Shown here: piece after piece, positions 1 through 64,000 of the stretch
How the letters are laid out: each line of letters opens with the position of its first letter
Numbering within the stretch: position 1 is the stretch's first letter
Notes under the pieces: generated by a model
What the model was told of the DNA's origin: nothing
The model's input: the letters and a program-made list of their open reading frames with translations, nothing else
Databases searched by the model: none
Assembly (NCBI GenBank): GCA_003971905.1
Contig: RSEE01000014.1
Location: forward strand, 558,001 to 622,000
Direction: 5' to 3'
Origin: Moniliella sp. 'wahieum'
Lineage: Eukaryota
Length of the DNA stretch: 64,000 nucleotides
Translations under genes and position numbers: made by a program

Positions 1-212
1 TTGATAGAGAAGGATGAAGAGTGGAGTGTGCAGCTGGATCCTCGGTCGAGACGGGCAAGGCAGATTCAGAGTCCTGTTGCATTGCTGGTGTGGCTGTTGG
101 GCAGATGGTTCGAGTGCATGCTGAGGCTGAGCAGGGAATCAGAGACAGAAACGGAGACGGCAGCTGACGCAGCAGCGTCTTGCGCCTTGCCGAGGGGGGT
201 ATCGGATGACAT
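1..212 (-). CDS. Probable 5' end of an uncharacterised low-complexity protein running off the left edge (one apparent frameshift near 70)
   Basis: ATG at 212 (MSSDTPLGKAQ...) preceded by a pyrimidine-rich leader and a palindrome-rich promoter-like block at 340-690; a shifted frame stays open to position 1 (QDSESALPVSTEDPAAH...). No family recognised. Confidence 0.35.
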
Positions 213-2290
213 GAGAGCGTGAGCCTTCTCGTGGGGTTGTGCGTGAGGCGCGTGAGGCGGGGAGGATGCTGCGGACTGCGAGCGGTGGTGGCCGTGAAAC
301 GCTGCAGTGTGCTGGGTCTTGTCCTGTGACGTGTGCGAAGGGTGTTGCCCATCCCAATCTCTATGTCTGAGATCACTTGGTCTGTCTGACATCTCACAGC
401 ATGCAGCACGGATGCTCAGACTGAGCCCTGCGGCTGACGTACTGACATGCGCTCCAGCGCGCGCATCCCACGCAAGATGCAACAGCCGTAGCTAAACGTT
501 AACGTAATTACGCGCAACGCGTAGCGCATAACGCGCAAGGATAGCTACTCGTATCTACGCACGTGACGTCGCGACGTGTGGTGATGATGCGGTGAAGCTG
601 GAGCGTTTCAACATTGAATACATCAGCCCAGACGCGCGGACGTCTGACGCTGTACTCTCTCGTCACGCGCGTCACTCGCCTCACACGCGTCAGGCCCCCT
701 GTATGGCCTTCAGCTTCATCGACTTCATCGAACATCCTTCCCTGGCTGCACTTAACCGCCTAACCCCCCCTAACCCACCAAGCCTGGTCCCATCACCCAG
801 TAGCCCGTACACTCGGATTTCTTTCCCTACAGAGGTTACTTTTCCTTCTTCACAACTTCTGCTAAAAAAAACGTGTCGAGTGTGTGTACAGCGATATGGA
901 ACTAAGGAGGACCGGATAGTGTAGGTTAATATTATAGTTGAACGTATATATCCTTCAACCACATCGCACAACATTCGCGCCATCTTTTGGAGGCTCTCCT
1001 ACCGTGTAGACGCCCTCCTCGATATCAATAAAACAAAAGAGACGTAAGTGATTGTCGTTATTGATCGTCGATGGAGAACCAGTGCGTGTGCATATGGAAG
1101 GGCGTATAGTCTACTGCAAGTAAGACAACCGTTACATTCCCCTAGCGGGAATAAAAATCACCTACGCACGTCGAACTAGATGACTGCCATGCGTATAAGG
1201 CGGGGGCTGGGCTTTGAGTCACCTTCATGGTCCATCCTTCCATGCCCGCAGAGGGCATGGGATGAGAAGAGGGTTACGCGTAGTCTCATAGGCAGTACTT
1301 TGGTCTGGTAACTCGGAAACATTGACATGGTTCACACGTCACAATCTAATAGAAAGAAAGTGCGAGCACTGGACGGAACGAACTGATAAATCTCATTGTA
1401 GGTGTGGTTCGTATAGGTCACATGTCTATCACGCTCATTCGTCTCCACGAGGACTACAATGACGGGTTTGGAAGCGAATGACGGGAGCCAGATGGATCCT
1501 GATTTGAGGGAGCCGGGTAGGCGCAACGCTTCCTTGTCCCATCCTTACGCTCTGTAAATGATGCTATGGGTCGTACAGTAGGGCATTATGCTTGAGAAGA
1601 AGTTCTGCGTACTAGCTGTTTAGGGATGGGCTCTACTGGCCGGCCGCATACATAATTTGTCATTGTTTGGCTCTGCAGTTAGCGTTACAGTTTGTATGAA
1701 GGATGTTGACTATGAACTGAGGAAAGTAGGAGAGTGGCTTCCATTGCCGAAAGAAAGGCTATTACTGTTTGTCCAGAGCTATATGCTCCGTCTGTTCAAA
1801 TGAACCTTCAGGTGAATGGAGTCCCAACTGTGCGATGCTGATACACTCTATGATACCGTCTTCTGCTGATATTTACACCTACGTTCTGCGACTGGGTCAG
1901 GATCTTTTCCACCACAACCACCTGCAGCTCCACTATCTGTCGATGATCATAGCCCTGGGTATCTTCTTTTAGAGTGACGGCGCTTACGAGTCCAGGCCTA
2001 GGCTTGGACAGTACCCGAGTGGGACCACAGTATACGAGCAGACGAACGATGGAAGCTAGGAAAGCAAGTGCATTTAGCTGTCAGAAGTAGCTGCCTCATG
2101 GCTGGAATATAGAAACCATTGCCACAATAGAGTGGCATGCCTGAGGGTGGTATGCTGAAGACTCTATCCGGGCTCCCTGCTCTTCTTTTGTCCCGCTGTC
2201 TTCCTCTGTTTGTTCCCATTCCGTCTCCACTCACTAGTGGCATGCCGTATCGTGTAAAATACAGATGAACGTCAGGCATCAAATGTTAGC

Positions 2291-3204
2291 TTAGCTCGAA
2301 GCAGCCAGAGGCGCTGGCTGAGCCTGGACAAGCAACTTGTGCAGCTGCTCCAATTGGATCTGCTCGTTCACCGTGACCGCCTTGATCTCCGTGTCGGGGT
2401 TGGCTGGAACCACAACGTATTCACCATCGATCGCCCAGCCTTCATGCTTTGCAACCAGAGCAGGTAGAGTCGAAGGTTCAACATCCAAGTAACGGGCCAA
2501 ACGCGCGACGGAGATTTTCTTGAACGCAAGCGCCACCGTGTCCAATACAATCCGCTGCACATCTGCGACGGCATTGGGCACCTTGTCAAAATACTTACGC
2601 AGCTCGGCGTTTGCTGGGCCTTGAACGCTTCCCAGAATTGAACAAAACGAGCGTTCTGCAACAATATGAAGCTGCGCCAGGCCCTGGATCACAGGCTCTT
2701 TAATGTTGCCAGCCATGTATGCAGGCGGGACCTGCCCCACGGAAGTGAGGACTGGGGTGGAGGCGTCAGCAGCCTCCTCTGCAGCACGGGAATCCTTGGG
2801 GTTCACATGGCTGGGGTCCATCGGGAGGGGTGCCTCGCCTAGCAGAGCCAAACAGAGCTTGAAGTCCTGGTACGGCAAAGCCAGAAGCGCCTTGATGAGG
2901 ATGTTGATCACCACATCATGGTTGTACACCGATGGGTTGAACTGGTACCTATGAGTACCTGGAAGTCAGTACAGCTGCAATCCACGTTGAGCGTACCACC
3001 CAGCGTAGAGACATACAATTTGAGCGTGGCCAGGTTGGCAAGGCCATCATAGAAACCTTGCTCAACCTGCTGGCCAATGTAGGCCTGGAGTGTGTCGAGG
3101 TTCTGGGGGTTGTAGCGGTCGACCGAGTTAATGAGCGTCTCAATGTGCTCGGGCCGCTGAGAGGGCTGGAGCCACGGCTGGGCGGTGGATCCGGTGGCGA
3201 GCAT
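2291..3204 (-). CDS. EIF3K: Eukaryotic translation initiation factor 3 subunit K (intron 2949-3016; indels near 2610-2660)
   Basis: RPEHIETLINSVDRYNPQNLDTL...ANLATLKLY|QFNP, ILIKALLALPYQDFKLCL and C-terminal EQIQLEQL are typical eIF3k; GTATGT...TAG intron restores the frame. Confidence 0.92.
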
Positions 3205-3709
3205 GGCGATGAGGTGAGCAGAGCAGGTGGAGCAACGCCAACGCCATCGCGGCTGCTGGTCAGAAGAAGCCAATTTTTCAAATGGCGGAACTGAATCTGC
3301 GGAATGTGCTGACACGTGGCCCGGGTCTCCTCGCCGCGAATCAGTACTCAGTACCTTGACGCTTGCCACGTGACACGTGGCACAGCTGAAAGCCAACATG
3401 CCTGCCCAGGCGCCCTGGCGCCGGTCTCAGGTGCGGTCACCGGTCACTCAGCTTGGCTGCCTGGACAGTGTCGTCCGCCTGCATCACCGGATGGTTTGGT
3501 CGGTGAGATTGGGGGATGTTCGATTGGGCAGCCGGTAGATCCGGGCGGCAGCTGCGCTGTTTGCCATGTACGTTGTACTGCCTGCCGTGTACCTGCAGCG
3601 CGCGTGTGGCGCCCCCAGTGACTAGTGGTTAATGATCTGCATCCGCGCGCCCCCCACCCGCAGCCGCCCCTCTTTCCCACCACCTTCTCCCCACCCCTGC
3701 CACCACACC

Positions 3710-4600
<891 letters not shown>

Positions 4601-5028
4601 CGCGTGTCGGTGTGCTTTATGCCACGCGTTGCGTTACCCATCTCACATGACCATCATAGGGACTTGATTTATTATTCTCATATCCAATGCACGAGTCAAG
4701 ACCGACCCGCCCGTCATTAAGAAGTTGAAACCCGGTCGACTGGAGCGTCAAGGCAGTAGAGAGCGTGACTAGTGACAGCGACTGTTGACTTGAGCGCATG
4801 ATACGCGTTACAAATTCATTTTTGGAATACAAGGCCAAGTGATAACCCTATCGGGGTGTATTTTATTGCGCCGAAAACAGACTTTGACTGGCCTCGTGCT
4901 TGTTGATCTGCCCCTCTCGCCACAGGGCAGTGTACTATGGTTGACCTCCCACTCGTGGTCGTCGCGTCATTGCCGTGGGGAACTCGCAAGCGGGTCTAAC
5001 TCGTGACAGCACCAACATCGGCTTCAAG

Positions 5029-5306
5029 GTGCGCAGACGCTCCGAAGCATCCAGCTTGGTGAAGGGGCAAGGTCACAACGTTCCTGACACCGTGCCTCGC
5101 CCAGTTAGGCTATCACCTCCCCTCGTGTGGTATACCTATGGAAGGGTGATGGCGGTGGCGGGATCGAGGTCTTTGCCTATTGGAACAGGGATGGGGGGCT
5201 ATGCCCTGGCTTTGAAAGCCGGGATGGATGCCCCTCCCATGTCCTACCTGCCCCTTCCGTGTGCGAGGCAGTTCCACAAAGCATGAACTGACCTCTGTTT
5301 CTCCAG
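5029..5306 (+). other. Long (278 nt) structured 5'-UTR intron of RPL9
   Basis: AAG|GTGCGC donor at 5029, CTGAC branch near 5288, pyrimidine tract and CAG acceptor at 5306, 11 nt before the ATG; several complementary segments. Confidence 0.7.
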
Positions 5307-5317
5307 ACTCTTTTGCA

Positions 5318-5899
5318 ATGCTGCAGATCTACAAGGACATTGAGATTCCCGTTCCAGCCGATGTCGAGGTCAAGGTGGCCTCGCGCGACGTGTGGGTCAA
5401 GGGCCCCCGTGGTGAACTGAGCAAGTCTCTCAAGCACCTCAACATGGAGATTCGTCTTGTGAAGGACGCCAAGAACACCAAGGTGCGCTTTGTCGTCTGG
5501 CACGGTGGCCGCAAGCACGTTGCTTGCCTCCGCACCGCTGCCTCGGTTGTGGCCAACATGATCAAGGGTGTGACCAAGGGCTTCCAGTACAAGGTGCGTG
5601 CCGTGTACGCCCATTTCCCCGTCAACCTCATCATTGCTGGCGACAAGCGCGCTGTCGAGATCCGCAACTTCTTGGGGGAGAAACGTGTGCGCCACGTCCC
5701 CATGCGTGAGGGTGTCACCATCACGGAGGACAAGGCCCAGAAGGACCAGGTCCTGATTGAGGGCAACGACATCAACGCCGTGTCCCAGTCTGCCGCCGAC
5801 ATGCACGGCGCCTGCCTCGTCCGCAACAAGGATATCCGTAAGTTCTTGGACGGCCTCTACGTCTCGGCCAAGGGTACCATCGTGCAGGACGACGAGTAA
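5318..5899 (+). CDS. RPL9: 60S ribosomal protein L9 (uL6)
   Basis: VKGPRGEL, NMIKGVTKGFQYK, AVYAHFPVN, EIRNFLGEK and KDIRKFLDGLYVS. Confidence 0.98.
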   Translation: MLQIYKDIEIPVPADVEVKVASRDVWVKGPRGELSKSLKHLNMEIRLVKDAKNTKVRFVVWHGGRKHVACLRTAASVVANMIKGVTKGFQYKVRAVYAHFPVNLIIAGDKRAVEIRNFLGEKRVRHVPMREGVTITEDKAQKDQVLIEGNDINAVSQSAADMHGACLVRNKDIRKFLDGLYVSAKGTIVQDDE

Positions 5900-7371
5900 A
5901 TCAGGCTACCATTGTCAATCTCAACTCCTGGAAGCGGTTCTACTGCATCCCCATATGATGTATTCCCCCTCTTCCCCTATCGGACTTCGTATCCCAGTTG
6001 GTGGCCCTACCACCCCCTCCCCCGCCGCAAGACGGATGGGCTGCCAAGCCTGATTCTTGCTCTTCCCAAAACGACCGGATACGCCTATGGATTGGCATGG
6101 TCTCCAAATCCTTCCAGAGTGTAAAAATAGACGAGCTTAGAAAATGGGGACAATGGTCTCCTCTACAGGATAGAAGGCAACTGAAAAGTTGGGACTCCTG
6201 AGGGTAGCGGTCCTGGTCAATTCGTGGGTCATGATAGGTGGTCACGCCCCAATAGCCATGAGGCGAACGCTCTGTGGCCCTCGAGTGATAGCATTCGCAA
6301 AAGGCGTATTCGCTGCTTTGGGCAATGTAGCGCACCCCCCGTAACTACGAGATCAGTGTACGAGTCGCCGCGCTTGGTATCCCGACCTCTCTAAAAGAAA
6401 GTGTACTTCTTCAAAAGGATTGTGTATTCGGTTGCTCCCAGGAAGCCAATCTTCATCTCTGGTCTAAAAGTTCCAGGTATGTGACACATAAAATCGACTC
6501 CTCTCCTCCAGTTCCATGAAGTATCCTCCCAGGATTGGGGCATGAGGGGCTTGGGCGAGCTTATAAAAAGATGATAATCTCGGAACTATAGCCACAATTG
6601 GACAAAAACACGACTTCGAGACTCAGCTATATTGCTCCCTGGTGTGCATTGTCTTCGGCGGCGAGAAGCGGGGGCGGCCGTGGCAAGGTAGACGCAAAAT
6701 GCTGATGTTTCCGTCGTCGCTAGTCACTCTCGGTCTTTTGTGGCCTACGGCCTGGAAGTTGAGGGGGGCTGTATGGTGGACTGCATATGAATTTGTTGAC
6801 GAGAACTTGTTGCACCTCTCCCTGAGGGACACCCTTCCGCATATTCACGAATTCAAACTCTCTCAGCGTTTGGGGCGCGCAACTAGAACCGAGGGTTCCC
6901 TTCACCGTCTCATGATGTTCAACGCTCAACGTCCTCAACACTCAACGTACTCCATCCCCACCAGCCTGAGACTCAAGCTCTTTTGCTCGGGCACTGACTA
7001 CATTCTCGTAAGAGCGCTGATGTAGAGAAAACTGTGCACCAAAGACCGTAATGAGATATCCCACATGTGATGATACATTGGTTTAGTGAGAGCCGGCTGG
7101 CGCTGACAGCTCAAGGCTCAAGATGGAGCGTTCAGGTGGGGGGGGGGGGGGGCATTCAAAGCGATAAAAGGGAAAAAAAAACGCTTCGCCGGATGCCATA
7201 CAACGAAGGCTGAAGATGCCGGATCCTTCGATGTGATCTGAGAATGAGATCTGACAGTATAAAGGAAGTACTGTGTGTAGGTGGATGAGTGTGTGTACAA
7301 CGAATATGATCCAGCAACAATCAGATAAGACGCGCCAGCCCACAGAAGGGAAAAAGATGTCATGGTCCCCC

Positions 7372-8435
7372 CTACTCATCGTCTTCAATTTCGTCGTCTC
7401 TCCTCTTCTTCGGGCTCCGACCCAGACTTGTGCATTTTCAAGGACACTTGGGGACCAGCTTCCGCAGAATATTTTGAATCGGTTGACTCGCCATCCGTGT
7501 TCTTCGCATCCGTATTAGGCGATTTTGGAGCAGGTGATGTAGGGGTGCTGTTGCCTACCTCCGTTCGTCTGGGTTTGCGTGTGACGTGAGCACCGATGAA
7601 TTTGGCTACCTCAAACGAATCGATCCGGTCACGAGGAATGATGGTTCGAAGCTTGGCGTCACAGACGATCTGCAATAGAAAGAAAGGGTTACCGGTTAGG
7701 AGGGATGATAGGATGGGGGGCATTAAGTGATGCGGTGGAAATTACAACTCACGATGCGTTTCTGCTCCGGGTCTTGCAGGTTGTTCTCTTTGATGTACTT
7801 CCAAATACGCCGAATGATCTCGTAGCGAGGGATCTGGGAACCAAAGTACAATATGTCAGCGTCCAGCAGGAATGTTGGGGGTGATACGCACATCGTTGCC
7901 CTCGCACAGAGCCGCCAAGGGTTCATCAAGGATAAGAGGGGCACTGAATGCATTGTTGGGGTGGTTTGCCCGCTTGGCCTTGGACTCAGGCGTGGCCGGG
8001 CGACGCTTGCGGGGTTTCTTGCTTGCAGGACCCTCCGCAGCTTAAAAGGAGAGAACAAAATAGTAACCGTCAGTCACAAATCCGAAAAAATACAGCGTAC
8101 TGGAGGGACGCGCAAACGAGGGAGACGGACGAGGCGTTTAGGTCGAGATAAGAAAACGTCGGACTTACCTTCTTCGCCTTTGGCTTTGCGTCCGCGCTTG
8201 CTCGTGGGCTGAGCAGCAACTGCGGCCCCAACTTGAATCTCGGCAAAGCATGTCTTGATCAAGCCGTTGATCTGGCGTTGTCGTGGCCTTCAATAGAGAG
8301 GGACGCCGGGATGTGCTTTGCATAGATTGGGTTGTCGAGTAGGGTGGTGCGCACGTCCTTGGTGCTGACTGAGTTCAAGTCCGAGGCATGGAGGATGGCG
8401 AGAATGGTGGGCTTGAGACCTGCGATAGCCGCCAT
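7372..8435 (-). CDS. DEK-C plus SWIB/MDM2 domain protein (UAF30/TRI1-like); three introns; stop at 7372 or 7385 depending on an indel
   Basis: N-terminal ILAILHASDLNSVSTKDVR (DEK-C-like); spliced SWIB domain PRYEIIRRIWKYIKENNLQDPEQKRIIVCDAKL...IDSFEVAKFIGAHV; acidic tail. Confidence 0.85.
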
Positions 8436-9113
8436 GGTGAGGACGCAGGAGGTGGTGGCGGGACACTTGAAGAGCCGCCAACAGGGGTGGTGGGGAAGGG
8501 CAAGAGCACAAATAAGTGACAGCAAAAGTTGCGGCACGGAACCAGACTGCTTTCCGGCGAGTTTCCTCCCACGTTCCAGGCCCCATATGCGCTCCCACTC
8601 TACATGTACAATTGCTACTAGTAGCTGGCTATAGCTGGCTGGCGCCTGTGTTGTTGGATTAAATTTTTCGCGTTGCCACTGCGTGACCTTCTGTTGCACG
8701 ATCAGACTGTGCTGTACCCAGCTGGACCACAGCAGTGGGATTGGTTGGCTCACTAGCCCACTCTCACAGCTCACTGCTGCTCACTGGAATAAGTGCGCTG
8801 ACAGGCTGGCTGCCACAGGCGGTGCAGCGTTCGTTACCTTGCGGTGCTGATTCTGGGGGCGATAGCCACAACTCCGTTTTTAGGCGTTAGGGGCAGCGTG
8901 GCCTGCCTAGCTCTTCACTCCCAGCCTTACATATGCAGAGACGCAAAGCAAACCAGTCAGGTCCTGAGCCTCAGGACGACCGGCCTACCAGGAAATGCGG
9001 AATGAAAAAAACTTCATGCTTCTCTCAGATCTCAGGATCTCAGGCTAGTAAGTAACTCAGTAGCGGATCTATGAAAGCCCTCTGTTGCTCAGCGCGGCAA
9101 GGGAGGCCAGTGG

Positions 9114-9171
9114 GCTAGTGAGCTAGTGAGCTAGTGCTAGTGAGGCCTAGTGAGGCCCTGAGGCTAGTGAG
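9114..9171. repeat. Degenerate tandem repeat of (GCTAGTGA)-like units
   Basis: gctagtgagctagtgagctagtgctagtgaggcctagtgaggccctgaggctagtgag read directly. Confidence 0.85.
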
Positions 9172-11945
9172 GGGATCGGTGAGTAGGGAGTGCGCTGACT
9201 ATGGGTGGCTTATTATAGAGCGCTTAGCGCTACACTTTGCTGGCTCTCGTTTGTGCACCTCGTCGACGCCAATCATCGACATCAATCATCGCATGCATCG
9301 ACTGCCATGGGCTGCCATGGGCTGCCCAAGTTGCGCAAGCGGGCCAGTGGTAGCCCCCGTCACGCGTCGCAGTGACATGCATGATGTATGACGCGTGACA
9401 AGGACGAACCAGACACATGCGTGGCTAATGCACGCACAAATAGTCCCACAGGACAATGTGACATGCCTGTCACCAGTACACGTGATGAATGTATGCATGA
9501 TGCATGAGATCGAGAGCACCATTGAGGTGTATGTGTCGCTGCAATCTCTTTGCCTTATCGATTGTCCTCCGGGAACGGTAACGCGGTATCCGGAACACCA
9601 TAATGCGCAACGTGCGCGAGCGTCTGTCACCGCACCGCTCTCACCGGCTCACCTAAGCTGACGTCCCACCAGTTATATACAGCACCACTTCAATCGCCAA
9701 TTACTTACTGTTTGTTCTCCCCCTCTTCCCCCCTCTTTAGGCACACCTCTCTGATCTAATGTTGAACGTTGACAGGAATCATGCAAAAGCACATATATAC
9801 CGCCAACAGTAGCAATATAAAAAGGTTGAAATATGACACGGCATTCTCTCCGTCAAAAAGCCAAGGGAGGACGAGATGAGGAAAAAACGCGTTGAAGAGG
9901 GACTCCACAGGTGTACGGATTGCCGTGGGTGAAAAAGAGTACAGGGGTGTTTAACGGATCAGGAATGGAGGTGGACGGACACCTTGAGAGGCTTGTTTTG
10001 GGAATCATGGAGGCCAGGATTGATATGGTCCAAAAATATGACACTAACAGGGGTGCGTCTCCGCATTGTGTCCACACTGCGCTCTTCACATAACCGTGCC
10101 TCCTTCCTCTCCCTGAGGAACATATACCTCTAGTGCGTCCTCATGGCCAATCCATCTATCTCTCCCTTTCCTTCAATATAGGCTTATTTCCTGACACAAT
10201 TCATGTCTAACTGAACGCTAACGTCCAATACGAAAACGGAGCTCAAAGAGATGAACAGGCAAGGTCCACTTCATTTGTGGCTTCTCAGCTCGCGTGGGAA
10301 GGGTGGGCACGAACCCTGAATGAGGAAATACTATAGGGTGCCTGTGCTCAGTAGAAGCTGGAAGTTCGGGTGAGGGAGAGGGGCGTACAATACAAGCAAC
10401 GGCAGGGCCTGCCAAGCCCCCCTGTTACTGAAGCAGCTCCACTATTGTCTCGTACAGGGCCGCGGCAGGGTTTGCAAGGAGGAAACTGAGTACTGTACTT
10501 GAGCGGCACCAGATGTCAGATCGAGAATTGATAATTGAACGCCTGGCCGACCTAACGAGCTACCCACTGCAAGAAGCGGGTCTGCAAAAATTGCTGGTAG
10601 GCTCGAAGAAACGCGTGGGCTTCTCACGTCAAAAGACCATGACAATATGACCCGCTATTCCACATAAAGAGAGCATGCTTATAAGAACAACTTACAGATA
10701 GAATCATTAAAAGGAGTTTAGCATATATAAAAAAGGAAATGGCAGCACAATTGTTGAGAAAGACAGAGTAAGGGAACGAGACCCGTGATTATCGAGGCAC
10801 AAGTGCTCGGAAAGATACGTGAGCTTGATGGGGAACGTCAGTCCTTAGTTTGCAACACACCACATCATGAACCCGCCCCCGTCATGGAAGAGTCTATCAA
10901 GAAAGTGTAGTCTGGTCATCACTCTATAGTACCGATGTGTACTGTGTGACATCTGCTATTAATCAAATCCTCGGGCACCACTGTTGATTATACGCCTTAG
11001 GCCTCGCCGAGGCCTCATCGCTATACCCGAGCAAATCAAAAGATCTCTGATTGCTTCAGGTTGCGGAAAATGTATAGCCATTTACCACACCTGTGTGTTG
11101 TCCATATCAAAATGCTTATACACAGCAAAAACACAACAGTAAACTCCAGGTTTTCCTCAGGGTATCATTGAGTCTATAACAAGCCCCTTTTCTTTCGTCC
11201 ATAGAGAGGCTCATAGTGCGCTTTCTAGTTTTATCAGAGGGAGAGACAATCATTGTTAGAGAAAGGTTACTTTTAATAACCCGCGACACAGACGCATCAT
11301 TCGTACAACAGAGGAAAAAGCTCTAATGTATTGGGAATCAACGTTCAACACGCGCCCTCCACGACTTTTCACCTATTCTTTTGGCCAGAGCGTAAGAGCA
11401 ACTCCTACGCTGTAACCACTACCCTGTCGCATCGGGGTAGAAGCGGTTGCAGAACCTACAGTCCAACTTTTTCTTCTCCTCGGAGCAAATCCACCCTCCA
11501 GCCGCGGATGTGATCACATATGGCCCGGAAACTATTGCGAGCACTTCTTCCAAAAACACCGTAGTTTTAAATGAAACCCATGTGGCTGTATTAGTAGGTG
11601 ACGGTGACTCGTCACCGTGATGCGTGACAACATCTCACGATCGCATCGATCTCATTAGTGAGATGGCAGCGTGACGCATTGGCCCTGGATTTGTGTGACC
11701 TTCCGGTTGTACGCCGCGGATCGGTCAGCCGTGCATGCTGGCCGCGCTCAAGGTGGGCGGGACGCAGGTACCTGCCAGGGTCTGTCATTTCTCGACCACC
11801 ATCGTATCGCACGGCAACCAAGCCTTCACTCAGGTATTTGGGCTATACTAACCTTGCACCGACCAACACATTTGCCAACGGTGTGAGGCCTGACGGTCAA
11901 AGGTTCCTTCACCCTGCCTTTTTTCTTCTCTGGCATCTACTCGAA

Positions 11946-12988
11946 ATGACTGAGAGGCGATACCAGCAATTGCACAGCATTGGCTCGGGCGGTGGCGAGC
12001 TGCCTAGCCCATTCTTGCACCTACGCCCAAACCCAGCTCGACGCCATGCCTGCAAGCTACTCATCTTCCTCCTTGCCTTGGGCGGGACGTGTGTCCTGTT
12101 TGTCTGCGTTATCACGCCAGGAAGGTACATCCGTGGTTCGGGAGAAATGGAGAATATCGCTGCCTTCACGACGACAGACTTCACTTCTCCCTCATCAGCT
12201 CTGATATCCACCAACGTACCCGAGCCAAAATTGAAGTCCAACATCACGGGCACGAATGGAGCCCTAGTACATTCATCATCATCATCTCCCTCTCCATCGC
12301 CGGCGTCTTTGGTACCTATCCCTTTGGTTGAACTGTCCAACTCAGCTACCACACATTCTGAGCGAATCATTCTTTTCCTCCAAGCCGTCTTGGGACTGGC
12401 CGATGATCCCTCAACGTGGATGTTGCCCCTGGACTGGACAGATTGGCTCATCCCATCCAACCGCGCCGCGCAGGATGTGGCTTTGGAAAGGCTAGTGAGT
12501 GAGGGAAGAGTGAGCAAGGAGGATTGGTCATTGGTGCGTATGGAACGCAGAAGGGGCCCATCAGTGTGTGGACTAACGCGTCTGTCGTCTCTATGGATTA
12601 GTATCGCTCCAACCCACTAGTCTGGGAGCGGGAGCATGGGTCGAAAGGAGTCGTCGTATTCAGCAAGACCTATTGTCCCTCCTCCAAGCGGGTCAAGAAA
12701 CTGCTGACTGATCTCCAGGCAAAGTTCACCGTGGTAGAGGTGGACGTCCGTCGTGAGTGCTCCTCCTTGGGGGTCGGTTACCCCAATAACCTATTGTACT
12801 GACTCTGCCCGTTTCTGTTGTTAGCCGACTACGTTGCGTTTCAGCCTGCTTTGGCGTATGTTACGGGCCACATGAACGTGCCTACTGTCGTTTTAGGTGG
12901 TGACGTGCTGGGCGGCTGGGATGATTTGGCAGTGTTGCATGAGCAACACCGCCTGCAGGAGTTGCTGAAGAAGGTGGACGCGCTGTGA
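11946..12988 (+). CDS. Type II membrane-anchored monothiol glutaredoxin (Grx6/7-like); introns 12534-12601 and 12753-12824
   Basis: N-terminal TM segment (LLIFLLALGGTCVLFVCVI) and Ser-rich stalk; manually spliced C-terminus VVVFSKTYCPSSKRVKKLL...VTGHMNVPTVVLGGDVLGGWDDL (Grx fold), which is absent from the ORF track. Confidence 0.88.
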
Positions 12989-13546
12989 CGGGGATGAGGG
13001 CTAGCTGCCACAGGTGGGTGTCTCCCTGTGCGTGTCGAAGTGGATAAGGGCTGCTTGCTACAGGGCTTCTGCGCCCACTGAGTGCATTTTGTGCATTGTC
13101 CATGCGGGCTCACTTGTTGCTCCAGACGGGAGGCGAATCTGGATGGATGGATGGCAGACCGTCTAGACCCACCACAGGCACAGAGGAGGGTAGACCCACC
13201 ACAGGGAGGGTAGGTGCATCTGTCAGAAAGCGTGAGAATCTGCAAGTCTGAAACGATGAAAGCGGAGCGTTGAAAGTTGAAAGCGAAGAGGGAGCGTCGA
13301 TCAATTGATTCGATGCGACGGCTGCTTCCAGGGGGCAGGTACCCGGTGAAAGTTGCAAGGTGAGCCTGACATGTGACAAGCCAGGACAGGCGGGCGAGGC
13401 GGCGCGCGCGACGTGGGGACACTGGCCCTCTGCTGGCCCCCCGGCAGAAGACCGCGCGCGGGGCGACACAGGCGCCGTGCCGCACCCGCCCGACGTGGAG
13501 CAGACAGCCGCGGCGGGGGCAGTGTGCCACGTCTGCATGCACCCGG

Positions 13547-13588
13547 GCCCAGCCCAGCCCAGCCCAGCCCAGCCCAGCCCAGCCCAGC
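13547..13588 (+). repeat. (GCCCA)8 pentanucleotide microsatellite upstream of the septin start
   Basis: Read directly. Confidence 0.95.
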
Positions 13589-13669
13589 TACATCTGCCCA
13601 TCCACACCCGCCGCTCGCCCCGCCCCCCTCCACCACCTTGCTCCCCCTCGGGTCCACTCCATCCTCACC

Positions 13670-15008
13670 ATGGCTGACATTGCGCCTGCCCCTGTCGCTC
13701 CCGCGCCCGCTGCGCCTGAGCATGCTCGCAAGAAGCTGTCCGGCTACGTTGGCTTCGCCAATCTGCCCAACCAGGTCCATCGCAAGAGCGTCCGCAAGGG
13801 CTTCACCTTTACCTGCATGGTCGTCGGCGAGAGCGGGCTGGGCAAGTCGACGCTCGTCAACACTCTTTTCAGCACCACCCTCTACCAGCCCAAGGCTGTC
13901 CCTCCCCCTCATGCTGAGCGCCCGTCGACGGTGGCCATCGAGTCGATCAGCGCTGACATTGAGGAGAGCGGGGTGCGTCTGCGTCTCAATGTGGTTGACA
14001 CCCCCGGCTTTGGCAACTTTGTCAACAACGACGGCTCCTGGAAACCGATTGTCGAGAACATTGAGCAGCGTTTTGATGCTTACCTCGAGCAGGAGAACCG
14101 AGTGAACCGCAACAAGCTCCTCGACAACCGTGTCCACGCTTGTCTCTACTTCATCCAGCCCACCGGCCACGCATTGCGGCCCATCGATGTGGAGTTTATG
14201 CGCCGTCTGCACACTAAGGTCAACCTTATTCCTGTCATTGCCAAGTCGGACACGCTCACCGACGAGGAGATCAATGCCTTCAAGGAACGCATCCTCGCCG
14301 ACATTGCTTACCACCAGATCGACATTTTCCATGCTCCCGTCTACGACAATGACGACGAGGAGACGTACGCGGAGAATGCTGAGATTGCTGTACGTACTTT
14401 TGCTACCCTTTTGTAACCCATATGTTGGTTGTACACTCACCATTTTATGGGACTTTCAGCGCAAGATTCCCTTTGCGGTCGTGGGCTCTAACTCGGAGGT
14501 GGACACTGCTGATGGCCGGCGTGTGCGTGGGCGTGCGTACCCTTGGGGCGTGATCGAGGTGGACAACGAGGAACATTGCGATTTTGTCAAATTGCGCCAG
14601 ATGCTCATTCGGACCCACATGGAGGAACTGAAGGAGCACACCAACAACACGCTGTATGAGAAGTACCGCACTGAGAAGTTGTTGGCGATGGGAGTGGCCC
14701 AGGACCACTCGGTGTTCAAGGAAGTGAACCCGGCGGCTAAGATGGCTGAAGAGCGAGCACTGCACGAAGCCAAGCTGGCCAAGATGGAGAACGAGATGAA
14801 GCTCGTCTTCCAGCAAAAGGTTGCCGAGAAGGAGGCCAAGTTGAAGCAATCCGAGGAGGAGCTTTACTCGCGCCACCGCGAGATGAAGGAGGCTCTCGAG
14901 GCCCAGCAGGCTGAGCTGGCTGACCGCAAACGGCGGATCGAGATGGGCCGTCCCCTCACGCCGGAAAAGCAGAGCCAAACCAAGAAGAAGGGCTTTTTGC
15001 GCAACTAA
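13670..15008 (+). CDS. CDC3: Septin, Cdc3/AspB group (intron 14390-14459)
   Basis: [44 protein letters not shown], coiled-coil tail ending KKKGFLRN. Confidence 0.93.
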
Positions 15009-15422
15009 GGGGTATCTTGCCTGCCGTATCCCTGCTTCCCTGTTGCTGGGTGGCGCGTGGCTGACAGCATTTGCTACGTACCTCACCCACCCTACTCCTC
15101 TTACTTTCGTTCCTTGCCGAGCGCGGTTCCTCCTTGCCCTTTCTTCTTGCGGCCATGCCATATCCCCGCTGTCACCGTTTTCTTCCCATGGTCCGTGGAT
15201 CCCCAATGCACCCTACAGCTCTCCCTTACCTTGGCTGTAGGCTTTGTCCGACGGAATAGGATGACTCCCTGTTGGGCATGAATGTACAGGCGTGCCCGCA
15301 AGCATTAAATTGGAAAAATACGAAACAACTATGAGCAAAACAGGTAGTCCTGGCATGGTGGTAGCGGCATTGACATCGTTTGCATTTCTTCTGTCGACGG
15401 CCGTACGCTCCGGTCAAATTCT

Positions 15423-16785
15423 TTACACGCCACCCAGGATCGAAAACTTGCGCACTATGCTCGGACCGTGCTCGTCATAGTCGGCCTTGGTGTAGCAAAA
15501 GTTATAGAAATCGGGTAACGAACCAAGAAGAGAGCCACCATACCAAACGGCGTAGCGCTGCATCTTGTGTGAAATAACGTTCACGTCCATTCCTGACGAG
15601 CGAGCGTTCCCGCCAGCCGCAAGTTCGGAAGCGGCAAGGCGACGATCAACAATGTCCCGTAGGTCCTTCTTCAGTCGGGCGCCAAAGTGCTGGAACATGG
15701 TTGACCCCCCCGAAAGGACAATGTTCTTGTACAACCCTCTGCGCACGTCGATCGGGCTACCCTGAATCACGCTGTCGACCACCTCGGGGAGAGGGGTGAG
15801 GAAATCCGAGGAGAGAATCTCCGGGTTGAAGAAGATCTCAGGTGCAAGGAAGCGCTCGTAGCCCACGTCCACATCGTACGTCTTGTTGGTCACCTTGTTC
15901 TCCCCCGTAAAGCGTTCAAAGTACTTGTAGGGGTCCGCGTCGTACTTGCGGAACTCGCGAACAATATCTTGGCAAACATAGCAATAGTCCTCCTTGATCT
16001 TCTCGGCAACCCGGCGGCTGTCCTCGGGTGGGATGTGGGCGGCCTCCCCGCGGTCACGGAGCAATTGTTGGACAAAGTAGGTAATGTCCCGCCCGGCGAT
16101 GGGGATGTGCTTGATCGAGCTTCCAATCACGTAGCCCTCAGCAACCGGAATGACGTGGGTCACACCATCGCCCGAGTCAACGACAGTACCGGTCAAAGTA
16201 CGGTCGGTCACCTTATTGGACGTCCAGGAAGCTGCAAGAGCCAAGACAGCCTGAACGGCAATGTAAAGCCCCTTGATGTTAAACGACTCGAAAAAGATTT
16301 CGGCCGTCATCTCGCGGTTCTCAGGAGGGTTGAGCGGAGGCTCAGTGAGCATGGCATAGTGTTCTTCGGGCTCGGCGCGAAGGTACTTGAAGATGCACTG
16401 TTCCCAGTACCGCTCCATATGGTCCCAATTGTCCACGAGACCATGACGAATCGGCTGTTCGACTTGGTACGACTTGGCATGAGCGAACGCCTCGTCACCA
16501 ATGTAAAAGTCCAAGTCCTCGATTCCACGCTTCGTTGCCAGGTTGCCAGCACCGCCTAGGCCCGCTGGCTTGGTTGGCACGCTTGGCCGCCCGGAACCCG
16601 ACGAAGCAGCGGCGCCGCCTTGGGGGCGAAGCGCGATGGCGGTGGGGAAGACAAATGAAGGCTCCGAGTTGCCGGCATACCTGCGGGAAGGATTAGCATG
16701 GGCACAGAGCAGCGAGGAATGCAACGCACCCGATCTTGGAGAAGCCAGTGCCGTTGTCGAGGATGATGACGTTGGAGCGCGACAT
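15423..16785 (-). CDS. ARP3: Actin-related protein 3 (intron 16681-16729)
   Basis: [51 protein letters not shown] and [10 protein letters not shown]. Confidence 0.97.
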
Positions 16786-16866
16786 GCTGGGCACTGCAAC
16801 AAGGCTGAGCCAGAGAGTGGTGGGGGGCTGCGAGCGACGCAGCGAGGCAATGGCCGTGCACACCGC

Positions 16867-16906
16867 CTGCCCTGCCCTGCCCTGCCCTGCCTTGCCTTGC
16901 CTTGCC
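16867..16906. repeat. (CCCTG)/(CCTTG) pentamer run upstream of the ARP3 start
   Basis: ctgccctgccctgccctgccctgccttgccttgccttgccc read directly. Confidence 0.9.
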
Positions 16907-18481
16907 CAGCCAGCCGGCGCAGGCACCACGCCGCGCTTCCGTCCCAGCCGCTGCTTACATCAGCACCCAGCCGCCACAGATGCGTGCGAATCTTAATCAG
17001 CACAGCGCGTCCGGGGTAAACCTTCCAGCTGCAACATTGCGATAACGCTTCTCACTATCATCGTCATCAGGCCTCAGACCCGGACCAGTACCTGCTGGGA
17101 GACTTGGGCCCAACGATAAAGATGGGAGAAGGAAAGTAGGGCGCCCTCTCCCCTTTAGTTTGCTTGCCAGCCCCAACCATGCGCCAGCAAAATACGCCTA
17201 CTACAGTAAAACGTCACTTCTATTTACACTCTCCCGTCGGCATCTCCCTAATAGATAAAGTTGTCTCTCCGCGCGCTTCCATGGTCTGTATTGCCTTTTA
17301 TCCTCAGACTATGGCATCTGCTATTGCATGACGACCAAATCCTGGCGGACATTTTGCTTGCTCCACTGGAACGTGTCGACGTTGGCATCGGCACTATCCC
17401 AAAAAAGTTATCTTTACGCTACATAAATCCCGCAGAGAGTATCACACACCAAAATTGCTGGTAATCTTGGCTTTTGGCTGTGTGGCTGGGAAGATGGTGG
17501 TACTGATGATATACGACGTCTGGATCTCTCTACGACTGAATTCGTGGCTCTACCATTCTTTGTGCCATCTTTCGTTTGTACAATCTCGAGTCGATTTTCG
17601 GTTTTTTGTTCACATATAATGGCGGTGGATATAGAAAAAGGTCACATCATCAACTGATGGATAGCCACATCTATTCCACCCCATGTGCCCGTGAACCCCC
17701 ATGATTTCGCATCAATCACTGTACCGTCCGGTCCTCACGAGCTTCATCACGGTGCTTCCCACACTTGGCCTCCGTTGTCATTTTTTACGACGTGGTGGAA
17801 TGCAAAGGGAATGATTTCTCTTTCGCCATGCATCATGTCATGGCATCTTATAAATGGTGTGTGGTTATAGAGGTTATCATGTCATCGGGGAAGACGGGTT
17901 CATTTGCAGTTTATGGACTTTCGGCAGCCCTTCTTGGTTTTGAGCTCCCTTTGGCATGTCCCCAAGGAATAATGAGCTTGAGTATACGCTGTGAGAGACG
18001 TCTGGAGGATGTGGCGGTGGAGCTCTATACTTACTAGTGGAGCAGGGGTGGTACGTGACGCGCGTGACGTCTGAGAGAAAGCCGAGAGGGGGTGGAGACT
18101 GTGCGAGTGTGGGGGTTCCTTCATGTCCTCGAGATTGACGATCCAAGGCCAGCAACTACTAAACGCTCGCACAGTAACGTTTAACTAGGCTACCACTAAT
18201 GCGGTGGACACAGTGCTCCTGCTCCTCTTGTTTGTGGCTCTTTGCGGTGGTGTGGGGTCCACCAGGCTCGGTGGTGGCGCGGTTCTAGGGTTGGTGATGA
18301 CGTCAGGAGCGGAATTCAAATTGCGCCGTGGGAGACTGACGCTGTGCGCGCATGTAGAAAAAATATCGTGGGCTAATAACTCAGTTCAAACTTCCGCAGC
18401 GGCTTCGAGCGGCTTCGACTTCGCGATCATCTTGCGTTGGAGTCGACTGCGGCTTGACCTTTCCACCACCACCAACACACC

Positions 18482-19738
18482 ATGCCTCCCAAGAGCAAGA
18501 AGAATGCCGAACCAGAGACGAAGGCCCGTCTGGGTCGTCCCTCTAACAAGTGCGTATATCACCTTTTCAGCTCTTTAGGCGGCGTTTGGATCGTTTATAT
18601 TGACCTTGTGTAGCCTCAAGATGGGTATCGTGGGTCTCCCCAACGTGGGCAAGAGTTCCCTCTTCAATGTGATTGCTAAGGTAGACTTGGGCAAGTCGGC
18701 CAACTTCCCGTATGCGACCATTGAGCCTGAAGAGGCTCGCGTACCTGTGCCCGATGACCGGTTCCTCTGGCTTGTGGACCAATACAAGCCCAAGAGCCAG
18801 ATTCCCGCCTTTTTGACTGTGATTGATATTGCCGGTCTGACTGCCGGTGCCTCGACTGGTGCGGGTTTGGGGAACCATTTCTTGTCCAACGTCCGCTCGG
18901 TTGACGGCATCTTCCAGGTTGTTCGTGCCTTTGCGGATGACGAGATTATTCACGTTGAGGGTGATGTGGACCCCGTGCGTGATATGGAAATCATTTCTAA
19001 GGAGTTGCGCCTGAAGGACATCGAGTGGGTCGAGAAGACGCTGGAAACGGCCAAGACACGTGCTCGTGGTGCGGGCAACTCATCTCTTGAAGACAAGCGC
19101 AAGAAGGAGGAAATTGCGACGATTGAGAAGGTCCTCAACCTTCTCCAATCTGGCCGGGACGTGCGTAAGGGTGACTGGAACCCCAAAGAGATTGACACGA
19201 TCAACGAAATGCACCTCCTTACTGCCAAGCCCGTTATCTATCTCGTTAACTTGAGCGAGAAGGACTACGTGCGGAAAAAGAACAAGTGGTTGCCCAAGAT
19301 CAAGGCCTGGATTGACGAGAACAACCCGGGTGACTCGCTCATCCCCTTCAGCGTTGCCATGGAGGAGCGTCTTGTTTCCCTCGGATCGCCCGAAGCTGAG
19401 GCTGAGGAGCTCAAGACTCTTGGTCCCAATGTGACCGGGGCCTTGGGCAAGATCACCAAGGCAGGTTACGATGGCCTTGACCTGATCCGTTACTACACGG
19501 CTGGGCCTGACGAGGTGCGCGCGTGGACTATCCGTTCGGGTACCCGGCTCCCAAGGCGGCTGGGGTGATTCACACCGACTTTGAGAACAAGTTCGTCTGC
19601 GGTGAAATCATGTCCTTCGATGACCTCAAGGAATACGGATCTGAAAATGCTGTGCGTGCGGCGGGCAAGTACGCTCAGCGGGGACGCAACTGGATTGTTG
19701 AGGATGGCTCGATCTGCTACTGGAAGGTGGGTGCCTAA
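18482..19738 (+). CDS. OLA1: Obg-like ATPase OLA1/YchF (intron 18550-18613; indel near 19545)
   Basis: [43 protein letters not shown] and [10 protein letters not shown]. Confidence 0.96.
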
Positions 19739-19886
19739 TGGGGGGTACTACTTCCAATATCATACTTTTTGAACTTGTTCCGTTATGCTTTGAACCCACA
19801 GCTCGGGTCGGGATACGTTCGTCACGCGCCTCAAAACGATGGGTTGCAAACGACATTTCGACCGAGGGATCATACGATCGCGTGAG

Positions 19887-20378
19887 CTACATATGCACCA
19901 GACGGAAGATGTCGTTGAGTACATAAAATGTCCCCTCTTGGGACACGAGGGTGAAGGCCTGGGTAAACCGAAGTGGCGAAGTCATGTTATCACCCACAAC
20001 AGTACCCGTAACAAGCACTACGAGGCCACCGGGACCGGTGGGCTGGACATCCACAGTGACGACTTGGTGCTTGATTGTTTGGAAGGGGAATGACCTGAGT
20101 TTCTCGATGATGCTGGCGTGCCGGCGTGTTGCGAACCCTCGAAGGTGAGCATCGAGTTATCGCGCTGTGGGGAAGGAGGTGAGCGACGCTCGAAGTGCCT
20201 GGGGGGAGGGGGGGGCGACCCGAGAACGCACATAAAGCGGCGCAAGGCCGGGACGCGAGGCGTCGAACTGGGTGTAATAGTACTGCACAAACTGAGGAGA
20301 GATGCACAAGTCAGATGAACCGCGAAGAAGCAGGCAGGCAGGGGACGCAGGGCTTGCCTGATGGGCGACAGCCTCCAT
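19887..20378 (-). CDS. NTF2: Nuclear transport factor 2 (GC-AG intron 20292-20357; second intron about 20166-20230; indel near 20115)
   Basis: MEAVAHQ|FVQYYYTQFD...LAPLY|RDNSMLTFEG...VDVQP...LVTG...RFTQAFTL...FYVLNDIFRL. Confidence 0.93.
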
Positions 20379-20859
20379 GGCGTGGGGATGGGTGTGGTGG
20401 AAACGGCGATGTGCAGGAGACGTGCTGGCTTGGCCGCCGAGGCGCTGCCGATGGCGCCGAGGGGTACCTGCTCACTATAGTCACTTGCCGGCGTGGTCAG
20501 CGCTCCTTGCGCCGCACAGGCCATAGCCATTGCCATATCCCAGACTCAGCCCCTGCCAACCCTAGCGCAGCAGCAGCTCCGATCGGCGGGGCACGTGACG
20601 CCGAGCGTGACGCAGGTCCTGCAATGTTCAAAGGCGGATGCGCGCGCACTCCGCAATCCGCGGCGCGGGGGCAGGCTCCGCGGGAGGCAGGCCGCAGACT
20701 GCCCCCATGCCCGGTGGCTGGCTAATCGCCCTGGGCGGCTGCGACAACCACGTCGCAGCAGCAGGCGTGGACGCTGGCAGGCCCGCCTCGCCCTCACCAT
20801 CTCCCCCCCCAACAACCACCCTCCTCTCCCGCGCTCGCTCGGCCTGTCTCGTGCCCGCC

Positions 20860-22369
20860 ATGTCCTTCCACAACATGGGAAAGTCGGCCATGCGTGTGTC
20901 GAAGAACTACATCAAGGGCTACACTGAAACCCAGGTCAAGGTCCGCCAGGCCACCAGCAACGACGCATGGGGCCCCTCTGGCCAGATCATGAACGAGATT
21001 GCCCAGCTGAGCTACAACCAGAACGACTTCATCGAGATCATGGAAATCCTCGACAAGCGTCTCAACGACAAGGGCCGCAACTGGCGCCACGTCTTCAAAT
21101 CGCTCACTCTCATTGACTACCTTCTTCATTCCGGTTCCGAGAACTGTATCCTGTACTTCCGCGACAACATCTATCTTATCAAGACTCTCAAGGAGTTCCA
21201 GCATCTTGATGAGGATGGCAAGGATCAAGGTGCCAATGGTGCGTTTTCCGTCTCTCTTCCTTCCGGTGCCTTGTGCCAATGCGACTCGATACTAACCTGC
21301 CTCTCCGCCAGTCCGCCAAAAGGCCAAGGATGTGACCAGCCTTCTCCAGGACGAGACGCGTCTGCGCGCCGAGCGTGCTGGACGGACTAGTATGAGGGAC
21401 CGCATGATGGATCGCGACTCGAGTTTCAACGATGATCCTCCTCCCCCGCGGCGCATGGACCCCAATGCGGCTCGTCGGAACAAGGAAGACGAGGACCTGC
21501 GTCGTGCCATCGAAGAAAGCAAACGTTCCTATCGCCAAAATGAGGCCCGCCTCCGTGCCGAAGCGACTGACGAAGAAGAGTTGCAGCGTGCTTTGGAGCT
21601 CTCTCGCCAAGAAGAGGAGGCTCGTATCCGCGAGCTGGAGGAGCAGAACCGCAAGGCACTGTTTGACGACAACTTGGCGCAGCCGCTGGTTGACGTCAAC
21701 GGGGCGCAGAACGCGACGTTGCAGCCTCAGTACACGTCCTTCAATCCGTACCTTCAGCAACAGCAGACGGGATTCAACCCATACCTTCAGCAGCAGATGC
21801 AAGAACAGGCTGCTCTCCAGGCCCAGTGGCAGCAACAGCAGGCTGAGCAGCAGCGACAGTGGGAGCTTCAGCAAGCTGCCCAGCAGTACCAAGCGATCAT
21901 GATGGGCCAGCAGCAGCAGTCGATGCAAATGCAAATGCAGCCCATTCAGCCTCAAGCTACTGCTGTGGGCTCTCGCAATCCTTTTGCAGCCCATCCTCAA
22001 GCGGCAGCCCCCCAGCCCCAACCTCAACCTCAGATTCAGCCCGTCTTCTCTGCTCCGGCTCCTACCTCGAGCGTCTCCCCCGCACCACCGCAACCGATCC
22101 AGCAGACAGCGTCCAACCCACCTCCTGTGCGGGTGGATCAGTCGGGCAAGTTCGACGAGCTCAACCGCCTCCTGGCACAGGGCGATGGGGTGGATACGTT
22201 TGGCAATGTCGGGGACCAGCGCTTGGGCCATGGTCAGGGTCGGGCCAATATCATGGCGACACAGCAGCACAATGCGCAGATGGGTCAGCAAGCGTTCCAG
22301 AACGCCTTTGGTTCGGCTCCTCAGGCTGCGCAGGCGCACCAGGCCGAGCAGCCTTTCTTTCAAATCTGA
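20860..22369 (+). CDS. ENT1: Epsin (ENTH domain, two UIMs, Gln-rich region, NPF); intron 21239-21311
   Basis: KVRQATSNDAWGP, RNWRHVFKSL, IKTLKEFQH; UIMs EDEDLRRAIEES and EEELQRALELS; RNPF; DTFGNVGDQR. The symbol is family-level (ENT1/ENT2). Confidence 0.92.
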
Positions 22370-23485
22370 GGCTTCGCTTTCCTGTCCCTATCGTTGTCTC
22401 AGCCGCTTGCATGGCCGGTACCGATCTTTCTCTCAAATGTGGCTCCTGCCCGCCCCCATTTACCTGTTCTGGCGGCGAGGCGATGAGCCGGGTAGGACAC
22501 TTGGCGCTCAAGGCCGCTTGCTGCCGAATCGTTGTATCTCCCATAACCCACCGCTCTCTTTCCTCTTTTCGGCTTAACAACTATATTTCCTCCCCCTCCT
22601 GCACATTTCTCGCCTCTACCGCACTTAGCTGCTTGTCCACGTGGGATATTTTAAGTGATGGAATCCATTGGAGAGCGGATTGCACTGGTGACGGAAGACG
22701 TGGGGACAGCGTCTCTTTGGCCTCAAATGGGACGGCCAAGTGATGAAAACTCAGACGAAAGAAGGTGATGAGATTGTTTATAGCGTTTATCTGCTCCGCC
22801 AGTTGCCCGTTGGACTTGGTGCATGTAGATACTCATCTTGACTGCGGAAAGAGGTTGGACTTACAAAAAACCACTTGCAGGTGCGATTTTGTCTACCAGG
22901 TTACAGCTACTAGTATATGAGTCCGAGGGTCCGAGTAGGGCAGAGCGATCCAACGAGTTAGTCAGGACTACAGGTGATCATTAAAGATGAGACACAGAAT
23001 GCTTTGAGTGGCTGTCTGAGTAAGTAGTTTAGTATGCCTTCTTCTCCACCTCATAAAATGTAGAGGGATTCCCGCAGTAATGGTTCGTCCATAATATGGC
23101 CTAGTGGATGGTGGTGGATGGTGGTGGATGGGAAAAGGTAGACCATTGTTTCTTGCTCCGTAAGAAATGGGGAGAAATCGACTCTTGGTAAATTAGGTGG
23201 AAGTTTGACGACTTGAATAAGGCAGCAGAGAATAACGAGAATAGCGAATGGACTATGTGGACAATCCGTCTCTCCAGGTTATGGAGGAGACGGTTTATGT
23301 GGGAACCCAAGCAGACATCTACTCAGTGCGTACTCAGTTATACTCACGTCTAACTAGACAGTCACTATTCAAACAGACTTTCTATATACTGAGATCAATG
23401 CTTTTCTGGGACAGCATAGGAAAAGGATGGGCCCGTTGGCAATACATTGGCGTATTGCAAGTGAGCTAGGGAAGCGAGTGTGGAC

Positions 23486-25875
23486 TTAATTTTTGGCCTT
23501 GCCCTTACCCTTGGCCTTCTTTTTGGGCGGGACAACATGCTTGCGGCGCTTGCCCTTGTCGAAGTTGTTGGCCCAGACCAGGTCACGGCCAAGGGAGTCG
23601 GGCTTCTTGACTTGGTAAATGCGCACAATCCAATTCTCCGACGTGAACGCCTCGTCAAGAATATCGAGTTGCGGGCCCTTGGTAGCAGTGGCCGAACCAC
23701 GGACGCGGTCCATGCCGGGGCGTCCACCGAAGAGCTCGTTGAAGCGGTAGTAGCTCATCTTGTACATCAGCGAGTTCTTCATCGTGTCGGTCGCACCGTC
23801 GTCAATCCGGTACTGGCCGTCAGGGGTGAAGAAGTCTTGCTCACGGATCTCGTTGGGCCAAACGCCTTGAGCAATGCGGATCATCCACAGATACTTGTTG
23901 ATATCGTCGCCCGAAAAGCCGAGCAGCCCACCATAGATGATCAAGATGTAGTCCACATCGTGCTTGCGCAAGATGGGATACGCCTTGTGCTCCGGGCTGC
24001 TCATTGCCCGCCCGACTGTGGCGATGTGAGTGTTGTTCCACGTGTTGTTGTCCACCAGCGTTGGGCGGTCGGCCATGCCGGCAATTTGATAGCCATAATC
24101 CCACCAGCTCATCACCTTAGCGTCCGTCGGGGTGTTCTGGCGTAGCCAATAGTAGGCCTCACGGAAATCGTCAATGATGTGCTGGGAACCGTCGGGGTTA
24201 CGGCTAGCCAGCACAACCGAAGGCGAGCTGTAAGCTGTCGAGGTGACATACGTGCAGTGCAACACGAACATGAGCAGCAGCAACAACGTGTATCCCGACA
24301 CCAGCAAACGGCTGTCCAATCCGTAGATGCCTGTCATGTGCACCACCTTCTTGGCCGTCGCCACCGTCGAGCTAACCGTAGACGAAGCGAGTTCCTTAGC
24401 CTTGGCCGCGGCCGTGTTCTTGCCTTGGCCGTTTTAGGCTCCACCACCACAGGAGTAGAGGCAGGAGACTCATCATCTTCATCCTCGAGCGCCTCCTCAG
24501 TCGGTTCACGCGGATCCAGGTACACATCAAGCAAGGTACTCACTGCCACTGCGCCCGCAACGCAGACGATAGGAGTAAGCGTAAGCATAAGACGCACCAT
24601 GACCGAGGCAAAGTACGAGGCCAGAACACCGTAGATGATGACAAAGACGTGCTCGTCGCGCATCTCACGGAACAAAGGTAGACTCCCGCGGGAAGAGGAA
24701 AATGAGCATATGCAAGTCAAAGAAGAAGGCGGGCCAGGCGGGTGGCTGGTGTTCCGACACTGAAGCGATGATGGGGATGTGCTTCTTGGCGTAACCAGTG
24801 TCCCAAAGGGAGTAGAAGCGACCACCCCAAGGAGCTACATAACCCATGTAGGTCAACCCCACCAAAGCGGCGAAGGCCAATCCAAAGAAGCCGACCACGC
24901 CAACACGGAGCAGGATGCGGAATTCCCGCGAGGGGACATGCGAACGGACGAGCTCAACAAATGCAACGAGCTGGAGCAGGCCAAACACACCAAGTGCAGC
25001 CATGTGTTCAGAGGTCCGCACAGGAAGGAAGCCGACAAAGGGGACTTGCATGCTGGCCAGTGTACCGATTGTGTACCACGTGCTGTACGCCACATACAAC
25101 CGCCCACTGAAGCGGCCCATGACGAGAAGAACGAAGACGTGGAGAGGAATCATGTTGGTGATGAACACGTAGCCACCCCATGCGGCAACCATGTAGAAGT
25201 AGAAGAGAGCGCATAGAGCGCCCCACATCGCACTGCCTTCCTTCATGGCCTTGATCCACAAATAAAAGGTCATCATGAGCAAGAAAATGGCAATTGCTTC
25301 GTTGTCATACGAGCCAGCCACCGAGCGGGAGATATAGCCTGATATGACAACTAGGTGAGCTGGAAATTCAGGACACGGGGGAAGAAAACGTACCAGGAGC
25401 AATGCCAACGAAGACAGCAGCCAAGAGCCCGGCTGCATCGTCCTTCATGTGCTTGGTGAACATGTATGTTGCCCAGGCAGTCAGACCACTGAAAGCGGGA
25501 GCAAGCATAACACAGATGTTGCGAATGTCAACCGGGATGTTGAGAGCGTGCAAAACATTGTAAATGGTTCCACTGGTCACCATGAGGCCGGGGTAGACGG
25601 TTCCACCTGCAGCGCGACCGAGCGGGTACCAAGCAGTGGGGTCAAACCAGTTCCAGAAACGGTAGAAACCATCCTTAGCGAGCACCTTGGTGGCGCGGAA
25701 GTTGAACCAGGGATCAAACTCGTGGATAATGCTCTCGTGACGGACCACAGCGAAGAGGCGCGACGACACGGCGGCGCCGGCGATGGTGAGGATGATGACG
25801 AGACGCAGCAGCAGCGATACGTTGCGCCACACCCGGGCTGAGCGTGGGCAAGCGGTAGGCGTAACCGGTGCCCAT
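23486..25875 (-). CDS. STT3: Oligosaccharyltransferase catalytic subunit STT3 (intron 25339-25393; several indels)
   Basis: [45 protein letters not shown] and [10 protein letters not shown]. Confidence 0.97.
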
Positions 25876-26406
25876 CGTGTCGGATGGTAGGACGAGCGGC
25901 AGAAGGTGGTGGTGGAGCGCACAGCAGGTCGCACCAGCCACCTCTCTTCTGCTGCCTGCCCTCGGTCCACCCCGCCCCGAATGTGCTACGTGGAGCACTG
26001 CTGGCAGTCAGCGCAGCGGAATTCGCGCTGCCACGTCCCAGCATCCAGGCATGATGCATGCATGATGCATGACACATGCCATTCCGCCCTCATCAGCTGA
26101 CCCGAGTCTGTCTCGCTACAAGTGCATTTTCATCACTGGCAAACTGTCCATGCCATACCCAACACCTGCCCGGACACCGGCTTGCTGGACGAGATATCCA
26201 TTTTGTCGAGGGCACGCACCAAGTGCACATAGAAGCATAGGAGAGCAGGCCCAGCAGTACCAAACCCAGGGACGACAGCTACAGCTGTCGCACAGCGACG
26301 CAGGATAGGTACAGAAAAGGACACACCTTGCTCCGCATAGGAGGATGAATGGGTCGACACGGAACGACAGGCCCAGCCATCCAGAAGAGGAGCCAACCAA
26401 GCTGGT

Positions 26407-26898
26407 TTAACGGTACGACTTCTGGCGGCGGGCACGGGCACCCTTGCCGCCGAACTTCTTGGGCTCCATGCGGCGGGGGTCGGCGATAAGGAGGGTCCGG
26501 TCGTAGCTCACGAAAAGCTGGCGCAGCTCCAGGGCCGACGAAGCATCGTAGAACTTGGCGTAGTATGCCACAAGCGCCTTGGCGATGGCTTGGCGGATAG
26601 CGTACACCTGCGAGGTGTGGCCACCACCCGAGACGCGGACGCGGATGTCAACGGGGCTGCATAAAAAAATGTCAGTCGTTACAGTGGGTAACGTTAAAAA
26701 AGAGATAGAAAACGCACGCGAACTTGTCCTCCCCAACGATGAGGACCGGCTCGTAAGCTTCCAGCGGAGCACCTCGGGCTTCATGAGGTGAATGGGCTGG
26801 CCGTTGACACGGAGCAGACCCTTGCCAGCCTTGGCGTAGGCCACAGCCGTGGCGGTCTTCTTCTTGCCGAAGCACGAAACGGCTTGGGGGTTAGACAT
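26407..26898 (-). CDS. RPS16: 40S ribosomal protein S16 (uS9); intron 26657-26717; indel near 26755
   Basis: [32 protein letters not shown] and [19 protein letters not shown]. Confidence 0.97.
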
Positions 26899-27065
26899 CT
26901 GCCATAGACATTTGGTCAGTGCCGCGTTCGAGTGGGAAGCTGCCACCACCGCACTACCAGGACCCACACACCATCGCTCGGCAGGAAGGTGTTGCGAGCA
27001 AGATGTAACGTGTGGCATCCACCAGCGCGCAAGGATGGGCAAGCGGGTTAGGACTCGAGACTCAC
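26899..27065 (-). other. 167-nt 5'-UTR intron of RPS16 containing a long hairpin
   Basis: Minus-strand GTGAGT donor at 27065, CTGAC branch, CAG acceptor immediately before the ATG. Confidence 0.75.
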
Positions 27066-27712
27066 TTCGACGGTTGGTGTGGTTCCAAACAATCACGCTA
27101 GCCTGAATGGCGAGGTGGGCCAGGCGTCGCCAAAACGAAGGCCAGGAGAGCACAGTAGGCATGGCGCTAGTGTCTAAAAAACAGCCACCAAGAGGGGACT
27201 ACACTTCAGCTTTGCCGCAGCTCAACCCTACTATTCCGCCGTTTGGGGGTCGAGTAAAAATGCTTGGACTTGATCACGTGCGCCACACTGGGGTTGTTGA
27301 CGACGTCGACGCTACCTGGCCGTATGCATTGGCATCCAGCCACAGACATCAATGATAACAGGCGTCTACGCTCATTCCGACAGACGCTACCACAGCCTCA
27401 CGGCACTCACAACGTAGGCCCCCGAGGGCAGGGTAATGCAAATTGAACCTTCACCGGTCACAGGTCACCTAGCCTACCGCGCATCATTTATGTAGGACAG
27501 GTAGAGGGAGTCGTGCCTATGGAACAGCGGGGATAGCATGAAAAACATGCAATGGTGGCTAAACGATCAGCGCTGAAAGCGCGAATGGCCAGGGTAGGAA
27601 AGGTTACAAGGACACTCCGAGCCTTGCTCTCGGGCTAAAAGGAAAAATGGCCACGCCCTCCAACCCATGTCGGGCAGGTTTAGGCAGGAACCGAGTAAGC
27701 CGGGCGAACCGC

Positions 27713-29171
27713 TTACTTCTTCTTGCCGGCCTTCTCAGCGGCCTTGGTGGTCTTGCCACCCTTGCCGGAGGTCTTCTCGACCGACTTGATGACACCGACA
27801 GCCACGGTCTGGCGCATGTCACGGACAGCGAAACGGCCGAGCGGGGGGTACTCGTTGAAGGCCTCAACGCACATGGGCTTGGTGGGGATCATCTTGACCA
27901 TGGCGGCGTCACCCGACTTGATGAACTTGGGGGTCTCCTCAATGGTCTTACCCGAACGACGGTCCATCTTGGTAAGGATGGAGTCGAACTTGCAAGCAAT
28001 GTGGGCCGTGTGGCAGTCAAGAACGGGCGAGTAGCCGTTCGAGATCTGGCCAGGGTGGTTCATGATGATGACCTGGGCGTTGAACGAGGCAGCCTCCATA
28101 GGGGGGTCGTTCTTAGAGTCACCAGCAACGTTGCCACGGCGGATGTCCTTGACCGAGACGTTCTTGACGTTGAAACCAACGTTGTCACCGGGGAGACCCT
28201 CGGGGAGCGACTCGTGGTGCATCTCGACGGACTTGACTTCAGTGGTCACGTTCGCGGGAGCGAAGGTAACGACCATGCCGGGCTTGATCACACCCGTCTC
28301 GACACGGCCGACGGGGACAGTGCCGATACCACCGATCTTGTACACGTCCTGCAGGGGAGACGCAGGGGCTTGTCGGTGGGGCGCGAGGGGGGTCAATGGC
28401 GTCAATGGCGTCAAGGAGGGTCTTGCCCGTGGCCTTGCCAGCCTTGGTCTCCTTCTCCCAACCCTTGTACCAGGGCATGTTGGTGGTGGCCTCAATCATG
28501 TTGTCACCGTTCCAGCCCGAGATGGGGACGAAGGGAACCGACTTGGGGTTGAAGCCGACCTTCTTGATGAAGGTCGAGGTCTCCTTGATGATCTCGTTGA
28601 AGCGGTCCTCCGAGTACTTGGTAGCGTCCATCTTGTTGACGGCAACAATGAGCTGGCGCACACCAAGGGTGAAGGCGAGCAGAGCGTGCTCACGGGTCTG
28701 GCCGTCCTTGGAGATACCAGCCTCGAACTCACCAGTGCCGGCGGCGATGATGAGAATGGCGCAGTCGGCCTGCGAGGTGCCCGTGATCATGTTCTTGATG
28801 AAGTCACGGTGGCCGGGGGCGTCAATGACAGTGACCTGGTACTTGGGGGTCTCGAACTTCCACAGGGCAATGTCGATGGTGATACCACGCTCACGCTCAG
28901 CCTTGAGCTTGTCGAGCACCCAGGCGTACTTGAACGAACCCTTGCCGAGCTCAGCAGCCTCCTTCTCGAACTTCTCAATGGTACGCTTGTCAATACCACC
29001 GCACTTGTAGATCAAGTGGCCGGTCGTGGTCGACTTGCCGGAGTCGACGTGGCCGATGACAACGACGTTAACGTGAAGCTGAAGGTGAGAGCGGTAGTTA
29101 GCATGCAGCTGAGAATGAAACAGAGGGGAAGGCGCGCGGCGCGGCGCGAGACGTACCTTTTCCTTACCCAT
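27713..29171 (-). CDS. TEF1: Translation elongation factor 1-alpha (intron 29079-29156; indels near 28355-28390)
   Basis: [45 protein letters not shown] and [14 protein letters not shown]. Confidence 0.99.
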
Positions 29172-29547
29172 GATGAACGATGTGAGTACCGGTGGTGGTG
29201 GAGGGTGGCGAAGCCGGGGGACCGAGGCGCCTTTTTGATGCTGCCAAGCGGCAGGATTTTTTTTGTGTCTTCCGCAAGCACGAGCCAGTGTACTGCTTAT
29301 CGAACGGAAGGGTGGGCCGCCACGACACTGGGCAGGCGCCCCCTTGCTGGCGAAGATGTTGGCTGCCCTCCCGCCTGCCCTGCACCGCGCCTGTCATGCT
29401 GCAATTATGTAACCCAACACACAGGATGTTCTGCACGTGCACAGCGTGAGCAAAGGAAAGGTGAAATGTTGAAGCTCTTTACCCCACGTCTGCTGGCTCA
29501 CAGCGCCGAGCGAGCGCTCACAGCCACCATCCACCAGACCCAGATTT

Positions 29548-31106
29548 ATGCCACCCCCACGAGGACGAGGCGGATCCAACAGCTCCAACTGGCGCGCTCG
29601 AGCCGCCCCTGTTACTGGGAATGGAGGGAATGCATATCCTCCGCTGCGCACCAGCGGTGCGTCCAAGTATGCCCCATCCTCTCCGACTGTCCAATCCACT
29701 CGTCCCCATGGCCCAACAGCCCTCTCAGTATCTTCTTCCGATTCACCAGTTCCGTCGGCGCACGACAACAATGGTATGCGGCGACGCGATCCTCGATCCT
29801 CCCTGGGGGCCCCGGTTGACGTGATGCAGCTTTTGGCAAGCCCCAGTCGTGGACTTGACTCTGCGCTCACGATGAAGATGGCAAACAGTGCGCCTCCCGC
29901 CCATCCTCCTTTTCCCGCGACTGACACAGATCTATTTGTGATTGAGCAGACTCAGCCTAATGGACTCAGACACGCAAGATCAACTTCTAGTTTATATACA
30001 AGATCGCCTCCGTGCCCATGGCCAACGCCACCCGACCTCTTGCACAGAGACAGAAACGATCCAGCTGTTTCTATCTCCCTCTGAGAAGCCTCCATTGCCA
30101 TCAACAGCAGTTGATTCTCTCGAGCAAATTGGGCTTTTGCTAAGGAAACTGCGTGAGTCGTGCACTGCTTCAAAGCGAGCGTATTATGTGCCGCTGGAGG
30201 GGCAAAAGAAGGGCATATTGCACAGCTTGGTCCTATACACCTACATTCTCTCCGCCTTGATTTCCCTAGCGGTGTGGAACGTTCCAATGCTTCAAACATC
30301 CTTGGAAAATGTCCTTGATCTTCTCCTCCCTGTCTGTGAGGATTCATTCGCTCCTCTTTCGAACTCGGAGCAACGACAACTGCAGAAGGACGTGCAGTGT
30401 ATGCTGGGCCTCAAGGAGCCATTGGTCAACTCCATTGCACCCTTTGACTCCCCTGCCAAATTGGCTGATTGGGCGGCGAGTCTCAAAGTTCTTCTGAGTG
30501 CAGTTTCTCTTGTCGGGTCATCTACCGGTGCTGTAGGCCGACTGGCCAAAGGAAGCCGAGTGGACCAGCTGAAGACATTGGCCTTCTGGCGGTCCACTCT
30601 TCCCGATCCTCACTGGGTTTTGGTGATTGAACCAGTGGCGCGAGCCATTCGTGCAGGTGACCCCCTTCGGCTCGCTGCTCAAGTCCGTGCGCCACCCTTA
30701 TGCACTAGCTTGGCCCATGCCTCCATGCTCCACCATGTTCTTCTTCCCCTTCAGTCTATCTCCTGGACCGTACTGCAGCGCGCCTACGTCACTGTTCCTC
30801 TACCCCGACGAATGATGGGGCGTGAATCCCGTGGGCCTGGTTGGGTCGACCGAGCACTATTCATCACGCCCGACAAAGAGCCCGATCTGCTCCCAATCTT
30901 TCTCCAATCCATGTCCCCAAAACGGTTGCAACCGGACCGGGAACAGCGAAGCTCCCCCTTTCCACTCTCCCTTCGAAGCCTCCCTTTCTGGGGTTTGGGA
31001 CACTCAACAACGTCTGTCCCTTATTCGTGTAGGGCAAGCCACCCACCTCGAACCCGAGCAATGGAGCAAGGGAGAAGAGATGGTACTCTCACTTCGGATT
31101 CGCTGA
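29548..31106 (+). CDS. Uncharacterised helical protein, possibly SAC3/GANP/THP3- or PCI-like; intron about 29888-29949; 3' end uncertain (31106 or 31156)
   Basis: RG-rich N-terminus from ATG 29548, GTGCGC...CAG intron with CTGAC branch, then LLLRKLRESC and WTVLQRAY motifs resembling fungal PCI-like proteins. Confidence 0.6.
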
Positions 31107-31884
31107 GGCGCATTCTGCATCTGCCAATCTCTATCCTGGCAGTCCTACGATACTAGGGTGTCGGAGCCAAGCAGTGCACATGAAGCGTACGAGGCCCTGC
31201 CGAACCTTGTTTGGGGACACAGCGTTTGGAGTTGTGGTTTCTGGCATACAATGCAGAAGTCCTTTTTAGGAACAAAAGGATTGGGTTGCAGTGCGGTCAC
31301 AGCTGCTATTGAATGGTGGTGTATACACATAATGTCCGTCCATGGTTTGTAAATGTGGTAGTGGGGTGCCAGTTGGTCCAACTTAGTATAGATGTCTTCC
31401 ACCTCGTTGCGATAACGAGGGATGAAGACACAGGGAACTACCCCGCGAGGCCTGCTTCAAACATCTTGAGTACCTGGAGCGTGCAGGCTAAGGAACTCGC
31501 TTCAAAACGATGCATTTCATGCAGCGTTAGTTCCACGGCGTTGTTAGCCCAAGTCCAACTATGCCTTCCACTATACCGAACCAGACTGCGGGGCCCGCCT
31601 AATACTGGAAATGGCAGTGCAGAATATGCAATACGGGATACCACTCTCTCTATACACGACCGCTGGCCGAGTCTTGATGGAATCGGAATGGGTACAAGGC
31701 CCTTGGATGTGATGGAGCGCGGCAGATCGTCTGGTCAAAAACTCCTCATATGCCATGTGACAACGGACGATAAACGAAGATATGATCAACTTCAAGCGAT
31801 CTGGATTATAAACGTGACCACGGGGAAATGTGGTTGTGTATGCGATGAGGGGAATACATCGTTAGCCCACGCACTTCTGTTCTG

Positions 31885-33575
31885 TCAGGTTAGCTTGAAC
31901 AGCTTAGGCGCCCCCTGGTCGTGCAAAGCCAGTTCAGAAAAGGCATCAGCCATCACGTCGTCTTTCGTTTGAGAGAAATAGTGCTCCATGATAGAGAACG
32001 CCGCCTGAGAAATGTCGTGATTCTCATGGCTTTGCAGACGTTGAATAGTTGCCGCCCCTCCAGCCTCTTCGACCTGAAGCGCATAAATGTTGACGGCCCC
32101 GGCCCCGGCATTTTCTTGTCCAATTCGCCAACACGGAGAATACTGTCGATTCCTCCAAGCGTATAAATGTTGGGCTCGACCTTCAACATATCGCATATGG
32201 GCTTGATGCAACCTTGGTGCACAAGGTAACGAGTCTGGGCCTTGCTCCATCACGTTCGCCGCGGCGTTGGTCAAGACGTAGCAAGCCTGCTTGAAGATGT
32301 CGGGATGGGCCGATTTGAGAAGTTTGATCAATGGCGGGATGATGCCAGCGTCGATGACTGCTTGAGCTTGATGGGAGGGGCCAGCGGCGATGTTCGAGAT
32401 GGTCCAGCAGGCATCTTTTATGATTCCATCCTTCGGCGAGGATAGGAGGGCAAGGAGAGGGGTAAGCGCCCCGGATGCCACAACCCTGGGTCTGCACGTT
32501 TGAACCCACGGTAAGGTTGCCGACCGAGTATAGAGCAGAACGCTGGACTGCTTCCGAATCGACGGCCAGCAATTCAACCAAACGAGGAACAATTCCCGAC
32601 TCGATCACAGCTTGGGTGCCGAGTGAGGGATGTGAGCCGGCAGACAGGTAGGCGACTGCCCAGCAGGTATCAATTAGAATCTCCTCATCGGTTGAGTGAA
32701 TGAGCTTGGCTAGCACGGGCAAAGCCGGAGCGACCAGCTCCCAGGCAGGGGGAGGTCCGTTGCCACCACAAACGTTGTGCAGCGTCCAAGCAACGTTTCT
32801 CAGCAAACTTATCTTTTGGTTCTCGTTGAAAAGGGAAAGAAGTGGAACCATGGCACCTTCGTTGAGGAACAAGTCGCGGCGTGCAATGCTCCCACCAGCG
32901 ATATTACCTAGGGCCCAAACTGCTTCTTCCTGTATGTCGATGTTGGGTGACCTGAGCAGCTTGATAAAGGCTGGAACGGCGCCAGCCATGGCGACCGCTT
33001 CGATGTTGTACTGTGATTCCCCCGAGGCAATACTGGTCAAGAACCATGCTGCCTCGAACTGAATTGCCTCACTGTTGCTTGCTAGGCACTGAACAAAGCG
33101 AGGAGGAGGTCCGCATAAATCACATCCTCAATAAAAATCTCCGGGCTATCCCCCTTATTGTATAGAAGGTTACGAAACTGCGTCGTAGCTTCCAGCTGGT
33201 CCCGCTCGCTTTCCGACATGAGTTTGGCCACCAACTGGGGCGGGAAATCCTGATGTTGCGCAGAGCACTGTCAGCACGGTGAATTCGGCTAGAGGCACAA
33301 CATAGCTCGACCAGTGGCAAAACACGCACCAATTCGTCTTCAGAGTGATATCCACTGGACACATCTTCGTCATTGGACACGTTATCCGTTTCTTCATTTG
33401 TACGTGTAGTGTTGGGGGCGGGAAACAGCTGGCGGTACAAGTGGTTGCTTGCGAGGCGTTTCTGGTGGCGGATTCGAGCCTGCTGGTCTTCGCGGCAGTG
33501 GATATCATCTCCCTGAAGGATGCAATCGCTCTTGTACGACTCCAGTCGTCCGGTGTTGTGCTCAGGTTGGAACAT
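31885..33575 (-). CDS. Divergent importin-alpha (karyopherin alpha) paralog; intron about 33250-33329; several indels
   Basis: ARM repeats FEAAWFLTSIASG, EEAVWALGNIAG, RNVAWTLHNVC, IDTCWAVAYLS and KDACWTISNIAAG; C-terminal IQRLQSHENHDI...IMEHYF; degenerate IBB. Confidence 0.88.
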
Positions 33576-34870
33576 GGGCTACAGGGGGTAGGGGTTAAGG
33601 ACGGGAAAGTGGGAGGGGAAAGGGAGAGGCGGTGGGCGTGAGGTGGTGGTGGTGGTGGCAGAGTGAGGCCGGGCTTGAATGGGCTCCGACCGTGGGGCTA
33701 TATAGGCCACAGCAGGCGTACACACTCAAGTGGAGCGGTACCTATGTAGTAGACTAGACTGACCCTGGCATGGCCACGTTGGCTTGCAGCTTCATGCATC
33801 ACATAGCACTCAGCTATTGGTGCCACACGTCTATATATTGGCACTCCCCTGGTTCCCCGACAGGGTCCCCCCTGGGCACGGAAATCCGGCGCAATCATTA
33901 GTTCATCTCTATCGATCATCGATCATCTGTCTGCCTCTGCTTGTGGGGTTGCGCTTACTAGCACCGGGATCATCGATCGACCTAACCGGATGGAGCAAAT
34001 GCGTGGTCGTTGATCGATGATTGTTGTTCCGCGATCAGCACTTCGTTACTCCGTCTTCGGAGTACTGTGGGAGGCGGGCAAGGCAGGGCAGGAAGTGGTG
34101 GGATGCAATGGTCTTTGAATTTACAACCCTGCCCACAGAACTGCCAGCGTGGTGTTTTGTATAGGGAGCGGCGAACCACCAATAGCCGGTACCCCGTAAA
34201 TACATATGGTCCGTCATTCAACCCAAGTCCCCACATGTCTTCTGTCTTGACACTCAACCTCGTATGGAGGGGCGGCGCAGTTGGCAGCAATCGCCGATGG
34301 GAGAGGTAGTGAACCGCTTCTTGCACATGTTCCTATCAGTTGTTTTGCAAATACTATGAATCCACAGTGCAATGAAGTAATACAACTAACTGCAGTGCAG
34401 ATCACTTAGCCAACCGTTTGTTGTTCATAAAGCTTCCGAAACTGCTAGCAAGACCTATCCCTTTTCCCAGGTGATAGCCGCCGCTTCAGCAAAGGAAATA
34501 CGCGGAGACGTTAATGCCACTATGCATGCCTGCATCAATATGCGTCAACAACCCGCACGGAAGTACTGCCAAGAGAAGCCGGAAACCAACACATCAGCTG
34601 GATGGGAAGTAGGCAGCGTTTTTTTCCCTTCTGGATCAACCAATGACGGAGGGGGATTGTTTGGATGCCGATGGTATTCATTCAGGCTGCAGGGAATGGT
34701 GTCTTGTATACCATAGGGAAAAGAAAAGCAATCCCACCGTCAATCAACGCATGAGAGGGAGACACACACAAAGGGGTCGCGGAAGATCTAGAACAGGGTC
34801 ATACGCACAGTCGGTGGGTATGTGTGTGACCCGTCAACCAAGCTGGCTGCATGATAGTTGTGCCCCATAC

Positions 34871-36223
34871 TCATTCGTCTTCATCATAACCCGCTTCCTC
34901 CTCCTTTTCCAGAACATCCTCATCGTCTGCACCTTGACCATAGTCCTCATCGTCATCACTGGGAGGAGGTGTTGGAGGAGGATAGACCATATCGTTGAGG
35001 ATAGAGTTTAGCGGCTCCATCACCCTGAAGGTCTCGATCAAGCGGTCGATAAAGTCAGTTGCGAGGACTTCCTGATCCGTAAAATTGCGCTTCACCAGGA
35101 ATGAACGGAGGCGAAGCCATGCAATGTCCTTGTGCTCCTTGATGTTCGGCACCCCCTCGATTTTGGGAGCCACCTTAAGTTCGTCTTCAAATCCGAACAA
35201 GTTTTGTGCTTCCGCTTGGCTCTGCCTGGTTGTGACAATTGTATCTTTTTGGCCTGCCTTCCTTTTTTTGTCCGTCGTGTTCTTAGCTGCAGCAACAGGA
35301 GGAGACGCTTTACCGAATTGGGCTTCAAACTCAGGGGTAGAGACCTGTGGACGAAGGTTAGAGGGAATTCACATCAGGAGGAAGTGGGGGGGAGGAGCGG
35401 GAATGGTGGGCAACATACCACCTGCTTTAGTCGCTGGCCCAGCTCTGTATTGTCCAAAATGTGCTGTCGGATGGTGGCGAGATGGTTCTTGTTGGGTTGC
35501 CATCGTCCACCCGCCGCAAACGACAGGTTGCCTGGCTCTAGCTGAACATGGTACGCAGCAAATTCTCCCTTGCGCCCACCCCGACTGAAAGTAGCGCACA
35601 AGTTGGTCTTGTAGGGTACTTGCGACTTGGAGAAACGAATATCCCGGTAGATGCGGTATACCATATCCCGGGCTGGCAGCCAGGGCACCGTATCGTCAAT
35701 GTCCATCAAACGAGGAAGCACTGCCATCGTAAATGCCTGGAGGTTGTCCCATGCGTATTGGTACAGCTCCTTGTTCGCTGCAAACCACTCTCTCGAGTTT
35801 TCTCGTCATCTTGAAGCTCCCGAAGAAAGTTCATAAGAATTGGGCTGATTTGGTCTGGGGAGGGGGTTTGGTAGGTGCCCGAGCCAGTTTGACCACCCTT
35901 TGCCCGGGACGTGGACGGTCGCCCCTAGGCTGGATCTTCTGACGTTTTCGTGTGGAGTGAGAAGTTTGATCGCTAGATGATGCTCCCCCTTCATCGAGGT
36001 CCTTCTCTCCCTCATCCTCTTCTTCGTCTTCGTCCTTCTCCGAAGCCTGGAACGCATCCGAATCGTCTTCGTCTTCCGAAGCCGCTCGGTGACGCCGCCC
36101 TCGACGCGACTGGGCGGGTGTGTCAGACTCAGACTCGTCAGTCTCCTCCTTATAGGAAACACGGGCCTTGCGACGCGTCGGAATGGCGCGGTTAGGAGTT
36201 GCTGTAGCGCGACGGGGAGGCAT
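34871..36223 (-). CDS. DUF2461 (TIGR02453-like) protein with a charged disordered N-terminus; one intron about 35345-35420; indels
   Basis: REWFAANK, MVYRIYRDIRFSKSQVPYKTN, FSRGGRKG, AAGGRWQP, ELKVAPK and WLRLRSF. Confidence 0.88.
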
Positions 36224-36651
36224 GGATCTGGCGATGGTGGTTTGTCGTGGGGCCAACGGAACGGGATCGCGAGTGCGCTTAACCAGGCCACCGGCCACCG
36301 TCCACCTGGGTCACCGATCACGGTGATTGAACGGTGATACCGAACCCGTGACGTGTGACTAGCGATCGGTGAGTGACCGGCGATTGTCGCCCATAGGTGC
36401 CAAAATGTTCATATTCCGAGCACCACAAACTATGAGCACAACGAACTGCCATGTCCCACCGTCTTCTCCCTTCTTTATACGCTGGGTACCTGTCCTTCTC
36501 CCGCCCATCGAAAGTCGTCTTTCGAAGCTGGAACCGTGGATCATTTGTTTGGCAGGGCAGAGAAACAATGGAGATACATAACCTCAGCAATCATCCGGGG
36601 TATACGCCCGTCAAAAAGCGATGAGGGTTGCATTGCATCGAGTGAGAAAAC

Positions 36652-38043
36652 CTAGTAGCCGCCGTAGTAGCCGCCTTGCTGGGGTCCTTGTCCCCCATGG
36701 TGGGCACCGGACGCACCGCCATAACCTGCCCCGCCATACCCTCCCTGGGTCTGGTTGTTATGAAACCCTGGGTAGGGCGCCTGTCCAGAAAAATCAGAGC
36801 CACCCCCGCCGTGACTGACCTCGGGGAAGGCCATGTGGCTGCCGTAGCCGCTGTCGGGGTACTGGGCACCGGGGTGGTTACCAGCTGCTTGGTGTTGAGT
36901 AGAAGGCCCCTGGAAAAGCAAATGTTAGATCACGTTGCTTTTGTAATGGAGAGTATGACGTACATTCGAGGAACACAAACGCATAGCATACTCGCCCGCC
37001 TTCTGCACAGCTTCATCCTTTGTTCCTTGAGCCTGACCACTTTGGGACTTTTGCTCCCATAGGTCAGAGGCATGAGACATGGCAGCTGCAACACTAAAGG
37101 GACCACAGTTAGCCATCCTTTCGACTTCCAACAAAGATCAATAGGACATACAGGTTGTTCTTGGCGCCTGCGTCAGGGTGGCCTTGATTGCTACCCAGGA
37201 CCGTTTGCATAGCGTGAACCGCTGACGCACCGGCAATGTCATGAGCCCCGACAGTACTAGAAGGATCAATGCTACGTTGGTGCGCTTGTTGCAACGTCGC
37301 AGCATCCGGAGGAGGGGTGGAGGATAAGTCGGCCTCCCGCGATAGGAGGGATGAGGCGACCGAGGAAAACATACTGGAGTTACCGCCCGAGCCTCCCGAG
37401 CCACCTTTAAATGTCGAGGCAAGCTTGATGAGTGTCTTGACATCCAATCCTCCGCCTCCACCTCCACCCGATCCATTCTTGCCGGTAAATGCGGAAGCCA
37501 GGCCCATCAGTTTGGATACATCGAACCCAGAACTAGACGAAGCACCCGATGCACCGCCATGGGAACCACCACCGGCAGCTCCCATGGCGGCGCCTAGCAA
37601 GGAGCCAAAGCCCCCTCCACCTCCGCCAGATTGGCCTTGCGGTGCTCCCGAGTGGCCACCGCTTTGGCCCATAGAGGAAGCTGCAGCCCCCAGTAACGAT
37701 CCCAAACCACCGGCGCCGCTGCTCCCCCGCCTTGTTGAGTACCGTGGTTTCCGCCGGCCCCTCCGGCAGCGCCGAGGAGGGAGCCCAGGTTAAATCCACC
37801 GCCGCCACCGCTCTGGCCGCCGGCTTGGGGGTTTCCGTGTCCAGAGTTGGCCCCGGCCATCGCGGACGAGGCCATGTTGAAAAGGGCACCCATGTCCATC
37901 CCACCGCCATTGCCGGCCGGACGGGCCGATTGTTGCTCGTTGTGGCTACCTTGCTGGCCCTGCGGGCCCATGAATGATGAGGCGAGGCCCATGAGGGCGC
38001 TGGGGTCGAATGCGCGCTGGTTCTGATCGTGAGGGTTTGCCAT
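36652..38043 (-). CDS. Gly-rich protein resembling the basidiomycete beta-flanking protein family; two introns near the 3' end
   Basis: Repeated GSLLGAA / xDxxxLMGLASxF units; NSSMFSSVASSL...QQAHQ...GASAVHAMQ...AAAMSHASDLWEQ...KDEAVQKAGEYAM core; G/Y/Q-rich tail. Confidence 0.65.
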
Positions 38044-38227
38044 GCTGGGTGAGGTGCAAGTCAGGGGGGGGGGTGCTGGTAGGTGGGGGGGCGAGGAGAG
38101 GGCGAGGCGTGGGTGGATGGAAAACGCCTCGGAGGTGTGGAAGGGGTGTGTGATGGGCTGCTGCGGAGCGGCTGTGAGGTAGTGGTAGTGGGTACGCGCC
38201 CAGTGTGCACAGGCCGAGTACCCAGGG

Positions 38228-38262
38228 ACTAGTGACTAGTGAGATCTGAGATCTGACATGTG
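38228..38262. promoter_or_regulatory. Array of five 6-bp palindromes at 7-bp period (ACTAGT-G-ACTAGT-G-AGATCT-G-AGATCT-G-ACATGT-G)
   Basis: Read directly; about 185 bp upstream of the Gly-rich gene start. The regulatory role is inferred. Confidence 0.55.
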
Positions 38263-39790
38263 CCAAGTCGATGGTCGATGATCTCATCGATGATTGCGGG
38301 CCCCTGGCTGCCACTGTTGAAATTAACCTAATTAATTGGCTCCGCTCTGGAGTAGTCGAAGTGGTGCCCGATCCCGACGTTGAAAGTTGAACTTCAACGT
38401 TGACGCGCTGAACGCCCTAACTCCGTTGAACGTTCCTGGATCGTCACCGTCGTCTTGGACGAACGCGCCCACACCTGCCCGCACCTGCCCACACCCAACT
38501 GCCGCAAGTATGCCACAAGTCTGGCGACGAAGCTGATGGAGACGACATGCGCATATGCGTCCGCAGCATCACCATCTTCCTGTCCCGAACGTAATGGTAT
38601 GATGGTAATCGTAAAGAGCAAGAAGCAACAGCTACCGATGCCCAGTGCCCTCCACCATAATCCCTCCTTTTTGACCCGCTCAACCAAAATCACGTCCTTG
38701 GGGGGGGGTGAATGTAGTGCACCGTATCGAGAAATGCCCACAGCCACTTGGGGGGGGGAAGAAACCCTGGCCAGGGGAGGGCACGGCTAGCCGCAAGCCA
38801 CGACTGCCCCCACCTGAACTCATAACTGCAGAAGATCCAAGAACAGACAGTTGATGGTGCATTGATCGCACATGAGCTACAGAAGAGGCTCAAGATTTTC
38901 CTGCCATCTAGGGAGGAATGCTGGAAGGAATGCACTGGAAGGACCCGGGCTTAGGCTAGTAACCGCGCCACAGTAACCCACGGAAGCCTCCTGGAGTCAT
39001 AACCCAGAAGGGAGAATGAAGGAGAGGAGAGGGTGAGGTTTTGAGGAAGGGTGCAGGCGGGTATGGAACGGATAAGGCCTTATCTATGTATCCGAGGGAA
39101 CCACGGAGCCAAGGGAGCGCCCGGGCGAATGAAAGAGAGAGATGAGGAGTGAGCCTGTCACGAAGGAATATAGCGTGTTGATTAACGAATGATTGGGGTA
39201 TCGCCCAACAGAGATTGTAGTTGGGGGAATCCCACGCTCATGTGTCCGTCTTTTGTGCATCATGTGTTGTGAGATCGAGTCGGGGGCAATCTACACGCAT
39301 CTTCCGAGCGGACGCATCGAATTCGTCCATTCATCGGCCATGGAGCGCAGACTGAGCTTTTAGCGAGAGGTGGTATATGGAACCCCGCTCGAACACCAAA
39401 AGCTGTTCTTCTGACTTTGGGCTATCTTCTCTTGTGGGGCCGATTAACGATTCAAAACGTACACAAACGCCTTCCCGTCATTAATTGAAGAGGCGCAAAA
39501 AGTGACGTTAGTAAGCGGCTGAGCGCTTAGTCTAAGCGCTTAGTTATTGCTGTTTAGCGCTCTGTATAGCGCTGTGGATTGGCGATGCCGTCATCGCGTC
39601 AGCGCTGAGGCTCAGCGCTCATTCAGCCGGCGAAGTGGCGGATCTGATAAGATGGCACGATCAGATCCACTGCCCCCGTACCCCGTTTTTTTGTTTCGCT
39701 GTTCCAGCGCCTGCTCCATGCAGGCGCCGGACACGGCTAGCCTGCTACACCCCAGCCGGAGGATTCCCATATTCAGCCTGAATTCAGCCT

Positions 39791-39806
39791 AAAGCTTATA
39801 AGCTTT
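39791..39806. promoter_or_regulatory. Perfect 16-bp palindrome AAAGCTTATAAGCTTT with a TATA-like core
   Basis: Read directly; about 125 bp upstream of the oxidoreductase ATG and followed by a C/T-rich leader. Confidence 0.55.
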
Positions 39807-39928
39807 TCGGACCTCCGTTTCTTCTTGCGCCCTTTATCTGCAGCCAGCGCTGCTCCAGCTCCATCCATTACCATCACCACCCCCCCACCATTCCCAAACC
39901 ATCCCCAGCCCGCTCCTTTTCGAGCATC

Positions 39929-42246
39929 ATGTCTTCGCACGGCGTAGGCGCGCGCGTTTCATTCCGCCCCGTACTCGCCCCATGCCCCGCCATTCCAGCA
40001 GCGCGTCCTCTTCAGCCCCGTCGACTCGCCCCGTGTCCCCTCGGCTATCCTTCCATCCCGGCCTGGCCGCGTGCTAGCACCCACGCTTCCACCCCGCACG
40101 CCCATGACCACCACATCCGCAATGTAGTTGTTTGTGGCGGGAGCTAGGGGGCATGCACTGTGCTTCCAGTCTGGCTGAGCACCTCCCTCCGGGCTATCGC
40201 GTCATTCTCATCGAGCGCAACAGCCATTTTAATCGTATGTCCGCCTTACCCCCCCCCACCCACCCACCCCCGTTTGACGCCCACTTCTGTACTGAATGCT
40301 GACGTCGCTATGTACAGACCTTTACTGCTTTCCTCGATTTAGTGTCCTACCTGGACATGAACATGAAGCATACATTCCTTACTCATCCATCTACGACAGC
40401 GAAATTCCACCAGAGGAACCTGCTCCTGCGGAAGAGGCATGCTCCCAACAGTCGAGTGAGATTGCCCCCAATCATTCCCAGTCGTACACCAAGCCGAGTG
40501 CCGATGTGACCATTCCCGCAGCCGCCCCAGGGGATGGGTCTTCTTCCGGTGGTGCAGCCACTTTTGATGTGCCGCCCTCTTCGAATGGCATGGGAAACAC
40601 GACTACCACTTCGTACTCATGTTCGGAAGGATCATCGGGTGGAAAGGGGCCCAGTGACGCCGGAAGTACCCCGTCGGGCCTCTCCACGGTCCAGACTAGT
40701 GTCGTGGATGATGACCAGGAAGGTGTATCCCACAAGGAGACTGCATATGATCACCTCCCGACCATGGAGGATGCCGTGGGAGAAGGCGACATGGAGCATC
40801 TCATCGAACTTGATGTCGAACATCTTCGCCTTGCGGCTCCCTTTCAGGTGGCCCACCTGGACGACATTAGCCAGCACCACGGAGCACGCCTAGAGGAGGA
40901 CCTGACGGCCGAGTATGACGAGGGCGAAGATGACGCTGCAGGCGACGAGGAAGACACTGACGCCACACCCCTGCTCACCCGCATTTGGTACTTCAAGCTT
41001 CGGTCACTGAAATTACTCCTACTCATGTCTTGGTCTCCCCTCATGGGGATCAAACGGGCAACGAAGCGGTCCTGAACCAGCTGGGGGAGTCAACTTCCTC
41101 TAGGGGTCTGTGGTCGATCGATCAAGTCTCGATTCCTTACGATTATCTCGTTTATGCGCTTGGCAGCAAGATGCCTGCCCCATTGCGTTCCTCGGTTAAC
41201 ACCAAGGCAGGGGGTATAAGCTGGATGAAGCAGATGCAGAAGCGCATTGTAGATGCCACAAAATGTCATTGTCGGTGGCGGGGCTCTCGGTGTGCAATAT
41301 GCTTTGGACATTGCTACTGTTCATCCAGAGAAGGCTTCTAGCGTGACGCTACTTCACAGTCGCCAACAGTTGTTGCCCAACTTTCACCCCTCGGTCCATG
41401 ACAAGGTTTGCTATCTTCAGGAAGTTGGGGTCAACGTCATTCTTGGGGAGCGTCTGGCACTGGCAGGGGGGTGTCCCATGGGAAGCACGGTGAGCAAGGC
41501 CACGGGCCTGAGAGCCGACAAGATCGACGCTACGTTGCCTCCCACAGAGCAGCCCGTGGACGAGATCAAGCACATTCGCACCACTGCAGGAAGGGAGCTG
41601 CAAGCAGATCTACTTTTGCTCTGCACGGGGCAACAACCTAACAGTGGCCTCTTGGCCTCCTTCTCTCCTTCAAGTGTCGACCCAGCCTCGAGATTGGTGA
41701 AGGTCAGCCGGACACTGCAAGTGCAAGCATCGGACCCAGTAGGCGTTGCAGCGCCTGGACCGTTCGAATTCACCCCTCCTTGTGGTGACTGCGACTGCTT
41801 TGTTGAAAGAAAGACAGGCGGTGAGCATCCTCATCTTGAGCCGAGGTCTCCTCAACATGCGCAGATGGAAGCTGAAAAGGTCCTTTCCCGAGTTTACGCC
41901 ATTGGCGATGTGGCGGATGCGTTTGGAGCGATCAATGCTGGCTACCAAGCCTGGAGTATGGCTGAAGTAGCCGCGCGCAACATTGTTCGCCAAATTCGTG
42001 CGCAAGAAGATGGAAAGCCCCCCAAAGGCCAACAAGCCCAATTGGCGGTGGAGGAGGCACTGGAACACTTTAACCCTCAACCGCCGATGCTTAAGCTTAG
42101 TTTGGGCTTGGGGTCCATGGTTTTCCAAGGCTTGCCAGGTGAGAACGGTGAGCCCAACGTCGAGGTCCGTGACGATCCGGAAGACCTGCAGGTCAAGTCG
42201 GTGGCGTTTTATGGCCAAGTCGAGCACACAAGACATGCACCGCTGA
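39929..42246 (+). CDS. AIF/AMID (FSP1)-like FAD-dependent pyridine nucleotide-disulfide oxidoreductase with a long acidic/Ser-rich insert; intron about 40236-40318; several indels
   Basis: NVVVCGGS(Y)GG...RVILIERNSHFNH, FPRFSVLPGHEH, PYDYLVYALGS, VIVGGGALGVQYA, LLCTGQQPNS and VYAIGDVAD. Confidence 0.9.
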
Positions 42247-43327
42247 TTAGAAGGAGACACATGCTTCCTTCCCATCATTTCCTACGATTCATTAGGGATA
42301 CCCCACATGCACTTTGGGTGTCTGTTGTCCTCAACACACCGATCCTTTCATGCCGCCCATTGATTTACCCTCTGTTCATCCATTCATCATCCCGTACTTC
42401 GAGGTCATCTCGATCATTGTTCATCGAACTCTCCGTTACCTTTTCAAGCATACTGTTTTCATGCACGTGTGGTTCAATGTGTCTACTGTCCTCTCCCGGT
42501 CCTCACACTGTAAGGATCAGGTGATCAGAGTGGCGCACGCTCATACCGCTCTCCGAGATGCCTTTCCCCTCTTCTCTGCCCTTTCCTTCCCCGACGCTTC
42601 GCAGTTGCCGGTGACATCTGGCGGAGTGTTAGCCGTCGTTTTGCACCAGCTCGTCGTAGCAACTCGTAGTATCCCCATTCCATCATTGGCATCTGTTCCA
42701 TTCCACATCATTTGCGTGGGACGAGATGTATAGATCGCTATAGCAGTATCGAGTGTGTTGGAAGGGGCATTATGGTGATCGAAGTGACGAGGCAGGGGGC
42801 GAGAGACAACAACAAACGAGACCGGGCGGCACGCGGGTGGTGCGTTGGACGAAGCGGTGTGGTTGCAAGCGCCTCTCGCCGCGCTCAGCCTGACACAGTT
42901 GGTCGGAAGCAGGGCTACCAATCCAGAACCGCTCGCCTCACCTGATCGGCTACGGTATATGGGCGGCGGCCGAAGTCCGACTTGTGTGGTGACTAGTGAC
43001 TATCACAGGCCTCAGTGACTAACTGGCTGGCGCGGGAGACGTGGCGAGCCGGCAAGCGTGGCGCCAATGCAGCGCACGGGGCCAGTGTGGAACCGGCGGG
43101 CGGCGGGGCAGGAGCGGGGCTGTGTAGGGTTTTTCCCGAGCGGCTGCAGCAGCGCGGGTGGCCGGTCAGGTGACCGTCACTGGTGGCCGCAGACGGCCGC
43201 CCCCCCCGTGATCGATGACATCAGCAGCCCAAGACCTAACCCACCCACGCTGCCACCCACAGCGCCGCCCCCGCCGCGCCCGCCCAGCTCCCAGCTCCCC
43301 GCTCCCAGCCCCGGCGCCCTCCCCGCC

Positions 43328-46300
43328 ATGTCTGCGCCCATGGCCGGCATCTCCCTCACCACGCGCTTTCTCCGGCTCGTCCGCCGACTGGTACGCCGCC
43401 CCGCCGCTGCCACCCGCCGCCGCCGCCTCTCCGTCCCCCCCGCCATCGGCATCACGCCGCCAGCTCGCCCCCTCGCCCTCCTTCCACACCGCCCCGCCTC
43501 CTCCCCCTCCCCCCTTCCGTCCATCTCCCCCTCCGCCTGCATCCGCCGCGCCCCCCCTTCCGCCCCTCCCACAGCGTTTCCATCCGGACCAGCCCTTGGG
43601 GCTGACCTGGCCCTGCCCAGCATGAGTGCTATCGGTGTTGGCATCCCAGGTCCTCCCAGCTCGACCTCGGCCAGCACCGCCACCACCAATGTTGCCGGTG
43701 CCGGTGCCAATGGGAAGGTCTCCAGCCGTGCCCGTGTGGTTTCGCCCGTGTTCAATGTCGCTTTCCTCCCGCTCCCCATTTGCCTCCGCACCCGCGGCGG
43801 CGTCAACGTCGGCTGGCCCACCTTTGTCCACCCCCGCCTTGCGCAGTACCTCAGCATCGAACCAACTTGCTCCTGTCTATTCCGACTCCGAAACCTCTGG
43901 TGGGGTTAGCCGCGACTCGTCGCCGCCACCCGATGGCGAGGTTCAGGCGCGCGCCGAATGGGAGCAGAGACAGCTGCTTAAGACCAAAGCCAAGTCTTCC
44001 TCTTCCCGCACCGCCACGAGGGCGTCCATCTCACCAGGTAGAGACGGGGCCGGATCCCCCATCATGTCCCGCATGCGCTGGGGTCACCCACGTGACCGCG
44101 ACCGTGCTGAAGTGATGCCAACGAACGTGCCTGTGGCCCAAACTGCCGGGCCCCGACCCCTTCCTCCCGATCAAGTATTCGCAGCCGCTGACCCCTCGGT
44201 CCTGGATGGCTCAATGGGTGTTGTTACTATGGTCGGCGAAGGTGCACCGCGGGCTACCACCCCTGGCCGGCCTTGGCAATCAGTCCCTAATCCTTACATG
44301 GCGCCCACTCCCGATCCGGATCGGGACGCTCCCCTCCTGCCACCAACAAGTAGCCTCCCGGTAGCAGTGGGCGTGGCGGTCACGACACCTCGCAAGGAAA
44401 GCCTGGACATTCCCATGTCCACCTCGCCTCTGACACGCCCTCAACTCCTCCCCCTCCGGTTCCAGAGAAGGATGCGCCCCGAGCCCATCAATCTACCTCC
44501 CCCCCTTTGGGCTCCCCACAGGAGCTGTCTGGCATCCAGGCTAACCCAGAGCTCGCTGGACGGGCAAGGCGGACTCGGTCAGGTTCGCGGGAGCAGCCTA
44601 ACGTTGTTTCCTGGCCAGGCCCACCTACGGGGGCTGGTGGGGCTGGGCTGACGACTCAGCAGCTCCAGAAGCAACAGGCCAAGGAGCAACGCCGCTCGGT
44701 GGCTGCTATGGGTCGCGCCGGACCCTATGGTGCCATGAGTATGGGAAGTATGCGTGGTGCATTGGCAGAGAATGGGCCGTACCCAGTGTTTGGACCGCCA
44801 GGCGGCAGCTCAGGGCATGCCAAACTTACGCCAGCGGCGCTCAAGTACGCGATTTCTCTCCAAGCCCGCCACACTCCTGTTGCACCTTACGAGCTACCAT
44901 CGGGTGCCCTTTTCCCAGCACCCGCTTATCTTTCCGCGTTGCTGACGGGGCTTGCGAGTGATCCGCCTCCTCCTCCGGATGCTGTACTGGGTCCAAAGGG
45001 GGAAGCTGTCTTTTTCGGTCTGCTGCCGCAGCGGACGATGGTCGCGCCTTTTGAGATCCAGGCTGCTAAGAAACGTGACGCTCTATCACTGTATGGCTCA
45101 TGGCCACCCCCCTCCTCCCGCTACTGAAGAGTCTGCAAGTGACCCGGATAAGCCCAAGTCTGGTCGGGACGAGGCATGCCTAGAGTGTCTGATGCGGGAT
45201 CAGGACGTGATCGATATAATTGTCTCTGGGCCTCACGTATGGGACCGTCCATCGGATGCTGAGTGGTGGGCCACCTGTGCGGCGGAAGAGAAGCTGGATG
45301 CTCAATGCTTACAAGGCCTTGTTGGCTACACTTCGGGAGGAGAGTCCCTATCACACCCCCTCGGCCAGCCATTCGAACGGATCCTCGGTACCATGGCGCG
45401 CTCGATGACCGACTCGGGCGCAAGCGAGGAAGAGGGACTGCAGCAATCGGCCAGCCTGGCCCACGTGCGTGCTTTACGCTCTCGTCTCAAGGTCAAGCAA
45501 ATTCGAAAAGGAGAGCGCCTGACTCTTGAAGCCCTGAAGCGGCACACCCAGATGGTATGTTTTTTTTTCCTCTCTATCGAAGCAGGCAGCTGACCGAACG
45601 TCACACCAGAACATCCCCGCCACCTCGCATCGCCAGAAGACCCTGCAAGCCTATTTGGCTGACCAGGCTCGCTATTTGGCTGAGGCCCAAGCTCTTTCTC
45701 AATCCCAGGCCCATCCGCCCACCCAATCAACTCACCAACCTGATGTCGGGAGCATCGCAAGTGACCGCTCTGGTGTGCGGATGAGCGGTACCAGTCCTTA
45801 CACCACCCTTGGGGAATCGAGTATGATAATGTGGTCCTGCGCAAAAGCCCTTCTTCGCTCTCCCGCCCCCTTACTGCCCAAAAGGCCCATCTTCCGCCAC
45901 TCACCAGTGGGGCACCTCGGAGGATCGTTCATGAGCTGACTCTGGACGAGGCTGAGAGGAGGGAAAAGGAGCGGGACATTGCACTGGCTCAACAGGCACG
46001 CACCAAGTTGACCAGAGGAGGGAGTGATCCCGAATGGCCCCAAACGCCTATGTCTGACGCATCGAAGGTGGGCCCCGCTCTGTCTCAGCCCAGCTTTCAA
46101 GGGCGTACGATGGGGACGATCTAACGCCGCCCGTCGCACCATTTGCTCCTCACTCATCTGCTCCTGGGAGCCCCTCCAGTCTGGGACCACCACGGGGGTC
46201 TTGGCCGTCTCCTCTTCCTGGCTCTGGGGTACCCGTCAGCGCTAGCCGCTTGGGCACCTCACCCGCTCCTTCTGCCTCTCTCCTTGCTGGACATGCACGT

Positions 46301-47681
46301 CGCCTTGTCATCTTCGGAGCGCAGACTAACCCCGCCTGCCCCATCTGCTTTGGCCACTCAAGCGCAGGCTCAAGCACAGACTCAAGCACCGTTGCAGTCT
46401 CAGTTTTCTCCTTCCTCATCGGGACGTCCGAAAACTCAAGGTCAATTCACTCCTATCTCGAGTCCTTACATGTACGGTGCCAATTCTCTCTCCGATCCGG
46501 TTCGTGCGCCTCACCCCTCCAGCTCGCTCGTCGCCCCTGAGCTTTCTACCGCACGGAGCCCCCCAAGGACCGTTGGGACGGGGAAGAAGAAGAAAGGATG
46601 GAGGGCTCTTTTTGGCCGGGGAAAACACACCCCTACCTCTGCCCCTGCTCTTGCCCCGATGCCTACTCCAGGTATGAGCCAACACGGGACAAATGGGCAC
46701 CTCTACACGTCAGCCTCCGATGTGGACCTTCTTCAGCCTTCTCTTCTCCAGCACCTCCAAACCCTTCCTCGCCCGAATGGGATGACTTGTCGCCTCCTCA
46801 CGCCCCGGCCTTGACGGGATGGATCCAACGAGCACGGCGCTCGACGGCTTCGCTCTCAAACCTGCTCGAGCGGGAACGAGAGCCTCGAGACAAGGAGGCG
46901 AAGGAAAGGGAGGATAACCAGGCTGCGCGCTCCTGGACAAAATCGTCAACCATGTTGCTGCCCGACCGGCGTTGGCCTGGTCACCCACATGCGACCATGC
47001 CATCTGCTGGTTCCAACAACCAAACGCCAACGCTCAGCGTCCCTTCTACCCTAGCGACCAGGGCGGCGCAGGGGAGGATTGCGCCCTTCCCCCCTCAAGA
47101 AGTGGGGGTACCCTGCGCTTGCCATCGTTCGTGGCCCAGGGACAGCCATGGCCGGCCCAGTCACGGGGTCGACTTCCATGTTTGGTTCAGCGTCACCACT
47201 GCTGCCCCCTGAGGAGTCATTGGAAGGGGCGAGGGACCGACATCGCTCTTGGTTGGCGCCGCAAGCACGTGCCCAAGTGCCTTGGGTGTGCCCATGTCCA
47301 TGCCCAAGGGGCACTGCAGGCGCCGCATGGCGGCCACCGTTCCCTGGCCAGGGCGTGTCCGGCGTGTCCGGCGTCTCAGCGGCGCCTCAGGTGTCGGCAA
47401 TGGGTTCTTCCTCGTTGTCCTCCCTTCCGCCCACGCAACCTTGGCGCCTATCACCACTGCCCACGCGGGACCGGCTGCCGTTCCACCTCTGGTCGGGGAG
47501 AGGCTCCCTTCCACCGCGTTGTCCCCCGGGGTTTCCTCAGGAGGACGACGCGCGAGCCCGCACCGAAATCGCTCCTGCCCAAGCTTCCCTTTGGACGCAA
47601 ACGGGACTCGATGGCCGTCGAGCCATATTAGACATGTTTGATTCGCTCCCAACCCAACCGTTTCTCCCTGGCTCTCGTTGA
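43328..47681 (+). CDS. Large Pro/Ser-rich, mostly disordered protein with a conserved-looking CLECLMRD segment; start may be 43622; intron about 45554-45610; multiple indels
   Basis: A chain of overlapping + strand ORFs with consistent composition; EACLECLMRDQDVIDIIVSGPHVWDRPSD and LTLEALKRHTQM|NIP resemble uncharacterised basidiomycete proteins. Confidence 0.6.
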
Positions 47682-50600
47682 GGCCTCTCGTCCTGGTCTC
47701 CTTCCCTCTTGACTTTTTCTTACCCACTTTGCACTTGGTCCCCCACCCATCCTCTCCTCCCCACCTAGCGTACGTTTTGTCCCACCTTGCCCCGTCCATC
47801 CGTTTTGTCTGCCCCAGTCGGGGAGGAGAGAGGATGGGCTTTGTTACGGTTTCAAGGCACTCCCCACTGGCTCGCTAGGATTCACAGCCTGGCCAATCTC
47901 CGATCGCACATCCTCAATCCAAGGACGTTGGTTGTATGGTTGTCCTCATCCGTAGCGGGTTCAGTCTCGACCGAGCCTGGACCGCCGGCTTTCGCCGCCG
48001 CCTCCTCTCTTCAGAGATCCTGTAGCCCCAAAGATGGCAGTACGCGCTGCCCCCTCTTTTGACAGCGGCAGGCGCCCATACGCCCTCACTCGTCTTAGGC
48101 CCTCATTCGCATGCGACAGCGGTCGGCTGGATTCCCAGCGCGTTCAAGCTTCACCCATTTCGAAATCAGAGCAGGGCTGGCTGGGCGGGTGCCTGTGGCC
48201 CACCGAGCGCGAGAGAAAGCTGGTGGCCTGGTCTTGTCATCCAAGCGGAGTGGGGGGTTCACCTCTTTGGAGATGCAACACCGCAGGATGCACCTGGTCC
48301 CACAGAGCGCGCACAACAGGCTTGGCCATATCCTGCGGATCAGATGGGCAATCGTTTGCCTCGATTCAGGAACTTGAGTCGCAATGGCCAAACCGAGAAC
48401 TCGAGGGAAGCGATTGCCCTAGTAGCCAGGCATATAGGAGCTTCATTTTGTTGGAAGCAGTTGAACGAAGACGGCTCTTGGTACAAGGCTACAGATGCTT
48501 CTTGGTGCCATGTCAGGAAGGGGGGGGGGTTGCGCAGAGCTGCTGCGACTGCCACCGCGCGTATGTGCACGTTTGGAGGGTGAAGCGGGTTCCATGTTCC
48601 TGCCTACTATACTACACTTGGCGAATGCGATACACTTCGGTGAGTTGGTGGACGGGTGTAAGACCAGACGAACCGGCAAGAGTTGGGTGATGAACCTCTG
48701 TGGTAATCCAAGCAATGCAATCGATGGTGGTGGTTAAGGTCTAAGCTCTAAGCCTTATGCCACACCTAGAGGAGACAGGGGTTCAAACAAGCCTGAGCAT
48801 ACACGGGGAGGCTTCGGAGGTCAAATAAGAGGCAACGGGTGATACTCGAAAAAGTGCTTTGGCTATGTACGGGACTGCGAGTCCCCACAACGGGGGAGAC
48901 AAGCTCGTTGCAGTCATAGTATCATTTACAGATGAGCGTAACAGTGGGACGCAGGGAGGTCTGTGCTTAAACCGTCCCCTCTGGCATCTGGCGTGTGCGT
49001 ATGTTGGCGCCAACCCGTTTAGGAAACCAAGGGAGCCGCCAGCAAGTCAGAGGACGCTATGACGCCCGCCATTTGTTTCCAACCCCGGGGTGGCGCGCTT
49101 GGATACGAATGAGCGTGGCAGGCGTCCAAGCAGTGAAGTAGCATATCTCGTCCATGATGGTACTCTCATCAGTTAATTCTTTGCAATGCATTGTAACCTC
49201 GCGTCGTCATAACCAGGGGGAAGGATGTTGGTTCGTGAGCGCGGCCCTTGGCACTTGAGGTTCTTGTCGCATTCCGCGTTTGATTCATCAATCGAACAAG
49301 CAGATCCTTCTCCCGACGTTCCGAAGGCGTTGCGGCAGTGCTCTCGTTAGCAGCGCTACTCCACCCTCCGATACGCAAACATCGCCTCCCGTAGTGCCAC
49401 CGAGCCCCACACCGTTCAAGTGGGGCCGGTCAAGCTTCAAGCTTCAAGCTCCACTGGCGCAGTACAGTTTTCGCAGCCCACGGAAAGGAGGCCTGCTAAG
49501 GCCGATATGGAGCAAGCAAAACCTACGCCTCTCAAACCAAGACCCCGCCTCTACAGCTCATTAAGCTCATTGACGGCCAAGTCGATCACCGGGTTGACCC
49601 CCGATGCCCCTGTGAGGTGACGCATAAAAGCGTAACGCGTAGAGAATGCAGGCATCAGTATGTGTGGATGTAGATGGTGAGTGACTAGTGACTAGTGAGC
49701 TCTGCGCAATGGCCGACACGTATTGCGCGATATCACTCCCCAGGACGTTGGTACCATATAGCGGGGACAAGATGCAGCAGGAGGGAATAGGGGAAATCGC
49801 CGACAATCGAGATGCTCGTCTGGGATCGCTGGTGTGTGCCCAGCGCCCATCGCCGATGGGTTGGCACCCAAAACGCGCGCTTTTCTCCCCACGGTCTCAT
49901 TCCCATCAACCATCGAAACCATCGCGCCAGCGCGTCAGCGCTCAGCGTCATCGATCACCGATCACCGGTTTTCCGTCCCCACAGCGTTCCCAACCCCCGC
50001 CGGCAGATCACCGACATGATGATCAAACGTCCTGCCTCCTGAGCCATGTGCGGGCCAATGCGCGTGGGGACGTGGTGGGCGCGCGGGGAGGATGGGACGG
50101 GGAACGGTGGAAGGGCAGGATCGTGGATGTCGGATGGGGCGGGTGCGGCGCGGGTGGCAGGCGAGGCCCCCGCAGCCAGCGTATTTCCGCACATGGAGAT
50201 GGTGTGGGGCATGCCAGCCGCACATGGCAGCGCAAAAGGCGCCGCAGCGCTCGCGTGCGTTCTAAGGGCGGCGGGTGACCGGTGAAGGTCTGCGGGGGTA
50301 AGCGGCAACCGGCAACGGGTAACCGGTGAGGCTCACACCTCTGCTTGGGGCCAAGGGGTGGAGGAGGGCAGGGGTTCTGCGTGGAGGATCTGCGCGGGGG
50401 CTGATGCATGGGGTGTGCATGTGATTCATGGGATGCGATGTGATGCATGGATGCATGGATGCTGGGCTGGGCTGCGGGTGGGCCGCATTGGATATTGGCC
50501 AGGCCAGTGGTTGGTGTGGCTGGCCATTAACCAGTGGGCATGCAAGCCAGTGCGAGCGACGCGTGCGCCTGGCTCTTGCTGGTGTTGGCAGCGTGCTTCG

Positions 50601-51164
50601 CTGGTCGCATCGGGCAGACGCAGGGCACGGGGGCTGTGTGCGGCTGCGGCTGGCGCCAGCGGGACAAGCCGGGCCCAGGGCGGGGGGGACAGCATCGGCC
50701 GCAGTGGCGCTGTGCCTGCGGCTGGGGCGCGTGGGATGCGTCAGCGCTCCAGAGCTTCCGCTGCAGCCGCAGATGCATCTGGGCAGCGGGCGCTGCGGGC
50801 GGCGAATATACTAGTCACTAGTCACTCGTCACTCACACTCCAGCATTCGGTTGAATAGTTGAATTGAGACGTTGAGCAAGCACGCCCAGCACACGTGCCA
50901 CGAGCCAAGCGTGCCTTATCTGCCACCGCTACTTTTATTGGTGCGGTCGAGCCCCTAACCCTCCGTCCCCCTCCTCCCTTTCCTCCACCCTCCACCCACC
51001 CCCCCCCCCCCAGCTATGGCCATCATACGCACCGCCACAGCCTAAACGGCGCCTCCTCTCCTCCACCCAGCAGCTGCCCCCACGCCGTCCATCTCGCTTC
51101 CCGCGTCCCTTCCGTCGCCTCCCACCCAGCCCTCCCACTCCCCCCACCTCCCCCTACAGCAACC

Positions 51165-52298
51165 ATGTCCGCCACCTCCACCCCCAATCCCGCCCCCCCA
51201 ATCTCCGCCGAGATACCTGAGCCCGAGCCCGAGCCTCTTTCAGCCCGGCTCCCGCGCCCCCCCATCCGGCCCATCCGACCTGCCTTGCGCTCCTGCCTCA
51301 GGCGTATGCCCAGCCCGACAGACACAGTCCTGCCGCGCTCGCTTCCTCGCCTCGTCACCCCATCCTCCTCATCCACCTCCCTGTCCTCGTCCGCGAGTAT
51401 CCGAACGGTGCGCTTTTCGGAGGAAGAGGTGCCTGTGTTTGTGACGCATAGCGCCAGCGACTATGACCGTCGGCCGTCTATGGTGGCCTACCATGGCATG
51501 GCAAGTCTTTTGGGTGCTGGTCCCCATCTCTGTGAGGGTCAGGAGGACGGCCAAGAGGCTCCTCCGCCCGGCACGGGAGCTGGACAGGCGTGGACCAAGG
51601 CCCGGATCGCCTCGGCCAACGCAGCCGAGATGGAGCAAGCGACCTCCCATCCTGATGTCGAGGACAGCGTCGAGGCTATGTGGGCCCTTGGCGCAGCGCG
51701 CCTCATGGGTCTTTCCTCGGAGGAGGGTTCTGCCGCTGCTGAAGAGGTCTGTACACCCGAGCAATTGCCAGCGCCGCGCATGCTCGCTTCGGCGCCTCCG
51801 GCTCTGGTTGTTTCGACAAGTGAGAGCCCTGCGTCTCCCGTCTCGAACACGTTTGGGTCGGACACCGAGTCGTCCTCGGACTCGGATGCAGACGTCGAGC
51901 CCCAGACCATCTTTTTGTTCTCGCTACGGGGGGATGAGAACGAGTTGACGGTGGCGCGGCCCAAGAAGCACAAGCCCAAGTCTACTCGCTCTGTTTCTCC
52001 CGAACCGGCATCGTCGACGAAACTGGCGCCGGTGCCAACGCTCGATGAAGATTGCATCCCCTCCTCTGCGCCCATCTCCATCTGTGGTGGTACGGGGGCG
52101 GGACGCAGCCCAAGTGCCCCGCCTCACCCCGAAGCCGAGTCGGGATGGATGTCCTTCTCGCCTCGCACCCCACCTGGGCTGTGTGGATCGACAGGCTCTG
52201 CCGCCTCGTCCCCATCGTCAACCGTATATTCCCGCTCGGCATCACCTACGATGCCATTGACCGTGGTGCCGACGCTACCACCACCCTCGGACCCCTGA
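51165..52298 (+). CDS. Putative protein phosphatase 1 regulatory subunit (spinophilin/Bni4-like docking motif); 3' end uncertain
   Basis: LRSCLRR, then RTVRFSEEEVPVFVTHSASDYDRRP (RVxF + phi-phi + Arg motif) in a disordered S/P-rich protein. Confidence 0.7.
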   Translation: MSATSTPNPAPPISAEIPEPEPEPLSARLPRPPIRPIRPALRSCLRRMPSPTDTVLPRSLPRLVTPSSSSTSLSSSASIRTVRFSEEEVPVFVTHSASDYDRRPSMVAYHGMASLLGAGPHLCEGQEDGQEAPPPGTGAGQAWTKARIASANAAEMEQATSHPDVEDSVEAMWALGAARLMGLSSEEGSAAAEEVCTPEQLPAPRMLASAPPALVVSTSESPASPVSNTFGSDTESSSDSDADVEPQTIFLFSLRGDENELTVARPKKHKPKSTRSVSPEPASSTKLAPVPTLDEDCIPSSAPISICGGTGAGRSPSAPPHPEAESGWMSFSPRTPPGLCGSTGSAASSPSSTVYSRSASPTMPLTVVPTLPPPSDP

Positions 52299-54360
52299 GC
52301 AGAGCCGGGAACGTGCGCTGATGGGTATGGGGCCGCACCACCATGCCAAGCTGAACCGCAAGGCGCATGCCCAGCGGGTGCCTCATGGCCCGGTTCGGGT
52401 TGTTGGAGCAACCGCCACCGCCGTTGCCTGGCGGCCCCGCGGCTCAGGCCACGCCTGCACGCGGCCCTACCGCCCCTGTTTCTTACATGCAATAACCCCT
52501 GTTTTGTCTCCTTCTTTTTCATCCTCCTCCTCAGTATGGTTATACTCGCCTCGGTTTCTTTTCTGGTCCCTCTCCCACACGTTCGACGGCTTTGTGGCGA
52601 TGGTCTACGCGCGTCAGCGTGTACGCCTGACCACTTGGAGTGGTCACAGTATGGACTGTTTTTGTCATGGGCTTGCTTGGGGCTATTAGTATGCAGCGGT
52701 AGTGGTACATAGCCATTTTTGTGATATCTGCTTCGAACGTCGAGGACGAGGTAGCAGAGAAAGAGGCATTGCGCGGCGCACACGAAAAGGGGTGGCTTGG
52801 ATTCCATCACCATCATGGAGGCTCACCTGCCCAGCAGGACAGCACAATCACGGACAGTCTCGCTGACACTGTCGTGCTACGTCGCATTGTGGGTTAGTAC
52901 GTTAGTACGCTTGGGCCTCTCTGGTCCCTCGGGCATGGTAGGGGTAGGCGAGGACTCAGTGCTGCGCCAGAAGGTGGACGACTTGGGACTGCTCAACGTT
53001 ATGGCGGCGGTCTATGAGAAAAATTGATGAAGATCCAGCGTTTTGCTATCGGCGGCTTGCTTGTCTCTGTTTCCTGAACCAATCTTGGCCTTGAAGCTTG
53101 AAGCTTGAAGCGTGTGAAAGAAAGGTCTTTTGACCATGCCTATCTCCCCACACTATATCCCTCGGTTCCTCTTTTCCTGGTTCCTTAGTACTTACTGCAG
53201 ACCACAACCGACCACCAACAGGGAGACTGGTGTGCCCGCGCGTTCACAGATATCATGTTTTTACATGCACATGCTGTACCTCTACGTGAGTGTGTGAAGG
53301 CGTGAAGAGCGTGAGCCGACGGGGGCTGCGGCGCTGAGGACGTCGAGTGCAAAGTACAAGACCCCTGCTTACCCGGTGCAGGAGCTACGCTACAGCGGTC
53401 AGCGCTGAGCCGGGCAGGCAGACACCATATGGATTGGCCAGGACCACGTGTGTTCCAACCTGTGCAAGCTGCCCCAGTGCTCGCAGCTGGTTCAGCGTTG
53501 AGTTCAAGTTCAACGCAGCTTGAAGCTTGAATGTTCAACTTGACGCTTGACGCGACGCTTGAGTCTACGTGGACGCGTGGACGCGTGATGGAGCCACGGT
53601 GCAACAGCAGGCAACAGCATGTGGATGCCCCCCCCCAGCACCCGTTTCGCCACGCCGCCCATGCGCCGCCCCCGAGGTCCCGACGCGAGCGGCACATGCC
53701 TTCTGCGGGCATCACGCGTCCCTGCACCCCTCCGCCCGTTCTCTATGCGGGCCCGAACCAGCGTCGCGAGTACTCCGGCTGCGTACGCGGTTTAATCACT
53801 GTTGAATTCAACCCCGTGCTTTCTCGCCGCCGGGCAAAAGGGCGAGGGTGGATGGGTATGTGTGGCGAGGCGTCGTGCGAACAAGGGGGCTCGCAACTGG
53901 AATGGGGGTGGCAGGCTACGTGCATGGCCTAGGGCGTTGAGTACGTGGAGTACGTTGGAAGGCGGCAGCTATAATCGATGCATGCGATCGATGGTAATTC
54001 TCCGTGTGGGGGAGACGGGCGGCAGGAGACGACTGGTCCGAGTGGCAGTGGCGAGCGAGGACGGAGGGTGGGGGGATGGAGGAGGCATGGCAGTCGATGG
54101 CATGTCGATGGGCTCGGGCCCAGAAGCGACGAGCGCATCGCCGCCTGAAAAGGGAAAATTTGATTGGCGACAGCACGTGGTCCTCCCGGGCCTTGCCGCC
54201 GCTGCCCCCACCAGGCCACACCCGACCACACCACATGCTCTGCTGCGCACCCCGTGCACCCCACCCGGTGCTGGCCACGCTGGGCCTGCCCCAGCATGGC
54301 CGCCGCCGCTGCCCTTACACTTGCCCACGGCCACAGCCCTCCTCCCCACCACCACCCGCC

Positions 54361-56709
54361 ATGTCCCCTCCCGGCAGCCTGGGCAGCAGCCCACCGATCC
54401 TGCCCTCGCCCCTCGCGGCGTCGGCAGGCGCGGTCCTCGCTCTGCCCACGCCCCCTCCCTGCCCCTGTGTAATCAGGTCGAGGACGATGTCTGCTGTCGC
54501 CTCGCCTCGGTCTCACTCCCTTCGAGGGGCTCGGGCTCGGGCTCGGTTGGCTCGGGCGGGTCTTGCCGCCCCCTCAACTGCTGTCTCTCCCCTGTTGGCT
54601 GGGGCCGATGCCTGCTCCTCCTCCCTCTCCTCCTCAATGTCGTCGCGTTATGTCCCACCGCACCTACGCTCCCTCGCTTCCGCTTCCGGTGTGTGGGGGT
54701 CGCACGTAAGCAGTGCATCCTCCAGCCGCTCTTCGAGCCGGAGCCAAAGCCATGGCCGATCTCAGTCCACGCCATTCTTGGTCCCCCCTGGCCCCGACTC
54801 GGCTGACTCTGCCTCGCCCCTGACCCTTCCCCTCTCCTCTCCCTTGCCACTCTCTTGCGCCCCTGACGCCAGCACCGATCCGGCACCCGTGTCGCCCCTG
54901 ACTGCATCTGCTGTCGTGCTATCATCTGCCCCATTGCCAGCACCAGTCAAGCGCCCAGCCCACCCCGCCAGTCGCCATGTCCCCGATACCCTCAACGAGC
55001 CTGTGCTGGAATTGGGCAGTCGGATCGGTCCAGAGGAAATTCACCGTTCTCACCAGGTCCGTGTCGTAGCTCTCCGGCCCGACACGCCAGGTCCAGCGCC
55101 GACGGTCCAAGTGGTGCAAAGCTTGGGTCAAGGCGATTACTCGAGCATATATATCGCGCGCCAAGTCGCGGGTGCACCTTTGCCTTTGCCACCCGATTCC
55201 GAGGGAGATGGAGAGCTGGTCTTCTTGCTTACCTGCATGTCCAAGTATCACCTCTCCCCTGCCTTGCTGGCCGACGAACTGGCCGAATCGCAGCTCCACC
55301 TTTCTCTCCCCGTCCACCCCAATCTACCAATCCGGTACGCTGTCTTTGCCACGCCCGACCACCTTTTCTTTGTCAGTGAGCTCGTTCTGGGTCACGATTT
55401 GTTGGTGCTTCTCCACCAGGGCGAAGCTCACCTAACTGCCAAGGACCACACGGCTTCACCAAACGGACACCACCCGACCCCTCTTGCATGGCTGGCTGAG
55501 GTCGATGGTCCTTTGCTCCTCTCCCGTCCACGGGTCCATTTGGTCACGGGCCTTTTTGGCCAACTGTGCGATGCGGTCCAAACTCTGCACGGATGGGGCT
55601 TGGCTCACCGCAATGTGACGTTACAAAACTGCGTGGTAATTGAGGGTCCGACGGTGCACCGAGCGGTCCAGCGCACCGATCTTGCTCCAGAACACGTGGA
55701 TAAAGACGTGCGGTTGAAGCTGATGGACCTGAGTCATCTGACGGATGACGCAGCGTGCATCGATGGCGCTTGCGCTCCCGATGCTTACCTTGCGCCGGAG
55801 TGTTGCACGCCCGAGGGCGTTGGGTATGATCCCAAGAAGGCTGACATTTGGTCGCTTGGGATTGTTCTGCTGAATCTCCTCTTCCACCGCACCCCGTTTC
55901 GTAGGGCGGAGCAAACTGCTTGTCCGTCGTACACATGCTTTGTCTCGGACCCCGTCGGATTTCTTCAGACTGCGTTTGACCATCTTACCTTCACCACCGC
56001 GTCATTTTTGGCTCAGCATGTGTTCAACCTCGACCCAAGCCAGCGGGCTTCTCCCGCCCAGGTCGGTTTGTGGGCCCGCACGGCCCTTCTACCTTCCTTG
56101 ACTCATCTGGACTCCTGCACCCTGTCTCGTGGCGCGGGCGCGGGCATCACCCTGCCCCTGACGAGCGAGCCAATGCATCAATCCCGTTCCCGATCGCTCC
56201 CTCGCTCCGTGCGTTCCGGCCGGTCGTCCTCTCGCCCTGCTTCCATTCACACTGCACGCTCGGTCCGGGATGGGGTTGTTACCCCGGCGCGTGGCCGATC
56301 CCGCACCCCGGGGTATGTATCCGACGAAGAGGGGGAAGCGGAAGACGGGGGCGCGCACCCTGCTAGCCCCCATCCGTCGGGCCGCCGGCGCAAACGGGGA
56401 AATCGGAGGGCTACATCGGCTCACAAAGGTCAGGCCTCTGCAACGCGTCGCAGCTTGTCGGAACAAGCGTCGCTCAGTGCCCTCTCACTGGGGGGCGAGG
56501 GCGATTCGGACTTGGCCTGCCCGCCTTCGCCTTCGTCCCTGCTCTCCTTGGCATCTCGTCGCGCTTCCGGCGCCAGTACCTCCTCTCTCCATGGTGCGCA
56601 ACGCCTTCGCAACAGCACCACGTACCCCTGCCATGTCCCCGAGAAGGCTGCGGGTGCTGGGAACGCCGCTTCCCTCGCGCTCCTCCCGTGCAAGCACGGG
56701 CGCTGGTAG
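54361..56709 (+). CDS. Protein kinase-like protein (Ran1/Pat1/Ksp1-like fold), predicted pseudokinase; start may be 54487 or 54637; the C-terminal tail probably continues past an indel towards about 57300
   Basis: LGQGDYS G-loop, HPNL, FGQLCDAV, YLAPEC and YDPKKADIWSLGIVLLNLL are present; VAIK, HRD and DFG are replaced by LLTC, HRN and DLS. Confidence 0.85.
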   Translation: MSPPGSLGSSPPILPSPLAASAGAVLALPTPPPCPCVIRSRTMSAVASPRSHSLRGARARARLARAGLAAPSTAVSPLLAGADACSSSLSSSMSSRYVPPHLRSLASASGVWGSHVSSASSSRSSSRSQSHGRSQSTPFLVPPGPDSADSASPLTLPLSSPLPLSCAPDASTDPAPVSPLTASAVVLSSAPLPAPVKRPAHPASRHVPDTLNEPVLELGSRIGPEEIHRSHQVRVVALRPDTPGPAPTVQVVQSLGQGDYSSIYIARQVAGAPLPLPPDSEGDGELVFLLTCMSKYHLSPALLADELAESQLHLSLPVHPNLPIRYAVFATPDHLFFVSELVLGHDLLVLLHQGEAHLTAKDHTASPNGHHPTPLAWLAEVDGPLLLSRPRVHLVTGLFGQLCDAVQTLHGWGLAHRNVTLQNCVVIEGPTVHRAVQRTDLAPEHVDKDVRLKLMDLSHLTDDAACIDGACAPDAYLAPECCTPEGVGYDPKKADIWSLGIVLLNLLFHRTPFRRAEQTACPSYTCFVSDPVGFLQTAFDHLTFTTASFLAQHVFNLDPSQRASPAQVGLWARTALLPSLTHLDSCTLSRGAGAGITLPLTSEPMHQSRSRSLPRSVRSGRSSSRPASIHTARSVRDGVVTPARGRSRTPGYVSDEEGEAEDGGAHPASPHPSGRRRKRGNRRATSAHKGQASATRRSLSEQASLSALSLGGEGDSDLACPPSPSSLLSLASRRASGASTSSLHGAQRLRNSTTYPCHVPEKAAGAGNAASLALLPCKHGRW

Positions 56710-56901
56710 CTTGGCCAGCCAGGGCAGTGTAGGAAGCGGGGACGATGCCCAATCGCTCCGTTCTACCTTCTCCTCCCGCTCCGCTCCGGCCATCCGCAAG
56801 TCGGCCGATTCGTCCCGGCCGGCACTACGGCCAGGCGAAAGCGGGCTATGGAACCGAAACTTGCAGCCCATTTCCGAACAGCGCGTTCGTCCTGCTCTTG
56901 C

Positions 56902-56931
56902 TCATACTGCTACTGCTACTGCTACTGCTAC
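56902..56931 (+). repeat. (ACTGCT)n hexamer repeat encoding a Thr-Ala run in the kinase-like tail
   Basis: catactgctactgctactgctactgctact read directly. Confidence 0.85.
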
Positions 56932-57693
56932 TCCTTTCCCCGCTGCCTCACGCTCCTCCTCCTGCTCTTCCCCCGCTTCTCGCCCGCGCTCCTACAAGCG
57001 CGCCCCGCCTCCTCCGCATCCCAAATCGCATGCGCGCACCGAGCTGGACGCGAGTTACTTGGCCGAGATTTTTGGCGTGACGCCGCAGCGGCAGGCGGGG
57101 CGGACGAGCGGACAACGGTCGCTGCCCAACATGCCCCTGTCGCGGGGCAAGCCCAAGAATGGCCACGGGCCCAGCTTGCTTGCTGCGGCGCCCACGCTGG
57201 CCAAATCACCTTCCTCGCTCGCCTCGCGCCCCCCACCGCCTCTTTGGCTCCACCGCGGCCAGCGCCAGCGCCTGAACCAGCGCGCTCAGCCGCATGTTCC
57301 GTGTCGGTCGCAAGGAAGGACTGCTGTAACATTCAACTCCCCTTTTGACCTTCCCTTTCCCCCCTTTCCGCCTTCCATGGCGCCCTCCCCCCCCCACCGC
57401 TGCCCTCGTTCCTATCCATCGTTTGTCGGTCACAGTTTGTTTTCTATCGCACTTTTGGTATACCATCCTGCCTTTCTTGCTCACGTGCCGCACCCTAGGA
57501 AGCACCCAACCTTCTTTTTGTCTCGCCTCGTAAGCGTAAGCCTCGCCTCTTGTCTCGTCAGAGAGATGAATGGATAGATAGACCTGGTCAACATGATACG
57601 GAGCAATGGCATCATAAGAGCCTGCTAGCCTTCCTAGCATCTCGGCCCCAGCTCCGGGTTGGGACGGACGGGGAGGGAAATCAGGGGAGGAGG

Positions 57694-59407
57694 TTATGGC
57701 TGGGCGGCGACGGCCGGGGCGGTGCCCGGCGGCGGCAGCGGGCGCTTGGTGAACTTGAGATGGCAGTCGTCCTTGGGGAAGATGGTGGCAATGATCTTGA
57801 CCTGGTCCGATTCGGGGGTGACGTGGTGCTGCCAGTTCATCTTGACCGATGCGGCGCCCAAGACGGCAGTGAGGTGCATCAGCGCGTACTGCTGTCCAAT
57901 GCAGTTGTGCACGCCCGCACCAAAGACAAGGTAGTTGCGCGTCATTTCAGCATTGTCGCCGCCCTGCGCCGGGTCCCAGCGCTCCGGCACAATCTTGTCC
58001 GGGTTGGGGTAAATCTGCTCGTCGTGCAGCGAGTTCCAAAACGAGGGAATGACCATCGCGCCCGTAGGCGCCGTGTAGGACTCGGACATGGGGAACGGTT
58101 TCTTGGTCAGGTAGGGCACCATGATCACCGGCGGCGCGACACGCATGCTCTCCTTGACGACCCACGCGCGTGTACTCCATCTCCTCCAGCAAGTCAAACG
58201 TGATGGGCGCCTCGAGGTCGTCGCCACGGAGCCGGTACTGTTCCTCGCGCACCTTGCGCAGCAGTTCCGGCTGGTCGGCCATGTGCTGGAACAAAAACGT
58301 CAGCGCCGACGACATGGCATCCTGCGACGCAAACAAAAACGACAAGACCGTCATCGCAATCTCGCGGTCATCAAACTCGCGCACAAGAGCCAGGCGAGAC
58401 GAACGACTGAGCTCTTCCGATTCGCCCTCCGTGTCGCGACGCGCTTCCATCATGTTCTTCACCCACGCATCGGTCAGACACGTCACCTCCCCGCCGGCAG
58501 CCATGGCCTTTTTGCTTTCCGCGGCAGCCAGCATGAGCCACTTCATCATGCGCTTGCGGGCCTGGATCGCGTTCCACACCTTCGTGCCGGGCAAGGGGAT
58601 GGGGAAGTTGACCAGTTCGAGCGCGACGGTGATGAGCCAAAACTCGGCACTGATCTGGTCGGCGGCGTGCTGCGGCAGGTACTCGCCACAAAAACACGCA
58701 GCGACGTTTCCATGTTGAGGTCGCGGAACTTGAACATCATCGGCTGCGCCGTCGGCGTGGGGTCGGCGAGCCACTGGTCAAAGTACTTGGAATAGATACG
58801 TTCCTGGATGGTAAGGTAGATGGCCAGCGAACGGCGAGTAAAGAGGGTGTTGAGTCCCTTGCGGTAATCGACGTGCGCCTTGCCGCCGAGGAAGACCCTA
58901 GGAAAGAGGCAGACGACAGTAGGCCGGTCAGTACGGGGGTAGGGGCGCGCGGATGCGCAACAGAAGACAAAGGAAAAGAGAAGAGCAGAGGGAGGGGAAA
59001 GAAGGGACGGACCAGTTGTCGGGGAGAGGACCTGCTTGGCTGAAGCGACGAGGCACGGCTCGGCATAGGTGGGGCTGGTCAGGATCTTGCGGGCGAAAAA
59101 GTTGTCCGAGGCGAGCACGATAAAAATGTGGAAGACCGAGGTGACGGAGAGCGGGCCCTGGGCCCAGCCCTTTTTGTAGTTCTCCAAGGTCGGGTTGAGC
59201 GAGTCGAGGAAGCGGCCGATGAGGGATGGTCCAGGTGGCGCCGGGCAGGCTGCCCTTCTTGGTGCGGTAGTTTGAGCTGCTCCAAGACGAGGATGGTAGC
59301 AACAGCGGACCACCGCCAATGCTGTGGTCGGGTCGCGACGGCGGCCAGGGCCGAGGGGGGGGGGGGGCGGCCGCCGGCGGGGCAGGGGCGTTGGCAGCGA
59401 GCGACAT
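57694..59407 (-). CDS. ERG5: Cytochrome P450 CYP61, sterol C-22 desaturase (intron 58898-59012; indels)
   Basis: SVFHIFIV, NW|VFLGGKAHVDYRKGLN, ALELVNFP, FLFASQDA, VVKESMRVAPPVIMVPY and heme motif FGAGVHNCIG. Confidence 0.95.
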
Positions 59408-59986
59408 GGGTCCAGGCGGCGCACCGGGCAGGAGGGGGGGGCAAAGAGGGTGGTTGGGATGGGGGTCGCCTGGAGAAGAGTCGGGGCGAGTCGGGTCGAG
59501 TCGGGTAGGCGAGGAGGCAAGGGAGCAGCGGTGGTAACCCTGGGCGCTTCTCTCGGCCTGCGCCGCACTGCGTATCTGCGCGCGGGTGACGGGGCGACGC
59601 GTGACTCGTCACTGGGTCACTGCCACACTCGTCACTCACATGGTCAAATTATTCCCACCCGCCCCCGAGCGGAGCAGACGCACTGGCGCCGTGCGGCCAC
59701 CCGCGCCCACACTGCCCCCACGGCGCTGCGCATGCTGCTTGGCTGCTCAGCCAGCCAGCACGCCAAGCGGGCAGGGGGGCAGTGTCCTGGCTGGCGGGGG
59801 CAATCAATTGATCGTTAGCGCTAGCGCTTTAGCCGGGAAGCACCATCCCGTTTCGTACGAACGCTCGGCGTCACGCATCCCACATCATGCATCAGCCACC
59901 ATCCATGGCACGTGGCTGCTGTTGGCGCTGCGGCCCTCGGGTGCCGGTTCCGCTGGTCTCACGCTGCTACCACACGACGGCAGCTG

Positions 59987-60067
59987 TCTCCGATAGTTTA
60001 GTGGCTATGACACGTCCCTGTCACAGGACGTTCGGACGAGACCCAGGTTCGATTCCCGGTCGGAGAG
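59987..60067 (+). tRNA. tRNA-Asp(GTC) with a 9-nt intron (60024-60032)
   Basis: Acceptor stem TCTCCGA/TCGGAGA plus G73; anticodon stem CGTCC/GGACG with loop CT-GTC-A[intron]C; T arm GGTTCGATTCC; Pol III T-run at about 60073-60078. Confidence 0.95.
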
Positions 60068-60240
60068 GTTCCTTTTTTGATGTGGCGCCACCGCGAGAGT
60101 GCTGCTCCCCCCCAGCTTCGGGCGGCATGGCATGCTCCCAACCAGCTCTGCTGAGAACAAAGAACGGGCGGGCAGCGGGCTATGGCAAGCACACATCTCG
60201 CATAGGAGCCTTGCCAGGCAACCAGCTCGGGGGACATGAA

Positions 60241-61624
60241 TTACGTTACAGTGCAACAGGCGGCGGGAGAGAAGGCGCGGCCGGTACGGGTGGCGGCGGG
60301 GGGCTGAACAGGAGAGCCACCTAACAACCGGAAGAATGGCTTGACAATGATAATCGTCACCAGCAGCATCAAGCAGAGGACCAAGAGGATGATGCATGCA
60401 CTCGCCCCGATCGGCGCTGGTGGCTTTGGGCGGCTACCAAATGCCGCTGGGCCAACTGCACATTTTCTGTTGACGTTTCCACATTCCAGTCAATCCGGTC
60501 CACCAGCGCGCCTTGCTCAATCACCAACGCCGACAGCTGCTCAAACAGTTCAGCCAGCTCCGAGATGCTCTGAGCAATCTGCGATACTTGGCGGTCCCGC
60601 GCATTGATATCGTCCAGCCGATTGTTGATCGTTGATGGGGCCCGATTGAGCTGGGCTTGGGCCTGCTCACCTTCCTCGACAGCCAGAGCATTTTGGGACT
60701 GAGCACGGTGCAGTTGGACGGTCAGTGCCCCGCGGCGACAACAAAAGAAAAGAGAGTTGAAACAAAGGGAGACGTAGAACGTACCAGTTCCAGATCTGCT
60801 CTGAGATCGGCATCCAAGGCAGCCGAGGTGGAAGGTACAAACCCGTTCTTGCCCCATCGCTGCGACGCAGCGGCCAAGTCCCGCCCTCGCACCTCGATGC
60901 CTTGGAGGCGTCGGAGATAGACGGACTGCTTTTTGCGCAACAAGGCAGAGGCAGCTTGCACCTTGCCTGCCAAAGCAGCCTGGACATTGGACGAAACCTG
61001 CCTTTGTCGCTCGACCTGGGCCAATGCATCAGACAGACGGGTTTGCCTAGCCGCAGCGGGCTGGACGGGCATGGGGGGGGAGCGATGCATGCCCTTTCCC
61101 CTGCAGCAGAGAGACGTGCAATGGCCTGGCGAGCACGGAGATGGGTTGCGCGCGTGGCCCTGCCAAGGGAGCTACAGCGCGGGTGGCCGAGCGCAGCTGC
61201 TTGGTAATCTCACCGGTAAGGCGGTCAATCGCCACCTCCTCGGCGCGCCGGTCGGAAAAGGAAGGCAAAAGGTGAGCAGCATGAAGACGATCTAGTTGCG
61301 CCATATAGAAGCAACTGGCCCATCCAACAGCGACTCAACTGCGCGTGACGTCTCGGCCAGAGAGGTTCGCTCCGCTGCGAATCTGGGTCGTCGGCGCCGC
61401 CGACAAGGCCAAGGTGCGACAGGTCGAGGGAAGTGTCGCGGCCACCGTTGCGGGGAGGGTACGTGTCGCTGTCGCCCAGTAGCGCATCATGCTCATCATC
61501 GGGCGACTCGTGCCCCGTATGCTCGAGGGTGCTGAAGAAGAACGTGGCCGTGGAACGGACGCGCGGTAGGATTCGAAGAGCAACTGCGTGATCGAGTCAC
61601 TCCCAACTCGGGCACCTGGCTCAT
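60241..61624 (-). CDS. TLG2: Syntaxin 16/Tlg2-like t-SNARE (several introns and indels)
   Basis: N-peptide GVTRS(R/I)TQLLFESYR, LDRLHAAHLLPSFSDR, SNVQAALAGKVQ, SNARE motif IAQSISELAELF...IEQGALVDRIDWNVE and C-terminal TM CIILLVLCLMLLVTIIIV. Confidence 0.92.
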
Positions 61625-62336
61625 CGTCTCGTGGCGGGGGAGAGGAGGCAGGGGGAGGGGGGGAAGGGAGGGGAGGGGGCAGTGGTGGTGGCAGTGGTTG
61701 CGCAGGTTGTGCTGGTTGGCTGTCGTCGGCCTGGGGCCGCGCGCCACACAACCAACTGAGCGGGCGGGATGAGGATTTTCAAAACGGCAGTGTGTACCAG
61801 CAGCTCCAACTAACTAGTTTATTCAAGAGCCAGCCGGAGAGGCGACGCGCCTCGTTCGCCAACCGAAGCCAGACCGCAGCGCTGCGTTTGGCACCACGGC
61901 GTCTGTTTGCCGGCAGGCATTCTACATGTGCGCCATGGCGGGGCATGCGCAGCAGGTGGAGGAGGGAGAGCCTGCGGTGGCCGGCGGCGGGCTGGGCACT
62001 GGGTTGGGTTGGGCTGGGCTGGGTGGGGGTGTAGGGCCATCGGTGTGTCGGTGCATGCCAGCCAGTGCGCGCCTTACCTAATCCCCCCCGCGGCGACACA
62101 GGGCACGTCACGTGTCCTGGCCAGCAGCACAGCAAATCCGTCGGCCTGTCCGCTCCGCTGCCGCGCCCACGCCCTTGCGTTTCTCACCACTGCCGCCGCC
62201 TCTGCATCGCCTCGCACCGCCTCTGCACCGCCTCCATCCGCGCCTCCACCCGCGCCCCGCCGCCCCCTCCATCACCGCCACCACCACCACAGCCACCCCC
62301 TCCCCCAGCGATCCCTACGCATGCCCGTCGGATAGC

Positions 62337-64000
62337 ATGGGAATGGCGCACCGACCGCAGGTGGCTCGCATCGTCACCGATGCCCCTCCCCCGACCCCCC
62401 CCCCCACACAGCGTTGTTGTTCGGTCGCCTTCGGCAGAGGGGGCACAGGAGCAGCAGCACCGCCCTTGCCCGCCTCGCCCTCGCTTGCGGCTTCCCCCGC
62501 CGATCGAAAACCCCACCAGCGCGCCTGTTCGCTCCCACCCCATCCCTTCCTTGCCAGTCCGCGCGGACACCTTCCCCCCGCCCCATCTCCCCCTGCCCAA
62601 ACTCCACTTCCAGCCCGCCGGCCAATCCATTGGCCGCTCGCCGACTCGTCGCCCTCCTCGAACAGCCATTCTCGACTCGCTTACTCCCCTCGCGTGTATG
62701 CCGGGAGCCCACTAAGTCCCTCGCGTCCCATCCTCCCTCCACCTGCCGGCTCGGCCGCTCCGCGTGCCTCCCAACCAGGGCGCGTGACCAGCTCTTACCG
62801 CCAGCCTCTCCTCTGCCGCCACGGCCATCGCGGGAACACTCACAATGCCGCCAGCACCACGGCAGTCAACACTACCCTTCGCAACTCCTACACCACCGCG
62901 GCCCAGTCAGTCCTTCACCGCTCCACACCGTCCATTGACGACAAACCGTACGAAGGAAAGGACCCACCAGAATTGCTCCCCGTCCGCCTCGGCACTCTAC
63001 CGTCGTCGCAGTCATATGCGTCACAAAAGCATCCTTTCGACCACTCCAAGACGCTTGAAGAAACCGAGGAGGCAGTTGAGATGGTCACCTATCCTCCTCC
63101 TCCTCGGCCTGACTTTGGCGGCTCGGATTATGGTGATCTGGACGATGGCGCTCCCACCTGGGAAGGGGAGGGGGGGCGCTTCCAACGCACCCTTGGGCTC
63201 ATGTATCAACGCAGATCCATGTGGGTGATATGCCTGGTACGCCAAGCCACTGTTTGCCCCCTGCCCTCCACGCCGTCGGCAGCCGGCCTCACCTCTCTGC
63301 GAAACGTCAACCAGTCGCGCTCAGCTCGGCCATTGACTGGCTGGGCTTGGCTTGTCCCCCCGCAGTGGCGGCGTCACATTCTCGGGCCCCGTTTGGTGGC
63401 GCTGGTGGGGCGAATGAGAGCGACCCAGAAACCCTACAGCGACACCCCCCACTTCGGGATGGACAGCTTTCCTCGTCGTTGGGATACCGCCATTGGGACG
63501 CAACGTACATGGGACAACCTATGTTCGCAGCCTTGAAGAGTTGGCAACCCGCAAAGAAGTGCATAAACACACTGTCAAGCGACGGCGCCTCGGACCACCC
63601 CAGAGCGCTCCCGAGTCTCAGTGGGGTCCGAGTCGCCTTCGTTAGGACTTAGTACGCGGAAGCGTCCCCAGTGGAAACGGACGCGCCACTGGACTTCTTC
63701 AATTCGGAGAGTGTGGACATCTGCCCACTCTTTTCGCTCCCCTTTTGCCCGTTCACGGCTTGCTTGGCGACGCTTCCTGCACCGCGTGGCCTACCCGTCC
63801 CCGCTTTCACCCCCCTCCTCCAGGATACAGGATTCCATCGCATTGGCCCCATGGCTTCGCATGAACCTCCCTTTCTTCATCTCTAGATCCCCCACGCCGC
63901 ACATGGTCCCGAGACTTCTGTCTTCTCTCTGCACCTTTCTTGGTACGTACACTTCTATCATGCTACGCCCCCCCAATTACTAACATTGGTATTAGATGAA
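62337..64000 (+). CDS. Uncharacterised protein with a Pro-rich N-terminus and possible TM segment, broken by indels/introns and probably running off the right edge
   Basis: Long + strand ORF (62112-63536) with ATG at 62337 after a C-rich leader; hydrophobic stretch near RRSMWVICL. No family confidently recognised. Confidence 0.5.

Follow-up and report, generated by a model that had tools for sequence, protein, structure and literature searches.

Enzymes of the hAT, Transib, RAG and MULE groups make hairpins on flanking DNA (PMC5499845), and such structures are cut by Pso2 and Artemis 2 nt 3' of the hairpin apex (PMC3299998), with P nucleotides ranging from 1 to 4 nt in length (PMC2175297). 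The P-nucleotide joints described for RAG/Transib and for the MULE Muta1 display a zero-spacer, even palindrome templated by the DNA end, mostly of 2 nt and with the partner end trimmed (PMC5499845, PMC3299998, PMC2175297), and are in these respects like the sequences analysed here. MULE duplications span 8-10 bp and Muta1 excision is mostly precise (PMC5499845), whereas the unit found here is 7 bp long and centred on TNA. Footprints of the hAT element Ac/Ds likewise combine a target duplication, short P insertions and microhomology, but in these the palindrome has an odd centre, namely the complement of the base adjoining the element (PMC5873905), whereas the centre observed here is even. Similarity in length is found in hAT7 of rust fungi, which makes 7-bp duplications (PMC12730594), and hAT families with duplications of this size have been noted in Repbase (PMC4455052). 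PHIS elements (NuwaII at C|TNA|G; PIF/Harbinger at TWA) share the TNA target, but their reported duplication is 3 bp, and at most 5 bp (PMC4482050), as opposed to the 7-bp unit without any C/G flank rule described below. Lastly, the products of short-range template switching can also be written as a direct repeat plus a short inverted copy; that process, however, has no sequence target, no fixed geometry and a low frequency (PMC7954356), in contrast with the strict TNA and 2-nt inversion reported here.

Relative to RAG, Transib and MULE joints, the outcome in the genome studied here is far more stereotyped, occurs genome-wide and is iterated into arrays. A description of this signature was not found in the literature searched, in which subscription papers were mostly beyond reach. 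The hairpin chemistry is known; what sets the present case apart is its unusual target, the near-fixed outcome, the genome-wide scale and the iteration into arrays.

The locus lies in a window of 64,000 nucleotides (the whole stretch of DNA analysed) from Moniliella sp. 'wahieum', on contig C14 of a 69.5-Mb assembly of 223 contigs. A second copy of the window, on contig C19 (stretches L001-L008), is about 95% identical, indicating that the assembly holds two haplotypes. These are about 3% apart in substitutions and differ by very many gene-breaking 1-2 bp indels, which are probably long-read errors. Among named proteins, the OLA1 of the window is closest to those of Tilletiaria (84%) and Tilletia (83%), in keeping with a basidiomycete related to the smuts (Ustilaginomycotina).

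A sequence-only reading of the window had singled out the string A-CTAG-TGA-CTAG-TGA-GATC-TGA-GATC-TGA-CATG-TG at 38228-38262, which direct reading finds there letter for letter; the remaining strings that it quoted are likewise all at the coordinates it gave. Its description of the array as five 6-bp palindromes in phase is accurate up to the fifth palindrome, which is followed by TG-C and not by TGA. We assessed the underlying pattern against 100 dinucleotide shuffles of 1-kb blocks of the window. T[CG]A-N4-T[CG]A sites number 101 (shuffle mean 66.9, max 85), and the predicted excess of palindromic cores is evident at 42 of these 101 sites (shuffle mean 3.8, max 10). When all 3-mer/N4/3-mer contexts are compared, only TCA..TCA (equivalent to TGA..TGA) stands out, with 36 of 69 sites palindromic (p about 1e-26), and there is no general excess of palindromes (1006 6-mers against 989 expected). 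The palindromic signal belongs to the direct orientation (TGA..TGA 20/36, TCA..TCA 16/33, compared with 6/18 for TCA..TGA and 0/14 for TGA..TCA). The raw lag-7 count of direct TGA/TCA is 69, about double the mean of 31.8 for lags not divisible by 3 but not appreciably above that at lag 9 (65), so that core symmetry, and not autocorrelation, constitutes the strong signal. The target is also wider than TGA and TCA. All four TNA triplets are used, with 14.2 events per 1000 sites for both TCA and TGA, 8.1 for both TTA and TAA and at most 1.7 for other triplets, and CNA is a weak minor target (43/342).

The motifs follow a simple rule, TNAxy -> TNAxy-y'x'-TNAxy, which operates on either side of TNA and by which the core is set by its flanks: the 7-base gain consists of five adjacent bases copied forwards and two copied backwards. 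In 324 kb of one haplotype, the two-base spacer of D-NN-D is the inverted one at 331 of 451 sites when D is TNAxy and at 189 of 3306 for other 5-mers, and 12 stretches from 12 other contigs give the corresponding values of 181/235 and 125/1963. The outer flank repeats half the core at 258 of the 302 direct palindromic sites in 324 kb. We regard the motifs, with very high confidence, as flank-templated mutational scars. The same length of sequence holds 303 strict arrays, or about one scar per kb, 13 of which have two cores and none three; the outer ends of the two-core arrays match the predicted flank at 18 of 26. Since TNA has two independent flanks, leftward and rightward events can give different cores in phase. 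The TCACGAT-type heptamers of Ustilago maydis that the sequence-only reading had placed in the same TCA-N4 scheme, and for which a literature search gave nothing relevant, fall outside the rule, which TCA-CGAT does not obey.

Comparison of the two haplotypes over 300.7 kb of alignment revealed 8390 substitutions and 4180 indels, 3227 of them clean (at least nine of ten matching bases on each side). Clean indels of length 5, 6, 7, 8 and 9 number 35, 48, 72, 28 and 29, respectively. Among the 72 of 7 bp, 44 obey the rule (D, the reverse complement of its last two bases, and D again), with D = TNAxy in 40 of them, and 28 break it; the 40 at TNA are longer in one haplotype in 23 cases and in the other in 17, and are unpolarised. 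Where junction homology is exactly 5 bp, 19 of 23 indels of this length conform (chance about 1 in 8). The same joint is seen with one more duplicated base in 8-bp indels (8/28 at TNA) and with two more in 9-bp indels (7/29 at TNA). In a held-out pair of contigs, C17 and C62 (59.9 kb aligned), eight of 16 7-bp indels obey the rule, five of them at TNA, and eight break it, and 6-bp indels (18) exceed those of 7 bp (16). Ordinary slippage does not account for the main set, since junction homology is limited to 5-6 bp in 33 of its 44 rule indels; the remaining 11 sit in perfect tandem runs, where slippage would suffice. A templated hairpin or staggered-cut mutational footprint, one of two explanations put forward in the sequence-only reading, is thus upheld by the insertions seen in haplotype indels and by the flanking dinucleotide, which predicts the core. 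A 14-bp haplotype indel at L028:8321, in which a 9-bp duplication is combined with an inverted copy of 5 bp, resembles the rule in longer form but lacks TNA.

The spacer containing the focal array is probably a divergent promoter; the start codon of the left neighbour is likely at 38043, which puts the array about 180 bp upstream of this gene. The features of this spacer and its flanking genes are as follows.

37112..38043, minus strand: left neighbour gene, Gly-rich, with a weak DUF7721 match slightly below cut-off.
38224..38262, no strand: focal array, AG GGA CT AG TGA CT AG TGA GA TC TGA GA TC TGA CA TG TG.
38224..38242, plus strand: left block of the focal array, attributed to leftward events on AG-TGA giving core CTAG, with an outermost copy AG-GGA (one presumed substitution).
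38240..38258, plus strand: right block of the focal array, attributed to rightward events on TGA-GA giving core GATC, with a last copy TGA-CA (one presumed substitution).
38254..38262, plus strand: TGA-CATG-TG, where C19 has TGA CA TG TGA CA CGTG.
38284..38293, no strand: TCA-TCGA-TGA, the inverted (minor) form.
38379..38392, plus strand: GT TGA AA GT TGA AC, a TNA-centred 7-bp duplication one substitution off the rule.
38394..38403, no strand: TCA-ACGT-TGA, with 6 bp missing at this site in C19.
39599..39621, no strand: TCA-GCGC-TGA, then GC TCA GC GC TCA (a leftward unit).
39929..42521, plus strand: right neighbour gene, with a pyridine nucleotide-disulphide oxidoreductase domain at 41253-42521; the start at 39929 is a guess.

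The focal array begins four bases further left than had been read, at 38224. We infer that it combines leftward CTAG units on AG-TGA with rightward GATC units on TGA-GA, assuming two point changes. In C19 the array is longer by 14 bp, or two extra 7-bp units: the left block has one additional CTAG unit, and the counterpart of 38254..38262 is a full rightward unit on TGA-CA. The difference at 38254..38262 may stem either from a unit acquired by C19 or from one deleted in the window. The focal array itself has no stable fold (z 0.04). Dispersed repeat remnants occur at 38825-38960 (about 36 copies at 72-84% identity) and at 40135-40414 (two copies at about 70% identity).

Further instances are spread across the window.

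3341..3352, plus strand: TCA GT AC TCA GT, a rightward unit.
3435..3446, plus strand: GG TCA CC GG TCA, a leftward unit.
7109..7122, plus strand: GCTCAAG twice, a plain TNA-centred 7-bp duplication, with one copy only in C19.
9389..9398, plus strand: TGA-CGCG-TGA, with an imperfect flank match, at a 42-bp haplotype indel.
9496..9507, plus strand: CA TGA TG CA TGA, a leftward unit.
13269..13282, plus strand: GTTGAAA twice, a plain TNA-centred 7-bp duplication without palindrome.
49430..49448, plus strand: array TCA AG CT TCA AG CT TCA AG, with one unit fewer in C19.
49680..49698, plus strand: array AG TGA CT AG TGA CT AG TGA.
53092..53110, plus strand: array TGA AG CT TGA AG CT TGA AG.

The two occurrences of TGA-AAGT-TGA (13271 and 38381) that had been grouped with these motifs lack a palindromic core: 13269-13282 is a plain duplication, and 38379-38392 lies a single substitution from either a plain duplication or the rule form. 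Elsewhere in the window, pentamer repeats (GCCCA, CCTGC, TGGGT) are found upstream of or near genes at 13547-13588, 16866-16911 and 62000-62028, and an importin-alpha-like gene with Arm repeats (31885-33580) looks divergent and is perhaps a second paralogue.

The geometry of the scar is narrowly defined. Inverted-spacer hits for duplicated lengths of 5, 6, 7 and 8 amount to 331/451, 39/82, 42/96 and 3/12, so that the joint is flanked by a duplication of fixed maximal length, and the sharp stop at 7 points to a symmetric unit, abTNAxy. The Transib target duplication, by comparison, is 5 bp. Plain exact two-copy 7-bp duplications outside rule units agree with an abTNAxy unit, with TNA central in 13 of 20 (p 1.5e-5) and the control triplets GNC, CNG and ANT flat as centres. 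The inverted part (P length) is 2 nt, with zero spacer and an even centre, and stays at 2 even with 6- or 7-bp duplications, while joints with P bases on both sides hardly occur at all (two sites, both within arrays). As expected of hairpin footprints, the insertion reverse-complements the end that it adjoins, without a spacer, and P is mostly 2; a hAT footprint, with its palindrome centred on one unpaired base, is not supported, as odd-centred palindromes account for 18/126 and even-centred ones for 332/453. No flank preference was found beyond TNA, whereas many transposases show one, and an apparent preference for CG-TNA-CG disappeared once arrays were removed.

A covalent hairpin, once opened, leaves as its signature an even palindrome of two bases with zero spacer, and two hairpinned ends each carrying the whole 7-mer would follow from insertion with a 7-bp duplication and subsequent excision. 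We favour, with moderate confidence, the view that the scars were left by the excision of a cut-and-paste transposon whose target duplication is 7 bp long and TNA-centred, the flanks being hairpinned and opened 2 nt from the tip. The element would insert at the T-N-A centre with a 7-nt stagger, duplicating abTNAxy. On excision each flank would be sealed as a fully paired hairpin in the manner of RAG, Transib and MULE, as the zero-spacer even palindrome suggests, and a Pso2/Artemis-type nuclease would open the hairpins about 2 nt from the tip, a known chemistry for which the genome encodes a putative Pso2/SNM1-type protein (a DRMBL match over cut-off, with an HFHSDH motif nearby). End joining would then usually keep two P bases on one side and trim two bases from the other, possibly with the T.A of TNA serving as a microhomology of 1 bp, to give abTNAxy-y'x'-TNAxy or its mirror image, the product observed. 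Retention of one overhang and removal of the other would yield the commonest product, +7; less trimming would yield +8 and +9, and joining without P bases the plain 7-bp duplication, all of them products found in the data. Hits on both sides of one TNA would set two cores in phase, and re-hits, slippage and point mutation would lengthen and vary arrays, both in part observed.

Terminal-repeat and duplication scans, together with domain and protein searches, covered about 1.0 Mb of the 69.5 Mb and did not reveal any element whose duplication is 7 bp and centred on TNA; such a duplication is likewise missing from all the large haplotype insertions listed. Domain searches of the genome for Harbinger (PF13359), hAT (PF05699, PF04937), MULE and KDZ gave no match, three of these searches, both hAT ones included, having no positive control. 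The transposon-related loci encountered were the following.

L145:6854 to L146:1747 (C34), no strand given: candidate EnSpm element of 4.9 kb, with CAC..GTG ends, short terminal repeats and a 3-bp CGC duplication.
L141/L161 (C17:556181-557982) and L160 (C62), no strand given: Tnp2-like gene, at the same locus in both haplotypes and 93% identical.
L006:8739-8953, L049:5093-5281, L035:4684-6233 and L055:4372-9624, no strand given: LTR-type insertions in one haplotype, three with 5-bp duplications.

EnSpm/CACTA elements of the CMCT clade are related to Transib and RAG1, and their Tnp2 (PF02992) genes are present here, but the duplications reported for the clade are of 2-5 bp (PMC12730594) and that of the one delimited copy is 3 bp, against a scar unit of 7 bp. 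These Tnp2 (EnSpm-type) transposase genes occur at two loci, neither of which fits as the source of the scars, given the 3-bp duplication on C34 and the lack of visible ends on C17 and C62. The C17/C62 gene, for which we found no terminal repeats or duplication and whose best outside relative is 29% identical, appears from its sequence to be old or domesticated. LTR integrase was rejected: the LTR-type insertions have 5-bp duplications (CTTGA, TAGCA, TTGAA), which cannot yield 6- or 7-bp units. The L055 insertion is recent, its two 211-bp terminal repeats being 99.5% identical. PHIS elements do not fit either, because a 3-bp duplication cannot place xy after the first TNA and the cores follow the flank; leftover element ends as cores are ruled out by the same dependence. 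Worked through on paper, the geometries of Spo11, Top2, Top1 and tyrosine recombinases give no duplication with an even palindrome. Two other repeats were encountered: a family with one conserved end and variable length, with about ten copies in 0.8 Mb (L037:1148-4962, L033:3555-3963, L025:3319-4287, L002:2609-2898), the ORFs of whose 3.8-kb copy have no Pfam match, and a 1.37-kb element (L154:4212-5585) that has an 8-bp GGCATGCC duplication and whose long terminal repeats are nearly perfect.

That about 1.0 Mb shows no element although scars occur about once per kb is what would be expected if the same scar arose without a travelling element, from a host or domesticated nuclease (for instance, a RAG-like EnSpm-derived enzyme) or a repair pathway that makes a 7-nt stagger round TNA and hairpin ends. 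Two further observations point the same way: the two haplotypes share, at one locus, a Tnp2 gene whose ends cannot be recognised, and the motifs are clustered (75 gaps under 50 bp against 20 expected, with a maximum of 32 in 200 draws). By our estimate, however, a few dozen mobile copies would be enough over the haplotype divergence, and most would be missed in a 1.4% sample, so that failing to find them is not decisive; moreover, we know of no chemistry in which a 7-bp duplication is filled in and fully paired hairpins are formed unless an insertion has come first. We consider an element-free origin fairly unlikely. A bolder version, in which a domesticated RAG-like EnSpm-family enzyme or host nuclease would cut accessible TNA in the germ line and write 7-bp insertions into promoters, leaving no element behind, appears distinctly unlikely; promoters would then be subject to a mutator that is either programmed or tolerated, and tandem repeats could arise by a new route. 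Also improbable is an origin by slippage after short-range template switching at the replication fork (in the four-point model, point 4 lying before point 1). Such switching does create direct and inverted repeats (PMC7954356), T..A offers a 1-bp microhomology for re-entry and slippage evidently acts in perfect arrays, but the first switch would occur without priming homology and with zero spacer, the other self-complementary triplets (GNC, CNG, ANT) show nothing, P is fixed at 2 with 6- and 7-bp duplications, and plain 7-bp duplications are centred on TNA.

The other explanation of the sequence-only reading, in which an oligomerising promoter or origin factor recognises TGA half-sites and the arrays are kept by selection for its binding, draws on the distribution of the motifs. 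None of the 39 in the window falls inside genes (about 35 kb, 1278 TNA sites), although gene limits for this tally were hand-drawn after motif positions had been seen; tandem spacers show a moderate bias, with 16 motifs in the start-side half and seven in the stop-side half; and convergent spacers hold two motifs per 194 TNA, against 36 per 969 elsewhere. A binding site, however, needs no outer flank repeating half the core, and all four TNA are used. Divergence between haplotypes speaks against it as well: substitutions affect 37 of 716 core positions (5.2%) and 19 of 1074 TNA positions (1.8%), relative to a non-coding background of 3.2%, and 107 of 286 sites carry a haplotype indel. The cores therefore diverge faster than background instead of being conserved above it, which argues against binding sites, and we deem a composite site of this kind very unlikely. 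Distribution and divergence fit neutral scars that selection against frameshifts excludes from genes, some of these scars perhaps being in secondary use. An artefact of sequencing or assembly is hardly credible. The assembly is rich in errors, with 1-2 bp indels making up 2589 of the 3227 clean indels and many genes frameshifted, and the contigs of one metagenome run (14% of words) do not span the focal array. Errors would not, however, spare the hand-drawn genes, nor leave only seven of 302 motifs in the coding-like 23.6% of bases (as masked by a simple codon model, trained on 11.8 kb, that under-calls genes); 179 of 286 sites align without gaps between two separately assembled haplotypes, and decayed copies exist.

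As to range, the comparison with other fungi covered 80 metagenome loci around Arp3. Five clusters of gene-dense loci at 81-82% identity have two testable sites, neither of which obeys the rule. Five intron-bearing loci of other fungi (L112, L104 and L102 among them) have 4 of 17 TNAxy-NN-TNAxy sites that conform, and pooled short loci 2 of 13; in all three sets the numbers are too small for a verdict.

Within this genome, substitutions outnumber rule-conforming indels by about 135 to one (8390, as opposed to 62 such indels of 5-9 bp at TNA). If the proposed origin is true, the scars of a single mobile element are on the order of tens of thousands in each haplotype (as extrapolated from 303 arrays in 324 kb) with hardly any copy visible, and the element would be a leading source of multi-base change in promoter-side DNA. 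Its scars would be called binding sites by motif finders. They would also point to a transposase whose target, 7 bp long and centred on TNA, is unusual, show on a large natural scale how hairpin ends are joined in a basidiomycete, give short tandem repeats a rule-based origin and form a readable record of past transposition.
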